A DNA stretch of 64,000 bases from Vermamoeba vermiformis (GCA_045837725.1 JBEWZL010000123.1:372001-436000), one strand, 5' to 3'; counted from the stretch's first letter, positions 1-64,000 are shown. The notes: generated by a model from the letters alone, not told the origin. Program-made: numbers and translations.

Positions 1-332
1 ATCTCCATCTTGCTTTGCACAAATGTAGAATTCCGGTGCAATCCAGCTGGTACTCAATAGTGCATAATTTATAAACCAATAATGGATTTGTGCTGTACTC
101 TACGAGTTCCGTGAAAATAAGTGGTCTAAAAGGAAAAAAAATCCGAGCTTTGCCAATACATGGATATTCCAGCCACGAAATTTCCCACGTTACCCTGGTT
201 GATCACGCGCGTGGATCCACCGATCTGTCTTTGTTTGCTATTGGTAAACCCTGTACCGTAACTTCCTTGGTGTACTCAGTGTACCGTAGGACAACAAGCA
301 GCGTTGCTAAATTGTGTTATTATGCGCATTTA

Positions 333-1071
333 TTAATTAATATCGTTAGTCTCTTTCGATAAATACATTTTTGCAGCTTGAAAGTCAAATAAAACGCGGT
401 GATGATGTTCGAACAAATCGTAACCAATAATGGCCGTAGCTTTGCCCGTTATTGCTGATTCCTAACATCATCTGCTCGAGCGTTTGTGGCAAATTTCCAA
501 ATTTGGTAACAAAAGAATCGCCTATAGTCACTGGAATGGCGTACAGATCCGTCGACCAAGATCCAAAAGACGGATAAAAATCATTGCCTTGGCCTACTAC
601 GTCATATGCGCTGGTTATAGAACGTGGATAATATGATATTTTAGCGCCAGTATCAATTAGAGCAGTGGCTGGTGAGTCGTCAATTTCAACTGAAATGGAT
701 GGGACCGTATCTACAGATGCGAGTTAGAACTTGATCACAATATGAAATTTCGTGCATTTCTTACTAGGAGTATGCATATTAATCACGAATTCGTCGCCTT
801 TAAGCGCAGCACTAGAGTTGTCTCGCTTGTGCAGTTTGAATTTCTTTTGCTGCAACGAGATCTCGACTAGAAATTCCTTCATGACTGAAATTCCTAATAA
901 GCAATCAAATGTATATCCTACTAGCTGCGATAACTTCTTTACTGGAACTCCACCGTAGCTGGATGTGACTGGGAAGGTCATTGATCCGATCTTCAACGGC
1001 TCATCAGCAATCGTTGCTGGACTTCCAGTATCAATTAATATGCGCCTACTATTTGGGAATAAGGCGATCAT
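333..1071 (-). CDS. Two-domain retropepsin-like aspartyl protease with an apparent 1-nt frameshift near 461
   Basis: Two DTG motifs (ILIDTGSP, ALIDTGAKISY), each followed by an LLG/IIG motif (DCLLGISVM; TAIIGYDLF). One GT-AG intron at 711-764. The final IIGYDLF...KETNDIN* segment is in a shifted frame. Confidence 0.65.
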
Positions 1072-1630
1072 ATGGTTGTCGTGTAGTTCTAGATCGAACT
1101 CAAAACTCTGTTCTGAATTTGCGTTCTATCCATCGAAGAAAATCAGAAAAAATGCTATTATATTTTACGTGGTATTTTAGTGCTCAAATTTACAACTAGT
1201 TTTAAAGTAGAAATGATCTGATTTAAAATAAAAAAAGCACCAGTTCGCCTTCAAGACTAAATTTCATTTGTAAGGGCATTTGCGATCTTACCTCCATGTG
1301 TATTGATTTGTGTTTGTAATCTTGAGTAATATATTAAAGATCGCGATTTTTATTCAACGTAACAAGACCGGTGTTAACAAAATTTTGACCGAGAATTCGT
1401 TAAAAACGTCTTGGTGACGATTGTAAGATTCAGGGACATTCGTTCGAGCATATTTTTAATACACATATTTTCTCATAACTATACGAACGTAAATAAGGCT
1501 TAGACGCATCAACTGGAGATCAGATTCGGACACAAAATCGAAAATCTATTTACAACTAAACAAAAATACAACGGCAAAGAAAAAATTACTCGCTAAGCTA
1601 AGTTATAAGAAACTCCTTCTATTAGCCCTC

Positions 1631-3415
1631 CTAAAGCATCTCAAAGTCATCAGCGGATCTCCTACAAAAAATTTTTGTGTTAATTATCCGCTCTAGATGA
1701 ACTATTAGCCTTTTAGATTATTACTTACTTCTTCATGCACATTACGACACCAAAAGTAGCACCGCCAGCAACCAAAACAACGGTCACTACAATAACAACC
1801 AACGCCGTAGTAGAAACGCTAAAATAAAAGTTCGGTTAGATCCGCTATTATATTTAATACTTAATATTAATAGAACATACCCAGTATCATAAGCAACGCC
1901 AATAGCAAAAGCATAAGAAATTCTATCGGCAGATCCAACAACCGTCAAATTAGCGTGGAAGTCCTTCTGACTGATAGCATTGGAGAGAATAACGAAGTCA
2001 TATTTAGACAGTTGTCCTTCGTTATCAATAGCCAATGAAGAGTTGAACCATAATTGATAGAGCTCGTTATTAACATGAGACAGATGCGTAACGAACGGCA
2101 TCGATTTTGAGTCTTTGAATGGTGCGCGAAGTTCCTTAGGATACTTCAATAAAGATCTAGCAGCCAAGTGAGATGATTGGCTGAACTATATTATCATAAA
2201 TAAAATATTAGAATAAATTAGCAAAATAGTATTTTGGATCTGATCTCGAAAACTCGCGTAGGAATAGTTACTTACGTAAACTAAGCTCATAGACGTGTTA
2301 GTCACTGATGCGTTATACTGAATAGCATAGAAGCTTTGTTGTGAGGGCACGGCATTGAAGCTGTAATAGAACTCGTTGGATGCGATGTTCAAACAGCCCG
2401 ATACGTAAGAATTGTTGAAATAGGTCTTAGGGATGTGCAATTCGTTTGTGTTAGCTCCAAGGACATATTGGCATACTGATTGGCCTTTAGTGGTCTTATA
2501 AACGACAATTGCCGCGTGATTGGACAGATCTAGCCAGAAAAAATGTTAGAATAATTATATTATTCAAGTTACGAATACAAATGGCCTAGCTATTGTTTCA
2601 GTAATGGAACGGTATATTATTTTAAATTATTTGAGGTACAATTCAGAATTTGCTTGGATGCGGTTGTTTGAAAACTTACCAGCAGCGCCAGCGTAAGGTG
2701 AGATATTAGCATAATCTTTATCAGCCATCCAATACTGGCTAACATTTCCTGATCTGAGGTCGACTGAAATTACGCAAGAACGGTACTCTTGTTTGGGCGG
2801 ATTCAGCGGAAAAGTAGCGTTGTTGGTCGTGTTACTAGGATATTGATAAATGCATTCTCCAAAAGCCACGACTTTATCGTTCTTATAGTCGTAATTAACG
2901 GCCTTGTAGTTCTTTCCAATGACTGGATCTGCAACTTGAACGGATGTTTTAACTTCTCCAATCTTTGCAACGACGCCATAAATCTATATAACAATACTTG
3001 TTAATATTTTACTCGTCATCGGGAATAATAAAAAACGAAGTCAAAGGATTTGATCTGATATTTTTGGCGGTTTATGAAAATATGAAAAATTATGATATTT
3101 TTAATTAATTACCATTATATTACTGGCAGCAAGACCCTCGCTGATAGAATCTGTAGCATGTTGTTCTTGCCAAATGTAGAATTTTTGCTCAACGTCGTGA
3201 TAGAAAATATGACTGGCGGAGATGTTGACAGAATCAAACTGAGGCACGCTAACACTCGATACTATATCGCCCTTAGTGGCATCAATAGTATGAATAATAG
3301 CAGGACCATCGTTAGGCACGTCGAATATGAAGTATTCTTTGGGCGTTAGCGCGATCGTGCATCCAGCCAAGTAAATAATTAACAACGAAGCCAAAGGTAA
3401 CGAATACGACTTCAT
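1631..3415 (-). CDS. Secreted/single-pass membrane glycoprotein of unknown function (multi-exon)
   Basis: Signal peptide MKSYSLPLASLLIIYLAGCTIA and many N-x-S/T sites. A C-terminal TM segment (VVLVAGGATFGVVMCMKK) is followed by a short tail ending SADDFEML*. Confidence 0.65.
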
Positions 3416-4115
3416 TGTGATATATAGATATAAAGTATATATTGTGCGTGGTATAACGCTTTCAAAATTGATTAAAACTGAAAAATTTTTCGTGTTTTGA
3501 TCCTTTTCCAACCGAAACTTTGCACAACACAAAGAGGAAACTCGAAATTAGAAAAATAATTTAATAGCATGTGATATTTATCTCGTACCTACCCTGAACA
3601 GATTGTATTTGGTAGTAGTACGTATTTAGGTACGCGATCTGGTTGGCTAATTTGGCAAGGGCAGTATTAATTCGTGTAAGTGCCTATTTGTGCCTAAATA
3701 TTTTTAAAGTGAGATTATTAGTGAATACTATTTTTAAAAAAATTATGTTCCGTTTGATCGGATCAACTTTTTTTCCCGGGATGAATCGCGGGTGGTAGAA
3801 AGAGATTTTTTGGATGGCCACGGAACTCCTAAGAGACCGTCACGAACTTAAGATACCATGTTACAGTCACTTTGAAACTCCGAAACATAGGTACGATGCC
3901 TGCCAACCTTTTCATTAATTAAACAGAATTGCTCGCTAACAGTTATGATTGGAATTCTAGGCTGAGCGTGCAGTAAATATGACAGCATCAAGACACCACT
4001 GCGCCACGTGATTCATTCGTTGAAGCCAATAAGCGAAAAATGTCAATTATTGCGCTTGACATTTTTTATTCCAGATCCGCAACACCTAATTAACAACAAC
4101 AAATATCTCCGTATA

Positions 4116-7100
4116 ATGGTCAAAAGGGTGAATATATTTATATGCGTAATATTGTTATTATTGCAAATCTTGGGAGGCCTTGGGATCAGAATTCCATCTA
4201 ACAACGGTTATGTACATATGGCGGCTGATTCGCCAGATCTGATGGCTGTTTTTAAAAGCTCCGGACTTCCACTGAAAGGCAGCCCTTCAATTATGCTGCC
4301 TATATAATCTAACAGAATCAGTCCGGTAAATATTCGTTATCAACATCCTCGGCAATTAATAAATTTACTAATATTTATTAATAAAAATTAATAGGGCTTC
4401 AGGCGATATTAGCTTCGAGTTTCGAATCAAATTATTTGACGTGGAAGGATTTCCACATCTGTTGCTGGCTCCTGGAATTGGTCAACCTGGCTCCGGTACT
4501 GAATATAGCTCGCCCACTGTATACTATGGAAACGATACTCGAGTTTATTTCCTGTACGTGCAAATCTTCGGATCGATCCGGCTATTTTTAGCTCCTGACA
4601 CGTTAAATTAGTTTCTGGGACAATTCAGACCCTCCAGCGATGTCCAAACCTGCTAATTTGACTGATGGAGAATGGCATATGATTTCTGCTGTATTAAGCA
4701 ACTCTACGACCCAATATTATGCAGTAAGTTTGATATTCAAAATTGGCGCTGGATGTGTCTCGTTAACAGTTCGTTTAACTAGATCTATATTGATGGACAA
4801 TTAATGACCGATGGTTCTAGACATGTTGGAAAATATTCTTATACCGGAGGATCGCCACCTCCTTATCATTTTTTAGCGGGTGGCGCATGCAAGTCTGGTC
4901 TTAGTTGGCCAGCTTTGCCAGGTAAGCTTAATATAAATTAATAAAAATAATCAATTATTTAAATTTGCTCGTACGATTATTTTCTTACAATATTTCTTTA
5001 GACGGCATTCAAGAATGCTTTTTCAACGGCTACATCGATGAATTCCGGATCTGGTCCAAAGCACTAACCCCCGAGGAAATTCAAGTGAAATCTCAATTCA
5101 AATCTCTTTGGAGACGAGGATAGATTGGCCTATGCATTGTCCTTTGATGAAATGAGACAAAGTTTCATGAAATATTTCCCTGGGTTGAATCCAGGATCCG
5201 ACGACTCGTATCTATATCAACGCACTGACACTTCTTCCTACAATCAATCTGTAGTATTCATACCATCGGTTATGACCGTTGAAACTATCTTTGTGGATCT
5301 GAACGAGACTCACGCTCAAACGACACTCGTCTATATTAATCCTTCAGACACCGATGAATTTCATCCACTTGGGCGGAATAATTATTTCCTAGTCAACAAC
5401 ACGCAGCGAGTAAGTTACAAAAAAGAGTGCCTATATAATTATGACTTTGACACGTGTCACCGTTCGTGAAAAAATTAATTTTGTACTTTGATGACACCTT
5501 ACGGACATTTTGACGCTTTTGACAGGTGTCATTTATTCTAATCTATCTCTTTGCAGATTTTGAATTTGAGCCAGCCGCAAGAATTCGCTAGTGGCTCCAC
5601 GACCAAGTTCACGCTGGTCTGGACTAAATCCAACGGAACAACATTTACTTACAATTTTGGCAATATTAAGTCGATTTCAATGAGCATCACGACCTATCAA
5701 CCTCCAATCAGCACTGTGGAGCCAATAGATTCTCTTGCGCCACTCGGTGCTGTCGAGCCTGTTTCCGACCCTTCAAACCAAACTGTCGCCATTGCAGTCG
5801 GCGTGACAGTACCGCTAGTCGTAGTAGGTGTCGGGGCTGCAGTCTTGGCGGTACTGTTGATTCGAAGAAAGAAAAAGGCAGCCAAAGAAAAGACCTTCGC
5901 GGACAAGCAAGGCGCGATCATTCAAAGCCGCAAAGTTGAAATCAAAAATAAGATTGGCAGCGGCTCGTTCGGCGATGTTTGGAAAGGTATTTGGCGCGGC
6001 AAAGAAGTCGCCGTGAAAGAAGTCAAGAGCGGAGCTGACGCGTCTTTCTTGAACGAAATCAAAATCATGGCGTAAGTTGTTGTTTGACCCTAACTTTGTC
6101 CCTCTTACGCGACTCACCTTTGGTTCTGCAGTAAACTTCCACCACATGAAAACGTCATGGAGGTCTATGGTGCTATAATCGACGCTGATTCACCCTCGTT
6201 AGTGCTCGAGTATTGTGGCGGAGGTAAGCCAAACATCACTTCCTGCTTGGGTCACATCCGGAGATCTGATCCACTTTTGAACTTTAGGCAGTCTCGACTT
6301 CTTGCTGTATGACTCTGAAGAGCCTATTCGTGAGGAAGAGATGCTCAAATTAGCACTGGGCATTGCACGAGGCATGGAACATTTGCACAAGTACAACATT
6401 GTGCACCGTGATTTGGCTGCACGAAACGTGCTTGTAAGCCCAATACAATTCTTTCTTGCAAATATTTAGCATTACTAACAACAAGCTATTTTTGCAGCTC
6501 ACTACCGCCCATGTCCCAAAGATTTGCGTAAGTTTAATGGTACTTGTTTCTGTGGATCTTGTGCTCACGGGCTATCTCTAGGACTTTGGCATGTCTCGAA
6601 CCGTTGCTGAACGCAACATGTCGAACAAAACTAAGAATGATATGGGTCCTATCAGATGGATGGTAAGTCATAAAAACATTACCTTATTGTGCGTAAGGTG
6701 TGATTACTGACGAATTGACTTTAGGCACCCGAAGCACTGGAGCAAGAATACAGCACCAAGACTGATGTTTGGAGCTATGGTATTGTGTTGAGTGAGATTA
6801 CTTCGAGACGAGAACCGCACACGGACGTTGATCCGTTGAAAATTGCTCTGCAAATTCGGTGCGTACCTCATTGTTTTATTGACATTTTGACACTTTGACG
6901 ATATCGCCCAAAGCTCATCTTTGGCGATAATCTTTAGCTTAATGTCCTTTGTTTATCGTTTAAATATCTTTCGATTTCATGCTAATGACTCCCCGTTTTA
7001 GTGACGAGAAGATGACTCCTAAGATTGTCGACAACTGTCCCCCAGCCTTAGCGGACCTGATGCGAATGTGCTGGAATCCTAATCCCGCTGAACGCCCTGA

Positions 7101-7149
7101 GTTCTCAAAGATCGTTGAGTTGCTCGAACTGGTCGTGCAAAAGAAGTAG
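4116..7149 (+). CDS. Receptor-type tyrosine-kinase-like (TKL) kinase with a LamG/concanavalin-A-like ectodomain
   Basis: Signal peptide; LamG-like motifs ([37 protein letters not shown]); TM segment ([31 protein letters not shown]). Kinase motifs [26 protein letters not shown] and GPIRWMAPE are spread over exons. Confidence 0.9.
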
Positions 7150-7391
7150 AAGACCGACAATTTTTGTCAAACCCTAACCCTAAAAATTTTGAATTTGTGT
7201 ACAATAGAAGTAAACATATTTAATCGCTAATTGCGTGTAAACGGTATTTTATTTACAAAAGATCGTGTTTACTTTGACGTGCATGCACCAGATTAACTTT
7301 GCTTCGGACACGATCCGGATCTAACATAAGTCCGCTATTGCACCGAGGATTTGATTCATCCCTTGATGATCAGCCTCGGTTTATTTAAGAT

Positions 7392-10300
7392 TTAGTCCTC
7401 GTGTTTTTTAATCGCAGCAAGGTAGTCAGCGTTGAGCCAAGCAAATCCTAACATTGGAACCTCATCGTGCTGATGTTTTGGACGAGGTTCTGTGGCATGG
7501 CTAGCACACGATTCGTAGGCTACAAAGTACCAAGCTGCTGCCTTTGCCTTCTTCTTCGTTTGAAATATCTGATCAAAATCGATTACTAAATTAGGAAAGC
7601 TTAAAAAGTGTTGCAAAGGTACCTGCTTGCGAGTCATTAGGATCGAAGCCTTCGTTAAATTTATGAATGTAATATTCCCTAACTTGCGATAACCTCGTGC
7701 CTAGATTTTCTCTCGTAGCACTATTGATTTAACGGGCAATTAGCGAATGCAGATCCAGATCTCGAAATTACGTACTAATCTTTTTTCTTGGCGAATCGTT
7801 TGTTGCATTTTAAGATATTTCCGGTCAATATCTCCGCTTCGCTTTGAATGCCGTATTGTCGTAATATCCTCATATTATCTTCAACATATTCCAAATAGAT
7901 TTGTGTCGCTTCTTCGACGTATTCCTCAAACCCTAGAAAAAATCATCATTTCCAAATTAGGAAATCCATCCAAACGTGAAACAACAACTAATAAATACCT
8001 TCGCATAATAGAGACTTATCAACCTCAATCTTCTTGATGTTCGGAGCAGTGTTCTTTCGGTGTTTGACCAGACGCCTGAATGACTCGGCAATGAAGCTCG
8101 TGCCCTTAAATGAAATCTCCCTATTCTTTTCCATATACTCAGGATACTGCTTCGCCCAATCACCGTCCGTGTAGTCCGCTGGCACACCTGCAAATATATG
8201 CCCATGTCAAACTAGTTGTTTGGATTGAAATTTGCAGATTGCCAAATATGGCGTACCTGTCTTAGCAAAGTCAATGGCAATGGCGTGCTTTGCAGCCATA
8301 TCGCGACACTTGTCAGTTGACGCGTCAAGTCCGCGCTCTTCAGCATAAGCTTGCCAAGACGTGTCAATCAAGCCAATCACATCGCGATCAATGTACTCCA
8401 AAAAGAAGTTCGCGACGTCTTTGGGATATTTCACGGGTCTTTGTTTGACAACAGGCTTGGGATATTCCGCTGGCTCGCACGTGGTTGGTGGAATCAATTC
8501 TTCGTCCCAAATAACCGTATAAAAATCTCCGTCCAAATCTCCACCTGAGAAGATCCTAATTAGCTCTAGCCCCTATTTATATTATAATATAGATAGATTC
8601 TTACCGGCCATCATGTCCATTAAAGGCCTGGATCCGTCTCGCGGAAAAACTACAACGTTTTCCAGATGCGACAGCCGTTCTTTGTCAACGCATTGAACGA
8701 CTCGGATGTCACCTGGATCTAAGCAAGGATTTCGCGTGACGAATGCTTTTTTCTTAATGACTTCACCTGAATCGCGAAAGAATTCAGTGTACGGGATTTT
8801 GCCAAAAAAGGAAACTTACCGTTCACTTTAACGTAGATTTCGTTTGATCCAAGGCATTTGTATTCATCAATAACACCGTATAATAATGCTCCCAAAGGCA
8901 CGTGTATTCTAGTACGGCTGATCATGTCGTTCATCAACTTTTGACAGTAAAGTCGGATCACGGTGCGCAAGTAGGGCTCGTTGAGTCCAAACAAGGGCAA
9001 ATAGTTTGATAATAATTGTGTCGTATAATCATTCGGATTAGTGTTCCTAACGAATTCGATGCATTGTTCAGCGGATCTGTTGCCTTCTAATATTTGCAAT
9101 GCCTCTTCAATCATTTGTCTTTCTAGCCGTTCAAATCCTTTGGTCGACTTAACTCCCAATGTGACCAATAGCGTAATTATTTGCCTATTTAAGTAAGCAG
9201 GATGATACGACGAGTATCCGACGATTTCAAACTCGGTGTGATCGCTGTCAAATTTCTTCATTGACTGTCGCAAATGTACTTTTCGTTCAGTGAAAGTTGG
9301 GTCTACGACAACCATGCCTTTATAGCCTTATGCAAACCGTCATTGGATTTCCAAATAAGGAAAGTGATTGAAAGCATCCTACCTTTAAACCTTATTTGGA
9401 ATGCTGCAGGCAAGAATTTCAACTTGAGTTCGTTCTTAATATGCACCGCGTATTCGAGTGATATTTTGCCAATGCCATCGGTGAAGTTGTACTCGACTGT
9501 CTTGCCATTCTTAGTGGCTTTCACTTTGACATCGGGAATTTCTTTGTAGTCGTCAGGACTGAGATGGCCCACCGCATAAGTCGTAGTAAAACACTGAGCT
9601 AGAATAGTGCCATATCAACATACGTGTCAAAGTGTCACAAATGTCAATGTGTCAAATTTTTCCTTACCGATCCGAGCACCAACTTTGGCGGGAATTTTCT
9701 CCTTCGAGAAGGTTCCCAAGTCATTAAATATGTATTCTCGGGTGATTAGCCGTCCTTCGTGCATGAATTCTGTCATAAAGAAGCACGAGCGCTGTCGTAG
9801 CTGCGAGTTTGAATACGCCAAAAATTGAAATAGCCTTTTGTGGTAAAAAGACATGTTAGCTCGCATAATGATTTATATTATGACGTACCATTGCCCTATG
9901 TATATTCCATGATCCCTTATCTTCCTAAATTGAGCCTTGATATCTTTGCCCATGTTGTTCATTGGTCCAAAGTTCTCGTCCAAAAAGACGACACGGAGAA
10001 AATTGAAAATATTCTGCGGGTACTTTCGTTGAACTCTATTTGATACTTCATAAAATACTCCTTCAATATAGTACTTTGACGGCGTAATAATCAAATGAAA
10101 AGTTGGCACTAGATTCGGATTTGAAGGGTAAAAAGTTGAAGGCACTTTGTCAAGTTGCTTAGGGTTGATCGCCTTGACCATTTCGACTTTTTCTTGGAAT
10201 ATTCGCAAAGGATTTAATATTTCTTCTTCTTCTTGCATCATTAGCAGCGCACGTAATCGGATGTTTTCGGGAGTTTGCGAAATTTCCTCGAAGAATTCGT

Positions 10301-11486
10301 TTGTGACGAGATATCTGTTGGTGTTTTTGCTAACCAAAGCCTCTATTAATAGTACTATTTCAATAGGCATCTCCTTAGGAAATTGCGTTATCTCTGTAGC
10401 ATTGTCACTGATCCGCAGTTTTTGCTCCACGTTGTTTTTGTACTTGATGATATTATGCAAGATGTTACTATCCTTGGGCTCAATAAATAGCAAAATAGCA
10501 TTGCACTTGTTATTTTTGACCAAAATATCCATCAGCGATCGTCGTACTTTGCCATCTTCATAAAATATTTTCGGCGCGCTTCTCCACTGGATCGAGAATT
10601 CTCGTTTCGTCAAATTGATCCTATAAATATCCTTCAATAGTATTTCTATTGAATACGAATGGCTATTTGTGTTTAAACAAAATGTTAAGGCACGGTAAGT
10701 ATGGCTAATACTGATCGATTCAATATCCTCGCTTGAACTCTTATCCACGACATTGAATGTCTCGCTATCGGATAAATATCCGATCAAGAAATAATTCTCC
10801 GTGGATTTAATCACTCGCTTCTTTTCTCTCTTTTCTTCTCCGTCATTAGATCCGTTGGAATCTTTCTGATCTTGATTGTTTCGGCTCTTGACGGGGTAAT
10901 TTATCATTATTTGTTTTCCTTTTATGAAAATATTCTTATTCTTTAGCTTGGCGACCATATCTCTGCTTAAGGAATCGATTAAATTTTTGACCTCGGAATT
11001 GGATCCATCAAAGATAACGCTCTCTAAATATTTAATCGCCCAAAAACAATTGATATGCTTATTATACTTACTCCTGACAATTTATAAAGGATATAAATGC
11101 GTAATTATTGTCAGACTTGAGCGTAATCTCTCGGACCGTTCCAAACTTTGAAAACGTGTTTCTTAAGTCCTCCTCGCTTACATTACGCGCCAAACTACCC
11201 ACAAATACATCTGCATAATAAATTTTCTTAATAATTGTCATATTGATTCCAACACGGCGGTTGAATTTCAACACGGCGTGCTGACTGAATCACACCTTGT
11301 TTGCTATTGTTATAATACGGAGCTCGATGATTGCTTTGAATGTTAGTCTTTACTGAAGCTATCAATGTATTAATATAGGGAGATATTATGAGGATTTAAG
11401 TGCGTACGTGCTTGAGCAGATCTGCCTTCTTGTTGATTATTGTTCGTAGGCAATCTCTTAGGCCTATAAGTGCCAGAAGAGCTCAT
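7392..11486 (-). CDS. Eukaryotic cellular RNA-dependent RNA polymerase (RNAi type) with an N-terminal RRM
   Basis: RRM (VFVGSLARNVSEEDLRNTFSKFGTV). RdRP motifs SNRVQR, FLRVVFLDE, FLAYSNSQLR, FTDGIGKIS, AFQIRFKG, LNRQIITLL and catalytic GGDLDGDFYTVIWDEELIP. Also AIDFAKTG and C-terminal FAW. Confidence 0.95.
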
Positions 11487-11830
11487 ATTATTATATTTCT
11501 GGTAACAGTAGGGCGTGTAGTTGCTAGTGAAGCGAGATCAGGTTGGATCCTACGATAAGCTGAAAATTAGTAATTTATTATCGCCGTGTTGGTATATTTA
11601 TCAACGTTTTATGTAATATTGTTTTAATTTTTGTCGGAAAATGCTTTTATCATAATTTTAGAATCGAGATCTACATCGCCGTGTTGGATCTTAATTTTAA
11701 AAACTCATAAAAAAAGAATGCGACTGCCAACTTTACCTTGTACCCGCGCAATTCATATAATCATAATAAAATTAGCAAATGCCTTTCAGAACTGGGTTCC
11801 GTGTCGATTTGTGATTTGAGTATCAAAAAA

Positions 11831-13119
11831 ATGATTTCGTGGCTCGATTTGCCGTTCGAGACCACAACTCAAATCCTCCGCAAATCTTTTGAGGATTTGT
11901 AACATGAGTTATTGTCTTATCAGTCCTGTCCTCTCCTCCTTCCTACTCTTGTCGTGTTCACCACATCCAGTTTTGAGTTAATTTTTATGTAACTAACTAC
12001 TTTATTAGCGTTGAATTACGAAAGACTTTATCTCGCAGTGGCTCCAGACATTCCTCAGGTGTATTCGACCTTCGTGGAAGCAAGGTACGTCATTTATTTT
12101 CGAATCTGCAATATTTTGCTGTTTAAGCTACAGAAAATACCGCCAAATTGCCGTCATAAACAACTATGAATCATTTATTCTATATTCTGTTAATATTGGG
12201 ATCGCACAATCTCCGCACGTCGGTCTCAAAGTCAACCCTGATCCACGCCCGAAAGTGTCCGGCTAAATACTGACGTTTCGTTTTAGTCACCAAGCTCCGA
12301 ATCCCTATCAACCGAGACTACACCCCGCGCTAGTATTGACGTGGATCAAGTCCGCGCCAAGGAGCAACAAGAGCGAGAATTGCAACAGAAACTGCAACGC
12401 GAGGCTGACGAGCGAGCAAAGCAAGAGAAAGAATTGCAAGAGAAGAAATTGGCTGAACAAAAGGCTAAAGAAGCTCAAGCCGCCAAAGAACGCGCCGAAA
12501 GAGAAAAACAAGAACGCGATCGAGCTCAAAAAGAGGCCCAAGAGAAAAAAGAGCGCGAAGCTCGTGAGGCCCAAGCTGTTAAAGAAAAAGGGGGAGGCGG
12601 GAGAGAAGCAGAGGAGAGCACCAGAAAGCGAAGGGAGCAAAGAAAGAACAAGAGAAGAAGAAAGCAACGGACGCTCAAGCCAAAGACCAAGCCAATAAGG
12701 AAGCTGCTCTACGAGAAGCTAAAGCCCGCGAAGAAGAAGCTGAACGAAGACAACGCGAACAAGCTGCCAAAGAAGAAGAGGCCAGCACTCAACCTCCTGA
12801 CGCTGAACCGACTCAAGTAAGCTCCAAATATATCACAAATTGCCTGTTTAACACTTTTTAGGCAAATTACAACGTTGTCATTACATGGTCGAATGAAACT
12901 GTGGCATCTGACAAGGTCTATGTTGCCGGTACTTTCTCATCCTGGCAAAAGGTAGAAATGACCAAGAAGAGCCCAAATACTGCTACCCTCGAGCTTAACC
13001 TCGCACCTGGCGCATATCAGTACAAATTCGTTGTTAATGATGATTGGAAATGCGATCCGAACCAACCTACCCAAACCGACGGATCTGGTAACGTAAACAA
13101 TCAGATCGTCGTTGCTTAA
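11831..13119 (+). CDS. E/K/R/Q-rich charged-helix protein with a C-terminal AMPK-beta-type glycogen-binding (CBM48-like) domain
   Basis: The last exon reads VYVAGTFSSWQ...LAPGAYQYKFVVNDDWKCDP...DGSGNVNN. A long ER/K-rich helix precedes it. The frame is disrupted in a purine run at about 12585-12670, and the start codon is tentative. Confidence 0.7.
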
Positions 13120-13326
13120 GCTAAACGCATTGCTAAGCACCTCCATAATTCCTTCTTTTATTTATTGTTGTAATTAGTTAAAGCTGGCTAGATTAGATAA
13201 GTAGATCGGATCCAAATGTTTTGCTTTACATAATTTATTTTGGTGTATATTACAATCCTTCTTCTACGAGACAGGTTGAATTATTTAAATATTAGCATTA
13301 AGGCGCTAAATTAACCTTATGACATC

Positions 13327-15093
13327 TTATTTCAAATCTTCCAAGATTTTGTTCAAACTAGCAACGGTCTTAGTCAATTCGCTGTTCAATTCGGTTTGTT
13401 CGTGCAATTGATGCTTAAGGTCCTTGCTTTCAGTCTCCAAGGTGGCAAGTTTAGACTCGATCTGTGACTTGGCGGATTCGAGAGTTTCTAATCTGTTCAA
13501 CAAAGCTTGCAATTGAGCTTGGCTAATCGGGCCTTGGTCGCTAGAAACCAAAACGGCTTGTTTAGTCAATGCTTCGGCCTGCTCTAAGCGTTCTTGAAGT
13601 TCTTTGGCCTGCTTGGCTTCCTGCAACTCTTTTTCTTTTCGTTCAGCCTCTTCTTCGCGAGCCTTAGCTTCTCTCAATGCAGCTTCGCGCTCCTCTTGTT
13701 CTTTAGCCGCTTGAGCTTCGCGTGCAGCCTGTTCTTGCTTCTCGTGCTCAAGTCGTTCTCGTTCCTGACGCTCTTCTTGTTCCTTCTTTTCGCGCTCTTG
13801 TTTCTCACCTGCCTCGCGCTCTTGTCGCTCACGCTCTTCTTGCTCTTGACGTGCTTTTTGTTCTTGTTCTTCACGTTCTTTAGCAGCTTGCAACTCGCGC
13901 TCTTCGCGCTCTTTAGCCTCTTGAGCTTGACGAGCTTCAGCTTCCTTTCGCTCTCTTTCAGCGCGTTCTTCTTGCTCGCGCTTTTCTTGTTCTTGACGTG
14001 CTTTTTCCTCGCGTTCTTTAGCCTCACGTTCTGCACGTTGTTTTGCTTCGCGTTCAGCATCGTCGTTAGAGGACTTGACGGGCGATGTGACGGTTGAAGA
14101 TGAGCGAGGAATTTCGCTGCGGATTTAAATTAATGATTTGTACGCAAGCCAAAATTGAAAATTTAATGAAGATTTTCTTGGGTTCTAAATGCCAACAGAT
14201 CGACGTCAAAAAGACGTTTATACGTTCTAAATACGCAAATATATACGAATATGTTTATGCCGTTTTCTTATAGTCCTATCCTCCCTCTCAAACGAATCTC
14301 AAATGGATCGCAGCCAACTCAGTCGTGTTCACCTCAAACATTTAGTGTAGCGAACTTACCTGGTGCCCAATAAAGGACCGCTGTAGCTGGAAGAGTTGCT
14401 GACGTGGCGACCAAGAGCGTGAATGCAGTGGATTACTTGGCCCAAGTTTTTAGCCTCGTACAGATCGACGGTCCTAAAGTTCACAATTAGCTTATTTAGC
14501 TCACAGAATAACTGCAGTATACTTACATGAACTGATCAACTTTGTTAACGCCCAAAGCAGCGCAACCTTTCAAGAAGAAGCCAATATTTTCCTGATCGAT
14601 CCAAATTAATATTTGACATTATTTAAAATTGTGGTTTGCTTATAATTCGCGAGGCAATTTCGCAGTGCGTACCATCATCATAAAGGGTGTCTTTTGTTTA
14701 TTAATCTTCTTCACGAGACCAGGGCGAATCTTATTCATCAAACTGCAATACAAAAATGTTAGCGAAGCTTGATCTATCATATTTTGGCTTCAATATACAT
14801 ACTTGCAGAGAGTTACGCCGTCCTTCAAGTCGTCGTGGAAGTTGTTAATTTTTTCACCAGTAACAGCCTCGACCCAAGCGCGAGTTTCAGCTTCAATTTG
14901 AGCGTCATACTTGGCATCTTGTTTAGCCTTGAGATCTGCGTCCAAACCTGCGATATAAAATTAGGATAATTATATTCGGCCTGTAAATGCGCATTAGCAA
15001 GCGATTTAAATTTGGATCTGTCAAATGGCAAACAAAATATCTTTCGGCATCTGTCTGAAACGACTTACCATAAACGGGTCCGTGGTTAGCCAT
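13327..15093 (-). CDS. Calponin/transgelin-type CH-domain protein with a long ER/K helix and C-terminal coiled coil
   Basis: Exons give MANHGPVY-GLDADLKAK..., LKDGVTLC-KLMNKIRPG, ENIGFFLKGC and VDLYEAKNLGQVIHCIHALGR, followed by an EREEKARQEQE-type helix. Confidence 0.85.
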
Positions 15094-15285
15094 GGTTTAA
15101 TAAGTTGCGATAAGTGTTATGTGCTTAAATAGTAGAATATAAATACAAAAAAGAATCTTGTTCACACAAGAAGATTTTTCTCTGGTTCGAAATTTTGAAA
15201 TGGTTTGACCGCAAAATAGTTCGGCAGGTATTCGTTTGTAGTATCCTAAAATCAATATAAAGTGCACCATTAGACAAAACAAATT

Positions 15286-16619
15286 ATGAAGATATTTTTT
15301 GCGTTGTTCTCAATTTTGGCGCTCAGCGCATCTGCGCAGTTATTGGATACAGTCTTGAACACGTACCAATACAGCAACTATCGCGTACTTAGTAACGATG
15401 GCATGTTGTTATTATTATGGACGCCTAGCGAGACTTCAATTCAGTTTGCTGTGGTTGGTAGAATGAACTACCCTGGCAATGAGCATTGCAAAAAAGACGG
15501 CTGCTGGATGGGTACTGGATGGTATGTATAATACTATTATTATAGTAAGAATAGATGCGTAATGTGGCGTAATTTATTTTTAATTTTTTTGCGCGTGGAT
15601 CTAAAATTTTAAATATTGTAGGAATCCTCAAGGCACAGCAGGCAATGTCATGATTGGATCGCGTGTTGTGATGGGTAAATATTAATATTATTATTAATTT
15701 TAAGCATTTGTTTTCGTCAACGGCAAATTTTTGCAATTTCGATACTTTATTTTGAGGCCAGATCTTGGCAAAATTCTCAAAAATAACATCTTAATGAATC
15801 CACATAACTTCAATAACGAAACTATTATGATTAACCATCGCGTTGATTCTATTATTCTCAATCCGGCTATTTTTCGACGGTCGTAAAATTGAACTTAATC
15901 GAATCGATGCCTATTATATTATTAATTACTCTATGCAGGACGCTTCCACCCTAATGGCACGGAAATGGTTGAAGAACGCCAGATCTCAGGACGAGATGTG
16001 TCGCAAGTAGCTCTAACGACCTCATATTTCACTGCAAGCTCAATCAACTTCGACGGGGACTATATGATCGTTCAGTTCACTCGTCTTCGCGCAGATCCGC
16101 CTGTATTGGCGGCAAATAGCTCGATCTGGTCCTGCATGTCTATGCGCCCGGACATTTTTGACCTTGCACGTCACGGACCTAATTACGCCTCGACGCAAAT
16201 CAATTTAGGTATGTCATAGTATATAATTACGAATTTTTAATTGTTTTTGATAAGTTCGAACTTGAATCCGAAATTTAATTATTTAACGGGAGCTAATAAT
16301 AGTGCAATTTTTATATAAAAATATACGGATTATTAATGTATAACGTTATAAAGATACTGGAGATGGTGCTATACCAGTTACTCGCTGCAGTAGCGAGAAT
16401 TGCATTAACGGTTCGTGCACGGATTCGTTGCAGTGCACTTGCAGTGCCGGCTGGGCAGGCAGCAAATGCGATACTGCTGCAAGCAGCCCTACTTCTCTCA
16501 CTCCTACTAATAGCCCTACCTCCTCACCTACTGGCAAAACTTCTGGATCGACTCCTTTGGGCGTAATTTTGACTTGTTCGTACGTTGCCTTTGGAGCTGG
16601 TCTCTTGTATTTTATGTAA
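15286..16619 (+). CDS. Cell-surface DOMON + EGF-like protein, TM- or GPI-anchored
   Basis: Signal peptide; DOMON motifs (LLLWTP, WMGTGW, VMIGSRVVMG, VQFTR, ARHG); EGF (CINGSC...CTCSAGWAGSKC); S/T/P stalk; hydrophobic C-terminus. Confidence 0.8.
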
Positions 16620-17193
16620 TAGAATATTGTTAATAATAAAACAAGTGTCGATCGGTGAAACAATTGTCGTGTCACGACGTGTAATGCACAACTGACGCAT
16701 CCGTTACTTGTAACCACCAATTTAATGCGTTGTACTGACATATGTGCAAAACATTTACTCTCATAATATTACATTATATACTCGTATAAGGTCACGTTTC
16801 GTTCAGTAGGAATCATTTTACGGATTTAGAAGCGCTAATTAGATCCGTTCAATCGTTGCTAGTTGTCGATCAGCATACGATCTAAAGATGCCGTTGTAAA
16901 AATCATTATTGATAAAGGCCGTACCGGATTAATCGCTAAACTAGCGCGTGACATCTAGTCAAACAACCTGTCCCATTAGGATCTAACAGGACAAAGCTCG
17001 CTGACACGGCTTTAAATCTGTACTCAAGCTATGATATACACCCGGAAAGTATCTCCGACGCAGGTATATCTCTATTTCAATCGAAAATGAGACCGGCTTC
17101 GAAAGATTTTTTCGGTGATTGTATTTTTTGAATTGATTATTCTATTTATATTTTGAATGGTGCAACACACCCCTTCGTGTTGTGTCTAATAAA

Positions 17194-20100
17194 ATGAGTA
17201 CAGAGAATGGTACAAGTCCACGACCTGGTGGACCACCACCAATGAATAACGTATCCGGTCCAGGTCCAAAGAAGGCCCTCGTCAAATCTGGGCTAAAGAA
17301 GATGCCAGCAAATATGAAACAGCCTCCTAAAAATAATATTGGTCCTAAACAACCCATTCCGAACCCTCAACCCGTCACATCTGGTGAAACAGTGAACGAA
17401 AGTGACCCAGCACTGGAGAATAATAAAAATAAAATCAAAATATTCGAGCAAGCGGCTCAGGCAGAGTCAAAAGCAGCCTCGACTACAACGGCGAAAATAC
17501 CACCCAATCCAGCATTACAAAGAGCCGTTTCAGCGAGTTTCAAAAAGACCGGTGTAATCCCTTCAACGAATCCACCTCCAGCAAATCCCAAAGCAAATAC
17601 AGGACTTAATTTAGTATCACCTCGATTAAATAACAGCGCACCTGCACAGCCTGTATCGCCTCACAGTCCGAAGGTTGAAAATGCTAATAATTCCACCCTC
17701 GAATCTCCAAAGGTTAAAGTGGACCCGAATTTTGTAAAGAAAGATCGTCCTTTATCATCTCATAGCAATAGTGAAAAAGAAGGCGATAAATCACCTCACA
17801 CGAGCAATCAAAATACGGAACGATCGACATCGCGAAGATCAAGCTCGGCCAGCTTGCCTTTAAGCAACGAAAATACCGACAGAGATGAAGATTCATTTGC
17901 CATCGATAAGGCGATACCAGAAGAAGATTCTTCAAGTTCCGAATTGGAAGAGAAAATCGAAGCGGATGAGGCCCAGACGAGGATGCTAGAATCGTTTAAA
18001 GCCCAAACCGGTGAGAATAAGCCAGTTGAAGAAAAGAAGGCTCTAAATTTGCCAGTAAATAATAAGCCACGAGCACAATCAAAAACTGTTCGAAGGGTAA
18101 GAACGATCTGACAAGAAATTCGCTTAGTTCGTTCTAATATTAATTTAATTATTAGCTTGAGAAAGTACCGCCAGTATTAGAGGAGGATTTCGAAGATGAA
18201 TGGTCAGAGTTTCCAGTCAAGTAAGAAAAAAAATATTTACCTATTATTAGGGCCGGTCCTGATCTTTTAAATTTATCTGCAGCAAATACACCTTTAAAAT
18301 CATCCAAGAACCTGATGAGTATATTATGCCCGGTGAATGTGTAGCAATTCGAGTAAGTCCCCTTTTTGGTCTCGTACTTTTGGATGTGCTCCCAGCTCGA
18401 AATTATTTTCCCGCTCGCCGATGAATTGCTTATAATTACTAATTCATCATCAAATATGACGTCTATAATATATTTGAATTTATTATATGACCTGAAACGA
18501 TTTTAATGTATGATTTTCCATAAAGGTTCGAATATGCGAGGACAAATCAAAAGAGCACAAAGTAGCAGTGGCCATGTTATACAGATACGAAGGCGATAAC
18601 GGAATTTTATTCCAAATTAAGCTCGAGAACGAAGCCAAGTTTTATTTGTTGATTCGCCTTGTCATCGATGATGAGAATCATTTGGTGTTGGCTCGCAAAG
18701 GTAAGAAAAAATCGCAAAATGTCTTCTTATACAAAATCCTATAATATACAACCCATTTATAGCCTTGACTATGCTTGACATTTATTCTGATTATTTTCTG
18801 CGGTTAGATCCGGCGGTCAAAGAGTATGATCGAGTAATTGAAACACAAGAGTATACCAAGGCCAGAGGCTCGGGATATTATCGACCTAAATCACAAGCAG
18901 TCTATAACTCTATTGGCGCACTTATCGACAAGAATGATTTGATGCTCTACTTGAAAATCGCGCAAAGGTCACCGGTTGAGAACACTGATGCCGCGCCCAA
19001 ACCTTACAGAATCTTATTGAACGCGTTAAATCAGTTCAATGCCTCCGACCACTGCGTCACAAGAAAGATTCTGGCCGTTGATCGAATTACCCGAAACACA
19101 AAACAGGCCCGAAAAGAATTGATCTCGTTTTTCCGATCGTTCGATCACCGAAGCTCAGAAATGGACGACAAATTGACTGCACTGGAGAAAACTACCGTGC
19201 CCGCGGAACAAGAAGAAATCATGAAAGACATCACCGAGTTGTTGTTCAAGGCTTCAAAGGAGAACCTTCGCAAGCAGTACTTTAACGGCAAAACTCTGCT
19301 GCATTATGCGTGCATTTTGGAAGCAAAACAATACGTCGCTTATCTGCTCAGCAAGTGCGATGCCAACGACGTCAATTTGTTTGACATGAACACTCGTGGA
19401 GCGCTATTTTATGCCGTTGAATCAGGCAACAAAGAGTAAGTCTAAATCTCATATTAATATAGTTTACTAAAATCTATCGTAGTATTGTTGAGATGCTGGT
19501 GACTAAAGGCGCCAATGTTTCATGCAATGATACACGAGGGGAATCAATCCACAACGTCGCGTTGCGGTTGAACAGAATTGAAGTCTTGCATTACTTGAAC
19601 GAGCGAAACAAACCGGCGACCACTTCGGTGGCTCAATCGCTCACTGAGACTCAATTGCACGATGCAGCTCAGAACGATAACGTGGAAGAACTGCAACAGC
19701 TGTTGTCATCTAAAAACAGCAACGTCAATGCTAAGAACATTCTCGGTGCTACTTCACTGCATATTGCTGCTTCAAAGTAAGTCAGTCGTAATAATATAAC
19801 CTCGTATTCTAACACTCTCAGGGGTTCGTTGACCGCTATCGATCAACTTTTGAATGCCGGTGCCAATCCTAATGAAAAAGACAACGATGGCTCGACGCCT
19901 TTGCACCAAGCAGTTGCCTCGGGCAGACTCGATATTGTGACTGCGCTTCTCAAGGCTAAAGTAGATGTCAATGCCAAGGACGCCACGGAAGCAACTCCGC
20001 TGAACCTTGCTACGATGCAGAAACAAGACGAAATTGCGTTGTTATTGCTCGAGCACGGCGCTGATCCGAACATTCCCAACGAACAAGCTTTCACTCCTTT

Positions 20101-23100
20101 GCATTACGCCAGTGCCTACGGTGAACTTAAGACTGCTAGCGCATTGATCGAGCGAGGAGCCAACATCAAAGCTGTCACCAAGGAAATGTCAACACCGCTT
20201 CATCAAGCCGCGTTCAATGGTCACGCTAACGTCGTGAAACTGTTGATAGAAAAAGGAGCTGAAATGGAGTTTGGCAACAGCAAGGCATTGCACTTGGCTT
20301 GCTTCAATGGACACGCCTCTGTGGTCAAGATTTTGCTCGAGAAGGGCGCCAATGTAAATTGCACTGACGAAGAGCTTTCAACTCCCTTGCACAAAGCAAC
20401 GTACAATGGCCACGTTGAGTGTTTGAAGATTTTAGTCGAACAAGGCAAAGCAGATCTGAACTGCAAGGACGCGGAAGGTGCTACACCTCTCCATAAGGCT
20501 GCATTCTCAGCTAAGGATGAGTGCCTGCAGTACTTGTTGGCACAAGGCGCTGAAGTTGACTCCGAAGACAACTGTCAAGGAACATCACTTCACAACGCTG
20601 CTTTCCGAGGTCATGCTACTACCGCTGAAATGTTGATCAAAGCCAAAGCAAACATCAACAAAGGTGATGATCGAGGTGCTACACCACTCCACTTGGCTGC
20701 GCTTGGCAACGGTCTGGACTGCCTCAAATTTTTGATCAAACAAGGTGCCAACGTTGAGGCCGTTGATGTTGGTGGCATGACTCCCTTGATGTACAGTGTT
20801 GGTCACTTGGAGATCGTCAAATTCTTGTTAACGCAAAAGTTGGACGTTAACCGAACTGACAAGAAGGGACGAAGTGCTCTGCTACATGCCATAGTCAAGC
20901 GACACGAAGAAGTCGCGAAAGTTTTGATTGAACACGGTGCTGATCCCAACAAGAAGGACAACGAAGGACGAATGCCAATCGAGCTCGTCTCGCCTGCCTT
21001 CAAGGAGATCATCAACGATGCTGTCAAAATGCGTCAGAAAGGTGCTTTCGACGAAAAGACTCAAGCCAAGTTCGCCGAAGCCGTCAAGCGATTCAATGCC
21101 AAGCCTAAGACTGGTGTCGAGTACCTCATTAGCGAAGGCTTGGTGGACAAGAACAACTTTGCTCAAGACATGGCCTTCTTCTTGCAAAAGGAGAACGATA
21201 ACCTGTCACGCAAGGTTATGGGCGACTACCTTGGCACCAAGGAGAACTTTGAAGTCCTCACAGCATTTACCAACAGACTCAACTTCGAAGGCATGGAGTT
21301 CGATCAGGCTTTCCGTGTCTTTTTGACCAAGTTCCGCTTGCCTGGTGAAGCTCAAATGATTGATCGATGCATGCAACGCTTCTCGGCCCGATACTGCGAA
21401 AACAATCCAGACTTCTTCCCCGACGAGGACACTGCCTACATGATTGCTTTCTCGTTGATTATGCTTCACACGGACGCGCACAACCCGAACGTGAAGGATA
21501 AGATGACGAAGAGTCAGTTCATCAAGAACAGTCACGGTTTTTGGGCTGGTCAAGACCCTCCACAAGATTTCTTGGAGCGAATGTACGATAGCGTCGTTGA
21601 GAACGAAATCAAGCTTGATAGCGACGATCTGGTCGTCATCGAGAAGAAAGGATGGCTGAAGCGACAAACCGACGGTCGTAACAAGAAATGGAGCCCGCGG
21701 TACTTTATCCTTAAAGATCAAGTGCTCTATTACTATAAATCGCAAGAAGACAGCGACAACCCCAACGGCTTGATTCCTTTGGAGAACGTTGTTGTGAAGC
21801 CTCGTGAAGAAAAGAAGAAGATCGTTCGATTCGCTTTGGTTGCTGCCGACGGTGGACCAATCAAGTCCTGCAAGATGGAGAAGGGCAAGTTGATGCAAGG
21901 AAACCACAAAGAACTCTTCTTTACTGCTGAAAACTCGAAAGACAACGAAGAGTGGATCGAAGCTATCAGAGGTAGCATTGCCAACAATCCTTTCTACCAC
22001 TTGATTACGAAGCGTATGGAAGAGCTCGCGAGCGCAAAGTCGACGAACGCTGCGGTCAACTTCCAAGAGATCTACGACCTGGCTCTGTTGTGCCAATCTT
22101 GCGCGTCAGGAGATGAAGCAGCCATTAAAGACACCTACGGACCGTACGTGCTCGTGGTCGACCAAGTCATGGGCATCAAATTCATGGTTATCACGAACGG
22201 AGACTACAAGAGAACGCAGATCGTATTGACAGGTAAGGGACAATTTTGTTTCCTAGCGGAGGTGATGCTCGGGACTCGAAAAACGGAATTCAACGATGGG
22301 TGCATGGTGCACTTGGTAGCACGTCCGCTTCGCATGCGGGAGGTACGGGGATCGAAGCCCTGTGCATCCAACATTTTTTTTATTTTTTCGCAGCCCAGTA
22401 CCATAAATTCTTCCCGCCACCTCCGCAGCTACCGACAAAACTCGATTTGATACCAACAAATTGTGTTATAATTGGGGTTGATGCAGAAAAAAAGCACTCC
22501 TAATTGAGTGACAAACCTAATCGCCAGTCCAGTCTGACCCAAACTTTCTTTTTTTTACCTTTTTTGCTACTTTCTCTGATATGCTCGTACTAACGCACGT
22601 TGTAGGTGATATGTTTGACGAATCTGGCCTCAAGGCGTCGCAGCTTAGCGATCCGAGCTTCGACTTCAAAAACTTCTTCAAGATCGAGACCATCGTCGAG
22701 CAACTTCAGAAGGCCGTTGAAAGTCACTTGCTCAAGGGCTACGCTCTTCAACTTATCGGTCACTCGTTGGGCAGCATCATCTCGGTGTTCTTGGCGATCA
22801 AGCTCCAACAGAAACGATACAAGGTTACCAAGATCGTTAACTTTGCGCAGCCCAACTTCATGCTCGAGCAAGATGCAAGCACCCTTCGCACGCTCAGTGT
22901 AATGCGCATCGTTGACGTGAAGGACCCGATCTATGACACGTTCAACGGTCACATCCACGTTGGCTACCAATTAAGTTTGGTCGGCAAGAGCGCTTACTGC
23001 TTCGAGAACAAGATGGACTTGCACTCACTGTCATCGCCCACTGTGCCCATGAACAACAATGGCACTGCTCTGACCCGCGAGAGCAAAGACGTTCAGCGAC

Positions 23101-23303
23101 CAATGACATCCAGCGCTCCTGGCGGTAAAACACGCACCTCGATGGACAAGCCAGCAGGTTCTGTCTCGAAGAAAGAGAAGAAGGTTAATCTTGAAGAGCG
23201 AATACTGGTCCATAAAATTGAAAGCTACTTGAAGAACCTCAAGCACAAGCTGAAAGGCGCGCCAACAGCGATCCAGCCTCGCGACTTGAAACAACACCTG
23301 TAA
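17194..23303 (+). CDS. Arf GEF: Pro-rich N-terminus, ankyrin repeats, Sec7, PH and a C-terminal class-3 lipase-like domain (SecG-like)
   Basis: Many TPLH ankyrin repeats. Sec7 FRLPGEAQMIDR and LIMLHTDAHN; PH KKGWLKRQ...WIEAI. Lipase-like GHSLG, KDPI and HKIESY. Intron 22233-22605 joins PH to the lipase exon in frame. Confidence 0.9.
22298..22370 (+). tRNA. tRNA-Ala(CGC), inside an intron of the ArfGEF gene
   Basis: Acceptor stem GGGTGCA/TGCATCC-A with a G3:U70 pair. Anticodon arm CCGC-TT-CGC-AT-GCGG. T-loop GATCGAA as in eukaryotic tRNA-Ala. An oligo-T Pol III terminator follows. Confidence 0.95.
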
Positions 23304-23962
23304 GTTGATATCTCCCTTTTGCACATTATGTACTCCTTATCGATGTGGATTATTATACTTTAATTGTACTTTTTGAACTTGTAATACATGTACCATAGCT
23401 AATAATATTTAAATGTGATAACTGAACGCACGACGAAGCAAAAAAATGCCTCGTCCTTGTTTGTTATTAATAAACACCACAAAATCACATATAAATTCGT
23501 GACTGTAGTGATAAAGATATGCGTAACGGTCAGATTGCAATTGTTGATCGCGTTGCGGAACTAGATGTGAATTAGTTCGAATTTAGCTCATGACCCTCAG
23601 TGCAGTAATAATCCCTACAGTATTGTGGTGGTTGATTCACAAATGAATATTAAAAGGAAGAAACAATCTCGCGGGTCGAGGTGCTGTTTTATTTTGGCTA
23701 GCAAAATTCATCAATTTTGACCGGCAAAAGCAGACAAGTATTCCCAACGGTAGAATTTTTTAAACTACAGTGCATTTGTTGATAAGATAGCCACTATATT
23801 TATTTATTTTTAAGCTTTATTAGTGTTTAGAGTGGAGAGAAATTGAAAGAGGAACAAACAGAGCGGATTTCCAATTTTTACACCTTTCGGAGTTCAAAAA
23901 ATAAACAAATAGCGCCAATAAAATAGAAATAATATAATATCGTAGAACGACATCAACACAAT

Positions 23963-26900
23963 ATGAGCGAGCAAGTTAGACGATTACCACCAACTCCACC
24001 TGGTGTTGCACCACTCAAAGTTCCCAGCCACGACCCAAGCTCTGGTCCTGCCTCACCTAAATTAAGATCAACACAAAGTTTCAGTAGCCCAAGAGGAACT
24101 TTAAATTCACCAGGAGGCAAAAATCCTGAATTATCGAGGATAGCGACATTAGTTGGAACTTTTGCTGCGATGGAACAGCAAGCGAACAGTCAAGCACCGG
24201 GCTCACCGCACCCGAACCAACCACCAGTACCAACTAAAAAGGCACCTCCTATCCCAAGCAGACCCAAGTCAACCACCATCGATCATGGTGTTATAAACCC
24301 ACCATTGTCACCCAATTCAAATACGCCCAAAGTTGCTGCAAAGGGCCCACTGCCCAAGCGTCCTTCACATGCGCCGCCACCTCCTCCAAAGAGCGTTAAT
24401 GGAGCACCAGTAGCAACAGCAAATTCCAATAACGAAGATGAATCTTCAGCATCAGATTCAACAAATAGCGAGCGCAATGGAGGACCTAGCAGTGATGGAA
24501 ATATTGCAGGTAATTTATCACCACGAAGAAAAAATGCTCAATCTGAAGCCAACATCAAACGCCCTTTAGTTCGCAAGACTACGGGACCACCCCGAGTATT
24601 TCAAAGTCGTGTACAAAATGCACTTGCAGCATCAGAAAAAGCTGATAGACGAGCTTCAGACGATACTGTTAGTCCCCGATCAGCTGGCAGCAGTCCGACT
24701 ATTGATAGAAAATCAAGACGTATGAGCATCTCAGGGCTCACTTCTCCTAGGTAAATACCGAATATATTTTATATTGCCTATCAATCTATGTAATTATCGG
24801 GTTTTAATTTAATTTTTATCACTCAATACCCATGACGTTCGTCTGATTCACTCAAGGTGTTACTCTTTTTACCTTTTATCTTTCATTTCCCGCTAGATAT
24901 ACGCTATTATATCCCATAAATAATAATTTTGCTGATTTTCAGCTTTAGCATTCAATGCCCGAGCCGATTTAATTTTTTACGTACACTAGATTTCAAATTA
25001 TTGACGCTAACTCCATTTATTAATATATTATAGGGGACGAGGAAACAGCAATGAAGTAAGTATTATTTTCATACTATTCTCACTTACTATCAGTTTCGAA
25101 ACCGTTTCGACTTTCCGATCGATTAATACTCAACGGATACGCCCATTCCGAAAAAAGATCATATCTAACCTATATATCCCCGTATAATAGTCATCTATGT
25201 CATCTTCTACCGATGTTGCACCGCCTCCAAAGGCTTCTAGCGATATGCATTCAATCGATCTTGAAACGGGCACAAAGAAACGAAAATTATCAGTCTCATC
25301 GGCGTCTCTATCTCCCGAAGACGGTAAAGGCACGAAACGAAGTAGCAAAGCCTTCGTGAAGGTAACTAAATTTTAATCTATTTATCATCTGCCAAGCTAG
25401 AATTCTAGCGTTGATTTCCTACGCAATTCAAAACAAATTATTCCGCTTCGTTTATCGTGTACGAATGAAATATTCTCGTTTTAGTGGCCTCGTATTATTT
25501 TTAGAATTTTTTTAGGCTAATTTGCTTCGGTTTCAATTCTATTTCTGCAACGAGGCCTAATTTGTTCATTTTTTTGAATTAATTTGTGTATCCCCATATT
25601 CTTATGTATATATATTTCTTGCATATCTAGTCGTTCTCAAGGACATTCTCAAAAATACAACAAAAGGGCCTGTTTGCCAAAGTCAGCGAGAGCGTCAAGC
25701 GAACACACAGCAAAAACAAAGGCGACTCAGAAAAAGATAGAACAGATAAAGATAAGAGCTCTAATAATACAGATGACGTTAGCGCGCAAGAGGAGGAGTA
25801 AGTCTATTAATTTAGCTATTTTTTCTAGAATGAGACCAAAATTTTGGATCCGTTACAAAATGAAACAAATTCTTATTTTACCGAATTTGGGCGAAACTAA
25901 TAGTAATGGCATTGAGTAATATATTCCAATGTGCTCATTATTATAACAGAGTATTTGGGTCGGGCTATATTATTAACGACGATTTTAGGACTGAGACCTT
26001 CGAGGATCCGCTGTCACAAATGAGCGAAGAGGATTGGCTCACCCAAAAGCGTCCGAAGAGAGAGTGGCCGTCAGTGGTATGTGATAGTAGAATAGGGTTT
26101 CTAAACGCTTATACAATGGCGATAATTAATTGCAAAGATGATAGTTGACACGACCAGTCAAATTGGCTTTCTTATTTTATAATCAAATTACAGATAGTAT
26201 ACTAGTCGTATATGTGGTCGATATATCACACAGATCTTGATTACGGATTTGTTAATAATATTTTAAGGCAAATTGAATTTTTGTAACCGTTACTGAGCTG
26301 GATCATTCTCTAGGACCTGGCGTCAATTCCAAAAGATTATACTGGCATGGTAGACCCGCGGTGTACTTCACTCGGCTACTATATTGAATTTGGTCAAAAA
26401 GGCGCACCCACTGCACCTCATTTGGAAATTGAATACGGAGATCTGGACATATTTTTCTATCGGGATTTGATGTGCTCTGTTGGTACGTATATATTCTTAT
26501 ATAATAATTCAGTACAGCGGGATTATCAATATGAACAATTAAGATATTTTTAGACCCCAAACAGGTCAGATTTTTTGAATGGAACTTTCGTTACAACCGA
26601 TATTTAATACGCTTTAATTATAAAATAATTGCTAATGATATCTAAATATAGACCACGTCAATCTCGTCGGTGAGTCAGCCGAGGGCGAACCACCTGGTGC
26701 TGTAGTTATTTCAGTCGAAAAGGCAGAGAAGTCAAAGAAAGAAGACCGATTAAAATGTATAATAAGAACGAAGAGGGTAAGTCCGTTTGATACTTGCACA
26801 TATTACTATATTTAGACTCGACAAGAACGAAGTTGGATTTTTTAAAGAATTTTTTCGTCTAGATCTTGCGAATGCAGGTTTTGTCGTGATGCAATTTATT

Positions 26901-28595
26901 AATATACTGTTATAGGGCCACGAAAGAACAATTTTGGAGGTTCCCGAAGGCAAATCGGTCGTGAAGGCTTTGAACAACATTGCTGAACTGTCGACAGTCA
27001 AGTTAACTAAAGTCAGAAACCCTCAACTGCAAGAGCTGTTGGTCGATATGGAACGAAAGGAATTAATCATGTATGGAAATTACAAATTTGGCGTTCTGTA
27101 CTGGCGCGACGGCCTGACTGAGGACGAAATGTTCGCTCAGAGTACGTACCTTTCACGCACTAGATCTCACTCGAAAATTATCAAAACAAATAGGGATCAG
27201 TGTTATATAGTATAGGTTCCTAGTACTAATAATATGTGTTATAGCTGCGGGTAGTGCTGATTATGAAGAGTTTTTGGCCTGGCTCGGAGACCGTATCAAA
27301 CTGTTCGGCTGGGAGAAATACCGTGGTGGTCTTGACACCAAAAGTACGTTACAACTGCATCATAATAATACTATGCCATTATAATATACTAACAATACGA
27401 TTACAGATAAGAGTACTGGTGAGTACTCAGTGTACAAAGAAGTTTTGGGCAAAGAAATTATGTTCCACGTGTCAACTTTGTTGCCCTCTCAAGAACAAGA
27501 CGTTCAAAGAGTAAGTAATAATATAATAGTAATGTTGTTTATACGGCAATATTGTGAGGCTAAATCACGTCTAATTAATGCTTTGCAAGATCGAGATCGC
27601 AATTTTTGAAAAGTTATTACTATGGTGTACTAATATCTATTCAATAGGTCGAGCGAAAGCGTCACATTGGTAATGATGTCGTCGTTATTATTTTCAAAGA
27701 AGGAAAACAGCCGTTCGATCCGCTAATTTTGACAAACCAGTTTAACCGTATCCTTATTCGACTATGATATATTGAAACTAGAACACTAACGTATATTTAC
27801 TGCGTATTACTTTCCTTGACCTAATATTAACAGACATTTTTGCTATTGTTGAAAAGATCCCTGGTTCCTCACCGACTAAATACAAGTAAGTCATCGTAAA
27901 AAAGCAATTGTTTCGTTATTAAATATTTATCGCCATTACCAAAGTAATATCGTAAATTTACACTGTTGAATTAATCGTGATTGATTATATTAATTTGAAT
28001 TCAATTGTACATTGTTTACGACTTTAATTGGACTAAATTGAAAACCAGTAATTCACTCGCGTAAATTGTAGCAAAGTTTAATTTATCCCTTTTTTTGGTG
28101 AACTTTTTGAAGTTTTGGATCGGTACGGTTTTTGAATTGATTGCTAACGGAGTATTATTTGTGATTAGGCTGGTGATCGTGAACAAGGTCGGTACTGTGC
28201 CCTCGTTCCCTGAACTGCCGTTCCCGCCAGTGTTCGAGAAGACAGATGCGTTCCGTCAATTCTTTTTGACCAAGTTAATCAACGCTGAACGCGCGGCCAT
28301 GCAATCACCCGAGTTCAAGGGCAAAATGATGCGTACGCGCAAAGAAGAGCTGTCTAATATTGTGGCTAAGAGTCGCGAGATGAAAGATAAGAAAGAACAG
28401 CCGTCACTGGACACGATCCTTGGCGGCGTGAAGGATCTGATCACAAAGGCCGCGAAGAATGTAAATGACAAGATTGAGAAGCGGGACAGCAAGAAATTGT
28501 CTGGAGGCAACAGCGAGATTTCAATATCGACACCGCAATTCGTGCAGCATAAGCCCGTGGTATTTGATCCGACCACGAATCAGCTGACGCAGTAG
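23963..28595 (+). CDS. Rap/Ran-GAP domain protein with a Pro/Ser-rich N-terminus
   Basis: YKFGVLY, EDEMF, YRGGLD, IMFHVSTLLP, RKRHIGNDVVVIIF and FFLTKLINAERAA. Confidence 0.9.
27748..27833 (+). other. U12-type (minor spliceosome) GT-AG intron
   Basis: 5' site GTATCCTT, branch site TTCCTTGAC at 27812-27820 and CAG 3' end. Removing it gives the in-frame RapGAP sequence QFNHIFAIV. Confidence 0.85.
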
Positions 28596-28785
28596 ATGTG
28601 GATGTTGGCTTGAAGTCAAACAACGAGTCAAAAAGACGTATTATATTATATAGAGCAATCTTGAACATAGTATTAATGTGGTTTATATTTATTTTACGCA
28701 GTTGTGTGCTATTAATAAAACTTTTTCTATCGTAAACAAATTTCCAGATTTCGAGTCTTATGTAATTATTCATGAACGAAGAACA

Positions 28786-30601
28786 ATGGATATAGCACAT
28801 AATCCACTTGCACCCGATGGTGACCATTTTAACCCTAACGAATCGACAATAGACAAGTCGCATATTTTGCGACAGATGATCTTACTTTTGGAATCAGCCA
28901 AGAATCATAATGAAGAAAAAAATGCCCAATTAACCGATGAACAATTAGAAGCTAACGAACAACAAGAGATTGAGGCTTGTTGCTTGCTCTGGGACGTCAG
29001 GTATTTTTTTAATTTTTTCAAAATCATTTCCACGCATAAAATGGCAATAAAAATAGGAAAATATTGTCCAATAATACACATTAAAATAATAGGCCATAAA
29101 ATCGATATTAAAAAAAGGCGGGAAATGAGCACATAAAATATCGCTGACCACATCTACTTTAAGTACGCAACAAGAGCTCGCAGAGCTTATGTATGATAAC
29201 CATATTATGCCCGTACTATCACAAATGCTGGCTATGCGTCATTCTAGCCGACTATTGGTGAGTTACAGATCTAGTTTAACTAAAGTGCTTAATGTAATTC
29301 TTATTTAGGAAGTTTCAACGGGCATTATAGGAAATATAGTAGCATTTGATAATATAGCACTCGATATTACTCAAAACAACGAAAATATTCATAAAATTTT
29401 GATTCACTTGTTGCTGACTTCTGAAGACACGCCTGTATTGACCGAAATATTCAGGTAACTCCTTTTAAACACCCATATAATAATATATATAATTATTATA
29501 ATGTAAATGATGAGGAGAAAGTAATATTAAAGGTTCTTAAATTGTTTTTTCCGAAAGGGTGGATCTGCAGTCTCATTAGGATTTTATTAATTTTATTTTC
29601 TATAATTAGAACGCTGTCAGTTTTGACATCAAAAGCTAGCACACGTGACGTCTGGCTCGACCGATTGGACGAAGAGCCGATTCTGAGTCACGTCCTGTTC
29701 GTACTTCCGCACACTCGTGACGAGACACTATGCGACAAGATCTTATTATTGGTGATTAATATGACCTGGTACAGCGATTCTATTACCGAGAAATTGAAGA
29801 CTTTGAATATTGTTGAAACTCTTGCTGCGGCCCTTGAACGCAAAGTGCAGTCTAGCAACGATCATTTTGTCAACCACTGGTAAGTTTAAATAACGCTAAT
29901 ACGCCATATTTAAATATTAGACACGTAATATAGTCACAGTAGTATTTTATATGAATATTGAATGATATTTAAGGGTGCACTAGATCTGCAAATTTTTGAT
30001 AAGTTTTATTAGATCGATTCGATTAATAGAGTTGTTTTTATTATAGCGCGTCTTATTTAGAGAATTTATTAAGAGTTATTGAGATATTATCAGCTAAAGC
30101 AACGTTTGACAAAGCGTTGGCAAGCGATGACCGGATCACATCTAATATTTCAAAGCTGATCAAGCTCTCAGACTCATTGAACACTATAACATCCTGCTGT
30201 ATATGCATCATTAATTTGGATGCTGATTACAACTCTATATATACTGCTAAGGATGATTTCCTCGTTAGCGCTCTGATCACGAATCTGAGTCGCGATGACA
30301 CAACGAGTGACTTTGTATCGAATGTATGGAGCTTATTTCAGCTCATATTGACTGTTATTCAATTACACGGCCTAAAACAATACGAAAAGACGTTGAATAT
30401 GTTTGCACAAAATACGCAAAGGTTGATCCAAAGCCTTAAAGACATCGAAATTGACGAACAATTGCACGATACAGTAAGCAGTTAGATAAATTATATTAGT
30501 ATAGTACTAATGTATTATAATAGATTAAGCTCATGGTTAAGCTATTCAAAGAAACAGGAAATAATCAAGCGGCAGATGAGATCTCCAAGCTGCTGCAATA
30601 A
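28786..30601 (+). CDS. SAAL1: SAAL1-like ARM-fold protein
   Basis: CLLWDVS, RLLEVSTGIIGNI and SEDTPVLTEIFR match the remembered SAAL1 motifs (CRVWDMS, RLREICVGILGNM, SDPPTLLETSR). Confidence 0.75.
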
Positions 30602-30739
30602 ACGAACAATAAAATGATGTACTTTATATCTTAGAATATCTACATGAATGTTTTAACTAATATACACGTATTTGAATCGATTTAGGTAGTCTTCTTGTCA
30701 TTTGTCTGCAAAGAGACGCGGATGTGGCGTTGTTGGTTG

Positions 30740-31057
30740 TTAACGAGCTCTCTTTTTTACTAGGAACTCAGTGCATAGCACGCGATTGACCGCGCTGATT
30801 TGTTGACGAAGTGCTCGTTCTTTAGCCAGCCCGCGCACGACAATCTGCGAATGGGATTAGCTCGCTGCAGAAAGATGTCGCACTAATTAAATTGCTGCTT
30901 TTCAACACTTACTAATTCAATTCGATTGTTCTTCATTCCATCTTCATGGGCGATAGTATTACTTGGTCGTATAAAGAATCCTATTCGATGATAGTGTTAC
31001 ATCCGGTCAAGAAGTGCTTTGATATTTACCTTCCTTACAGTTATCGCTCTTATCCAT
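30740..31057 (-). CDS. Small hypothetical protein (3 exons)
   Basis: An ATG and two canonical GT-AG introns give an in-frame product of about 66 aa (MDKSDNCKEG...KKRAR*). No recognisable domain. Confidence 0.3.
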
Positions 31058-31320
31058 CACGCGTGTTCGCGATCGTCCGGAAATTAATTTGAATGAAAAG
31101 TCGGTTTTTGCAGTAATTACAGTGCATTGAAAATTTTAGGCTGCAATGGTTAGAAGAATAGGATTGCTAGCTAAGTTAGATAGATTGAATGCGGGACCAT
31201 ACGAAGATGGCAATTTAGGTTATCTTAACTGCAATTTGAAATTCTTTTTTAGGAAAACGATGTGACCGAAAACGGACTATTTAGTCGCCCGATTTTGCAA
31301 ATTCTTGTGAATCCCGCAAT

Positions 31321-32887
31321 ATGAGCGCATCAAATAAGCGTCATAAGGCGTTTCACCACTCGAACGATTGGTTCTTGGGTAGCTTGACAAATGATCTGAT
31401 CTACCTCATTTTGAGGCATCTTGATCTGCCATCAGTTCAAAGGTAAGGGTTTATTTTTTAGAAAAATTATTAATTAATCATAATTAGTAGTTTAGTTGCA
31501 ATGAAATAGCTGTTCCTAGTTTTTTTGTGTTTCAAACGTCAATACAAAATCCTTCTTTCTTTGTTAATAAATATAGCACTAGTATGATTCTTTGTTAATT
31601 TATAAGTAAAATTAATTGACGAATATCTTGCGTCATTCTAAAATTTGTTCAGTTATTTAATTGACGCAATAATTGGATCACAGAATGTGCTTCGTATGCA
31701 AGAGCTGGAATTGGAATGCTTGGAAGTATGTGACCAATTTCGATTCAAGACTGGAACCTTCGGAAGAACAGTGGCGTGTTGGTTGGACGAGTCGATTGCC
31801 ATACAATGTTGCAAGCTCGCTGTTAGCGCGCTTAGATGCCGCTCGAGTCAAAACTTTGTATTTCGCGGTCAAGGACGATGACGTCATCACAGAGTACGAG
31901 ACAATACGAAGTTGACTGTAGCTGACGTCTTGGTTTTAGACTGCCAACAGCGATGATGCAATTGACACGTGTCGTCGGATTAACAATCCTCAACGACTTG
32001 AACGACGATTTGTTTGACGATGTCTGTACGACCTTTACTCGATTGACATCAATGCACGTGGAAGCAACAGAGAAGTTTGGTAGCTATCAATTAAGACACT
32101 TAACAACACTGCAATCCCTTTGGATATCGCCGGCACAAAGTGACTTGGAATGGGTATCTTGTTTCCATGCACTGAAGGCGATCAGCGTGCGCAGTTGGCC
32201 GTATAAGAACTTTAGCTCTTTGGCCCAGTTACCGAATTTAGTTTCGTTCAGTGTCGAAAATTCGATGTATGACGAACACTTGACTCAGCTTGCAACCTTG
32301 ACGCAGATTCAAGAACTGAACCTTACATCCTGCACGTATCATTCAAGTCTGACAGTGCTTACCAATCTCACTGCCCTGGGTGTCAATGACATGAAAGCTG
32401 CCGGCACTCTACCGGCACGAGTGACGTCACTTTTTGTTCGCTATCTTTCAGGCTACACTGACCTGCAACAACTGTGCGCTCTATACTGTCGTAAGTGGCT
32501 GAAATTTCACGTTGTCACGCACTGATCAGCAACGTAGAATCTGAGATCGAGGACAGCGAGCTAATACATCTGGCATCGCTACCAAATCTTCGAAGTTTGA
32601 CGTTGCCAGCACCGAGTTTACAAGGCATTTCACTGCTGACGAATGTAACGTGTCTCGGATTGAACGAAGCTGATTGGCTAAGTGACCCGAATACCCTGCA
32701 AGAATTCAGTGCTCTCACCAACCTGCAAGTGCTAGAGTTCGATGGCGGGCCACGAATTACTTCCGATCAAATCGCCAGAGTATTTCCGTTGAAACACGTT
32801 GTCATTCGTTATCGACCTTTGTCAATCAATAAATGCATTTTGAGATCGCGCAGGAACTATTTCCAATCGTTACCGAAATTTATTTAA
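31321..32887 (+). CDS. F-box/leucine-rich-repeat protein
   Basis: F-box LTNDLIYLILRHLDLPSVQ-RMCFVCKSWN, followed by LxxLxxL repeats (LTTLQSLWI, LPNLRSLTL, LTNLQVLEF). Confidence 0.8.
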
Positions 32888-33053
32888 CGTGATCTTTTTC
32901 CGTACAGCCATCACCAAACTAACTTTTGTCCCCAGGGTAGTACAATATTTGTCTACTTGGAATTTGGTTTATTCAAATACAATTGCGCCGACAGAGGCTA
33001 TAAATAATAATGTAACAAAATTTTCAGACCCGATTGCGGATCCGATTCTTCGC

Positions 33054-36000
33054 TTATTGAATGAGACAACGACCCTTGAATTTGCCTTGATTAGCTTTCG
33101 CCTTTCGTTCGCTCTCTTTGAAGTCTTTGACTTTGTTCTTGTAGCCCTCTGGATCCACTTTCTGTTCCAACATCTCTTCGATCGTGAAAATGACTTCAGG
33201 AGACTTGACGAAGATCTTCGTGCTGCCCCAGCCAAACTCATCGGCTGATACGTCCTTCATCTGCAACGAGAATACGTTAATGACTATCTCTACTTTCAGT
33301 AAAATATAAAATATGATCTCAAAAAATGCGCCAATTGATAATATAGAGCTAAAAATAGTGCTTGTTCAATGGGTTATTAATGGATTTTCATGAAAAGCGG
33401 CCGAATTGACCGTTTGGCGCAAGTCCAGCGTAAATTTTTCACGGGCTTTGATTTAGATATGTGTTTGAGTTGGTTCGTACCTTGCCGATCAAATAATTGA
33501 CAATCGTGCGTGCCGCGTCTTGTCCCTCACCAGCAGGTGGTTGTTCCAACAGCGGACTGAAGCGACGGACCCACTTGCTGTACGGTGTGCGGTACGAGTA
33601 TCCAGCCTTCTTGACACGCACGTTCTCGAGCAGACCGAGGTACTAAGCGAGATTAGACCACGTGCTGGTGATTGCCAAATTAGGAAATGTTACCTTGACT
33701 TGATGTTCGACACGGGCCATGACAAAGTCCAACGGTTGTTTTTTGTCGTTGGGCTTGATGCACCGAATGTAGTGAGGCTGAAAATAGCACGTAAGAATGG
33801 ATTTCCTTATAAGGAAATGCCAATTAAGACTTACAACGCAAGCGCTCAATTTTGACATCAACATGTTGGCTGACTGACGGATCTTCATGCCTGAAGTGGT
33901 CGGTGCTTTCTTTTCTAAGGAAAGAAATGTAAGTCAATAAGATGACGCAAAGTAATGTTTTCCCGGTGGATCCGTACCGTCAGAAACGTCTTCAGGGAAG
34001 AGTGTCAAATAGAACGAGTTGTCCGAGGTCTGCATGCACATGACGAGCGAGGTGTACAAGTTGTCGTAGTTCTTGAAACAGAATTCTTCCACGGTGTACG
34101 TCACTTCACCTGCATAGTGCTTTGAAACAAAATATTATTATTAAATACTACTATTAGCATTATATAGTTCAAATTGACTTACCTTGACTGTGAACGAGGT
34201 CGGATGTGCTCCGATCAAGTGTTCGTTGTGCGGGTGCGTCTTCATCACTTTTTCCATGAATTTTCCGTCGCACGTGGCCGAGTCGAGTGCGTGGACAGTC
34301 TTGCACGTGTCGTCCAACAATCGGAAAATTCCGGGCGGGTTGTTGCCTTCGATCAGATCCACGACGACTTTGTTGTCAAAGTACTTGATGTCTTTCCACT
34401 AAATAGATACATATACATTAGTCCTATATACTACACCTATGATATATATCACAACGTACGGGTAAGTTCTCGTCGTGGTATTCTTTTTGTTCTTGTCTGA
34501 GCGTCAGATCGATGAAGACCTGTTGCAATCGTTCGTTGACGTAGTTGATGCAGAACTGTTCAAAGCCGTTTGCTTCAAAAATTTCAAAGCCGTAAATGTC
34601 GAGCACACCAATGCTCTTGCCGCCTGTACGAATGTTGCCGAGACCATTGCCGCCAACAGTGAATCCACCATTGCCGCCACCAGAATTACCCCTAAAATCA
34701 TAAAAATTAATCTAGGCCCACGCAATATATTTAAATACAATATTATGAATAAAATAGTATAAATGTTTGGTTTTTGGAATTAACACTTACATTTGGCCTT
34801 TAGGACCCTTAGGAATTGGCGGGCTGTTGCTGTAATTGTTGTTGGCACCAGGCATGGGTGGGGGCATCTTAGGACCGCCCATACCAGGGCCTTTGGGACC
34901 GGGACCCTTTGGACCAGGGCCTTTAGGACCGGGGCCTTTGGCTACAAAAGGTCGGTCAGATCGGGATAAAAAAAGCAATTTAAGCGTATAAATGGGCATA
35001 TTAAGACGTTATTAATTATAATTGTATTTACCTCTGCCCATAGGCATCTTTGGAGGACCTCCACCACCGTTCGGACTCGGCATCTGACGCGGGCTGGTTG
35101 GAGGACTGCTGACTGGACTAGCATAGCTGCTCAATGATACAGGAGTACCTATTGATTAATTTCGTCACTATACCGCTCATTAAACATAAATTTGATGGTC
35201 TGCCGGTGCCAGTACGCGATGAGACCCAAAATTTGACAGTCAAAAATCAACGAGTAAATTTGACGGTCAAATCTCAAGCATCTCTTTCAGCGCTTGTAAG
35301 GCTTGGTTGATGACAGTAATTATGTTAGAGGGTTATATTTACCTCGAGAGCCAAGGGCAACGTTGATTCTGTGCACGAGCCAGTCGAAAATTCTTTCGTA
35401 CAACGACTTGGCCAAGGCATCACGAATACCGCTAGCTTGATCAGGATTTTGAGGCACTGAATATACTGAAGCACGGGCACTACCGGTCTGAATAGCACGG
35501 TGCACTAAAGCTTCAGCGAGGGTTGAAGGATCCAAGCCTAACAAATAGGCTGCGAAATCGAGAGTGTCTTTGTTTGAGACTCTAGCAGGAGCATCTCCTT
35601 CAAAACGGATGTTTCCAACGTGCAAAATAGCGGCCAATAATTTCCAGCAGTTTTGCTAAAAAAGGAAAAATTTCAGTTTGTTTCTGGATCGAGATCTGAA
35701 ATATTAGTTGCTTACTTGATCGGTCGCTGATACGTCGATAACAGTCATGGCTTTGCAAACATCCTCGAAGCCCTTAGCGTCGTCAACGCCATCGACAGAG
35801 GTGCACTTGCTTTGAGATAAATAGAAAAATGATTCCGGACCACCAGTGAGGCCTAATTCTTGCTTCAATTGTGGAGGAGCTCCCTTGACAAGTTCGTAGA
35901 AGATATGGAAGTTACGTTCGCCTTTAGCTATAGTACAAATTCAAATTAATACTCCGATTTTCTTGATCCCAACCCAAAAATCTTGCAATTTTTTTAAAAT

Positions 36001-36979
36001 AACTGCGCGAGGTAAATTATTTATCATCGGTATTATATCCCAAATTTCATCATTATTGCAGAGTGTTTAAACGGATCTTTAAAGGATCCTTACCTTGGAA
36101 AGCGACTCTGGTCTTCTCCAACAAGAAATTGGTGATTTGTCCGCCGCAAGGCTCGCCTTTCTCGTTGAATAAAATTTCCAAGTATTTGCCGAATCGAGAG
36201 CTGTTGTCATTACGCACTGTCTTGGCATTACCGAAAGATTCTAACAACGGATTTGTGCTCAGAATGACGTCCTTGACGCGAGCAGTGTCACCAGTGCTAC
36301 CACTGACTGCTGAGATATAGTTCAAAATCAATTTTGCGGATTCAGTTTTGCCGGCACCAGATTCACCACTTTCAAATTGAAAAATTAAAATCTTTTTTCT
36401 TATATGAATTAATATATCCTAATTACCTAATAATTACGGCTTGACTAGATCCATCGCTGACCATCGTTCTGTAGGCTTGTTCGGCCAATTGATAAATGTG
36501 AGGAGGAGAATCGTAGATGTTGCTGTTCATGTACATCTTAATGTGATCTTCAGTGTAGATTGGCAAGCGAGTATAAGGGTTGACCTATAAAATATCCAGT
36601 ATTAACGCGGAGTCACGAGCAACAATATCTTGATCTACACGGTAACGGACAAAATCTTAATCGATTCAATTTCGATGATTTCAAACGCGTTTCGATCAAA
36701 AAAAGATACTCGGTACTGAAACAAACTCTAATTTGATAAAAATCTAATTTTTAATTTATCAACGAAAAGATTTTTTTCCATTAAATCAGATCTGCTTTCT
36801 TTCATCTTAAACCGCTAGATGATCATACATACCGCAATAAGTACATCACCGATATTAGTGTAGATGAGATTTTTGCCATATCTCGCTCCAATTTGTTTGG
36901 TGATCTCGCCGTTACTCGGATTGGAGACCATGGCAAGGTCGTCCACACCTTCTTTCATAAACCGCAAGAATACAGACAT
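33054..36979 (-). CDS. myoK: Class I myosin, MyoK type (Gly/Pro-rich motor-domain insert, almost no tail, C-terminal CaaX)
   Basis: [15 protein letters not shown] start; P-loop [24 protein letters not shown]; a GPGPK-repeat insert. Ends GRCLIQ*, like Dictyostelium MyoK. Confidence 0.9.
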
Positions 36980-37360
36980 ATTGAAATTGTGGTGCTTTCT
37001 TGGTTAAATTATTGGAGATTGCGATTTTGATTTTGTCAACTGCGACGACAAAAAATCTTGGTGAGATCTCATCGCACGGAATCGATTTTCATCATTACTA
37101 CCGGAATCCTAAACAGAGGACTACAGTAAATTCAATTTACAAATTACATTTCCTAAACAGACACATGTTTTACAGGTGGGCGCGGTACGAAATCTGCCTT
37201 CGGAGACCACATGTGGTGCTGCGTTATCTGGTGCAGATTTAGCAAAAAATGCGCGGAGCACCAGGCAATAATTTCCGGGAAAAGCATTTCCTAGAATTTC
37301 TCGATCGACAGAACATAAAAATGGAGCGAGATCTGTCCTTCTCGTCGTCTGTTTTTCAAT

Positions 37361-38253
37361 ATGGAAACACAAGAAAATAGCATATTTTTATTCTTTAATT
37401 TACCAGCAGAGTTGCAGCTCGAAGTAGCTGGTTGGTTGTCGATCAATGGATTAGGTATTTTCGCCCAACTATCTCAGCTGTGCAATGAATATGCTTCGTC
37501 AAATACAATATGGAAGCGTTATTTTTCTCAATTAACAAATGGCGATATCGAATACGCTATTGAAACGCTGGACAGCGAAACGAAGGTAGAAGAGCGCACC
37601 TTCGCTATTCTATTTATTAACCTTGTAATACAGATTGAGCACAAATATAACGACGAAGAGCCAGGCTATTACAAAGCACTCTATTTTCGGTACCTTGCCA
37701 TGCGTAAATCTAAATGGTGTGCATCTGTCAAATTTTCCCTCTAATCCACCCTTACTAAAATTTCGTTTTAGCCCTAATTGCGTCGCTCGTAAAGTAGGTG
37801 GCGGCTGGAGTGGTGGATCATTGTGTCGCTCGTGTTTCAAGTCGCACGGGTCCATGATGATCACGGCCAAGGAGACGATGCAGAAGTTTGCTTTGACATA
37901 CGAAGAAGCGAGTGAGCACGTGTACATCGATGAATATCTGAGTCCTGATCGAGGCATACCTACCGAATATTGCTACGAGTATCGAGGTACGTTATCACTC
38001 AATTCCAAGTGCATCACATCTGACATTTCACGTGAAAGCACGGCTTGTTGCGCTAGCAAAGTGGGGTACTTTTGAAGCAGTTAGAAGGGAGTATCTAAAA
38101 GTATTAAAGAGGTTACCGCAGAAACCAAAAGTAACCAAGCGAAAACGAGAAGAAACCGTTATTGAAGAAGAACCCGATCCGAAGAAACGACGAAGCGGTC
38201 GATTGGCTGGCAAAGCACGATCTCGTTATATCGATGATGTTGATATATTTTAA
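37361..38253 (+). CDS. F-box protein with a C-terminal Zn-finger/XPA-C-like region and basic NLS
   Basis: F-box NLPAELQLEVAGWL...IWKRYF; CPNC...CRSC; ITAKETMQKFAL; ALAKWGTFEAV; KKRRSGRLAGK. Confidence 0.7.
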
Positions 38254-38388
38254 TTATGTAAATCTAGTTTGAAGCAGTTTATACTTCCAGTTATCTTTGC
38301 CTGTTCGAACAAAACTAACGTGTTGCAATTAATAATAATACATTTTCATTGACGCAAAAAAAACCGACCAGTTTTTATTGTCGCTTAC

Positions 38389-40353
38389 TCAATCTTCCCA
38401 AGTGTATTCATCATTATACTCGCACGTCTGCCAGCTACCCGCATCACAATCGTTACAAGCACAGTGATCCCAATACGCTTCGTCTCGGTGATCTCTTCCG
38501 TGGGCAATTGCATTGTGGAATAAGTGACAATGCCCGCACAAAACGAAACTGTCTTGCAAAGCTCGTTGGTACATCTCTGCGAAGACTTGTTGCCATCGTG
38601 CTCGCTCTTGCTTTCGTTTCTCTTTCTTCGAGCTCGGTTGTTGCTCAGAAATCTTAGAGTGCTTGAGTTGATCTTCACTCCAACACTTGTGTGTGAACTT
38701 CTTCCACGCTTCATCACTGTTGTACAATGCTCGATAGTACTTGTTTAAGCTGATCAATGAGCAGTAGGTCACGTGCTCGTCTATCTGGCCGAATATCATC
38801 TCCATCATTTCTGGAGGTAAGACGATATTGTTCGCTCTTTGGAACTCCGCGGTGCTGTGGCTGACAACGAAGTGCTTAAATGACTGCGTAGGAGTGAGTG
38901 TCGCGTCGGTCCAATGATCCACGAGCCACTGAATGATTGGATTGCCCAGGGGTGACGCCGAGACTTGTTCGTCAGTGGCTAACGGCAGTTCAGTGACATT
39001 CATGGCTGATGAACACGTGTTACACAATTTACAATTTACAAATCATTGGCACTTACCGCTAAGTTTTTGGACAAGATCTTGCACTTCATTCGCTTTATTG
39101 GTCGGCACAACTCTAAATCGTTCTGCAGTAGCAATTTTAGTAAGTAGAAACGTGTGCAAGTAGATACGTACGATATACGTGATAAGTTTTCCGCACCAAT
39201 GAACTGTGATCGGCTACTGGTACTTCACTCGCTACTTGTTGACAGCAAAAGGTTTGCAGCGACAGCAAATAGATCTCAGTGACGCGTGTTTCGGGGCTGT
39301 AGTTCATTCATTTTTAGCAACAACACCTATCACAATTGCTTGTTTACCTGAGTTGTACCAACGCTGGATGATCGACGAAGTAAATTCCCGCAATGAGTTC
39401 GAGTTGTCGTTGGACTAGCTCAGATTTGTACTCTGCCGAGCCAGAATTGAATTTAGATCTGCTCACGTACGTGTCGGTCGTTGGGAAATAAATTGCATCT
39501 GATTGGTCGATCGGTGCAAACTTCGTGAATGCTTGTTCGTACGCAAGCATCGATTTCTTCTCTAATTGGTATTGTTAGCTAGCGACGACGCATGTGTGAA
39601 CAATGCGCGTACCTTTGAGATTGACATTATTCACTGCGCGAGACTTTGTTTTCGATAAAACCCTGGCGAGAGTTTCTCTGCTCCGTACGTCTAACAGCTG
39701 TTTGAACAGATCACGCTGGACGTCTGATTCGACCAGGGCTTGTAGCGATTCGGTTTTGAACCATGCCTTCATCATCGCAAGATGAAAAGCTGAAATATAT
39801 AATATTAGCATAGTATAAGGACATGGTTGAATCGGAATAGTATTAGAATAGTAAAAGGACTGTACCGTTTTTGCGCCAATGAATAGGAAATGTAATGTGG
39901 CTAGCTTTGAGCACGACGCAGGTGATTGGTGAAATAGGACTAGCTCCCACAGTACCCAGCTCAATTAGAGTGCTGCCCTTCTGCGTCAGTTTGTGCAGCA
40001 GTTTGGCGCTTCGAAAAGCGTCCGCTAATTCGATGTCGAGCACGCGTTTTGGACGTTGTTTTAATCGATACTTATAGTCTTGCAATGAGTCATAGGAAAT
40101 GTCATATATATAGCCACCTATCAATACATGCTATTAATAATATGACGCAATTCTGATTTAATCACAATGCTAAAATTAAGAGCATTGGCGAAACAATCGA
40201 GGGAAAAATATTCAAATATTACCATTAATTACCGTTTAATATATTAATTAAATCCTGCTTTGTCATAACGACATCCAAATCCGATCCCAAAAATGAGTCT
40301 TCGTAATCCAGGTCCCATGCTCTTGATCCAATAATTATTGCTGACGATGTCAT
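38389..40353 (-). CDS. Nucleotidyltransferase-like / F-box / Cys-His tail fusion protein, paralogue A
   Basis: IIGSRAW...SDLDVV; LKASHITFPIHWRKN; F-box LPPEMMEMIF...WKK; CGHCH...HCACNDC. Collinear with 50952-52848. Confidence 0.75.
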
Positions 40354-40592
40354 AGCTTCAACTTTAAGTTACGTTGGTGTTGCTCGTCTCCAAACGAACA
40401 AAACTGAAGCATTTCGGAAGCACAAAAATGTTGCGCAGAGAAGGATCCGCATGTTTGCATAATTGTAAGGCGTATCATGGCACGTCATCGCCAAAAAATC
40501 AAAAGTTTAGTTTACAGAGCACAAGGAAATACTACGTATAGGTGGCAAACTAGAAATGTGTATGTACAAAATGAAAGCTTTTGCGAGCTTTT

Positions 40593-41536
40593 TTAAGCTT
40601 CGTCCTTCTTAGCTGCAACGTCTTCTGTTATTTTGAAGGGTGACTTATTAGCGGCCAATTTGTTATCGTCTGTGAGATTCAGATGCGGATCTTGTACCAA
40701 AGCTCTAGCTAATGACAACAATGGTGCTTTATGGTAGTGCCCAGTTTTCGCCGATACTTCGTAGTATTGCAATCCCTTCTTGTGATGAAAAGTAACGTCC
40801 CTTTTGTCCACTTGTCGCTCGAGCACGTCCCATTTGTTGCCGACCAAGACGACTGGATTCGATTGCACTTGTTGCGACTCTTTGTACCACTCAGGCACGC
40901 TAGCGTACGTTGATTTCTTGGCCACGTCGAACATGATAATGTAGCCATGGCATCCGAGAAAGTATGCGTCGCCTAGAAGGGAAAATTAAACTACGGATTC
41001 ACCGAAACGAGCGAAGCAACAAAGCAGCAAAAAATGCTAGGAAATATTATGTTAATTACCTAGACCGTCATCTTTGCCGGCGACGTCCCAGACGTGGAAA
41101 GTAATTGGTCCGCGATTGGTTTGTAAAGTCACATCTCGCACTTCCAGTTGGCTTGTAGCTTCATACGCGAATTTAAATTCTTTTCCTAGTATTCTATCAA
41201 TATAACTTGTTTTTCCAACTTTTTCGTCGCCAATAAGACAAATTTTGAATTCTTGTGGCTTATCGAATGGCGGGAGTGGATCCGCTGGTTTAGGTGCATC
41301 AAGTTTAGCAGGTGATTTTGTAGGTGATACTGATAGAGTTGCTATGGAAGCGGCTAATTCTGGATCTAGCGTAAAAGTGAATGTTTTTCGGGTGAGGTCA
41401 CATTCTTGTCTTTATCTTGGGTCTCTGACTTCCATTCGAAGTTAAATAATGCTATTTCTTTTGCGGGTGATTGGCTAATATTGCTGGATTTATTTTCCGA
41501 TTTTTCTGGGGTAGATTCTGGTTTAGGATCTGCCAT
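40593..41536 (-). CDS. Divergent Ran-like small GTPase with an N-terminal extension
   Basis: G1 GDEKVGKT; TNRGPITFHVWDVAG; NKWD; YYEVSAK; LARAL, all Ran-like. There is a probable 1-nt homopolymer frameshift at about 41386 in the extension. Confidence 0.8.
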
Positions 41537-41745
41537 TCCTGCAAGATCTACGTTCTTATTAGCAGAATATTACATTATAATATTATAGAATAATTATGTA
41601 GGCAATGATCGCATTATTTGAACACTAAATAATTGGGTACATCCAGAAGTTATGTAAATGCAAATAATCCATTTCATAACATGCTATAATTTTTAGAGAA
41701 AGTTTATTTTACCTTTGTATTTATGATATGCTCGAGTGTGGTTCT

Positions 41746-41838
41746 TAGATCCGTCCAACCTATTAATTTGTGGAAGAAAAGAAACGAGTTTTTAAATCAT
41801 TGGTAGATTTCATAGTATTCGCTTAGTGGACGGATCTA
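41746..41838. repeat. Short element with 12-bp terminal inverted repeats, copy 1
   Basis: TAGATCCGTCCA...TGGACGGATCTA. Shares 23 identical nt (TCCGTCCAACCTATTAATTTGTG) with copy 2. Confidence 0.75.
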
Positions 41839-42145
41839 TACCTGAGCTTGCGTAAGCTACATTAGTCATATTATCGAAAAGAGACAGATGATATAACGAA
41901 ACATTTTCTTGATTAATCAAGCAACGTACAAAGCGAAACTTGTTTTCAACCGATAAAAGTAAATAGTAAACGAGTGTAAGGAAATCTCACCTCCCACCCA
42001 GTGAGAGGGCCTGCTTCGCTACCAAATGTAAGGAAAATAGCGTGTATATTTATTATAGGAAGGTCACCAAATAATGACGACTTGTAACGTCACTAAATAC
42101 TGACAATCACGTGACGAATGTCACCTGTTTTCATTACACGAGTCT

Positions 42146-43699
42146 TTAAAACAAGAATGCAGCCAATACAATGAGAAAGAATCCTGTACAAGCTCCTACA
42201 ATACGACGTGCAGAACTACTCGTTAGACCATCATTTGTTCGTGGCACTGAGAGCGGAGAATTGACCGTTGAAGGTTGATAAGGACTCGTTGTGTCTTTAG
42301 AACAATCAATCGTGACTGAGTGCGATACAGAGTCTGCGCCAAATCGATGCAACGCGTACTCGATCTCCAATGAATTTTCGTTGATGACAAGGTTGTTGAT
42401 TTCAGTGGTGACCATTGAATCGCATGCATGCTGATTGCTCTTGCAGACTATCTTTGCATCGAACTGTCCAACAGCACATGAATCCAGTTTGACACGATCA
42501 GGACAGTCCCAATCGATTGGATCTAACGTGCATCTCGGTAACGAATGCATTGCAATCTTTCCATCGAACACTAGTGAACTGTTTGTCGCGACGATGCCGT
42601 TGCCAAAAAATCGTTGATTGAGTGACCCAGTGATCTGTCCAGCCAATGTCCAAACACCTTGCAAACGCTTAATGATGTACACTGCACCAGACGAAGCACC
42701 TTTGAGGTTCAACAAGCTCATACTGGATATGAACGTGTCTTTGTCGACACAGAGAGTAGCCATGCCAATATAATCACTAAATCCTTGGGAAGCAAACGTT
42801 GTCCAATTGCCGTTGTCGAGTTTGACGATTACAGCCAGGGAAGTAAAACTAGCCATTACAATAGTGTCCTCTCCGTTCCATGCAAGACTGAAGGGTGAAT
42901 ATCCGGGAGCAGAGATTGATGTCTTGAGTTCCCAAACAAAAGATCCGTTGGATGCTTTTTCGTAGATGTAGATCAGAGGGTCGCTATGATGTGCTACCAA
43001 AATATGAGTAGAGTTGATCTGAAATGCTGGTTTGTAAGGTTCCGTGCTCATTCGAGTTCCAAAACTGATCTGTTCGTTGAAAACGAATCGATCCGTTATT
43101 GTCCAATTCGAGTTCACCAATTCAAAGCGATAAATTGTTGGGGTTCGTTGTTTGGGATAGTCGTCGTATGAACAAAGGGCATACAATGAACCATCAGGCA
43201 TGAATCGGACGAACTCGAATGTTGATGAGTAAGTTTGATGTTGCACGTGACTGACGGATCCATCATCTTCCACTCGGAATGCTCCAAAGATGGTATTTGT
43301 GTCAATGTAATAAAAATGTGCTATTACAACCCAATGTCCATCTGTATCAAGATCGAGATGTTGTAAGTTGCAAAAAGATTCAGATCTCCGTTCTGATCCG
43401 CTTTAAGAAGGCCAGCCAAGTTATAATACTCCGCAATCCATGCTATAGTACCGTCAGATGTTCCACGAATATTTCCTGGCGTCAGATCGGGAATCTGGTC
43501 CGGTCTCGGAATAAACTCAGTAATGTTGATTTGGCGTTCTGCCGTAATCGTCTGTTTTAATCTGTAATTAATACCTTCTTGCTAATTTGATTAAAATACT
43601 CACGGGAAGAGTGCCATTCACTTGCAAAGTCGGGAGCTGACCAAAACAAGTCGTGGCAAAAACAATTATGAACAGGCAAACACTAAATATCGCTCGCAT
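42146..43699 (-). CDS. Secreted/anchored beta-propeller-like (FG-GAP-like) protein
   Basis: Signal peptide MRAIFSVCLFIIVFATTCFG; repeats such as SFG, GAVYII and FFGNGI; Cys-rich region; S/T stalk; hydrophobic C-terminus. Confidence 0.65.
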
Positions 43700-44111
43700 T
43701 CTTTCTATCGTGGTTGCTTCAAGCAATTAATTGCAATTATAGATTCGAAGCGGCTTAAACACACTTTTTAACTTCCATTCTCCGACAAATTGCTTCGCAA
43801 CTCGTGTTAAATAGATCTGTCAAATGTCAAAAGATATTATCCGATGGCTTTTTAAGCTTTAATAAAAAACTTGTATATAAATGCTTTATCACCCACTTTG
43901 AACGCGTTCAATGGTTTCATTTTGCGCTCCTGTACTGAATCGACCGATCATTCAATCTTGGATGCTGATAATTTAACTTACCATTTATCTTTAATCTTCG
44001 CGCCAACCGCCGTAAGGTAAGAAATCGGGTACGGTCAATATTCAGCCATTTCTAAAAAGTATACTTGGATAATTAAATCCAAAAATACTTTATAATTTAC
44101 GCAAGTTACCT

Positions 44112-44183
44112 TAGTTCCGTCCAACCTATTAATTTGTGCAGAAAAGCAACTTTCTGAGCAGGTTTCCGTGGTGGACGGATCTA
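44112..44183. repeat. Short element with terminal inverted repeats, copy 2
   Basis: TAGTTCCGTCCA...TGGACGGATCTA (11/12 complementary). Same orientation and 5' core as copy 1. Confidence 0.75.
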
Positions 44184-44290
44184 GTTCTTGTAGCGCCGGA
44201 GATTGACGTGAGAAAAAAATCAAATTTGACGAAGGGTCGTCCGTGTGAAAATGGGCAAAATAATTTAAATCTGTATATATTGTACATACC

Positions 44291-47200
44291 ATGTTTAGAG
44301 TTGGCAGCGTTCTTAGCCGGCTTGTTTCGTCCACAAACAAGTCATCTGCCGCGAAGAGCTTTGCAGGAGCTGTCTTTTCCCAAAGACTAGTCGCTAAAAA
44401 ACCTGCCAAAAATGTATTATATACCCCCATTAGTCGATTGAATTCATCTATATCGTTTAAGTACCCAACGACTGTAAGTAAAATTCAAGATCTTGAAAGA
44501 AAATTGAATATTTCCTCTAGACTGTTGTTTGACCTTAACAATACTTCCTATAATATTATTTTTAATACTGTGGATTTCATTTGTGTTTTTTGGTGTTAAA
44601 TTTCGGTGTTGAATAAAAAATCTTGTTGCTAGCATTTTTAACGCTCGATCACCATGCAGGAAGTCTATCACCCGCCCAAACACTTGTCTGATACCGCACA
44701 TATTGCTGGTTTCGACCACTATAAGAAGCTGTACCAAGAAAGCATCGAAAACCCTGAAAAATTCTGGGATAAGGTAAGTGAGCAGATTGGCTTCAAGATC
44801 AGCTTTAAAACTCGTTCCTTACATTGTGTACATATATCACAATATTTTTCGTAATTATGGAATTGCTTTTATTTGTTTATTGACTTCCGGATGTCGCCCG
44901 AATACTAATCGATATTTTTATTTATTTAACAGACCGCCAAATCGCATATTTCTTGGTTCCGTCCTTATGACAAAGTCGTCGAAGGGTAATAATAATTATT
45001 CTACAGCTATTTGACGACAAATACACAAAAATAATTATTTGTTTCTTATCACTGAACGCTTTATTATTAGTGGTTTGCATGAAGGAGATGTGGCTTGGTT
45101 TTTAAATGGTACTCTTAATGCATGCTACAACTGCGTTGATAGACACGTCGAGAAGAAAGGAGATCAGGTAATTAAATGAGATATTTTTAGACGACGCGTA
45201 AATAAATCGTAAAATACCTAAATATGCTTAGTTATTGACTAAATTGTATAGGTTGCTATATTATACGAAGGAGATGAGCCTGGCATGGAGCGCAAAGTGA
45301 CTTACAAACAATTATACAAAGAGGTATTTGTTTATTCCGATCGGATCCGTTTTGAACGTTGCAATATTAAACTCAAATACGTGTGCTTATATACATTATT
45401 ACAGGTTAACAAACTTGCTAATGGTTTGAAAGAACTTGGTGTAAAGAAGGGAGATCGCGTTGCGATTTATTTACCGATGGTACGATCCTTTAGTTAACTA
45501 TGACAATATATATATGCCTACTCAACGTATTACATATTATGTTAATACGGTTTACGAGTTATTAATGCCAATATGATTCAGATCCCCGAAGCAGTTGTCG
45601 CAATGATGGCTTGCGCTCGTATTGGTGCCGTTCATTTGTAAGTCAATTAATTAATTGACATCGAAATCAGCTTATTATAACCAATTGTCGTATCGGCATT
45701 CAGCAATATTTATATTGGGCGTTATTTTCGTAAAAAACTATGCGCGCACTAGAATAATTGTTAACTTTGGATCTGCTTAGGGTCGTGTTTGCTGGCTTTA
45801 GCGCTGATGCTCTGCGCGATAGAATTAACAATGCTAAGGCGAAAGTCTTATTGACTGCCAATGAAGGCATGCGTGGTGGTCGCGCGATCTTTTTGAAGCG
45901 TACTGCCGACGAAGCTGTTGCTTTTTGTCCTACTATCGAAGTAAGTCCTCAATCCATATTTATTATAACGATGATGTACTAGTTGATAGAAGATGACCTA
46001 ATAACCTGTCTGATCTACAAAGTACTAATAATTAATTTTATTATAGCACGTGGTAGTGTTTAAGAGGACTGATGAGCACGTGCCTTTTGGACCACGTGAC
46101 GTCTGGTGGCACGAATTGATGCAAAGACAAAAGCCTTACTGCCCTCCTGAACAAATGAACAGCGAAGATCCGCTCTTTTTGCTCTATACTTCAGGTGCGC
46201 CTTTCAATTCTGTGATGATATTCCACGTTTATGATACTAACATGTGGTATATTTCAGGCTCTACAGGCAAGCCCAAGGGTTTGGAACACACCACTGGTGG
46301 CTACACAGTCTACGCGGCCACTACGCACCGTTACATCTTCGACTACAAGGACGGAGACGTGTACGCATGCGTTGCTGATGTTGGTTGGATCACTGGCCAC
46401 ACTTATATAGTATACGGACCTCTCTTGAACGGTGCTACCACAACTATCTTCGAAAGTGTTCCGACCTACCCGGATGCGAGCCGCTACTGGTACGTGACAT
46501 CGGCAAATCATTCTTAAGGACTGTGCTGATTATAATATTAGGCAAATGGTTGAGAAGCACAAAATTACTCAGTTCTACACCGCTCCTACTGCGATCCGAA
46601 CCTTGATGAAGTTTGGAACTGATCCCGTCAAGAAATACGACAGGTACTAGTTGCAAATTATATTCAGGGACAAATACTTACTAATACGAAAATAGATCTT
46701 CATTGCGGGTGTTGGGCAGTGTCGGAGAGCCTATTAACCCCGAAGCCTGGAAGTGGTACAACGAAGTCGTTGGAGAGCGTCGTTGCGCCATTGTGGACAC
46801 GTACTGGCAGACTGAGACGTAAGCGAAACAAATGAATTATTTTGAGGACTATCGGGCACTAAAGCTTTATAACGCAGCGGTGGTATTGTCTTGTCACCCT
46901 TGCCCGGAGCTACTCCGACTAAACCAGGGTCAGCAACACTGCCGTTCTTCGGTGTTGAGCCCGTTGTGATTGATGCTACTAGCGGTCACGTGATTCATGA
47001 AAAGAAAGCCTCGGGTGTCTTGGCATTGAAGAACCCTTGGTGAGCCTAAAATGAGTAGTTCTGTTCTTGGTCACGTGCTAATTATTTCGTTTTAGGCCCG
47101 GCATGGCACGCACTGTGTTCGGAGATCACAGCCGATACATTGAGACTTATTTGGGTGCTTACAAAGGCTACTACTTCACTGGTGACGGTGTGAACAGAGA

Positions 47201-47779
47201 CGAAGACGGCTATTATTGGATCACTGGTCGTGTTGACGGTAAGTTCTTGCTTCACATTATCTTGGTTGCAATTTTTGACACTTTGACAGATGTCATTCAC
47301 AAGTCTGGTCATCGATTGGGTACCGCTGAAATCGAGAGGTCAGTAGCGTTATCGAGTTTTATTAGACCGTTGGGGCTAATTATTGGTTCATTAGCGCCTT
47401 GGCCTCGCACCAATCATGCGCTGAAGCAGCTGTCGTTGCAGTCCACGAAGAAGTCCGTGGCTCGTTGATCATAGCATTCTGCATTCTCCGTCACGGCTAC
47501 AATGAGTCGAGCGAGGTGATTGACGACTTGAAGCACGAGGTGCAAAAAGAAATTGGCAAGTTAGCTACTCCTGACGTCATTGTCATTACACCTGGCTTGC
47601 CCAAGACCAGATCCGGAAAAATCATGCGCAGATTATTGCGTAAGATTGCTGAAGGTACCTCTAAAGTTGAAGAGCTCGGAGATATTTCGACGTTGGCTGA
47701 TCCAGAGATTGTCGACTTCCTTATTAAGAAAGTTAAGTCCCTTAACTTCAATAAGAAACCTCTTCAAGCAAAATTGTAA
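44291..47779 (+). CDS. acsA: Acetyl-CoA synthetase (AMP-forming) with a mitochondrial presequence and C-terminal PTS1
   Basis: [44 protein letters not shown] and [11 protein letters not shown]. Ends QAKL*. Confidence 0.95.
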
Positions 47780-47920
47780 TAATTATAACACCATATTAAT
47801 CTATAACATTAAATACAAATGTTCTATTTCTGCTCGATCTCGGAGAAAACACAATTTTCCGTTTGGCCGTGCTTGTTGTGATTTTAAACGAATAATCCTC
47901 TCGGCTTATTAATTACAATT

Positions 47921-48775
47921 ATGTCAACAACACCACGAGTCTACCTCATTACAGGCTGTTCAAGCGGGTTTGGCAGCTCCATAGCTCAGTACTTGCTCGA
48001 ACATGGCGAGTTTGTTATTGCCACCGCGAGAAATCAATCGACCGTAGCGCACTTTGCAGAAAAATATCCCGACAAAGCATTAAGTCTTGCACTAGATATT
48101 ACCAATCAAGAATCAGTTCATGCAGCGCTGGAGGCCTCGTTGAACAAGTTCAAGAAAATTGACGTCTTGATTAACAATGCCGGCAATGCTATTTATGGAT
48201 TAGCAGAATTCACATCGGACAGCGAGATTCGTGCGCAGATGGAGACCAATTTCTTCGGCACTGTTAGAGTGACCCAAGCAATCTTACCAATAATGCGCAA
48301 ACAAAACAGCGGTCACATCATTCAAATAAGCAGCGTGTCAGGTCAAAACGGATCGCAAAGCTTGCCGTTCTATTGCGCGAGTAAGTTTGCCCTCGAAGGA
48401 TTTTCCGAGGCATTGTCGCGGGAAGTGATCGGATTCAATGTTCGCGTGACAATTATCGAGCCAGGAGCCTTCAAAACCGATATGATGAATAAATCATTCA
48501 AACGTATCGAGAACAAACAAGTCCCATCGGTATATTCAACGCAAGTAGAGAAGATAAATCAACGAATGGACTTCATCCGAGACCACGCTCCTGGAGATCC
48601 AAAGAAGGCAGCTGCCGTCATCCATCAAATAGTACGATCAGATAATCCACCTCTTCGCTTGCCTATTGGTGCAGATGCGTTTCAAACAATCAGTTCGCAC
48701 GTGGAGCAACAGCGACTAGATCTTAAGAAGTGGGAACAAGTGTCAAAATCAACCAACTTGGACGAAGTGGCCTAA
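47921..48775 (+). CDS. Classical short-chain dehydrogenase/reductase (intronless)
   Basis: TGCSSGFG, NNAG, catalytic YCASK and EPG. Confidence 0.92.
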   Translation: MSTTPRVYLITGCSSGFGSSIAQYLLEHGEFVIATARNQSTVAHFAEKYPDKALSLALDITNQESVHAALEASLNKFKKIDVLINNAGNAIYGLAEFTSDSEIRAQMETNFFGTVRVTQAILPIMRKQNSGHIIQISSVSGQNGSQSLPFYCASKFALEGFSEALSREVIGFNVRVTIIEPGAFKTDMMNKSFKRIENKQVPSVYSTQVEKINQRMDFIRDHAPGDPKKAAAVIHQIVRSDNPPLRLPIGADAFQTISSHVEQQRLDLKKWEQVSKSTNLDEVA

Positions 48776-49078
48776 ATAAATATGCAATAAATAACCGATT
48801 AGTTAATAATGTTAAATGTAAGATAATTTTATCTTGTTCGGGGTTTTGATTGATTGCTTCCGCCTTAGAATCTTTCGGTTACTTACAGGATTTAAAACTG
48901 TTTCTAATTAGAAGAAAGCAACGCCTTATTCGTCCACAACAGCGGAAGGTATACCGCTCGCACCGCTGTAATATTTGGAAATTAGGGAGGCTTCTTCAGC
49001 TCGAATTCTGTCAATTTTCTGGCGTAACTTATTGAATTGATTTCGGTTTGAAGCAACACATCTTAAGCATATTTTATA

Positions 49079-50710
49079 ATGGATCATTATTTGCACGGTC
49101 ATTTCCTTGCAGTTGCACGATCGGAATGGAAAATGAAGAAGGAGGGTGATTACGAATACCGAGACAATGAAACTAAGGGAAAAGTAACATGGCAAATATT
49201 CCATGCAGGAATAAAAGAGGATTTGGTAAGTGACAGACGTAAATCCGGAAACTAAAATTATTAATAAAGATCGCAATAAAAATAAAGATTTTCTCCATGT
49301 AATGTAAAATCAAACGAATTAGCTAATACCTAATTATTAATGCCTTGATTTAGGTTTCTATAGGATCTTTGTCGTTGGACGTGTTTCCTGGCAAGCCATC
49401 CGGCTCCGCGCAAGATATCAGCGTTCCTGATTACCTTACAGCAGGTGCGTATTAATTCGAATATATAATTCTGAAATTACGTTATCGCCTTTAAGCTAAT
49501 TACTTTGTCCTTGCAGTGAGTGGTCACATGTTGTGCGTGGTGTATTTGAAAGAAAAGAACGAACGAGTCTTTGCTTTGTACGACATGAACGAACACACCA
49601 AAGCCATCACATTGCACGGCTCATTCGTGATGGACAATGCTTTGCCACCCACTGCAATCATCGCCATCAAAGAACGAGTGTTTTTGGTAAGTGTTTGGTG
49701 GTCTCTTCTTGAGTGATTTACAAATATAGTAATGCGTTGGATCGCTCCAAACACTCGTATATTTGTAGTCCCCGACGGTACTAATACAACTTGATGTTAG
49801 GGATTCCCAGGTCGTGTTGGCTGTGTTGACATGTTGGAGCCAAAGTTGTCACTTCACATGTTTCATGAATGGCAAGAACAGACTTGGGGACGCGATAAAG
49901 ACGCGAGCTTCCTCAAGACAAGTACGTAAATGCAACGGTACCTGACCCATTCTAATCACTCCTTCACAGTTGATGCCTTTGCCTACGACTCCAAGTCCGT
50001 CACAAAGACACTTGTCGCCGTTGATGATGTGTCGTGGCCCAAGTACGCATTCAGCTATGATCTGCGACAGCATCCACCCAAGGTAAGTCTTGCGCAGCTC
50101 GTCGTCAATAAGTGATTGTTAACTTGTCTTGAAGTTCGTAGCCAAGTTCAATCTGCCCGATGGTATCAACGAGCATTACACACACGCGGCCAAGCATGGA
50201 GACACACTGGCGCTCACTGCAGCCTACAGCCATCGAGGTGGCAGAGGCAACAGACTCGTGGTCATGCAACAACACGACGTTGTCGCGTCAGTTGTGGAAT
50301 TCAAAGCTTCAGATTTCAACCAGTTGGATCTGTTCACGGACAAAGTCATGACGTCCTTCACTTCCGTGGGACTTTTAAATGACGGGCAGGTCGTCGTGTT
50401 GAGCGCACGAGATCGTGGTGTGATCGCTATTCCAATTAAGGAAATCAAAGAGGTCACGAAGGAGTCATTCGGCCAAGAATACTCAGCGCAATGGCCTACC
50501 GTCGTTCGTTCAGTGAAAATCGGAACAATTGCTCAGGATCTCGCAACAGTCAAGCGCCAATCCTTTGCATTTGTTTTGAGCACAGAAGAAGCTAACAAGA
50601 ACCAGTCAGTGGTGTCTCAAGTGGTCTGGAACAACGACACGAACGAGCTGCAAGTCGTCAAGTCGCATCACATTGATGGCGTGTTCAGCAAGTTGATTGT
50701 TGAAGTGTAG
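49079..50710 (+). CDS. Hypothetical beta-rich protein (multi-exon)
   Basis: In-frame exon chain from MDHYLHGHFLAV to SKLIVEV* with canonical splice sites. No domain recognised with confidence. Confidence 0.6.
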
Positions 50711-50951
50711 AACGGATCAGCTCCGAACCCAGCTTTATTCACAGCAATATTTATTGTAGTTGATCTAAAATGAGTAGTTAGTACATGATCGCACCGTTCT
50801 GTTCATTTTTCCTGTGCCTGTGTACTTTTTATGAATTTAACAATATCTCAAGTTTTTCTGACACAATTGTAACCCGATCCACAATGCACCAACGTTCTTG
50901 CCGTCACTTTTATCACTGTTACAACATAATAGCGTTTGAGGATTGAATAAG

Positions 50952-52848
50952 ATGCACGCGTGGTTGATCGGTTCGCGAGCATGGTATGGCGATTACGAAG
51001 ATCATATCAACCGTGACTGGGACCTCGTAGTAACCAGAAAGAATTTTATTGAAGCCCTCCAAGCTCCTGGATGTAAGAATTACGGCAGATCAAGGCATTT
51101 TATTTATTTATTTTCGTGGTTAATGACATTTTATTTTTATTTAATGCAATTAGTCGGTAATTAATTTATTTTTGTAAATAGCGGACTTTTTGATTTCTGG
51201 AATTTATTATGACTCGATCAAGGACGGCAAGTTCAGAGTCTTCACCAACTGCCCTCGTGCCATCGAAATTGAAATAGAAGATCGATATAAAAGCAACAAG
51301 ATTCTTAAATACTTGCAAGCATCTCCCGGAATCACCCAAATGGCGGATCTTAGTGCAAATTGGAAGTTGCGTCTCGAGCCAGTATCGAAGATTGCATGTG
51401 CCGTTATTAAAAGCAGTCATATATTCTTTCCTGTTAATTGGAGGAAAAACGGTAAGTATTACACCTGCTAGCAATTTCAGATCTAATCCGTTTTGGATGT
51501 AGCTCTTCAACTCGCTCAAATGAAGGACCATTTGAAAAAGAATTCGCTCAATGAGTTAATTAGCGAGGAAAAGCGTAAAAAAGAGCTCAATCAACTGTTT
51601 GAAGCTCGTTCCAGAGAAACTCTTGCACGGCTCTCTCGCGATGTCAAATCCACTGTGACACGAAACAATGGTATGACTCACTTATTATAGCAACATTATA
51701 CTAATAATATCGTCTTATAGAAGTGCTCTCGAATTGGGACAAATCAATTCTGAACAAATTCATTGCTGAGAATGAGAGTGACATGGACTACTTTCCAACC
51801 ACTGACTCACGTGTCAGCAAAGCGAAATTTCATTCGAGTACTGATGAAGACAAGTACGAGCTCATCGATGATCAGTTGCAGTTGATTTCACTCTTGTACT
51901 TCAACAGCAATCCGCAACTAAGGTTCGTCAATATGACACTTCACATCGCTATTTTCACCGTAGTAACTGTCATTTGTTAGCGTCAAAGACATTTACGTGC
52001 TGTCGCTCGAAACGTTCTGCTGTCAACAAATCGCTAGACTACCAAGCACTCACGACAAATTGTTCAGACGCACCGAGCTCGTGTATCGTACGTTGACAAC
52101 AGTACTCTCGTTTAATTATCCAATGCACTAACACAGCATCAGACCCAGAAAACTATGAGGCTAACAGCGAAGAAGGACGGAGGTTAGTTCCGGATGTACT
52201 TGCAGCTGTTCAAAAAGGTAAGCAGTACATCGTGACAGCGGTATGTTTTTCTAACGTTTTGTTTTAGATTTACCAAACGAAGAGTTCGAACTGGCCAGTG
52301 ACGAACAAGTCCAGAAATCAACACTCGGAAACTCGGTCATCCAATGGCTAGTTGACAACTGGTCAATGAAACTAATGACACCGTCACAGCAGTTCATCGA
52401 CTTTGTTTCGCAACGAGTTCCAGTCAATGTTTCGTTGCCTGCCTTGCCTGCGGAAATCCTCATGATTATCTTCAACAAAGCGTCAGATCACCTCACGTTG
52501 TCGGCCATTTGTGGACTGAACAAGCACTTCCGAGGTACCTTCAACACGAATGAACAGTGGAAGGCCCTCGTGTCGTTCATTTGGGGCACTGAAGCTGTGG
52601 ACTACGGCACCAATGTCAGCAGCAACAAGGGCCAATGGCTAAAAGTGTTCCAAGAACTGTACAACGAAGCCAAGGCCGGTCCGTTCTTGTACTGCAATCA
52701 CTGCCACGAGATTCACAGCGTGTTCTCTGATCCGCCGTACTCCTCTGATCGGCCAGAGTGGGAGTGGGCGTATTGCCCGTGTCCCGAGTGTGATGTTGGC
52801 AGTTGGGCTGCGTGTGAGTATCGTCACGAATTCGTGTACTGTAATTAG
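50952..52848 (+). CDS. Nucleotidyltransferase-like / F-box / Cys-His tail fusion protein, paralogue B
   Basis: LIGSRAW...RDWDLVV; IKSSHIFFPVNWRKN; F-box LPAEILMIIF...WKAL; CNHCH...YCPCPEC. Confidence 0.75.
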
Positions 52849-52902
52849 TTTTTATAACTTAAGCCATTATTTTACATTTTATATAAAACACTATTCTAAT
52901 TA

Positions 52903-55469
52903 TTAATTGAGGTCCATATCTTTGCCTTCTTCTTTCACTTCTTCATTCAAGTTCGGAATGCTGTCGGGCGATTGTTGCTGTTGTTGAGACTCGGTGCCTT
53001 GACTGACAGGCAGGTTGTACGAGCGTTTCTCGGGCTCGTTCAAGTCCAGCGAACTTTCTTCCTCGTGCTTAGACTTGACATCTGCAACCGCTGCAATGGC
53101 GCCGGTCTTGTTGTACTTGACAATCTTGGCGCTGAACTTCTTCGTGGCGGTAGTTCTGCTGATGTTCACGACAGGCTTGGACGGGTCCTTGAACTTCATC
53201 AACATCGACGAGTCTTCATCGTTATCATCGTTAATGCCTAGAATGTAATCGATTTGATTCGCTTCGACTTCAATCGACATCAGATCCACGCGTTCATTTG
53301 AACTGGGGAGCTTCTCGTAATTGGACCTGTTGCACGTGCATTAGATAAACATAACTGCTTTATATTGTAATAACATACTTAGCCTTGGTCGTTAAGAATG
53401 CCAAGTAAGGACTGTCATAAACACCTAGGCCCCACGCTTCTTGATCACCGCGCGTGCTTTTAACGAACAATCTAGTGGGCCAATGTTAGTGCTCGTCTAG
53501 TGTAGAATCGCTTGTGTTACCTCGGATTGGCTTTCAATGTGCCGTGTACGAGGTCTTCGAGCCTCTTTGTCTTCGCTTTGCCGTGGCATAATCTGTTCCA
53601 GTTATCCATGATCATCTTCACGAGTTCCTATTTGCGAGTGTTACGGCTATTCACTCGGTTAATATTAGCTTACATCTTTCAGCAAGAACGAGCTGGTCAT
53701 TGTATCGCCCTTGATGATGGACATGAACTTCAAGTTGTACAGAGCAATGCGCACGATGTCTCGCCAGCCTATTGTTGCCAGTTAGTACACGCAATAGCTC
53801 TATGCTGCGTACCTTTGGGATACATCTGGAAGTGTTCTCGCGTGCAGTTGGTCTTTTTGTTACAGTTTTTACATAGAAATACATAGCCCCAGTCACCTAG
53901 TTGCGCACGCAAAGTTAGTACAGGGACGTTGTGTTCATGACATTAGGCACGTACCAGGCATTGGTGAGTAGTCGGGCTGCTTGGCCATACATCGCTGGTG
54001 GAACAAGAGGTTGCAACTGGTGCACAAAAGATCAACGCGCTGCGTCATTTGATCCTCGACTGATGGGCTCTTCGTGCCACAGTAACAACCTAAGTGTTGA
54101 GTTAGGTCCGCCAGTGACTCGTGCACAACACTTACCGTAGTGGAAAGCAATCACCACTTCACTTGACTCGCTGCTCGATGACTCGTAGTCGGCTATTAAG
54201 GGCTGTTAGTTGGTGGCGCACGTGCGAATTGAACACTTACCATCATCGTCCTCAGCACTCGAAGCACTTTCACCGATCTGGAACTGATCTAATTCATCGC
54301 CCGAGAGTTGAATGTTGTGTGGATTCAAAGTGTTGCTCGAAATGACGGGTGTCAGGCCGTATTCACGTGCCACTTGGTCACTTCTGCGGGGTCTACCTCG
54401 TTTTTTCTTCTCGCCATTGCTGTCATAAGAAGAGGCCTTGGGAGAAATCACGTGCTCACCAGGGCTAGGATTCTTGCGTGGACGACCACGAGGGCGTTTG
54501 GACGAGTTCGGTGCGCTGAAGGAGTGCAACACATCCGTTGAACTAGTTGTAGGGCTATTGAGAAGAGTGTTGACATTGGAGGTCGTTGCTTGATGCGTGA
54601 CAGGCACTGCAGGTGCTGACCACGTGTCAGTTGCGCTCGTGCCACTGCTCGACACTGAAGTCGCCGCTGGCAGCTGTGTGGGAGGATAACTCGCCACTAT
54701 ATTGCTCACGTTCATCGTGTTCGGGGCAGCGTTTAAAATAGTGCTCAATGTTTGTTTGTTCGCGTCAGCTGTGGTGGTAGTCGGCACAGCACTCGGAATC
54801 GGAGTTGGTACGTAGTTCATTGTCGTCATGCTGGATCCACCTGCGCTCTCTTCCAACAAGCTTTTCTTTGGTCTGCCACGCTTCTTAGGAATCTTAGGGG
54901 GCTTTTCAATCTCTTCACCTTTCTTTGGTCGGCCAGGCTTGCGTTTAATACCACCTGAGTTGGGTGACACGACCGGTGAGGTTGACGAGGGTGGCGATGA
55001 CAGTGGTGGTGCTTGTTGTGGCGAGGACACTTGTGGTATGTTAGTCACTGGCACTGACAGCGGTGCTTGACTGACTGTGTGGGACAAAGAGCGTTAGCAA
55101 GGCTTGGCCCGCGCACTAATCCTGCGTGTGACGTACCTAATGTATCGACCTTCATGGGCTCTGGTTGTGCAGGTTTTGTTTCAGCGGGCTTGATGACCGA
55201 GGCTAGAATGTCTAAATAACTCAAAAGTTAATCGCCGCGAGTCTGAAAATGTCGTGAAGCATTACTTGAGCGGATCGACTCGGCTAAGGTCGATGAAAAG
55301 GACTCATTTCCAGCTCTGTACAGTTGATATTAAAAATTATGAATTAAAGATATTGGACGTACTCGACAGCCGGTGAAGTAGATGTCTGGCAAAAATGAAA
55401 AATTAATTATTAATTTACTGCGCGTCAAAAAAAATCGAAAAAAATACGTACGAATCCATCTGTGGCCAT
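52903..55469 (-). CDS. Chromatin protein: four AT-hooks, PHD finger + winged helix (Polycomb-like/ASH2 type) and a chromo-shadow-like domain
   Basis: PGRPKK, RGRPKK, RGRPRK and RGRPRR; CYC...CTSC..FHQRC...CKNC; WRDIVRIALYNL; MDNWNRL; ILGINDD...MLMKFKD. Confidence 0.8.
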
Positions 55470-56044
55470 AAGTCGTTACTGTAATATTATGTCCTCTATA
55501 TATTCAACAAAAAGTCAGCAATTAAATGACAAATTAGGAAAAATTAGTAAAATAAATATTTTAAATTATCGATCGCACAAGTTAATGAAATAACCATTTA
55601 ATGTTATACTAATGTCGCAATTGTTCGCTAGCAATTAGAGCTCGCGATATAATATACGATAATCTTTTAATAGTCGTCGGATGGATCCTTACTCTAACTC
55701 GGTGGTATTTTCTTAATACCTAAATAAACACTACAGTGTTGTTCTGAGATTAAGGCGTTGAATAAAGATTGACAAGTATTTTCCTGCGGAAAATTATCCT
55801 CCGTTTCTCTGGTTATCAGCTAGTTTCGCGTATACATTTACAACGTGATACGCAATGAATACGTCATGGCCAGTATAGTTTAATGTTTCTAAGGCGAAAT
55901 GTGAGTTCCCGCTGGGACGATGATCTGTGTAAAGCAAATTTGAAATTGAACTCACGGATGTAAACCACTAAAAGGCTTAATTTATCATTTTAAATTTGTG
56001 TTGTGTAACTTACAAGCAGCTAATTGATTAACATCCATTCGTCA

Positions 56045-56458
56045 ATGTCCCTATTTCAAGATCGCAGGACCAAGCGCACTAGTAAGTAACATATCGCCTT
56101 CCTCAGTTATTAATACACTCTTTAGCTCTCGTTTTATTTACATTTTTATTTATTAGCTATTTTGACGTCGAACCTAAGCTCAATTTCGTCGCGAAGATTT
56201 TTATTTGAAGATATTGGAGGCGGCTCTGGTAGCAGATATTTATGGGGAGCTGCGGTATTATTATTTTCTGTTGGCTGGATTTATTCAACTTACCACAAGA
56301 GAGAAAAGCTCGCTCTCGATGAGCAAAAGAGACAAGAAAAATTAGAGAAACGGGAAGAAAGGCGCGAGGCTCGTCAAGAAAAGAAAGAGCAGCTCATGGC
56401 TCAAGTTGGGCAATTAAAGGAGAAGTACTTATCTAAAAAATCAGATGACACGAAATAG
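56045..56458 (+). CDS. Small single-TM protein with a charged coiled-coil tail
   Basis: Two exons; TM YLWGAAVLLFSVGWIY; E/K/R-rich tail. Confidence 0.55.
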
Positions 56459-56695
56459 ATTCGTTTTTTGACCTATTGGTGTAATAAATATGATGTTAAA
56501 TGTGTGACTTCAATAGTGTTAGTGTTTCAGCTTGGACTGGTTGTGTGACGTCTCAATAGGAGACAGGAGACAAAATTACTCTCCACAATTTTGTGGCGGT
56601 TACCTCCACAACAAGAAACTAGAATGATGACAGGATGTGATATTTATTTATCAAATCAACGTGCAGTACAACAAAGAACGAAATTAACTAGTTGA

Positions 56696-59600
56696 ATGAG
56701 TTCCAAACCGATCTTCAGTGGCTTCACTTTTGTTTTTGATGGACTTACGCTGAAGGAGAAGAACGAAGCCATTAACAAAGTAAAGAGTTACGGAGGAACT
56801 GTTTCATATTCTTTGGGGCCTAAAGTAAGCGCGATCTACTTAGGATTCGACTTTTCGTGCATAACTTAATTACTAATAATTATCTGATAGGTCTCACATC
56901 TCGTAGTATCAGATAATTTTAGTCCTACGCCGTATCAGGTGCGTAACAAATTAACTAAATTGGAATTCTAATTTACCGGATCGGATTTCAGTCCGATGTT
57001 ATCGCTCGTCATTCAATCGTCACTGTTCGAGCAGCGTATATTACGGAATGTATTCAGCTTGGGGATTTATTGCCTGTGGAGGAATTTTCAGTCCGAAGTG
57101 AAGATCCGGCTATGAACACGAGTACTTCCGTGAGCCCAGCGTCGAGCACAGACGAATTACCTCCACCTAGTGATGTAATTCTAGCTATCGAGCCGATTTC
57201 AGTGGAAGAAGAACCTGCTCCTGGTAGTTTTTTTTAATCTGTGCATGTCACTTCCAATACTAATTTATGGCGCAGTGGTGCTGTCGTCGCCTGTTGTCAA
57301 GAAGAAAATCATTTCAGGTCGCAACAAAAATCAAAAGAAGGTTATTGTCGTGCAACAAGGTTCTGTGGAGCCGACCAAAGATGTCTCTAACACTGGCCCC
57401 GACGCTCCACAAGTGCTCAAGTTCAGACGGGACGACATGGATTCTTACAACGTGCTTTTGAGTGCTGCATTGCCCGGCGGCAAGGCAAAGAAATTGCTGG
57501 GCCGTTTGAAAGGTACGAGCACGGGATATGTTGGTCCTTCGAAATCCACTAAAATCAATTTAGAAAATGTTGGGCTGGAACAACCTGCACTAGTTGACAC
57601 ATCGGGCTATTTGATCAAACAAGTTTGTTGCGGCAGCTATCATTCTGCTCTCATCAATCGTAAGTGTGCTTGAGCAAGCGTTTATAAATTAACAACGCAT
57701 TGCACAGACGTTGGTCAATTAATGACTTGGGGCTCGGGAGGTGCACGATTAGGACACGGCAGTGGTGCAGTATTGAAACCTACTGTCGTGCCTGGTGTGG
57801 AAAACTGCATCAAGTTAGCTTGCAGCAGTACTCAAACTGCCGTTCTCACCGGTAGGATTTCTTTTCCTCCCATGAATTCATCTAATAATGGTTGTGTAGC
57901 TGAGAGACAGTTGATAGTGTTTGACGATACCAATGGCCGGGCGAATATTGATGCATCGCACTGCGGGGAAATTGTCAACATCTACTGCGGTAACGGGGTA
58001 ACTGCTGTTCGTAACGCCGAGAATTCTGTATATTTTGCTGGCAAGTTCATGAAAAAGAGCTACGGTTTGGATTCGCCAATTGCTGGTGAATTTAAAGCAG
58101 TTAGCTTCGGTGCCGAGCACTGTTTGCTGTTGACGACTGAAGGTACCGTCATGTCTTTGGGCTCCAATAGCAGTGGGCAGCTGGGTATGATGGTACTATA
58201 GTGCCGTTGAAATCGTTTTTAACGTTCGTTCAGGACTTGGTGACAAAACGGAACGCGCGATGCCCGTTACTATTGGTTTGACAGAGGTATCTGCTATCGT
58301 AGCAGGCGAGCGTCACAGTGCGGCAGTAACGAGCAGAGGTGATCTGTACGTGTGGGGTGCTAGCCCTCACGGCTTCGAAGACATGCTGACACCTGTAGCG
58401 AATCACTGTGCCAACGGTATGGTGAAGTTAGACATGTCCAAGGAGCACCTCATTGCGCTCGATTCAACAGTAAGCGATTGCTTTTACGTTCAACATCAGT
58501 TAATCAAGTTCAATTTTAGGGAGACATTTTACGATGGCCTCTCGACTGTTTTGGCAGCAACACTTTTGACGATGTTGACAGCAATCTATTTCTTGTTGAG
58601 CGTGCGTGCAACATATCTTGTGGCGCGCATCATATCATGGTTGAAGTGTCGTCTTGTTCTGCCATCTCGCATCAACTCGTGCAGCATGGCACTGCGGACA
58701 TGGCGACCAATATTATGGACATTCTCGGGGATGAAGCATTTGGCCTCGTTGATCGATCCAAGTTCACTCTCCTCCACACAGCTGTGTTGAACGTGGACTC
58801 TGCGGTTGTATTGACAGCATTGCTAGACGCGCGATCGGGCTGGGATTTGAACGCGAAAAACTCACACGAAGAGACCCCAGCGGCTCTTTATGTTGCTCAA
58901 AATGACATTCAAGCCTTGGAAATTGTCGCGGAGTGCGGAGCACAACTTGAATCAGCTTTAGTATGCGCCGGAGATTATGGCCGTAACGATATGGTGGACT
59001 TATTGCTCGAATACAACGTTGATCGCACTTGCTTTTTTGAAAGGAAGGTTGCTCATGTGCCTGAGGACATTGTGGACAAAGTTGCTCAAGCAGGCGGTCT
59101 TTTGGGCTTAGATTTTGCCCCCGTCGACGATCTTGAAAGATGCGGCTTGATTCCAATGGTACCGTTGTCGGAGAAATATCCTTGCAAGATTGGCATGGTA
59201 CGCGGCAAGGAGGATTTGATGCTTGCTCACAAGGTGACTACGGCTCTGCAATGTTATGGCACTCGAATGTACGTACTGAATATCAACCACTACACAGTAC
59301 TCATATCGTCACAGCATTGCCGACACGTGGAGTCATCCTGAGTACATTGCAGGAAGCACTAACACTTTGTTGGCTCTCTTGACGAAGACCTCGGTGAAGG
59401 ACAAGACCTTCGTTACTAAGTTGATTGATTCGTACACGAGTGGCAAGCACATTATTCCTGTGTGGGTGGATGAGGAAGAATTGGACATGCCTATCGACTC
59501 CAAGAAGAAACTCAAGACTTTGTTCGTCAAAAGCGGCTTGCGATTTAATTTCAGCGTGAACGAAGTCGAATCGAACGAGCACAATCACCGAGTGCGCAAT

Positions 59601-61637
59601 TTCACTAAGCAGCTTGCTGCTTTCAATACAAAAGGTAACCAGACACGTCACTACTGTGAAAATTCTAACGTCATTAAGCTTTGCACGCGCCTCGTCAAGC
59701 CAAGGTTTCTGTAAATGACTTCTCATTTGCTGAAGAAACTGCTCCGAAGCAAGGATTCAAAAAGCGTCCTGAATTTTGTGTCTACGTCTCAACGACTTTG
59801 CACGACATGGTGGAGGAACGCGAGTTGTTAATCAACAAAGTGTTTCCGGAGATTGAAAAGTTATGCGCTGAAAGAGGTGTGCCCTTTTCGTTCATCGATA
59901 TGAATGCAGGAGCACAGAGCGACATTCTCGACTACGATTCTCGTCTGGTTTCAGGATTTGAGTTGATTGACAAAAGGTAATTCATATTAGTTGTTATTCA
60001 TCGATTGACATTGGAATAGTTCTTGCTTTATTGGCTTGTTTGGCGAGCGTTATGGATGGCACTCGCAATATGGTGGCGCCGAAGCCTTTGCCAAGAACAT
60101 CGACTTGGCTTCACAAACGGGCCATAAATGGGTCTCTGCATTCGAGTAAGTCTAGTGATTATAAGTCGATGTGAAACCTAACGTTGTTATCACTAAGAAA
60201 TCGCTCGATAAATGAGCTCGAAGTCATTCACGGTGTGCTCAGACACGTACCAAGTGACAAATTGGGCTCATTTGCTGAACATTATGACGAAGCTGCTCAA
60301 GGAGAAATTCCAAGAGACGTTTTATTCTATTACCGAGAGCCATCATACGTCCAAAAGATTCCCATAAAGAAGAAATCTCAGTTCGTTAGCGAGAGCTACT
60401 CGGCCAAGAGTTTGCTGAACGACATGAAGTACAGAATCGGTCTCGCTGGATTGCCAAGCAAAAATTACAGGTAATCCAACAATGAATACCTTTCATACGC
60501 ACTCGCTCATCAATAATTCTAGACATCCAAGCGACTTTGCTACCGAGATTTTGAATGATTTGAGAAAAGTTCTAGACAAGCAATTTCCTGGGACAATGGA
60601 GCCCATTACTTTGGCTGAAGTAGAAGCGTGTCAACAGCAAAGCGTTATCGAACGCTTATCTACTTCATCAGTGCGTTTATTCAATACGACACGAACACTG
60701 ATGCACTCGTACATCAATTCTCGCTCACGATATCCATTTACAATCAAAGGAGCTGAAGGGTCCGGCAAAACATACCTACTTGCGTCAATTGCTGCGGAGT
60801 ACCAAAAATACAATCCCGAGGCCCTTGTAGTATTCGTCGCGATCGATATGTACAACAACCAAAACGATCTTGCGAAGAAAGGCGTGATCCAGCAGATCAG
60901 GTAAACCTACTTGTTTCGTATGGCTTTTTGTCTAACTTTTGTAGATCTCGCTGCGGAGAATGTCCTGCGCAATCTTTCACCGAATGGCTCGACCACGCGG
61001 GGCGCAAGATGCCTGTCCTTCTGGTCGTTGATGGAGTTCACAAGTTGAGCGTAAGTATCTCAATTGTACCAATATACAAGCTCACACAATGATAGGAATT
61101 TTGGATTCCGGAAGATGAACTCTTGCCGCACAACGTGAAGCTTATTACGTCACGAGCCCTTGACAACTATGACCGTCCCTTCACCCACTCACTTAGTCTC
61201 ACCGACTCTGAGTTCAACCTTTACGTGTCTCATTGCTTCGACCTCAACAGGAGCAGAGATGTCAACAAAGTTTTCGAGGAAGACGATGTGAAACAGCGGA
61301 TTGTAGAGCTCCTTCCTGCCAAGGAGTTGCCAATTGTTCGCCTTTTAGTAGATGAAATCTCTCGTGCCACACTAGCAGCAGACGTGGAGGAGATTTTTGC
61401 CAAGTTTGAAGGACAGCAGATTCAGACTTTGATTGCCGAAATTGGTACGTTCACCATCGAGGAGATAACGTGACTAACCATTTTTTAGTTTTGCCTAATC
61501 TGCGCAAGGAGTTCAACAACATCGAGCAAGCGTTGAAAATCGTCTTTACTAGTCCATCGCTGCCAGAAATGTTTAAGAATGGAATTTCCTTTGAGCGGGC
61601 TTGTCGCTTAAAATATCTGCTCAACTTGCCTTTGTAA
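56696..61637 (+). CDS. Multidomain STAND-type NTPase: BRCT, RCC1 repeats, ankyrin, TIR-like, DUF4062-like, NACHT-like P-loop
   Basis: BRCT (FSGFTFVF..GGTV..SHLVV..ITEC); RCC1 (CGSYHS, GAEHCL, GSNSSGQLG, AGERHS); ANK (TLLHTA). DUF4062-like VSTTLHDMVEERELL, GERYGW and SINELEV. Walker A GAEGSGKT; Walker B LLVVDG. Confidence 0.8.
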
Positions 61638-61693
61638 ATACAGATTTTGTTAATTAAATAACACACGACGTAGCATTATTTATTATTTAAGCC

Positions 61694-63732
61694 ATGCAAA
61701 GCGTGCTTCGTCGATTAGTTAGCCGTTCTGCGAGATGCAATTCCACATCAGGAACTCGAGGACGCGCAAGAGTTTATAAAAAGAATTTCTGGACGTGCTC
61801 TGCGCCAAAATTTGTTATGCTAGCAGGTGTTGGTGTTGTAGGGGTAAGCATAATTATCCATAATTTTTTAGAATTAATTCAGAAATTAAAAAAAACTCTC
61901 TGGATCCAACGTAGAAATAATCGTATTGTTTGCGTTTAGGCATTTTCATACAGCGCTCTAGCGCCAAATTCGCGTAATTTAGATTCCAAGACCTCTGTTA
62001 TTAACCCAGCGGTGCCAGATGCACAAAATTTGGATGTCAGCGAGGCAGGATTTCGCTGGGTTGATGTAACTGCAGCGAACTTTGACGCAGAGCTTAAAAG
62101 AGTAAGAAAAACCTGCTTTGATTTGAGGCTAATCTCAATGTCCAGTTCAAACAACTCCTTCCGGAAGCCTTTTTAGTCTCAGTTGACACCGAGTTTACTG
62201 GCCTTGAAGCAAGCGAAAAGAATCGTAGTACATGGAACGATTCAATTGCACAGCGCTACCGTAAAAATAGAGATAATTGCAGTCAATTTATGGCATTACA
62301 AATTGGTGTATGTTTGTGGACCAGAAACGACAAGCAAGAGTAAGTCTGTGTTGCATGTCATTTCACTCGTATTAATGTGTTGCAGATATGTCGCATATCC
62401 ATTTAATTTCTATGTGATGCCCAAGGACAAGAACTTCTTGGTTCAAGCATCGTCTTTGCGATTCCTCGCGGATAACCATTACGATTTCAACAAGACGTTT
62501 GGGGAAGGCAAGAAAAGTGTAAATGCTCGATATTGTACTCATCTGAGTATTTTTATAGGAATTCCTTTCTTGAACTTAGATGAGGAGACACAAAGAAAAG
62601 ATAAAGTGCTCATACGCTCTTATGATAAAATTACGATTGGACCCAAAGAGGAGATCTTGTTGAACGATTTAGTGTAAGTATATGCACAAATAGCGACTTT
62701 ACTTATCCGTGTAGCAAGGAAATATCTGCGTGGCGAGATACGGCAAAACCGGGTGATGTGTTAGAAATGCCCAACTTAACTGGATTTCAACGATTGTTGG
62801 CGTATCAAGAAGTAGACCACAGGTTGGAGGCGTGATGAATTATAATGTTTTGTCTGAACTAATAATTATCCGATCAGGTTTGACGACATCTACTTCGATT
62901 CAAAACGAACAGGCCCGCAAGTCGTACTGAAGGTGTTAAAGATTACCAAAGAAGAAAAAGAGGATAGAAATAGACAAAAAGTTGAGGCTGCGCTCGTAAG
63001 TTTATTATTACACGGCAGTACACGTGTTAAAGTTTTGACAGAAAAAAATCGATGAAGAGGTTGGCTTTACAAAGGTCATGAAGAGCATAAACGAACGGTC
63101 CAATCAATTCGTCGTGGTTGGACACAACATGTTCTTGGATCTGTTGCACTTCTACGACAAGTTCTACAAGCGCTTGCCGCAAGAGCTTCCCGAGTTCGTT
63201 AAAGAAACCAACCAATTATTCCCGCAGTACGTACCCGCGCGCTTCCGTGTATTTAGTACTTATATTCATATTTAAAGGGTTATGGATACAAAATACATCG
63301 CTATTAACGACCCACAGATCTCGAGTGTAGTAAAAACAACGGATCTGGGCTTCTTGCATCAAAATATTGCCAAGTTCAGCACAAATAATTCTCCTAAGAT
63401 AGGTAAGTAATTGACGAGAAACAAAGACGTAAATGTAACGCGACAATTTTAGCCATCCCGTCAAACTTCGGTAGGGACAGTGGATCCGGTGTTTATCACC
63501 AAGCAGGTAATACAAGATCAATAATAAGAATAAGGGGTATCTCACCCACAAATTGACAGGTTTTGACGCGTTTATCACGGGTTACGTGTACCTGCACATG
63601 CTACACACTCTTGGAGGCAACGCCTTTAATCGTGCTTCAATGATGGCCTTTGCTCCATATATGAACAAAGTGAATTTATCGATGTCGCGAGCTCCACTGG
63701 ATTTACAACCTGTGAGCAAAAACGAAAAATAG
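61694..63732 (+). CDS. PARN/PNLDC1-like CAF1-family DEDD 3'-5' ribonuclease with an R3H-like region
   Basis: DVTAANF, VDTEFTGL, PFNFYV, FLADNHYDFNK, GFQRLLAYQ, VVGHNMFLD, DTKYIA and HQAGFDAFITG. Confidence 0.9.
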
Positions 63733-64000
63733 AATTCCAGATTTAAATTTGTGAGCACATCCACGCAAGCGGCTGTTAATTTTCAGAAATTAAATAAGAG
63801 CAATTATAACAAATGACCATCGATCAACGAAGGTTGTTAGAATTGTAGCTTAACACATTTTATTTTTATGACAAGTTTCTGACGTTTTTACAATTTGTGG
63901 TTCGGTTCAGAAAACAGCAAATTATTCAGTTATTGTCGAGCCTTTCTCACGCTAAACACAACACAAGCCATGGAGATAACAGGCCTTGCGTTGAAAGAAG

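Follow-up and report, generated by a model that had tools for sequence, protein, structure and literature searches.

Does a single gene encode a protein with AT-hooks, a PHD-winged-helix cassette like that of the Polycomb-like (PCL) proteins and a chromo-shadow domain of the HP1 type, and is such an architecture without precedent? A preliminary description of a 64,000-nucleotide stretch of DNA (the window) proposed this combination for the locus at 52903-55469. Two major chromatin systems, PCL-PRC2 and ASH2-COMPASS, read DNA through the PHD-winged-helix cassette.

A single spliced gene with four AT-hooks

The gene model was built from short open frames in the interval 55600-52800, with nine exons from an internal ATG that were then extended by three 5' exons (Table 1). 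The complete model starts with an ATG at 55469-55467 and ends with a stop codon whose last base is 52903 on the minus strand, exactly the limits given in the preliminary description. The 11 introns are 44-66 nt in length, all are bordered by GT..AG, and most have a CTAAC-like branch site. Every string quoted in the preliminary description is present in the spliced protein of 664 residues, with FHQRC, PMPGDWGYVFLCKNC, WRDIVRIALYNL and IMDNWNRL spanning residues 382-476, and IDYILGINDD, MLMKFKDPSKPVVNIS and KFSAKIVKY spanning residues 549-595.

Table 1. Positions of the gene and of its known or predicted parts, counted from the first base of the window.
Feature	Coordinates	Strand	Details
Whole CDS	52903-55469	-	12 exons, 1995 nt, 664 aa, 0 internal stops
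Exons 1-4	55469-55452, 55385-55363, 55315-55266, 55211-55137	-	
Exons 5-8	55074-54241, 54192-54136, 54089-53955, 53896-53813	-	
Exons 9-12	53768-53674, 53627-53521, 53471-53379, 53326-52903	-	
Four AT-hook motifs	54377-54946	-	Residues 99-109, 118-128, 248-258 and 278-288; low-complexity Ser/Thr/Pro-rich region
PHD finger	53862-54087	-	C354 to C409; CxC-x18-CxxC-x4-HxxC-x19-CxxC; interrupted by a 58-nt intron
Predicted winged-helix domain	53314-53822	-	Residues ~423-528; four exons; from the P0001 AF2 model and Foldseek
Putative chromo-like domain	53107-53265	-	Residues 545-597; predicted strands IDYILGI, SMLMKF and VNIS, helix RTTATKKFSAK, strand IVKY
Predicted disordered tail	52906-53106	-	Residues 598-664; from an alignment of 7 members and AF2 pLDDT

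Intron-less contigs from two sequencing runs of close relatives, X1 and X2, 95-99% alike to the window, cross each of the 11 introns as a joint; that these runs derive from RNA is a guess, several joints carry the mark 'between: not known', and the shorter side of the two 5'-most joints has just 23 letters. Raw RNA reads from a relative (X17 and X19, 90-95% alike) cross the joint 53767>53812 with 4 and 8 reads and the joint 53894>53953 with 1 and 7 reads, respectively. Record 4 of X2 runs from 52990 in the last exon to 53897 in the second PHD exon across four junctions, joining the exon of the C-terminal domain to the winged-helix exons and to the second PHD exon, and record 2 of X1 joins the exon that carries the AT-hooks to exon 10. 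Because the C-terminal and PHD exons are linked in spliced contigs, the case of two separate genes, which the preliminary description had raised against its own proposal, is excluded. When the last exon was used as query, a word-based search identified an orthologue annotated as 'hypothetical protein' (P0001, 659 aa) that is 82% identical over its full length and that crosses all of the exon junctions alike; P0001 was the one full-length relative returned by the word-based searches. The locus is one real, single, conserved, spliced eukaryotic gene. The joint of intron 9 (53627-53676, minus strand) is as modelled in X1, and in X2, X17 and X19 it lies 1-2 bases away, its two sides being separated by 1-2 additional letters, which points to a small indel or an alternative acceptor in the relatives.

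Residues 1-345 of the protein are rich in Ser, Thr and Pro and are disordered in the AF2 model of P0001, with pLDDT below 50 in the AT-hook region. The four GRP AT-hooks of the preliminary description are present here as KRKPGRPKKGE, PKKRGRPKKSL, KRPRGRPRKNP and KKKRGRPRRSD, each in a basic context with at least four Lys or Arg within four residues of the core, which is RGRP in three hooks and PGRP in one. All four are kept in P0001 and in the fragment P0002. The Pfam AT_hook model has a cut-off of 17.4 bits and scored the gene at only 10.9 (E 0.47), so it is the motif and its conservation that identify the hooks; a sub-cut-off score is common when a short AT-hook motif is compared with the 13-residue Pfam model. 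Since hook-like motifs were found in 5 of 84 other proteins scanned, and singly in each of these, the presence of four hooks is a peculiarity of this lineage. No Pfam domain was found N-terminal of residue 350 in the window exons or in P0001.

The PHD-winged-helix cassette and its relatives

The fold of the cassette was evaluated with the orthologue P0001, which is 98% identical to the window's protein in this region. In a phmmer search of P0001 against all PDB sequences, the best matches were MTF2 (5xfr, E 2.9e-6, residues 354-485) and Pcl (5oqd, E 2.6e-4); the rows that followed were at chance level, and ASH2L was absent at E<=10. This alignment to the PHD2 of MTF2 and Pcl shows CYCG together with the PCL motifs given in the preliminary description, as GD..Y.F.C..C, W.DI..L.LYNL and NW.RL, and the CYCG start, the two motifs that follow it and NW..L are common to PCL proteins and the gene. 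AF2 modelled residues 350-520 of P0001 from a 53-row alignment with block-mean pLDDT of about 79-97. Foldseek of this model against the PDB gave 17 matches at E<=1e-3, every one of which was a PHD-winged-helix structure of Pcl, PHF1, MTF2 or ASH2L. The best rows were Pcl 5oqd (4.3e-9), PHF1 5xfo (1.0e-8), MTF2 5xfr (6.1e-8) and ASH2L 3rsn (1.2e-6), and forkhead domains came next at E ~0.05. The predicted winged helix contains the WRDIVRIALYNL helix, the DNWNRL helix and the strand hairpin FVKSTRGDQEAWGL. The Pfam PHD model returned E 0.0024 for the exon and E 0.0054 for P0001, both short of the cut-off, and P0001 lies below the reach of the Pfam ASH2L-like_WH model. Collectively, the phmmer matches to MTF2 and Pcl and the Foldseek matches of the predicted fold firmly support assignment of the region as a PHD-winged-helix cassette of the PCL/ASH2 type, in agreement with the preliminary description.

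When 1.84 billion representatives were searched exhaustively with phmmer, 85 proteins matched at E<=1e-3, nearly all of them over residues ~350-520 only. Pfam was run on 63 of these, with 22 short fragments left out. ASH2L-like_WH was found in 45 of the 63 at E<=0.01, and PHD_ash2p_like was also among the matches of most relatives. The partner domains are diverse, comprising SPRY (18), GNAT (10), RAMA (3), chromo-type domains (3), zf-4CXXC_R1 (2) and Mtf2_C (2, one of them below the cut-off). The gene and its relatives show the cassette to be a mobile module that in protists has been fused to very different output domains. It can also be duplicated within one protein, as P0007 (817 aa) carries two PHD-winged-helix cassettes at residues 161-333 and 604-757; Pfam Forkhead matches the first of its winged helices.

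Among the chromo-bearing relatives, P0016 (Nolandella sp.) has the cassette and, at Pfam significance, both a Chromo and a Chromo_shadow domain, P0078 has a PHD match with a Pfam Chromo_shadow domain, and P0077 has a Pfam Chromo domain. The cassette precedes the chromo-type domain in all three, as it precedes the putative chromo-like domain in the gene; however, their cassettes are only 33-35% identical to that of the gene and none of the three has AT-hook-like GRP motifs. The relatives with a named source, P0016, P0011 (Planoprotostelium) and P0027 (Pelomyxa), are all amoebozoan. The view in the preliminary description that the architecture has no precedent does not hold, as a chromo-like domain, placed after the cassette and a linker, likewise stands at the end of animal PCL proteins (PMC8864842), and P0016, P0077 and P0078 have chromo-type domains. 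The architecture is an unusual, not unprecedented, mix of known chromatin modules. Full-text literature searches, with subscription journals and supplementary files outside their scope, returned no paper describing it.

A maximum-likelihood tree of the PHD-winged-helix region was calculated from 56 rows, 28 of 84 having been left out for partial matches, P0077, P0078 and P0084 among them. The backbone of the tree is unresolved, with 22 of the 53 inner branches open. The gene and P0001 form a long isolated branch (length 1.34) that lies apart from the one Mtf2_C-bearing row. Because of the open backbone and the long isolated branch, the tree does not assign the gene to the PCL, ASH2 or chromo-bearing proteins. 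Nor does it group the gene specifically with the chromo-bearing protist relatives, of which P0016 is placed without resolution and P0077 and P0078 are among the rows left out.

The C-terminal domain and tail

The preliminary description had placed a chromo-shadow domain of the HP1 type at the C-terminus. AF2 of the window's last-exon translation, from a 4-row alignment, predicted a confident core at residues 21-70 of the translation with block-mean pLDDT of 75-92, in which strands at 25-31, 40-45 and 53-56 are followed by a helix at 57-67 and a strand at 68-71. The independent P0001 model has the same strand-strand-strand-helix-strand layout with pLDDT of 67-79. Chromo-family chains occupy the top structural rankings, 4 of 4 in one and 9 of 9 in another, with the chromo-shadow domains of the HP1 family (HP1alpha/beta/gamma, Swi6, Chp2 and Rhino) as the best structural matches. 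The modelled domain is similar to these in size and likewise has three strands followed by a helix, and by eye the xI[IL]Gx and hhhKW/FK motifs look alike. The chromo-shadow domains of the cassette-bearing relatives likewise have xILGx, hhhKF/WK and a basic-hydrophobic helix in common with the C-terminal domain, again by eye. We consider that the C-terminal domain probably adopts a chromo-like fold, as judged from these models.

Sequence comparisons gave no significant match. The Pfam models Chromo_shadow, Chromo and Mtf2_C matched 0 of 7 family members at E<=10, whereas the true chromo-shadow domains of the protist relatives P0016 and P0078 reach the cut-off and were detected in the Pfam scan. 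Comparison by hhalign with two true chromo-shadow domains gave E 0.16 (probability 0.4%), and with two Mtf2_C segments gave E 0.67 over 4 columns. A profile of four C-terminal sequences found no chromo protein among PDB sequences, the best row being a chance match to glutamate ligase (E 0.64), and a search of the ESM Atlas gave no usable match. A local HMM of the domain run against 110 collected proteins returned close orthologues only, with the chromo-shadow region of P0016 at E 15, which is not significant. Foldseek of the C-terminal model gave no match at E<=1e-3; the best E was 0.37, the top rows were pieces of Spt16 and FAK, and chromo-shadow domains were listed at E 2.3-3.2 only. No structure of a PCL C-terminal domain appears in the VIA-align or Foldseek lists for this model, and an unlisted family may still fit. 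The HP1-type chromo-shadow identity proposed for the C-terminus is thus weakly supported, the AF2 models giving a small strand-strand-strand-helix-strand domain and Pfam, Foldseek and hhalign no significant match. For descent of the domain from a chromo-shadow ancestor we regard the chances as about evenly balanced.

Alternatively, the C-terminal domain could be a small beta-barrel that is specific to this lineage and shares no descent with chromo or chromo-shadow domains, in which case the protein would be an AT-hook/winged-helix factor that recruits partners through its tail motifs. The domain is confined to the close relatives P0001, P0005, P0006 and P0104-P0106, the last three being close fragments with no Pfam domain, and the PDB profile, hhalign and Pfam were all negative. 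Chemokines and Sac7d also match the C-terminal model within 1 Z unit of the chromo-shadow domains. Against these points, chromo-family chains hold the top ranks in both lists, and the fusion of a chromo-type domain to the cassette recurs in relatives. We find an unrelated barrel rather doubtful.

The structural rankings that favor a chromo-like fold, and the true chromo-shadow domains that follow the cassette in relatives, are also consistent with a full HP1-type chromo-shadow hub that forms a homodimer through its helix and binds PxVxL-type ligands. In HP1 proteins, the ...EERLxW end of the chromo-shadow helix is the part that makes the dimer and the PxVxL site. In the gene, however, the helix is modelled with 11 residues, shorter than the last helix of HP1-family chromo-shadow domains, and leads into a strand, an arrangement seen in both AF2 models, the ...EERLxW end is missing from the family and the Trp-containing C-terminal extension occurs in 0 of 7 members; the absence of a match to Pfam Chromo_shadow (PF01393) also argues against a hub. 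Homodimer prediction with two copies of residues 12-80 of the last-exon translation scored 0.01 against a mark of 0.32, in a run made without controls and with an uncertain fold of the partner, and so speaks neither for nor against dimerization. A hub of this type is unlikely. The protein is also not an HP1, because it has no chromodomain or hinge. A methyl-lysine-reading chromodomain was considered for the C-terminal domain and dropped; HP1 chromodomains have an aromatic cage of three positions, of which, by eye, two have aromatic counterparts here (Y551 and F569) and the third aligns to D/P.

Following the putative chromo-like domain, the tail retains DVKSK, LP[VI], P[NH]L[NH]E and the terminal K[ED]MDL[SN] in 7 of 7 aligned members. 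Its pLDDT is below 50 throughout in the P0001 model and mostly so in the last-exon model, where segments 78-88, 106-119 and 127-133 have block means of 38-55. Predicted disorder with conserved short motifs is a pattern that suits partner docking sites. A further motif, S-[LVI]-DLN-x-PE at 53029-53052 on the minus strand (residues 616-623), is kept in 6 of 7 members and differs in P0006. This motif resembles the plant EAR repression motif, which is of the DLNxxP type, and is one residue shorter; that it might recruit a co-repressor is pure speculation.

Possible functions and genomic neighbors

We read the protein as a nuclear, DNA-anchored chromatin adaptor with a chromo-type protein-protein end, a reading that we hold with as much reserve as confidence; the DNA binding, the partners and the nuclear location are what we infer. 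The AT-hooks would bind the minor groove of AT-rich DNA; the intergenic DNA adjoining the gene has a G+C content of 29-36%, versus ~50% in its exons. As in PCL and ASH2L, the winged helix may add another contact with DNA. Together with the tail motifs, the C-terminal domain, most likely a divergent domain of the chromo-shadow type, would form the protein-protein end, which might bind itself or bring to the bound DNA a partner that silences or modifies. The combination of AT-hooks with a chromo-like domain would offer a compact example, outside animals, of the coupling of DNA-sequence targeting to a chromo-type interaction domain.

Among known systems, the PCL proteins (Drosophila Pcl; human PHF1, MTF2 and PHF19) provide the best match to the cassette, their PHD2-winged-helix ranking above ASH2L both by sequence and by fold. 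As in PCL proteins, a linker and a small, putative chromo-like domain near the C-terminus come after the cassette of the gene, and this order of PHD2-winged-helix and then chromo-like domain is therefore that of the C-terminal half of a PCL protein. [quoted passage not shown] The gene could thus be a divergent PCL orthologue that has lost the Tudor and PHD1 domains, and the automatic annotation of relatives P0027 as 'polycomb protein Pcl' and P0011 as 'MTF2-like' is in line with this. However, Tudor and PHD1 are absent, as there is no Pfam match before residue 350 and the P0001 model is disordered over residues 1-345, and four AT-hooks are found instead. The C-terminal domain has no match to Mtf2_C (PF14061) by Pfam in any of the 7 members, and hhalign aligned it to Mtf2_C segments over just the 4 columns noted above. 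The Mtf2_C domains of P0084 and P0067 finish the protein right after a YL[IV].W strand, whereas the gene continues past this end point with a third strand, a helix and a conserved tail of 67 residues. The separation of the gene from the one Mtf2_C-bearing row in the tree, on its open backbone, likewise does not favor orthology. PMC9018016 reports no E(z), ESC or Su(z)12 from the two Amoebozoa that it examined; if the source of the window is amoebozoan, this would weaken, without excluding, a PRC2 role. On balance, PCL orthology seems quite unlikely.

A related proposal, which we rate as quite unlikely, is that the gene represents a pre-metazoan Polycomb-like protein, an ancestral PHD2-winged-helix and chromo-like accessory factor already present in unicellular eukaryotes, whose AT-hooks, in place of Tudor and PHD1, would target a PRC2-like or other methyltransferase complex to AT-rich DNA. 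If true, the origin of PCL-type targeting would move well before animals. Were the C-terminal domain to prove a binder of a partner from PRC2 or the HP1 pathway, this would inform the question of how targeting of the Polycomb-like kind arose.

The orthologue shares the fold of the ASH2L/Ash2 N-terminus (3rsn and 3s32, E ~1e-6) and the 18 SPRY-bearing relatives are ASH2-type PHD-winged-helix proteins, but a role for the gene as an ASH2 paralogue in a COMPASS-like H3K4 methyltransferase complex is extremely improbable, since SPRY, through which ASH2 binds RbBP5 and DPY30, is not found by Pfam in the window exons or in P0001, and the P0001 model has no other folded part between or after the domains described.

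The gene has a convergent neighbor at 52255-52848 on the plus strand, a 197-aa open frame with a Cys/His-rich end and no Pfam match. Only 55 bases separate the end of this frame from the gene's stop codon, and the 3' ends of both genes must therefore nearly touch or overlap. Elsewhere in the window, a 402-aa open frame on the minus strand (9876-11081) aligns at its end with positions 1-70 of Pfam RdRP, the eukaryotic RNA-dependent RNA polymerase (E 2.7e-8), and probably represents a single exon of a larger gene of the RNAi pathway. The 889-aa open frame at 19781-22447 on the plus strand, with many ankyrin repeats followed by Sec7 (E 1e-64) and a PH domain, is by its predicted domains an Arf-GEF with an unusual ankyrin N-terminus. 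Two plus-strand frames are ordinary metabolic genes, a short-chain dehydrogenase at 47888-48772 (adh_short, E 9e-53) and a class-3 lipase-like open frame at 22521-23300 (E 1.8e-7).
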